Made by a program: the position numbers and the translations under genes. A DNA stretch of 15,242 bases from Candidatus Heimdallarchaeota archaeon (GTDB lineage: Archaea > Asgardarchaeota > Wukongarchaeia > Wukongarchaeales > JBHIFL01). The stretch lies in the NCBI GenBank assembly GCA_046761065.1, contig JBHIFL010000087.1:1-15242 (forward strand). Reading direction: 5' to 3'. Of this stretch, positions 1 through 15,242 are shown one piece after another (position 1 is the first letter of the stretch; every line of letters starts with the position of its first letter). Below the pieces are notes generated by a model. That model was not told the origin of the DNA, did no database searches, and was given only the letters and a program-made list of their open reading frames with translations.

Positions 1-236
1 GATTGAATAGGACTTTTTAGGGAAAATCGATGAAACCACAGATCTAGGAAATTTACAGATGTGGGAGGATGGACAGGCGGGATTGGGGCATTTCAGCACG
101 ACCTGGATGAAAACCCTTATAAGCTACGCCGTGCCCGAAGGAGCAGGCTCTGAGAGGGCCAAGCGGAGCCATCCCGTGAGAGTGGGGTCTGATTTGCTCA
201 TTGGTATCAGAGCAACCAAATCCCCCTCCAAGGAAA

Positions 237-395
237 TTATTGTCGGTTGCTACAACTTATCCCCGAAATGTGAAAAATACCTTGATGTGTAAGTTTGAGT
301 AACCCTTGAACAGCTTGAGACTCAGAATTCGTCCCTATGAGGTAACGAACAAGAATATTTGTGTCCAAATAGTCATGCGTATTGCTTTTTATCAT
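237..395 (-). pseudogene. Truncated PIN-domain (VapC-like) toxin remnant
   Basis: Manual minus-strand translation gives MIKSNTHDYLDTNILVRYLIGTNSESQAVQGLLKLTHQGIFHISG...* (52 aa). YLDTNILVRYL is the typical PIN N-terminal motif; the rest of the domain is missing. Confidence 0.45.
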
Positions 396-416
396 AAAAC
401 CATTTATGATAAAAAG
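385..416. other. Perfect 14-bp inverted repeat; dif-like (Xer) recombination site or operator
   Basis: CTTTTTATCATAAA-acca-TTTATGATAAAAAG. It can also be read as 11-6-11, TTTTATCATAA AACCAT TTATGATAAAA (387-414), with the CATAA-N6-TTATG core of dif sites. Confidence 0.55.
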
Positions 417-583
417 GCGATGGTGATCATAGTTAAAAATCCAAAAGGAGTTCTCTTATTGCGACTCCTCCTTTTTCTGACTTTGGCGTTCCTAACATTG
501 TCTACGTTCTGATTCCAATCCGTTAATTTCCAACGACACAGCAAAAAAGCATAGAATTTATAAAATGAAACGCGTTAACATAA

Positions 584-796
584 ATGGTGAACTCAAAACA
601 GAAGGTGGATTCCATGTCCTCTATTACGCTCGAAACGATTTATCAAGAGCTGTTAGAATTAAAAAGAAAAGTGGAACGCCTAGAGTTGCTTCTTATTTTA
701 CCTGAAGAGGAGTTGCTCCCTGCGGAGCTTCAGGAACTTCAACAAATCAGTGAGCGGATGGCCCAAGGGGAAAAAACGCTTTGGAAACAAAAGTAA
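584..796 (+). CDS. Putative RelB-like archaeal antitoxin (alternative start ATG 614)
   Basis: Small acidic helical ORF directly upstream of a RelE-family gene. TATA-like TTTATAAA at 557-564; AAGGTGG precedes ATG 614. Confidence 0.7.
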   Translation: MVNSKQKVDSMSSITLETIYQELLELKRKVERLELLLILPEEELLPAELQELQQISERMAQGEKTLWKQK

Positions 797-811
797 CGGA
801 TCGCAGGGACG

Positions 812-1081
812 ATGTATGCGTTATATCTAAGCGCACAAGCCCAAAAATTCTTGGAAACCTGTGAGAAACGGATAAAAAGGCAAATCGAGGAATGATTTAC
901 TGTCCTTCTGGAGGATCCCCTGCCCATTCCTCAGTATGATATCGCCAAAATTCGAGGGTTAAAGAAAGGATATCGGGTCCGGCTAGGAACCATTAGGGTA
1001 ATCCTTGAATTAAACCCACGAGCTCGTGAGATTTATGTATTAAAGATTGATAAACGAGGTAAAGTATATCGAGATTTGTAA
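812..1081 (+). pseudogene. relE: RelE/ParE-family toxin with one in-frame TGA (893-895)
   Basis: MYALYLSAQAQKFLETCEKRIKRQIEE*FTVLLEDPLPIPQYDIAKIRGLKKGYRVRLGTIRVILELNPRAREIYVLKIDKRGKVYRDL. It carries the RelE motifs YRVRxGxxRV and IxxRGxVY. Confidence 0.85.
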
Positions 1082-1204
1082 CTGCTACGCGTGAACCTCC
1101 TTTTCACAGAATCGAATCCATACCGCCGAGGGAGGTCGTGGCGCACGAGCGTCCTCACGGAGGGATGGCGCATCGAGAGCCTAAGAAGCGTCCCCTGCGA
1201 CAGG

Positions 1205-1690
1205 GCCAGGAGTTCTCTCATCGGCTTTTCTAATTAGGGATCTGGAGGTCATAGGGACAACCATGCTTTTCACTTCTCATCGGTGCCTAGATAAATCCAT
1301 GTCGACCCATAACTCTGTGCCCACAGATAAATCACCGGATCCAACCACTTCAAATCCTTGATTCGAATCACAACAACATGTGCATCAATCTTTTGTGTTA
1401 AAGTTGTCCAATACCTATCCAAGTCATAAAATGGTGTCCTCGCAGTATACTCCTGCACAGTTTTGATATCACCGCCAACTACCTATCCTAATCCCACGAT
1501 ACAAGGCGTCCTCGCGTTACAATCGGCTTCCCACTCACTTCAGCCATACAACCTGCCCCAGCTCCAACCGATCTATCACTAAAGGCATTCTACCACGTTT
1601 CGACTCCACAAACACCATTACTTCAGGACGCGAACGTGCAACCGTGACAAACTCTGGACGACGAATCACCACATGTTCTGGTCTCTTTTA
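1205..1690 (-). pseudogene. Decayed gene with an ASCH/EVE (PUA-like) domain
   Basis: Pieces across frames: PEHVVIRRPEFVTVARSRPEVMVFVESKRGRMPLVIDRLELGQVVWLK / SGKPIVTRGRLVSW / ...RTPFYDLDRYWTTL...KWLDPVIYLWAQSYGSTWIYL. GxxVWLKxSGxPIV resembles ASCH-like motifs. Several stops and frameshifts; boundaries approximate. Confidence 0.45.
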
Positions 1691-1880
1691 CCCAAAAACG
1701 TCCTTCCCACAACCCTATAATTAGGCAATAAAATTCATTTTTTCCATATCTAAATAATATACGCAACGATAATGTATAACGGATAGGTATTTTGGGCGAC
1801 TCCTATGTATTTGAGTGAGAATACATCCACACTTCTTTACAAGTTAGGATTACAATGGGATAATTCCACCGGCTCCAACG

Positions 1881-2273
1881 ATGACCTTCGTTACATGCCC
1901 AAAGGTCGTAAAGAACCAAGCTTGGTTCTGGTGTGAGGAAGACTACGTATTGGTGGTGCATGGAGACGGGATCGGGCTGGAACGCGCGATTGCCGCCAAC
2001 AAGGACGGAGGAACCAGAAACGCGTTCCATCTCCTAGAGCAGCAATCGCTGGAGAAATACCCAGAAACTCTTCCTCTATTGAGTGCAAGCGGCTGGGTAG
2101 TGACGGCGTATTTCCAAATCCCGCAAAACAATCCCAACTGGCGAGTGTGTGGAGACAGTGACTGGACTGGAGATCCCCAGAGCGGACTGAAGCGGCGGTA
2201 TGCGATCATAGCCCCAATAGCAGCCACAGTAGAATGGCAAGTGAAATTAAGAATTACACCGTTATCGAGCTAG
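1881..2273 (+). CDS. Hypothetical protein (possibly a fragment)
   Basis: 130-aa ORF with protein-like composition; no motif recognised. Confidence 0.35.
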   Translation: MTFVTCPKVVKNQAWFWCEEDYVLVVHGDGIGLERAIAANKDGGTRNAFHLLEQQSLEKYPETLPLLSASGWVVTAYFQIPQNNPNWRVCGDSDWTGDPQSGLKRRYAIIAPIAATVEWQVKLRITPLSS

Positions 2274-2509
2274 GAAAGTTATCAAAATCAATCTACTAGA
2301 ACAAATAGAGGGCTTAAACGTCGGGATTGTACCGTTGTAACTCCAATATAGAAAAAGAGCTTGTTCCTGCTAATATGGCACGCATTGTTTTTTGACATCA
2401 TCGAGAAGAAAAATTGGTTCACTTCTGGCATAAAGGATTTATTCTGCGTCTGTAAAGACATCTTAGAAGCCAATTAGCCATCCATAACGAATTTTACCAA
2501 GCTAGCGAA

Positions 2510-2625
2510 AGATATTTCTTGGAGGATCCTTCCAAAGGATCTAGATGGATTCCTTAGGGATCGTCTATCCCTGTATGGTGGTACTGCGCTCGTTTTTATC
2601 AGAAAATGCCGAGAAACTCTCTGCA
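2510..2625 (+). pseudogene. N-terminal remnant of an AbiEii-family nucleotidyltransferase toxin
   Basis: Reads ...DGFLRDRLSLYGGTALVFI... (LYGGTAL at 2571-2591), matching the AbiEii hxGGTAL motif. It ends where the tnpB remnant region begins. Confidence 0.45.
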
Positions 2626-2695
2626 AAAGCTGGGAGAGGAATCGCCCCCCACGGAGTTAAATGGTTCAGAAGATACCATATTTCGGGAGACAATC

Positions 2696-3175
2696 GTATA
2701 TCTAGTGCAAAAGAATCAGTTGCGAAGGTTAACAAAACCCGAGTACCAGCTCCTCCGCCACTTAACCCATTTGTCTAAGAACCTCTTTAACCATACGCTC
2801 TATATGGTGCGACAATATTTCTTTGCGGAGGGTGCGTTTCTGCAATACGAACAAGCCTATCATCATGCCAAAGAGAATGAGAATTACCGGATGTGGCCCT
2901 CCCAAGTTGCCCAGCAGGCGATGAAAGTCGGCACTCGCTCGATGCGATCCTTTTTAGCATGCTGCGGGAGTGGAAGAAGGGGAATTATAATCGTCCGATT
3001 CGGGTGCCTCGCTATTTACCAAAAGCTGGCTTCTTTGTGTGTGTATCTTCCCAAAAGATATGTTCAAGGTCGAAGGAGAGAAGATTCTCCTCTTGCCATG
3101 AAAATCTTGGAGGGGGAGCCACGTGGTGAGTAGGAGGTTCGACTGAAAAGCCTGGAGAGTGCGTGAATCGCGATG
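2696..3175 (+). mobile_element. tnpB: IS200/IS605-family tnpB pseudogene, frameshifted and internally deleted
   Basis: VYLVQKNQLRRLTKPEYQLLRHLTHLSKNLFNHTLYMVRQYFF...ENENYRMWPSQVAQQAMKV, frameshift, SMLREWKKGNYNRPIRVPRYLPKAGFF, frameshift, FPKDMFKVEGEKILL. It then jumps to a C-terminal-like GECVNR; no RuvC or Zn-finger region. Confidence 0.85.
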
Positions 3176-3255
3176 CCTGCGACTGGGGGGAGGGGAGAAG
3201 GAGTTCTGGTAAGGAGTTGGCAAACGTTCTTGGGTTCAGATTCTCCATTAATGAT

Positions 3256-3738
3256 TCAGAGGGTTCTTAGGAACTCGTCCCATGTGAATGTTTTAATTTC
3301 CCTCGTTTCAGAGCATTCTCGCATGATGGCTTTTAAAACATCATCTTCCGTAATCAAAGTTCCATTTAAGGCGGCCGCAGAGCCTGCAATCCAACAGTCC
3401 ATCAGATCTTGATGCCCCAGGATCCACAATCGATCTGCAATGGAGTTGGTCGACTCGTCAAGAAATGAATGGTGAAGTTGGACTTGCTTCCCCCATATTA
3501 AACTGAGGGAGGCTTCCATATATCTATCTAAGACTTCTGGATTCCTGGTTTTTCGGTATTCACTCAGAACTATCCATTTCGCTTCGATCATCGAGCAAGA
3601 GCTCACTACGAATCTGATTTTTCTCTTTTTCTTAGTCAATAGAGTTTCCATGTCTCTTTTCAGCCCAGGAACGTCTATGTCTATTCCAAAGAAAGGTAGA
3701 ATGTACGTAGTATCCAAGATGAATGTGGGCGCTTCCAT
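3256..3738 (-). CDS. vapC: PIN-domain (VapC-family) toxin
   Basis: FILDTTYILP, SCSMIEAKW, HQDLMDCWIAGSA and LITEDD provide the PIN acidic residues. GTGGTGA RBS precedes ATG 3738 (the track starts the ORF at 3786). Confidence 0.88.
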   Translation of the reverse strand: MEAPTFILDTTYILPFFGIDIDVPGLKRDMETLLTKKKRKIRFVVSSCSMIEAKWIVLSEYRKTRNPEVLDRYMEASLSLIWGKQVQLHHSFLDESTNSIADRLWILGHQDLMDCWIAGSAAALNGTLITEDDVLKAIMRECSETREIKTFTWDEFLRTL

Positions 3739-3997
3739 TTGTTTCACCACGAGAAGGAACTCTAAGTTACGAGGATGGAGTTTCACCGAAGCAAAAATCA
3801 GAGCAGGACCGAAATACGTTCATTTCTATTTGTCAATAGCTGATATGTAGGAATTCACAAAGAACAATGGATGGAGGTCTGGGAAACTATAACTCTGGGA
3901 ATGAGATCCATAGTTACCTACCTCTGAGCTCTGTTTTGTTCATTCCCACAAGGAGTTGTTGCGAGATTGCGAGAGATAAACCAAAATCAAGGCCATC

Positions 3998-4258
3998 TCA
4001 CAGATCCTTTAAGGACATTTGTTCCTGGTCTTTTCTTTCAGCGTCAATAACTTTCTCGACTGCTTCAACTGTTTTTTTTGTAAACATGGGTTTGTGAAGG
4101 AGTTCTTCCAAGCGGGGGATCTTTCTTATCCGGAGTTCTCCGGAAACAATTTCAAGCAAGATCTTATCTCCCGGGTTCCAGTTCAGAACGTCTCGGATCT
4201 CCTTCGGAGGATAAATTTCTCCCTTTGATCCGATTTTTGCCTCAATTTTCGAAGACAT
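3998..4258 (-). CDS. vapB: AbrB/MazE/SpoVT-family antitoxin
   Basis: KIGSKGEIYPPKEIRDVLNWNPGDKILLEIVSGELRIRK is an AbrB-type motif. Upstream of the PIN gene on the same strand. Confidence 0.88.
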   Translation of the reverse strand: MSSKIEAKIGSKGEIYPPKEIRDVLNWNPGDKILLEIVSGELRIRKIPRLEELLHKPMFTKKTVEAVEKVIDAERKDQEQMSLKDL

Positions 4259-4267
4259 ATAAAATAC

Positions 4268-4308
4268 ACGAAAATCTCATTCTTCACCGGAATATTTAAG
4301 ATTTTCGT
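4268..4308 (-). promoter_or_regulatory. Probable vapBC autoregulatory operator/promoter
   Basis: Perfect 10-bp inverted repeat ACGAAAATCT (4268-4277) / AGATTTTCGT (4299-4308) flanking a minus-strand TTAAATA box, just upstream of the vapB ATG. Confidence 0.6.
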
Positions 4309-4565
4309 CCCCATCCTACCAAGAGTTAGAAAGAAAAGGAGGATCTCTCAAGTGCAAGGAGATGCTGAGAGATCACATAACGCCAATAATCTCTCTTATC
4401 AATAATCTTCCTTCCGCTCAATCAAGTTATCATGAGAAAAACGACCTCTAGCGAGGATAATGACTATATTATAATTTCTTGAGAGAAGCATCAGTCCATT
4501 TTCAGTAAAAACGAGCGTGGCACTAAGTTCTATCTCCGTTTGCCCTTTGCGGCTGCTAACAATGG

Positions 4566-4745
4566 GTGAACTACCTTGCCCTGACGACCGGCGTTTTATG
4601 CGAAGGGTGTTGTCCAAAGGTAGTTGGAAGCCTTATTTACTCCAGACGATTCACACGCCCTCTACTTCCTATCCTTGCGGATTCAGAAGCTACTTTGCGA
4701 ATTTAATAGCCCTTTTCAGTACTAGATACAATGCCCCATTCTCAT
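4566..4745 (-). mobile_element. Orphan tnpB 3' end / IS605-type right end (omegaRNA region)
   Basis: Minus strand reads NGAL...RKVASESARIGSRGRVNRLE*IRLPTTFGQHPSHKTPVVRAR*F and ends ...GTCAGGGCAAGGTAGTTCAC, a typical tnpB tail and element end. 9-bp inverted repeat at 4569-4577/4617-4625. Confidence 0.75.
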
Positions 4746-4829
4746 AAATGACTTCAGCTTACAACGCCCATTCAAATTGGTCGATCGAGCAATTTATACA
4801 CACAACCCATTAAGCAACGCAATAGAAGG

Positions 4830-5483
4830 ATGAACCTTATGTCTCTTGTTCAAAAATATCGGAGGTACAGGAGACTTACGAGCAACTTAGTCATGAAAAT
4901 AATAAAGACCCACCTCCATAGCATTGTACTAAATAAAGCCGCGAGGTTACTTGGGCTCCTTAGGGGTGATTTCATGCTCTTTAGGGACGAGGAGGAAACC
5001 AGTGTTCTAATGGACTTCGCCCTCCATGAAGGCACAATGCATGGGAAAAACGCCATCGAGATCTATCGTGAGAAGAGGGGTGACCAGAATGAGGTAGAAC
5101 AAGAAATCTTGGACGCCTTGCTCGCCGCCTACACCTCCTTATTCAAAGTCCACTCCATCTCGAAAGCGGAACGCATGCTGCACTTGAGTGACCTCTTGAA
5201 CAAAAAAGACAATATACCACTGATTGATATCGGCCTCAGCCAAACCGTCACTCCCGGGATGTTGCTGTTCATTCGGTTTGTCCCATTTAAAGAGTTTAAC
5301 ATGACGTCTGGAATAGTATTTGCCTTTCCCAGTGACTTAGAAACATATCTTCAGCAGCAGTATAAGGAACTAGGGAAGATGATCAAAGTCCGATCAAAAC
5401 GCGAGGCCGTCGCGCGATTTGTGGCCTTTTTTCGATTAAATGAAACGCATGGCATAGAGGTCCATGAAGGCCCATGGAGATAA
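4830..5483 (+). CDS. Hypothetical protein, resembling an uncharacterised domain seen in SEC-C-motif proteins
   Basis: 217-aa intact ORF. The pattern DFALHE...GKNAIEIY...YTSLFKV...DLL...DIGLSQT...TSG looks familiar from memory only. TATA-like TTTATA at 4793. Confidence 0.75.
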   Translation: MNLMSLVQKYRRYRRLTSNLVMKIIKTHLHSIVLNKAARLLGLLRGDFMLFRDEEETSVLMDFALHEGTMHGKNAIEIYREKRGDQNEVEQEILDALLAAYTSLFKVHSISKAERMLHLSDLLNKKDNIPLIDIGLSQTVTPGMLLFIRFVPFKEFNMTSGIVFAFPSDLETYLQQQYKELGKMIKVRSKREAVARFVAFFRLNETHGIEVHEGPWR

Positions 5484-5528
5484 GTTAAAAAATGGAGAAA
5501 ATTTGAAACTCTCCCACCAGAGGAAGAA

Positions 5529-5615
5529 GGAACCCCAGAGCAGTGGATAGATCGATTTCGTGCATATAAAGACGCAGGCATCAGTCAATTCATCCTTAGC
5601 GACCCGAACCCATAA
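5529..5615 (+). pseudogene. C-terminal remnant of an LLM-class (luciferase-like) oxidoreductase
   Basis: GTPEQWIDRFRAYKDAGISQFIL matches the LLM C-terminal consensus GTPEQVxxxLxxYxxAGVxxFIL. Confidence 0.45.
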
Positions 5616-5773
5616 TTTGAATGCAACGTCACGTCCTATTGCGGTCAATCGGCTCTTCTGCTCGCCCTCTGTTCCTGATTGAATGGTTTGTTCATTGCAT
5701 TTTCACAATCCATCCCAACTGGTGCTTCCCTGCATACCTGACACCGATGTACGCGTCTTCTGCTGTGTAAACC

Positions 5774-6505
5774 TCAATTACCGGCGGGTTTCCGTTTCGG
5801 TGGACTGATGACCGTTTGGATGTGAGCAATAGTTGGGTCCGTCTCATAGTGCAGTCCATACATACAATTTGCTTGTAAAACGCAGTCGACACACTTGGGC
5901 GCAGTTTTTTGACAGCGATTTTGCCCATGACACACGATTAACGCGTGAAACCGGCCCAAAATTTCCGGATCCTGAGGCAGGTCTTGGTGGAGCTCGTGTT
6001 GAAGCGCTTCATACGGGGTCGTGAGATAGGTCACGTCCCCGCGAAGCCGGGCGAAGAGGCGGCGCGTATAGGTGCCCACGACGGCCACCGGGCGGTGAAA
6101 GCAAAACGCCAGGATCGAATCCGCGGTTTCTAGGCCAATTCCTCTGCACGCGAGCAATTGGTGGCGGGAAGGAGGGATCCCGTGTGCTTGTTGAGTCAAT
6201 AGAAGCTTACTAAGCGCGTGAAGAGAACGTGCTTTTTGGGTAAGGAACCCGGCAGGTTTGATCAGGGCTTTAAGCCGCTCTGGATCCATCTGTTGTACCT
6301 GGTCAAAGGACGTGATTCCGGCGCGTTTCAAATTCGCGACGGCATGGTTCACATTCCGCCAATTCGTATTTTGCACTAGGATTGCCCCAATGGCGACCTC
6401 GAACAGTTCTGAAGGGCGTTTATTCGGTTTAAGCCAGAGCGCCCAGGTCTCAGCATGGGGTTCGAGAACCGGGTAATGCTGGATGAGGAGCTGATATAAC
6501 TTCAT
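5774..6505 (-). CDS. Endonuclease III-related HhH-GPD protein with a 4Fe-4S (FCL) motif
   Basis: GAILVQNTNWRNV, IKPAGFLTQKA, HhH LLACRGIGLETADSIL and CQKTAPKCVDCVLQANC (C-X6-C-X2-C-X5-C). ATG 6505 is preferred over TTG 6514. Confidence 0.9.
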   Translation of the reverse strand: MKLYQLLIQHYPVLEPHAETWALWLKPNKRPSELFEVAIGAILVQNTNWRNVNHAVANLKRAGITSFDQVQQMDPERLKALIKPAGFLTQKARSLHALSKLLLTQQAHGIPPSRHQLLACRGIGLETADSILAFCFHRPVAVVGTYTRRLFARLRGDVTYLTTPYEALQHELHQDLPQDPEILGRFHALIVCHGQNRCQKTAPKCVDCVLQANCMYGLHYETDPTIAHIQTVISPPKRKPAGN

Positions 6506-6637
6506 GAGTTGCAAGCTTAACAGGATCTCCCAAGAGGGTTAATAATTTCATTAGGAAAGGAACGGGAATATGAAATTTTTCTTGTAGTAGTACCAGCTAA
6601 GTGTTGAATAACCAAGATGTTTTTCTAATCTTACCAT

Positions 6638-6735
6638 ATGATTTATAGGGAAAACGAGGGAATTTGCTTGGAAGTACTCGAGAAATATCTCAAAAAAGAT
6701 CGGGAAGGCCGAGTCAAAGATCGAATACGCGGAAT
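6638..6735 (+). mobile_element. Possible IS630-type transposase N-terminal remnant, in frame with the next gene
   Basis: LEVLEKYLKKDREGRVKDRIRGI resembles the start of IS630 HTH transposases and then breaks off. Confidence 0.35.
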
Positions 6736-6751
6736 AGGAATTCGACATCAT

Positions 6752-8056
6752 ATGATGATTGAGTTCCAAAAGAAACTGCATAACGCGCCTATTGGTCGGG
6801 AGATTTGTCTAGCCGGCTTTATCTCTTTAATGGATCGTGGGTACTTTTTGGAGTTCCCTCCAGGGTCAGGGATCGGCATTTTCGTTTCAGGGCACGGTCT
6901 TGAAGACTATGTGGAGGGAGTATGTCTTGTGAAAGGAGTTGTTCGTCCTCTGATGGACGGGATGAATGTTGTTGGAAAGCAACTTGACGCAACGAAGTTG
7001 GAAGAGGACTACTACCCCGCGTATGATATGGATATCGCACCTCTGACGCCTTTTGAGACATTTAGCCTATTTAAGGAGCGGATTAATGCCCCAGAGCATC
7101 TCGCAAAAGCCTTATTCCTCAGTCCCACCAGTTCGCCGGTGGTCCTCAGTCGGATGGGTGGAGTGTCCACCATTTTAGATTTCCCAAGTCGGGTGGATTG
7201 CGATCGATCGAAAACGAAGAACATGGCAGAAATCGCTGACGTCGTCCTACACATGGTCCCTTCATGGCATCGATCGTTGAACGCATTAGGATTCTCTTTT
7301 TCCAAAATTTCCCGAGTGGACTCCAAGCTCGGTACCGTATTACGCGAGCGAAACGTGCCAAGACCGGAGGTGGGGGTGATCTATCCCCGATTATCCTATG
7401 ACAGCGTCCAAGAATTCTATGAGGCGGCATTAATGGAGAACACGATCGTTCTACAAGAAATCACCACAATGATCGCTCCAGATTTTGACCGATTCTTACA
7501 AGAGATCCAATGGTCGATTATGATTAATCATGCCCAACTCCGCCGACTTGGAGCCCCAGATCTCCCCTCCGGATGTGACCAACAAATTAACGACTGGTTT
7601 AACCGGATGAGAGACAAAGGTGAAATATACGAACACCACCTTAGATTCCAAGGCTTACTGGATATGAACTTTCAAGGAAGGCGAGGGATTATCTTACGGG
7701 TCATGGCCGCCCTCGCACGATTTGAGGAACGGCAACCCACCGAATCCCATCTAAAAGCAAGTCTCAAGCTACAAGAAGGCCTGCTTGAGGAATTCATCGA
7801 TGAACACGGTGGCTTAATCGCTGAATATGAAGAAGCCAAACATCTGAAGACATGGCTAGAGCCAATCAAGAAGCTCCGGAATTTGATATTTGACATCTGT
7901 CAATCCGACGGCAGCATCAGTAAAGCCCAGATCTTACAAGAAGCCCAAAAATTGAACGTGAAACGAAAAGATGCGAAGCAAGTATTGTTCGATTTACTCA
8001 ATGAAGGTTACCTGTATCAACCGACTCATGACGAGTTCTATAAATTGACTCCTTGA
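6752..8056 (+). CDS. Degenerate MCM-like protein (OB-like, eroded AAA+, lid, C-terminal winged helix) with no Walker A/B
   Basis: IGREICLAGFI...VCLVKGVVRP (MCM OB domain), APEHLAKALFLS (helix before Walker A), PDLPSGCDQQINDWFNRMRDK and GRRGIILRVMAALARFEERQPTESHLKASLKL (lid/sensor-2), ILQEAQKLNVKRKDAKQVLFDLLNEGYLYQPTHDEFYKL (archaeal MCM WH). The ORF is open from 6638. Confidence 0.7.
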   Translation: MMIEFQKKLHNAPIGREICLAGFISLMDRGYFLEFPPGSGIGIFVSGHGLEDYVEGVCLVKGVVRPLMDGMNVVGKQLDATKLEEDYYPAYDMDIAPLTPFETFSLFKERINAPEHLAKALFLSPTSSPVVLSRMGGVSTILDFPSRVDCDRSKTKNMAEIADVVLHMVPSWHRSLNALGFSFSKISRVDSKLGTVLRERNVPRPEVGVIYPRLSYDSVQEFYEAALMENTIVLQEITTMIAPDFDRFLQEIQWSIMINHAQLRRLGAPDLPSGCDQQINDWFNRMRDKGEIYEHHLRFQGLLDMNFQGRRGIILRVMAALARFEERQPTESHLKASLKLQEGLLEEFIDEHGGLIAEYEEAKHLKTWLEPIKKLRNLIFDICQSDGSISKAQILQEAQKLNVKRKDAKQVLFDLLNEGYLYQPTHDEFYKLTP

Positions 8057-8105
8057 ATATGTAAGAGAAAAACCTGGGTTACGCATCGGTTTGAAGGTGA
8101 GCTCT

Positions 8106-8501
8106 ATGCAGATCTCTCAAAAAATTGTTGAAACGGTAAAATCTTCATTAGACTTACTTTGTGCGTGTAAACAGGAGAGCGTGGTTCAAAATATCTTAGG
8201 GAGTCAATTGGATTGTCACGTACGCTATACCCTCGATTCAGATATGTATCCAAAGGTTGAAATTGATTTATTGGGCGAGAATTATGCGATCGAAGTAAAA
8301 TATAACAAGCCATACTACGATGGAATTAGTCAAGTGCTAATCCTGAAATACCTCTACAAGATTAACACTGTGATACTTCTGCACATCCATAGGTATTTGG
8401 ATTCGAAATTTACCAATGCGCTTAAAGAGCTCGCCAAGAAATTAGGCTTTATCGGGATTTTAGTTAATCAACGAGCAAAAACATTAGAAGTGGTACCCTA
8501 A
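8106..8501 (+). CDS. Small PD-(D/E)XK (restriction-endonuclease-fold) nuclease
   Basis: ESVVQ helix, EIDLL, AIEVK and DGISQ motifs. AAGGTGA RBS precedes ATG 8106. Confidence 0.72.
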   Translation: MQISQKIVETVKSSLDLLCACKQESVVQNILGSQLDCHVRYTLDSDMYPKVEIDLLGENYAIEVKYNKPYYDGISQVLILKYLYKINTVILLHIHRYLDSKFTNALKELAKKLGFIGILVNQRAKTLEVVP

Positions 8502-8502
8502 G

Positions 8503-9366
8503 ATGAAGGGCTTTAAAACGATCGCCTTTATTTCCGCCCCCGGAGGGGTGGGGAAGACCACGATTGCGCTATGCCTAGCTTGGTTTTTAGCAGAACGGAA
8601 TAAGAGCACCCTGCTTCTTGATTTAGACCCGAGTTTAGGGCTCACATTAACCCTCAAAGACTTTCGCGATTATTATCAAGAGATCGAATATAAACGATGC
8701 ACCTCTGCGGATTTATTGGAGAAAGCATTAGAAGGGGGACCGTCGCAAGATTTTGAGTTTAAGCACTTTTTGACGCGAGCCCCATTTCAAGGAGTTACCT
8801 TGGAGTTTATCGCGTCGAGTATTCGATTGGAGGATGTGATGGGTAAGATCTGGCATACGCCGACTGCCGGGCATAGTGAGAAAAAGCTCAAGGAAGCCTT
8901 AGGGTATATTCCGGGAAACTTCAACTACGAGTATCTGTTGATTGACAATATCCCGTGCTATGGACTCACCTATGCCCTTACGACCATCCACGCGTCAGAC
9001 GCTTATATTGTGCCACTTCGCCTTACGATCAACGATCTCGGGAGAACCCTCCAAATGATAAAGAAGTTGCAAGAGACCGCGGCTAAATTTGATCTCAGTG
9101 AAGAGCAATTCGTCAATAAGCTCTATTTTCTCTATAACATGGTGGAAACGCAGTATAGACGCGAATCCAAAATCCCTACCTATGAGAAACAAATACGCAA
9201 CATGTTTCCGGGGGCTAACTTCTTTGAGGCATTTGTCCCAAGCCAAGTCGGGTTTACACGGATAGGAACGGAAGAGGAGAGGCCCGGAGATTCCAAAAAA
9301 GTGCGTGAGCTGTTCAAGCCCTTTTATACGGATTTTGAACGAAAGATTATGGGACAATATTGGTGA
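8503..9366 (+). CDS. parA: ParA/MinD-family ATPase
   Basis: SAPGGVGKTT (Walker A), LLLDLDPS (A'), YLLIDNIP (Walker B), ASDAYIVP. Separated by 1 nt from the nuclease stop codon. Confidence 0.88.
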   Translation: MKGFKTIAFISAPGGVGKTTIALCLAWFLAERNKSTLLLDLDPSLGLTLTLKDFRDYYQEIEYKRCTSADLLEKALEGGPSQDFEFKHFLTRAPFQGVTLEFIASSIRLEDVMGKIWHTPTAGHSEKKLKEALGYIPGNFNYEYLLIDNIPCYGLTYALTTIHASDAYIVPLRLTINDLGRTLQMIKKLQETAAKFDLSEEQFVNKLYFLYNMVETQYRRESKIPTYEKQIRNMFPGANFFEAFVPSQVGFTRIGTEEERPGDSKKVRELFKPFYTDFERKIMGQYW

Positions 9367-9394
9367 TTGGCAGTATAAATGAGATTAAGCATTT

Positions 9395-9473
9395 TGAACG
9401 CATGGCGGGACTTAAAATTGAAAGCTGGTGAATTAAACTGAGCTCACCCCCTTCAGCAAGTGGAGATAGTTAG
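9395..9473 (+). mobile_element. Possible very degenerate IS605-type right-end remnant
   Basis: ...GAGCTCACCCCCTTCAGCAAGTGGAGATAGTTAG loosely resembles tnpB-element hairpin ends. Confidence 0.2.
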
Positions 9474-9841
9474 GCGCTAGGCATTACTAATGTATGCATC
9501 TCGGGCTCATCTTGTGTTGAATACTCTTTCTTGAGTTATTTTATCCTCTTAGGGCCACCTTTGTTTTTCATCATTGATTAATTCAAAAGTACGGGAGTCC
9601 AGTGTTAGCTTGTACGAAATCCTTTGAGCAAACAAATTTACTGCCGGGTGAAATCTCTACTAAAAAACTCCTCCCAAGGAGCGGAGAGCCGAGTGAAACT
9701 CCTGACCATGTCTCAATAGATGATCCTCGGGCGCTCGATGAGCCATCTATAAACGAGAACTTTCGAAGTTGGACATCGGAATACAGCCGCAATACTTAAA
9801 AAAATGCTCCTCCCCTTCATTTCACCTTAGCCCCTCACCTT

Positions 9842-10066
9842 TCACTGGTTCGGGGATTTCGTAAATCTTATGGGTTGTGCTAGAATGTAAATTCCCAAAA
9901 CGACAACTAATATTGCGCCCAGAAGTTCCACTTCTGTTTGTGGCAAGAGATCAGTTATATACAACAGTGATGTCAACCCAGAAATAAGCAGCAATGCTCC
10001 AATAATGACCCACCATAATGACCTGGGGCAACACCAGTCATATTCGACATATTTAGTTTCAGCCAA
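9842..10066 (-). CDS. Small membrane protein with two TM helices
   Basis: WWVIIGALLLISGLTSLL and LLGAILVVVLGIYIL. GAGGTG RBS precedes TTG 10066 (the track starts the ORF at 10102). Confidence 0.65.
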   Translation of the reverse strand: MAETKYVEYDWCCPRSLWWVIIGALLLISGLTSLLYITDLLPQTEVELLGAILVVVLGIYILAQPIRFTKSPNQ

Positions 10067-10125
10067 TTGATCCACCTCATATTTGATGCGTGGAATAATC
10101 AACTACTTATGATGACTAATAATTT

Positions 10126-10923
10126 ATGAACGTTAAATCAGTAGGTGTAAGGATGGATACTGACAAATTGGGATGGATGGATATAGCAACTAAAGCCCTT
10201 TCGCAACTTCTTTTCGAGCTGTCCCATGGAGAGAGACTAAAGACCCTGTTATTGATTAGAGATCAAGCACAACGGCACACAGAGCTAACTAAACAACTGA
10301 AAATGTCTCCACAAGAAACTTCAAGGCACCTTCTCCGACTCACTGAAGCTAAGTTAATCGAGAGAGATGTCGAACGAATATATCACCTTACCAACTTAGG
10401 TCACATTGTTCTGACTTGTATCTCCTCCTTAAATGTCATTGCTAAATATTCTGACTTCTTCCTAACTCACGAGATCTCAGGAATTCCTTACGAGTTTATT
10501 TTAAGGCTTGGAGAACTCTCTAACTCGATAATTCGACAAACTGACACGTTATCAACTGTAAGCAAGGCGATTCAAGCGATAAAAAACACGAAAGGTCAAA
10601 TATTCTTAATGAACGTTGGTCGTCTAGAACATGTTGATTCGATAATAAGACAACTTAACAATAAAGAATTCAAGTGTATCTTACCAACAACAACGGCAAA
10701 TAATACCCTTGCGGAGTCGAAGTGGGAAAATTGTAGGTACCTCGATAAAATAAAACTTGTACTGTTAATAACAAATGATATCGCAGCAATAGCCTTACCA
10801 GATTTGACAGGAAAGATGGACTACTCAAATATCTTATGGAGTAATGACTTTTCTTTTAAGAAATGGTGTAAAGATCTGTTCGAATATTACTGGATGACAG
10901 CGAAGGTTAGTAGCACTTACTGA
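10126..10923 (+). CDS. Archaeal wHTH transcription regulator (ArsR-like HTH plus DUF1724/COG4742-type domain)
   Basis: LFELSHGERLKTLLLI...SPQETSRHLLRLTEAKLI...YHLTNLG, FFLTHEISGIPYEFILRLGEL, LPDLTGKMDY and WCKDLFEYYW. The true start may be a downstream ATG. Confidence 0.85.
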   Translation: MNVKSVGVRMDTDKLGWMDIATKALSQLLFELSHGERLKTLLLIRDQAQRHTELTKQLKMSPQETSRHLLRLTEAKLIERDVERIYHLTNLGHIVLTCISSLNVIAKYSDFFLTHEISGIPYEFILRLGELSNSIIRQTDTLSTVSKAIQAIKNTKGQIFLMNVGRLEHVDSIIRQLNNKEFKCILPTTTANNTLAESKWENCRYLDKIKLVLLITNDIAAIALPDLTGKMDYSNILWSNDFSFKKWCKDLFEYYWMTAKVSSTY

Positions 10924-11152
10924 ATAGCCAAATTAGAAATATTGTTTATTTTGTTTGGGCTTGATCCTGGCTGCGATTTCTGATTATTAAATAAATTAAT
11001 GTTATAAGATCCTTGGTCTTCTCTTTACGAGTACTAAATGAATCCGCGGTACAAAATCATCTGAAGGAATTTAATACGCATAAAAGACGATTTTTAAGAC
11101 AGGACTTAAGGGGATTTGGCTTTTTAACCTAGCCAGCCCCCTTTTTCGCAAT

Positions 11153-11666
11153 CTATACCAGAAAAGGAAGGAACATCCTCGGCGTTTTCATATATGCAAG
11201 ATATTCATCCCCAAACCTCTTTATATTATCCTCCTCCACCTTGGCAGTCATTAAAAAAAAGATAAACCCGAAGGTGAAAAGCTGGAAACCTAGAACGGAA
11301 GGAGCCTTTACAAACACCCCCACTCCACCGAGAAGCCCGGAACAGTATATCGGATGACAGATATATCGGTTAGGCACCTATCGTTATAAGTTGTGTAGTA
11401 CCTTCGATTTCTTCCTCGGGGGATCCCACGACAAGAAGAAGTCTAAAACTATGAAGCCCTAATATAAGTGGACTCGCTAGAAATATCCAAGAGATTAATT
11501 GACAGGGTGAAAGAGGATCTCGAAACAAACTTCAAGCATTTAAAAGAGCCAGTGTAAAAAGACTTTCAATAGCGAAGAAACGAGGGAAGTGATGCTTATA
11601 GGGTCTTCTTAGCGAAAAAACTAGAAGTAGGATAGAAAGCAGGATGAAGATCCCTAGTTCAATCAT
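11153..11666 (-). pseudogene. Isoprenylcysteine carboxylmethyltransferase (ICMT/PEMT)-family membrane protein pseudogene
   Basis: MIELGIFILL...LLNA* (TGA 11532-11534)...EGTTQLITIGA, frameshift near 11370, RYICHPIYCS...AKVEEDNIKRFGDEYLAYMKTPRMFLPFLV. Confidence 0.85.
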
Positions 11667-11894
11667 CCACAAACCTTAACGACAGCAAACCAGGATCGGC
11701 GTCTTTCCACAAGTCAGGGAATTTCTCAGAATGTTCAATAACTTTACCTTTCTAGCCTTCTTCGCGATAACATTGCCCAACAATTGAATTGTTTAGTTTA
11801 AATATCTCCAACATGCAGTCTGCCAGTTGTTCGTTTCGTTATGCTTGCATATTCTTGCTGAGCCATTTCAGAATCCCTTGAGGAGGATTATTCA

Positions 11895-12023
11895 GTGAAC
11901 TACCCATGCCTAAATGCTGGGACTTGCTATGAATCCGCTGAACCTCATACCACGCGAACTTGATGCGCGCCTACCCGGTGTCTTACTGGTAACTCCCCTT
12001 CCAATGACGGTTCGGCAGTCATT
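11895..12023 (-). mobile_element. Orphan IS200/IS605-type end (second GTAGTTCAC-ending remnant)
   Basis: Plus strand GTGAACTACCCATGCCTAAATGCTGGGACTTG is the same end type as at 4566. Hairpin AATGAC-N9-GTCATT at 12003-12023. Confidence 0.6.
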
Positions 12024-12216
12024 AAGTCCTTAAAAACAAGAAAAGAACGCGTTAGACGAATTGATGATTTCTTTTCAAACTGGTTAATCCCATAAAATCC
12101 GGAGAAATTGTCTACACTTATTGGGCAATGTTTTTAACGAAGCCGACGAAATACTTTTTCTAGTGTATGAGTGCCGTACACACCTTAACAGATTATAGAA
12201 ATTGGGGGTTAATTCG

Positions 12217-12375
12217 TTGAAATTGGTCACAGTTCACTTACCTGAAGAGTTCCTTACGGGATTAGCCGAATTAGTGCGATCGAGGAGATATCCGAACCGT
12301 AGCGAAGCCATCCGAAACGCGATACGGGATCTGTTGAAGGAGGAGCTTTGGCCGCGCTCGGGTAATAATCGTTAG
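12217..12375 (+). CDS. Ribbon-helix-helix (CopG/CdrS-like) regulator, 52 aa, absent from the ORF track
   Basis: TTG start; MKLVTVHLPEEFLTGLAELVRSRRYPNRSEAIRNAIRDLLKEELWPRSGNNR. GGGGGT RBS upstream; imperfect palindrome GTGTATG-N5-CGTACAC at 12163-12181. Confidence 0.85.
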   Translation: MKLVTVHLPEEFLTGLAELVRSRRYPNRSEAIRNAIRDLLKEELWPRSGNNR

Positions 12376-12667
12376 AGTATTTTGGTGGGTAATAGCCCAA
12401 GGTTCTAAATGGCGAAGAATTTCGTTCCTAGTGGCTCCTGCCCGCGCAGTCCTCTCCGCAGCCATCCGTTCCGCGACGACTTTCTACTCCTCTTTGATCG
12501 TCCTACTTTCAAGTTTCCCTCTTTCGGATACTTTTTTGAATCTTTAGCTCCCCAAGGTTCTTGAACACCTCTCTTCCCTTCAGTTTCTGGTAGATTGGGA
12601 ACCTTCGAAATCGCTGGATTAATTATAACTGCAGTCCCAATGAATCTTCAAAAAGTCAAGAGGAGAT

Positions 12668-12937
12668 ATGCAAATTGGCCAGAACTCGAATGAAAATGGA
12701 TCCATTGCAAACTGTCAATCGAGCGCTCGTAAAAAAAAGGCCTTGAGCCTCCCACATATTGTGGGCTTAGATTACGACGATGAGGCTGATGTCCTCTACA
12801 TCTACTTTAAGATCAACCCTGAAATCGCGGAGAGCGATATGATCGATTAAAGAAGCTTGGTTTATATAGAAAGGAATGCAAAAGGCGAACCGGAAGGGTT
12901 AGTTATTGTTAATGCCTATAAACTGTGGCAAGAGTAG
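12668..12937 (+). pseudogene. DUF2283-domain protein pseudogene
   Basis: LDYDDEADVLYIYF...AESDMID* (TAA 12848-12850) RSLVYIERNAKGEPEGLVIVNAYKLWQE. A further frameshift is likely in the A8 run near 12731. Confidence 0.75.
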
Positions 12938-13275
12938 CCAATCGACAGAGAAACCCTGACATGTCACCTACTTGGCACCCCTCTTTATTGTTAATATCCT
13001 ATCAATCTCACTCAGATGAAGCACTAAGCTTTTATGCGATTTTTTGATCCATTTACTTCCTTCCACATTCTACTCTTTGGTATCTGCAAAATGCATTCAT
13101 GACCACGAATTGCTCCCTTTTTTCTATCCCTTCGTACCCAAGCGCCCCATATCGAGGATTGGGTCCCCAATGCGGAGGGGGTGTCATGGGACACGAGCTT
13201 CACTCCGGCGTGATCGCTTATCAAGAGCCTGAAGATCGTCTCCCTCACCAAACCACACCTTCAAGTGACATAAAA

Positions 13276-13896
13276 TTATAAGATCTCTGCAGTAATATAT
13301 TTTAATGGGAAGCCGAACCTTCTAGCTAATATCTCTTTTGTCACTCGAAATCCATTCGTTAAGAGCGAGGTTTTGATATCCACTGGATGAACTGTCTGCC
13401 CTAAATACGGAAACCCTTTCACTATACATAGCCATACATGATCGAAAAAATTTGATGGGAAATACATATAGACTGAATAGAGGGCTCCCCCTGGTTTCAA
13501 AACTCTTTTTATTTCATAAATAATTGTATCGAAGTCATCTTCTTGACAAAAATCAAAAAAACAGTTTGCAAAGACAGCATCAAAGTATCCGTTTTTAAAG
13601 GGAAGGTGAAAGAAATTAGCTAAAGAGATAGTTAAGCGATCGATATTGTGATTATTGGAATAATTCTTAGCAATTCCTGCTAATCTTTCTGTGAAGCACA
13701 GTAGATATGATTTGCCACCCGAATTTGCTTGGGTTAATATCTTTATGCCTCTATCTGTGGGGGGAGATAAGATCAGAATTCGATGAGCAGATATCTTGGA
13801 ATCCCTAACCTCCATTATACGGGAGTGAATTTCCATGACCCTAACCCAACTATCAAAGAACGACGAAATTCGAAGATAGGATTCTACAAGGTCCAT
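13276..13896 (-). CDS. Class I SAM-dependent methyltransferase-fold protein with degenerate motif I
   Basis: LPFKNGYFDAVFANCFFDF and EIKRVLKPGG. GAGGTGA RBS precedes ATG 13896. Confidence 0.8.
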   Translation of the reverse strand: MDLVESYLRISSFFDSWVRVMEIHSRIMEVRDSKISAHRILILSPPTDRGIKILTQANSGGKSYLLCFTERLAGIAKNYSNNHNIDRLTISLANFFHLPFKNGYFDAVFANCFFDFCQEDDFDTIIYEIKRVLKPGGALYSVYMYFPSNFFDHVWLCIVKGFPYLGQTVHPVDIKTSLLTNGFRVTKEILARRFGFPLKYITAEIL

Positions 13897-14259
13897 CCAA
13901 GTGTCACCTCTCAGCAATTGTTGTATTTATTTCTTTTTTTCTGAAATAATTAGGTTAGCAACGTATTTGGCAATATTTTTGCACAAATTTTGCTTTACAC
14001 ATGATTAATTGTTGAGACCCCATATCATCTATAGAATTTCGCGTATTTGACTCTGACAAAGCAGATTGCTCGGTAGAATGATGATAATATCACAAGTTCC
14101 ATTCGTTTCATTTTCTTCAAGAGTTTTTTTGAGAAGTTCGATATATGTTTGTATTCGAGCTTTTGGAGCCTAAATTTAATCTAAATTTGGGAACTGGACA
14201 AAATTAAATTAAACTAAATTTGATAACTGACCAAACAGATAGACGGAACATTTTCATTC

Positions 14260-14838
14260 TTAGCTTCTGCTATACCGTCCGATGAGTTCTCCTTGGGCTA
14301 GAATGTGACCTTCCATGGCTTGTTTTACGTCGGCTTTAGTGGCTGTGGGTGGGAGGTCGAGCGTTGTATCCAAGGCATACACCTGGAAGAAGTATCGATG
14401 GGTGCCGGATGGCGGACAGGGACCCCCGTAAGCTTGCCTCCTAAAATCATTCAAGCCTTCTATACCGGGGACACTATCTTCTTCTATGGTGTCTACCGGG
14501 GGAATATTCCAGACAATCCAATGATCCCAGGTGCCTCCAGGTGCATCGGGGTCGTCCATGATGAGGACTAAGCTTTGGGTTTCCTCCGGGATTCCTTCGA
14601 TGTGGAGGGGTGGATTAATATCTGCGCCATCACAGGTATACTTGCTGGGAATCTCTCCATTCACCTCAAACGCAGGACTAGTGATTTGTAATTCATCCAT
14701 ATCGCGCGTTTCAACTCCTGGACTTGTGGTTTCAGTTTTTGGCCCTTCTTCCTCTTGACCAACACACCCTGTGCTTATCAAGATGACCAGAAGCAGGATG
14801 GTACTACTCACTACCTTTCTCTTAGCTTCCTCCCTCAC
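14260..14838 (-). CDS. YbhB/YbcL-family (PEBP/Raf kinase inhibitor-like) lipoprotein
   Basis: ITSPAF, YTCDGADINPPL, MDDPDAPGGTWDHWIVWNI and YGGPCPPSGTHRYFF. Signal peptide with lipobox-like STGC; GGAGGT RBS. Confidence 0.95.
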   Translation of the reverse strand: MREEAKRKVVSSTILLLVILISTGCVGQEEEGPKTETTSPGVETRDMDELQITSPAFEVNGEIPSKYTCDGADINPPLHIEGIPEETQSLVLIMDDPDAPGGTWDHWIVWNIPPVDTIEEDSVPGIEGLNDFRRQAYGGPCPPSGTHRYFFQVYALDTTLDLPPTATKADVKQAMEGHILAQGELIGRYSRS

Positions 14839-15031
14839 AATCTTACCTCCATATTGTCTCAGTATAACAAAGACAGTTTCCGATAAAAAATGTTTCGGGC
14901 TTTTTTCTATTTGAATACCTAAAAAATGTATACATGCGTCTTTCAGGGTTTATTCCGAGGAGCTCCAAAAGGGCACGACACCGAGTAAGTGCTGGCGGAG
15001 GGTTTCTACAGAAAGGGTTTTGGATGTGGTG

Positions 15032-15140
15032 AATTGATTAGTCACATAGATCACATGCAGTATAGTTACCAAAATGTAACTAATCAATTTAAAATATGTA
15101 ATTACAATTATTATATTGATAACAAAATATTACCAATTTA
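15032..15140. promoter_or_regulatory. Cluster of nested palindromes, probably an operator array
   Basis: 16-bp inverted repeat at 15032-15047/15074-15089 (1 mismatch); TAGTTAC-N6-GTAACTA at 15063-15082; a related palindrome at 15112-15140. Confidence 0.55.
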
Positions 15141-15242
15141 TAAAAAATGGTGAAAATCAAAATGGAATTACTTATTTTCTTATTAGATTGTTGCCCAAGC
15201 TATCTTCTAGTTAACCGATTCCAGTTCGATTACCTCACCTCT

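Follow-up and report, generated by a model that had tools for sequence, protein, structure and literature searches.

Our analysis of an Asgard archaeal contig has resulted in the description of a gene, here called pseudo-MCM, that was previously without annotation. We consider it somewhat better than an even bet, at a probability of roughly 55%, that its product is an ATPase-dead paralogue derived from archaeal MCM, most likely acting as a non-motor module that binds DNA and/or a partner recognising MCM. In its predicted fold the OB, a five-stranded AAA+ core, the lid and a winged helix (WH) at the C-terminus are still there; gone are the zinc finger and the greater part of subdomain A, together with sensor 1, the arginine finger and both Walker motifs. 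The likeness of pseudo-MCM to MCM is far beyond chance, and it is a functional protein kept by selection. The initial annotation, made from the sequence alone, had proposed a miniaturised, catalytically dead MCM paralogue, and this core reading is supported by the predicted structure, by profile homology and by the loss of motifs across the whole family.

Gene and genome setting

The window is the whole of contig C87 (15,242 bp), which belongs to a MAG of 4.4 Mb in 234 contigs; no tRNA and no Rfam family was found in it. The ORF list and its translation give an intact pseudo-MCM frame on the plus strand, with its stop codon at 8054-8056. The gene had at first been read as 434 aa from a start at 6752. 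In an alignment of the start region with two homologous loci the conservation of the N-termini begins at LE.LEKYLKKD, and therefore the methionine at 6752 starts too late. Together with the protein database call, P0002, which uses the TTG at 6668, this corrects the start to 6638 or 6668, the late start having removed about 28-38 residues that correspond to three short helices. Residue numbering throughout is that of P0002 (Table 1). A canonical MCM, separate from pseudo-MCM, is found on contig C9 of the same genome, where an intein-sized insertion splits the gene.

Table 1. Coordinates of pseudo-MCM, its predicted domains and the two genes downstream of it in the window
Feature	Position	Strand	Description	Basis
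Pseudo-MCM gene	6638..8056	+	ATG 6638 gives 472 aa; TTG 6668 gives 462 aa	ORF list, database call, start-region alignment
Three short N-terminal helices	6668..6781	+	residues 1-38; H2-9, H12-20, H25-38; pLDDT 81-91	AF2
OB fold, five-stranded, without zinc-finger insertion	6791..7006	+	residues about 42-113; only ~70 residues long	AF2
Stripped AAA+-like alpha/beta core	7040..7555	+	residues about 125-296, including two pre-beta1 helices and SSP...GG (155-165)	
Walker A-position loop FPSRVDCDRSKTKN	7181..7222	+	residues 172-185; no GxxGxGK[ST]; local pLDDT ~60	
Lid domain	7565..7726	+	residues about 300-353	hhalign, PDB profile search, phrog_10371 and NF040949 matches
Long linker helix	7742..7849	+	36 residues (359-394)	AF2; aligned to MCM lid-to-WH linker
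C-terminal winged helix, archaeal MCM type	7853..8053	+	residues about 396-462; LYQP...FYKL = MCM LYEPK.GF.K	
Small downstream protein	8091..8501	+	136 aa (151 aa in relatives); D...ExK-like motif	
ParA/MinD-type ATPase	8503..9366	+	287 aa; AAA_31 1.2e-18, CbiA 3.3e-14	Pfam

Predicted fold and domain architecture

The AF2 model of pseudo-MCM has a pLDDT of 84.2 and a pTM of 0.77 on an alignment of 11 rows; the alignments behind the AF2 models, at 11 and 34 rows, were shallow. The MCM architecture is present in the model, with an OB N-domain, an AAA+ core, a lid and a C-terminal winged helix. In the model the OB spans residues 45-112, the helical lid 303-352 and the winged helix 398-460. Strands of the OB fold include EICLAGFISLM (45-55) and GVCLVKGVVRPLMD (84-97). 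The core begins with helices at 128-154, followed by a five-stranded alpha/beta part at 168-296, and EHLAKALFLSPT (143-154) is the helix preceding strand beta1 (TILD, 168-171). The last lid helix is GRRGIILRVMAALAR (337-351). The OB strands, the helix before the P-loop, the lid and the winged helix had been picked out earlier as MCM-like segments, and the model places them where they were claimed to be. Judging from the model, the three N-terminal helices look like a remnant or a replacement of MCM subdomain A.

Foldseek with this model gave more than 400 matches at E<=0.001; among the matches listed all are MCM, the best at an E of 9e-12. The model superposes onto the AAA+ core and lid of MCM with an rmsd of 3.5-3.9 A over 220-250 residues. 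In a structure search independent of Foldseek the top match was MkaMCM2 (PDB 3f8t), while RavA (12.1), BrxL (10.6) and MoxR, ComM and BchI (9.2-9.7) scored clearly below MCM. These last proteins are AAA+ members of the MCM-related clade but lack the MCM-type arrangement of OB and WH. For BrxL of BREX systems in particular, neither a match to the PADLOC BrxL model nor a Lon-like C-terminal domain was found.

We also considered whether pseudo-MCM could be an RPA32-like protein of OB and WH without an AAA+ lid, an identity that had been raised along with the first reading. This candidate was rejected, as the OB and the WH are set apart by about 270 residues that form an AAA+ core and a lid. Since the core and lid superpose on MCM, the protein is not merely an RPA32-like OB plus WH, and the Pfam RPA_C match to pseudo-MCM has an E of 0.083, short of the cut-off. 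A homodimer prediction with two copies (alignment A2) scored 0.00, which speaks neither for nor against self-association.

Sequence similarity to archaeal MCM

Pfam finds nothing above threshold on pseudo-MCM, including no MCM match, and across the family the matches to MCM_lid and MCM_WH_arc are all sub-threshold. The NCBIfam MCM model NF040949 matches residues 302-466 to profile positions 514-678 with an E of 0.0018, its score of 16.6 bits lying below the curated family cut-off of 940. The same C-terminal part is matched by phrog_10371, a phage DNA helicase family, at an E of 8.5e-6. An exhaustive phmmer search against 1.8 billion representatives found 13 relatives only, and scanning our genome collection with P0002 gave no match.

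Against the PDB, the family profile finds the C-terminus of archaeal MCMs in 8x7t at an E of 5e-15, in SsoMCM 4fdg at 5.4e-10 and in the isolated SsoMCM WH 2m45 at 2.5e-8. Using hhalign against ten canonical Asgard MCMs, the family aligns with a probability of 98% and an E of 1.9e-13 over 124 C-terminal columns. The aligned part runs from the last lid helix (GIILRVMAALAR vs EALVRLAEA.AR) through the linker into the winged helix, whose wing reads LYEP...Y(K/R); both the lid helix (RQLE..IRL.EA.AR) and the archaeal MCM winged helix are thus present. In this comparison of the whole family with the ten Asgard MCMs the OB and the core stay unaligned, with no sequence recognition N-terminal of the lid helix. 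The N-terminal ~330 residues are therefore MCM-like by predicted structure and not by profile comparison. It is on the lid helix and the winged helix that MCM-like constraint is strongest, and no other part is MCM-like in sequence.

Loss of catalytic motifs and residues that are kept

When motifs are mapped by the order of secondary-structure elements, not by superposed coordinates, neither Walker A (GDPGxxKS) nor Walker B (hhhhDEFDK) is found at its homologous position in any of the 34 family members by alignment or regex scan. The P-loop position after beta1 reads FPSRVDCDRSKT, with FPSRVDCD and then RSKT opening the next helix, and has no glycine-rich loop. Strand beta3 (EVGVIYPR) ends in P-R, not D-E. 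There is no conserved Asn of sensor 1 after beta4 (NTIVLQE) and no conserved counterpart of the SRFD arginine finger; R283 in FDRFL (281-285) varies within the family. The CxxC pair occurs in 0/34 family members vs 9/10 Asgard MCMs, and therefore the family has no zinc finger. The absence of GDPGxxKS, IDEFDKM, SRFD and the zinc finger from this one protein had been reported in the initial annotation; the alignments, the 34-member scan and the CxxC count confirm it, and none of the homologues turned out to keep the Walker motifs, which had been named as a possible objection.

Compared with canonical archaeal MCM (NF040949; PDB 8x7t, SsoMCM 4fdg/6mii, PfMCM AAA+ 4r7z), pseudo-MCM is about 220 residues shorter. 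It is without the zinc finger, its subdomain A is down to three short helices, and both Walker motifs, sensor 1 and the arginine finger are missing. At about 170 residues, against about 250 in MCM, its AAA+ core is too small to accommodate the DNA-translocating hairpin insertions, of h2i or PS1 type, at full size. The motif loss and the shrunken core argue against any ATP-driven helicase function, and we infer from motifs and model that pseudo-MCM would be able neither to work as an ATP-driven helicase nor to translocate on DNA.

Several residues are kept in both branches of the family. These are G50, P64/65 and G90 in the OB; S155, P157, G164 and G165 before beta1, all invariant; P198; A350 and R351, invariant, and R338 and R344, nearly so, in the lid; and Y450 in the WH. 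G165 is the counterpart of the RG preceding beta1 in MCM. R338 lies one residue after the MCM sensor-2 arginine position in a hand extension of the hhalign lid-helix alignment, and it could conceivably play the sensor-2 part, which in MCM acts in trans according to a review (PMC4619765). The Lys-Thr of RSKT is found in the closest relatives only and is absent from P0008, P0011 and every Thorarchaeota member. Because the close clade has kept this Lys-Thr where the helix following the P-loop position begins, it may retain some residual nucleotide binding.

Comparison with other inactive MCM relatives

ATPase-dead relatives of MCM are known in eukaryotes, namely MCM-BP and MCMDC2. Both MCM-BP (PF09739) and MCMDC2 represent the same concept as pseudo-MCM, being derived from MCM, without ATPase motifs, and coexisting with the replicative helicase. 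The PF09739 (MCM_bind) model itself has no match on pseudo-MCM at E<=10, nor in five genomes carrying the family at E<=1, nothing found points to descent from a common source, and a literature search for MCMBP in Asgard archaea found no paper. As precedents, the eukaryotic dead MCMs named in the initial annotation were right in concept, but an archaeal one was overlooked: MkaMCM2 of Methanopyrus kandleri (PDB 3f8t) is an MCM homologue described as inactive, with internal stretches naturally deleted and Walker A not conserved (PMC2933578). Despite being the top structural match, MkaMCM2 shows no sequence similarity to pseudo-MCM by the family profile at E<=1, and therefore the two were probably eroded independently. 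They also differ in distribution, as MkaMCM2 comes from another phylum and the pseudo-MCM family is kept across a whole Asgard lineage.

Taxonomic distribution and selection

For the taxonomic survey, 400 genomes of the phylum were searched with a profile restricted to the N-terminal 330 residues, so built that real MCMs are not matched. In the Thorarchaeota-type family f6, pseudo-MCM was found in 86 of 87 genomes, nearly always as one frame of about 480 aa. Outside f6 it was found in one genome in each of four other families, plus the present one, and the N-terminal profile gave no match in other larger families of 135, 31, 22, 19, 14 and 12 genomes. The divergent Thorarchaeota branch is therefore a single-copy core gene, and elsewhere in Asgard archaea the family is sporadic. 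Most f6 members are basic, with a pI of about 9, and the pI of the query is 6.2.

In the present Heimdall/Hod-type genome, where it lies in a variable region, pseudo-MCM has the character of an accessory gene. Contig C166 of this genome carries a second, degraded block with ParA, the small gene and the last ~90 codons of pseudo-MCM at 86% nucleotide identity. A relative in locus L037 has two in-frame stop codons in place of a conserved QW. The copy in the window is under purifying selection, with a dN/dS of 0.13-0.15 in three pairwise comparisons (0.15 with the 88%-identical homologue of L003, 0.13-0.15 with the 70%-identical homologue of L036). A dN/dS check among homologues had been suggested at the outset, and it shows that this copy is not decaying.

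Gene neighbourhoods

Two genes follow pseudo-MCM in the window. The small downstream protein has no Pfam match and belongs to a tiny family of 7 clusters at >=62% identity (that is, at least 62%), and ParA starts 1 nt past the stop codon of the small gene. ParA is context and not part of pseudo-MCM. The same three genes are found in L003, where the nucleotide identity of 88% is limited to window positions 6519-9382 and the flanks differ; no direct or inverted repeats bounding this block were found. In L036 the genes after pseudo-MCM encode a 182-aa protein, an 836-aa AAA_16-like ATPase and a NERD protein. In L037 they encode a 222-aa protein, a 623-aa AAA_16 + Mrr-like protein and a NucS/PD-(D/E)xK nuclease, with Cas6 nearby. 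We had considered an obligatory three-gene system of pseudo-MCM, the small nuclease-like protein and ParA. This was rejected, as the small protein and ParA form a pair without any pseudo-MCM in L059 and L036 and L037 have other neighbours. Because pseudo-MCM is found in the latter two loci without the pair, it has no fixed partner, and the small protein and ParA are frequent, non-obligatory neighbours.

One nuclease downstream of a relative's pseudo-MCM matches PADLOC PDC-S02 at 3e-26, and P0011 adjoins a JetD_C-like gene; on pseudo-MCM itself no PADLOC model matches. Nucleases and STAND-like ATPases abound around pseudo-MCM in the close clade, and such contexts would fit a role in defence or mobile elements at least as well as one in replication. 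Contigs of the P0010 and P0014 loci are too short to give a gene context. A possible second pseudo-MCM beside the G090 gene was dismissed, since the family profile does not match the neighbouring ORF of 486 aa, which by its sequence looks like a PLP-dependent enzyme.

The Thorarchaeota-type loci show a different and more constant arrangement. Over 26 f6 loci the synteny is, in the same direction, a NYN/OST-HTH protein, a Fer4 protein, an N6/N4 DNA methyltransferase and pseudo-MCM. After it come gelsolin on the opposite strand, an Fpg/Nei glycosylase, an M20 peptidase and a 374-aa ORF, the latter read from its sequence as FBP aldolase/phosphatase. In 19 of the 26 loci the methyltransferase is the gene immediately upstream, at a distance of -74 to +59 nt, a frequent but not fixed association. 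Actin and gelsolin genes are both carried by f6 loci. At the loci examined, no MCM, Orc1/Cdc6, GINS or other replication gene was found adjoining pseudo-MCM.

Possible functions

How could a dead MCM paralogue be useful? The initial annotation had proposed a regulatory or inhibitory subunit; gene order at the loci examined gave no link to MCM. The OB fold and the unit of lid helix and winged helix would serve to grip DNA, a partner whose usual target is MCM, or both. In eukaryotes, this unit of MCM contacts ORC-Cdc6 during loading. In SsoMCM the lid-helix/winged-helix unit modulates the ATPase allosterically (PMC4357721). Taken with the strong constraint on the same unit in pseudo-MCM, these two observations lead us to the reading of a non-motor protein that binds DNA, MCM or the loader. 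The partner might be MCM itself or a loader of the Orc1/Cdc6 type, and loading or assembly of the real helicase would then be modulated. This more specific version, a replication regulator that binds DNA and/or MCM or the loader and modulates helicase loading or assembly, is one that we put forward tentatively and at less than even odds. That it is also a dedicated factor evolved in Asgard archaea that controls loading or assembly by binding MCM or Orc1/Cdc6 through its lid-helix, winged-helix and OB surfaces, and so forms a prokaryotic functional counterpart of regulation of the MCM-BP type in the lineage nearest to eukaryotes, we regard as decidedly unlikely.

A different role is suggested by the neighbourhoods. 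Pseudo-MCM could be the part of a defence or mobile-element module that recognises DNA or serves as an adaptor, with variable downstream effectors acting on the DNA. In the window these would be the PD-(D/E)xK-like protein and ParA, and in relatives nucleases of the Mrr, NERD or NucS type alongside AAA_16/STAND ATPases. The confinement of the homology with L003 to the three-gene block 6519-9382 between differing flanks is in keeping with this, as are the degraded second block on contig C166, the AAA_16, NERD, Mrr_cat_2 or NucS_C genes (with Cas6 near) that follow relatives at 70% identity, the PDC-S02 nuclease, the JetD_C-like neighbour of P0011 and the methyltransferase directly before 19 of the 26 Thorarchaeota copies. 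However, the small protein and ParA also occur by themselves (L059) and pseudo-MCM occurs without them (L036, L037), no PADLOC model recognises it, and no flanking repeats mark a mobile unit. Moreover, what surrounds the single-copy core gene of Thorarchaeota is a conserved set of housekeeping genes (gelsolin, Fpg/Nei, M20 peptidase and FBP aldolase/phosphatase), unlike a defence island. We think such a module unlikely on balance, though its chance is appreciable.

The conserved residues raise the question whether the degenerate AAA+ core is instead a cryptic enzyme, binding a nucleotide or another ligand in a non-canonical way as a ligand-controlled switch and not a motor. The SSP...GG motif, the RSKT remnant and the conserved lid arginines would be the residues involved. 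The residues before beta1 and in the lid that are invariant or nearly so across both branches, the position of R338 next to that of the sensor-2 arginine in the hand alignment, and the K-T that the close clade keeps after the P-loop position are what one would look for in such a switch. Yet it would have to work without a glycine-rich loop or a Walker B acid, the KT is missing in P0008, P0011 and all Thorarchaeota members, and the loop is modelled at low confidence, so that we see only a slim chance for it. There is hardly any for the view that pseudo-MCM is decaying and without a function of its own, left over from an MCM gene that was duplicated or borne by a virus. The two in-frame stops in L037, the truncated second copy in this genome and the patchy occurrence outside Thorarchaeota could be taken as decay, but this view is already largely refuted by the dN/dS of 0.13-0.15, the intact frames of about 480 aa in 86 of 87 Thorarchaeota-type genomes, the motifs kept between branches that are only 15% identical, and a compact fold that is confidently predicted. 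The non-motor MCM paralogue that binds DNA and/or a partner recognising MCM remains our preferred explanation.

Significance

Inactive MCM paralogues have so far been known from one euryarchaeon, with a solved structure, and from eukaryotes (MCM-BP and MCMDC2). The available part of a 2025 survey of the Asgard replisome (PMC12680538) gives MCM as mostly single-copy and makes no mention of a pseudo-MCM family. Given its conservation and the lack of such a paralogue in that part of the survey, the family looks undescribed. As far as that part of the survey goes, then, the archaea most closely related to eukaryotes seem to have, in a pseudo-MCM that is under selection and predicted to be intact, an element of their DNA biology that has not been described before. 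To this the window adds a divergent accessory branch outside Thorarchaeota, in which the neighbours vary and degraded copies occur. If pseudo-MCM affects the loading of MCM, the regulation of the helicase by dead paralogues would predate or parallel that in eukaryotes. Were it instead to serve methyltransferases or nucleases as a DNA-sensing adaptor, it would provide a new example of a replication protein reused for such a purpose.

Copies and relatives of the three-gene block

The block of pseudo-MCM (the shortened, ATPase-dead MCM paralogue), small PD-(D/E)xK-like protein and ParA is present twice in the genome, and the second copy, on contig C166 (L025:1-1033 and 3599-3955), is degraded. 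It retains the start of ParA, a small gene of 151 aa and a pseudo-MCM reduced to its final ~90 codons, a remnant which is interrupted by one TAA, and it shares 86% nucleotide identity with window 7781-8813. Beyond 2.5 kb of unrelated DNA, window 5169-5525 is also copied on C166, at 90% identity.

In the pseudo-MCM gene of a relative with 70% identity, two in-frame stop codons, TAA TAG (L037:8838-8846), take the place of the QW conserved in the EIQWS motif. This divides the gene into two ORFs of 280 aa and 177 aa, with neither a frameshift nor further damage. The gene could be a recent pseudogene, or the split could be natural and separate the OB and core from the lid and WH.

The small protein and ParA are found as a two-gene pair without pseudo-MCM at L059:6001-7261, and the Walker A motif of the ParA in this pair is SAPGGVGKT. 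Only seven clusters, each of at least 62% identity, make up the family of the small protein. In another Asgard family, genome G047 encodes a ParA-like protein of 229 aa (L070:1086-1775) with 32% identity to the window ParA and likewise a Walker A of the SASGGVGKT type. Its gene lies 3.5 kb upstream of the G047 pseudo-MCM, with membrane-protein genes in between.

The canonical MCM of the host genome

The canonical MCM lies inside an open frame of 1216 aa on contig C9 (39439-43035; loci L001 and L002). Because ~520 residues without a match to the MCM profile separate profile positions 416 and 414 in this frame, the insertion is most likely an intein in the AAA+ domain.

Other features of the window

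Upstream of pseudo-MCM we observed short ORFs with weak or absent Pfam matches, which fits a variable region with many gene fragments. In the ~2.3 kb of window 10924-13275 both strands lack an ORF of at least 100 aa, and Rfam and tRNA scans of this region found nothing; a gene that is broken or interrupted may lie here, or else an RNA.

Genes and ORFs upstream of pseudo-MCM in the window
Feature	Position	Strand	Remark
175-aa ORF	2606-3133	+	no or weak Pfam match
PIN-like 176-aa ORF	3256-3786	-	Pfam E 0.0066
217-aa ORF	4830-5483	+	no or weak Pfam match; duplicated on C166
HhH-GPD (EndoIII-like) glycosylase	5774-6514	-	divergent from pseudo-MCM

Both pseudo-MCM branches have a DNA glycosylase gene nearby, from different families: the HhH-GPD enzyme in the window and, two genes downstream of pseudo-MCM in 18 of the 26 Thorarchaeota loci (for example L058:8077-8922), an Fpg/Nei glycosylase. 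This proximity could be due to chance, or it could be a pointer to DNA repair.
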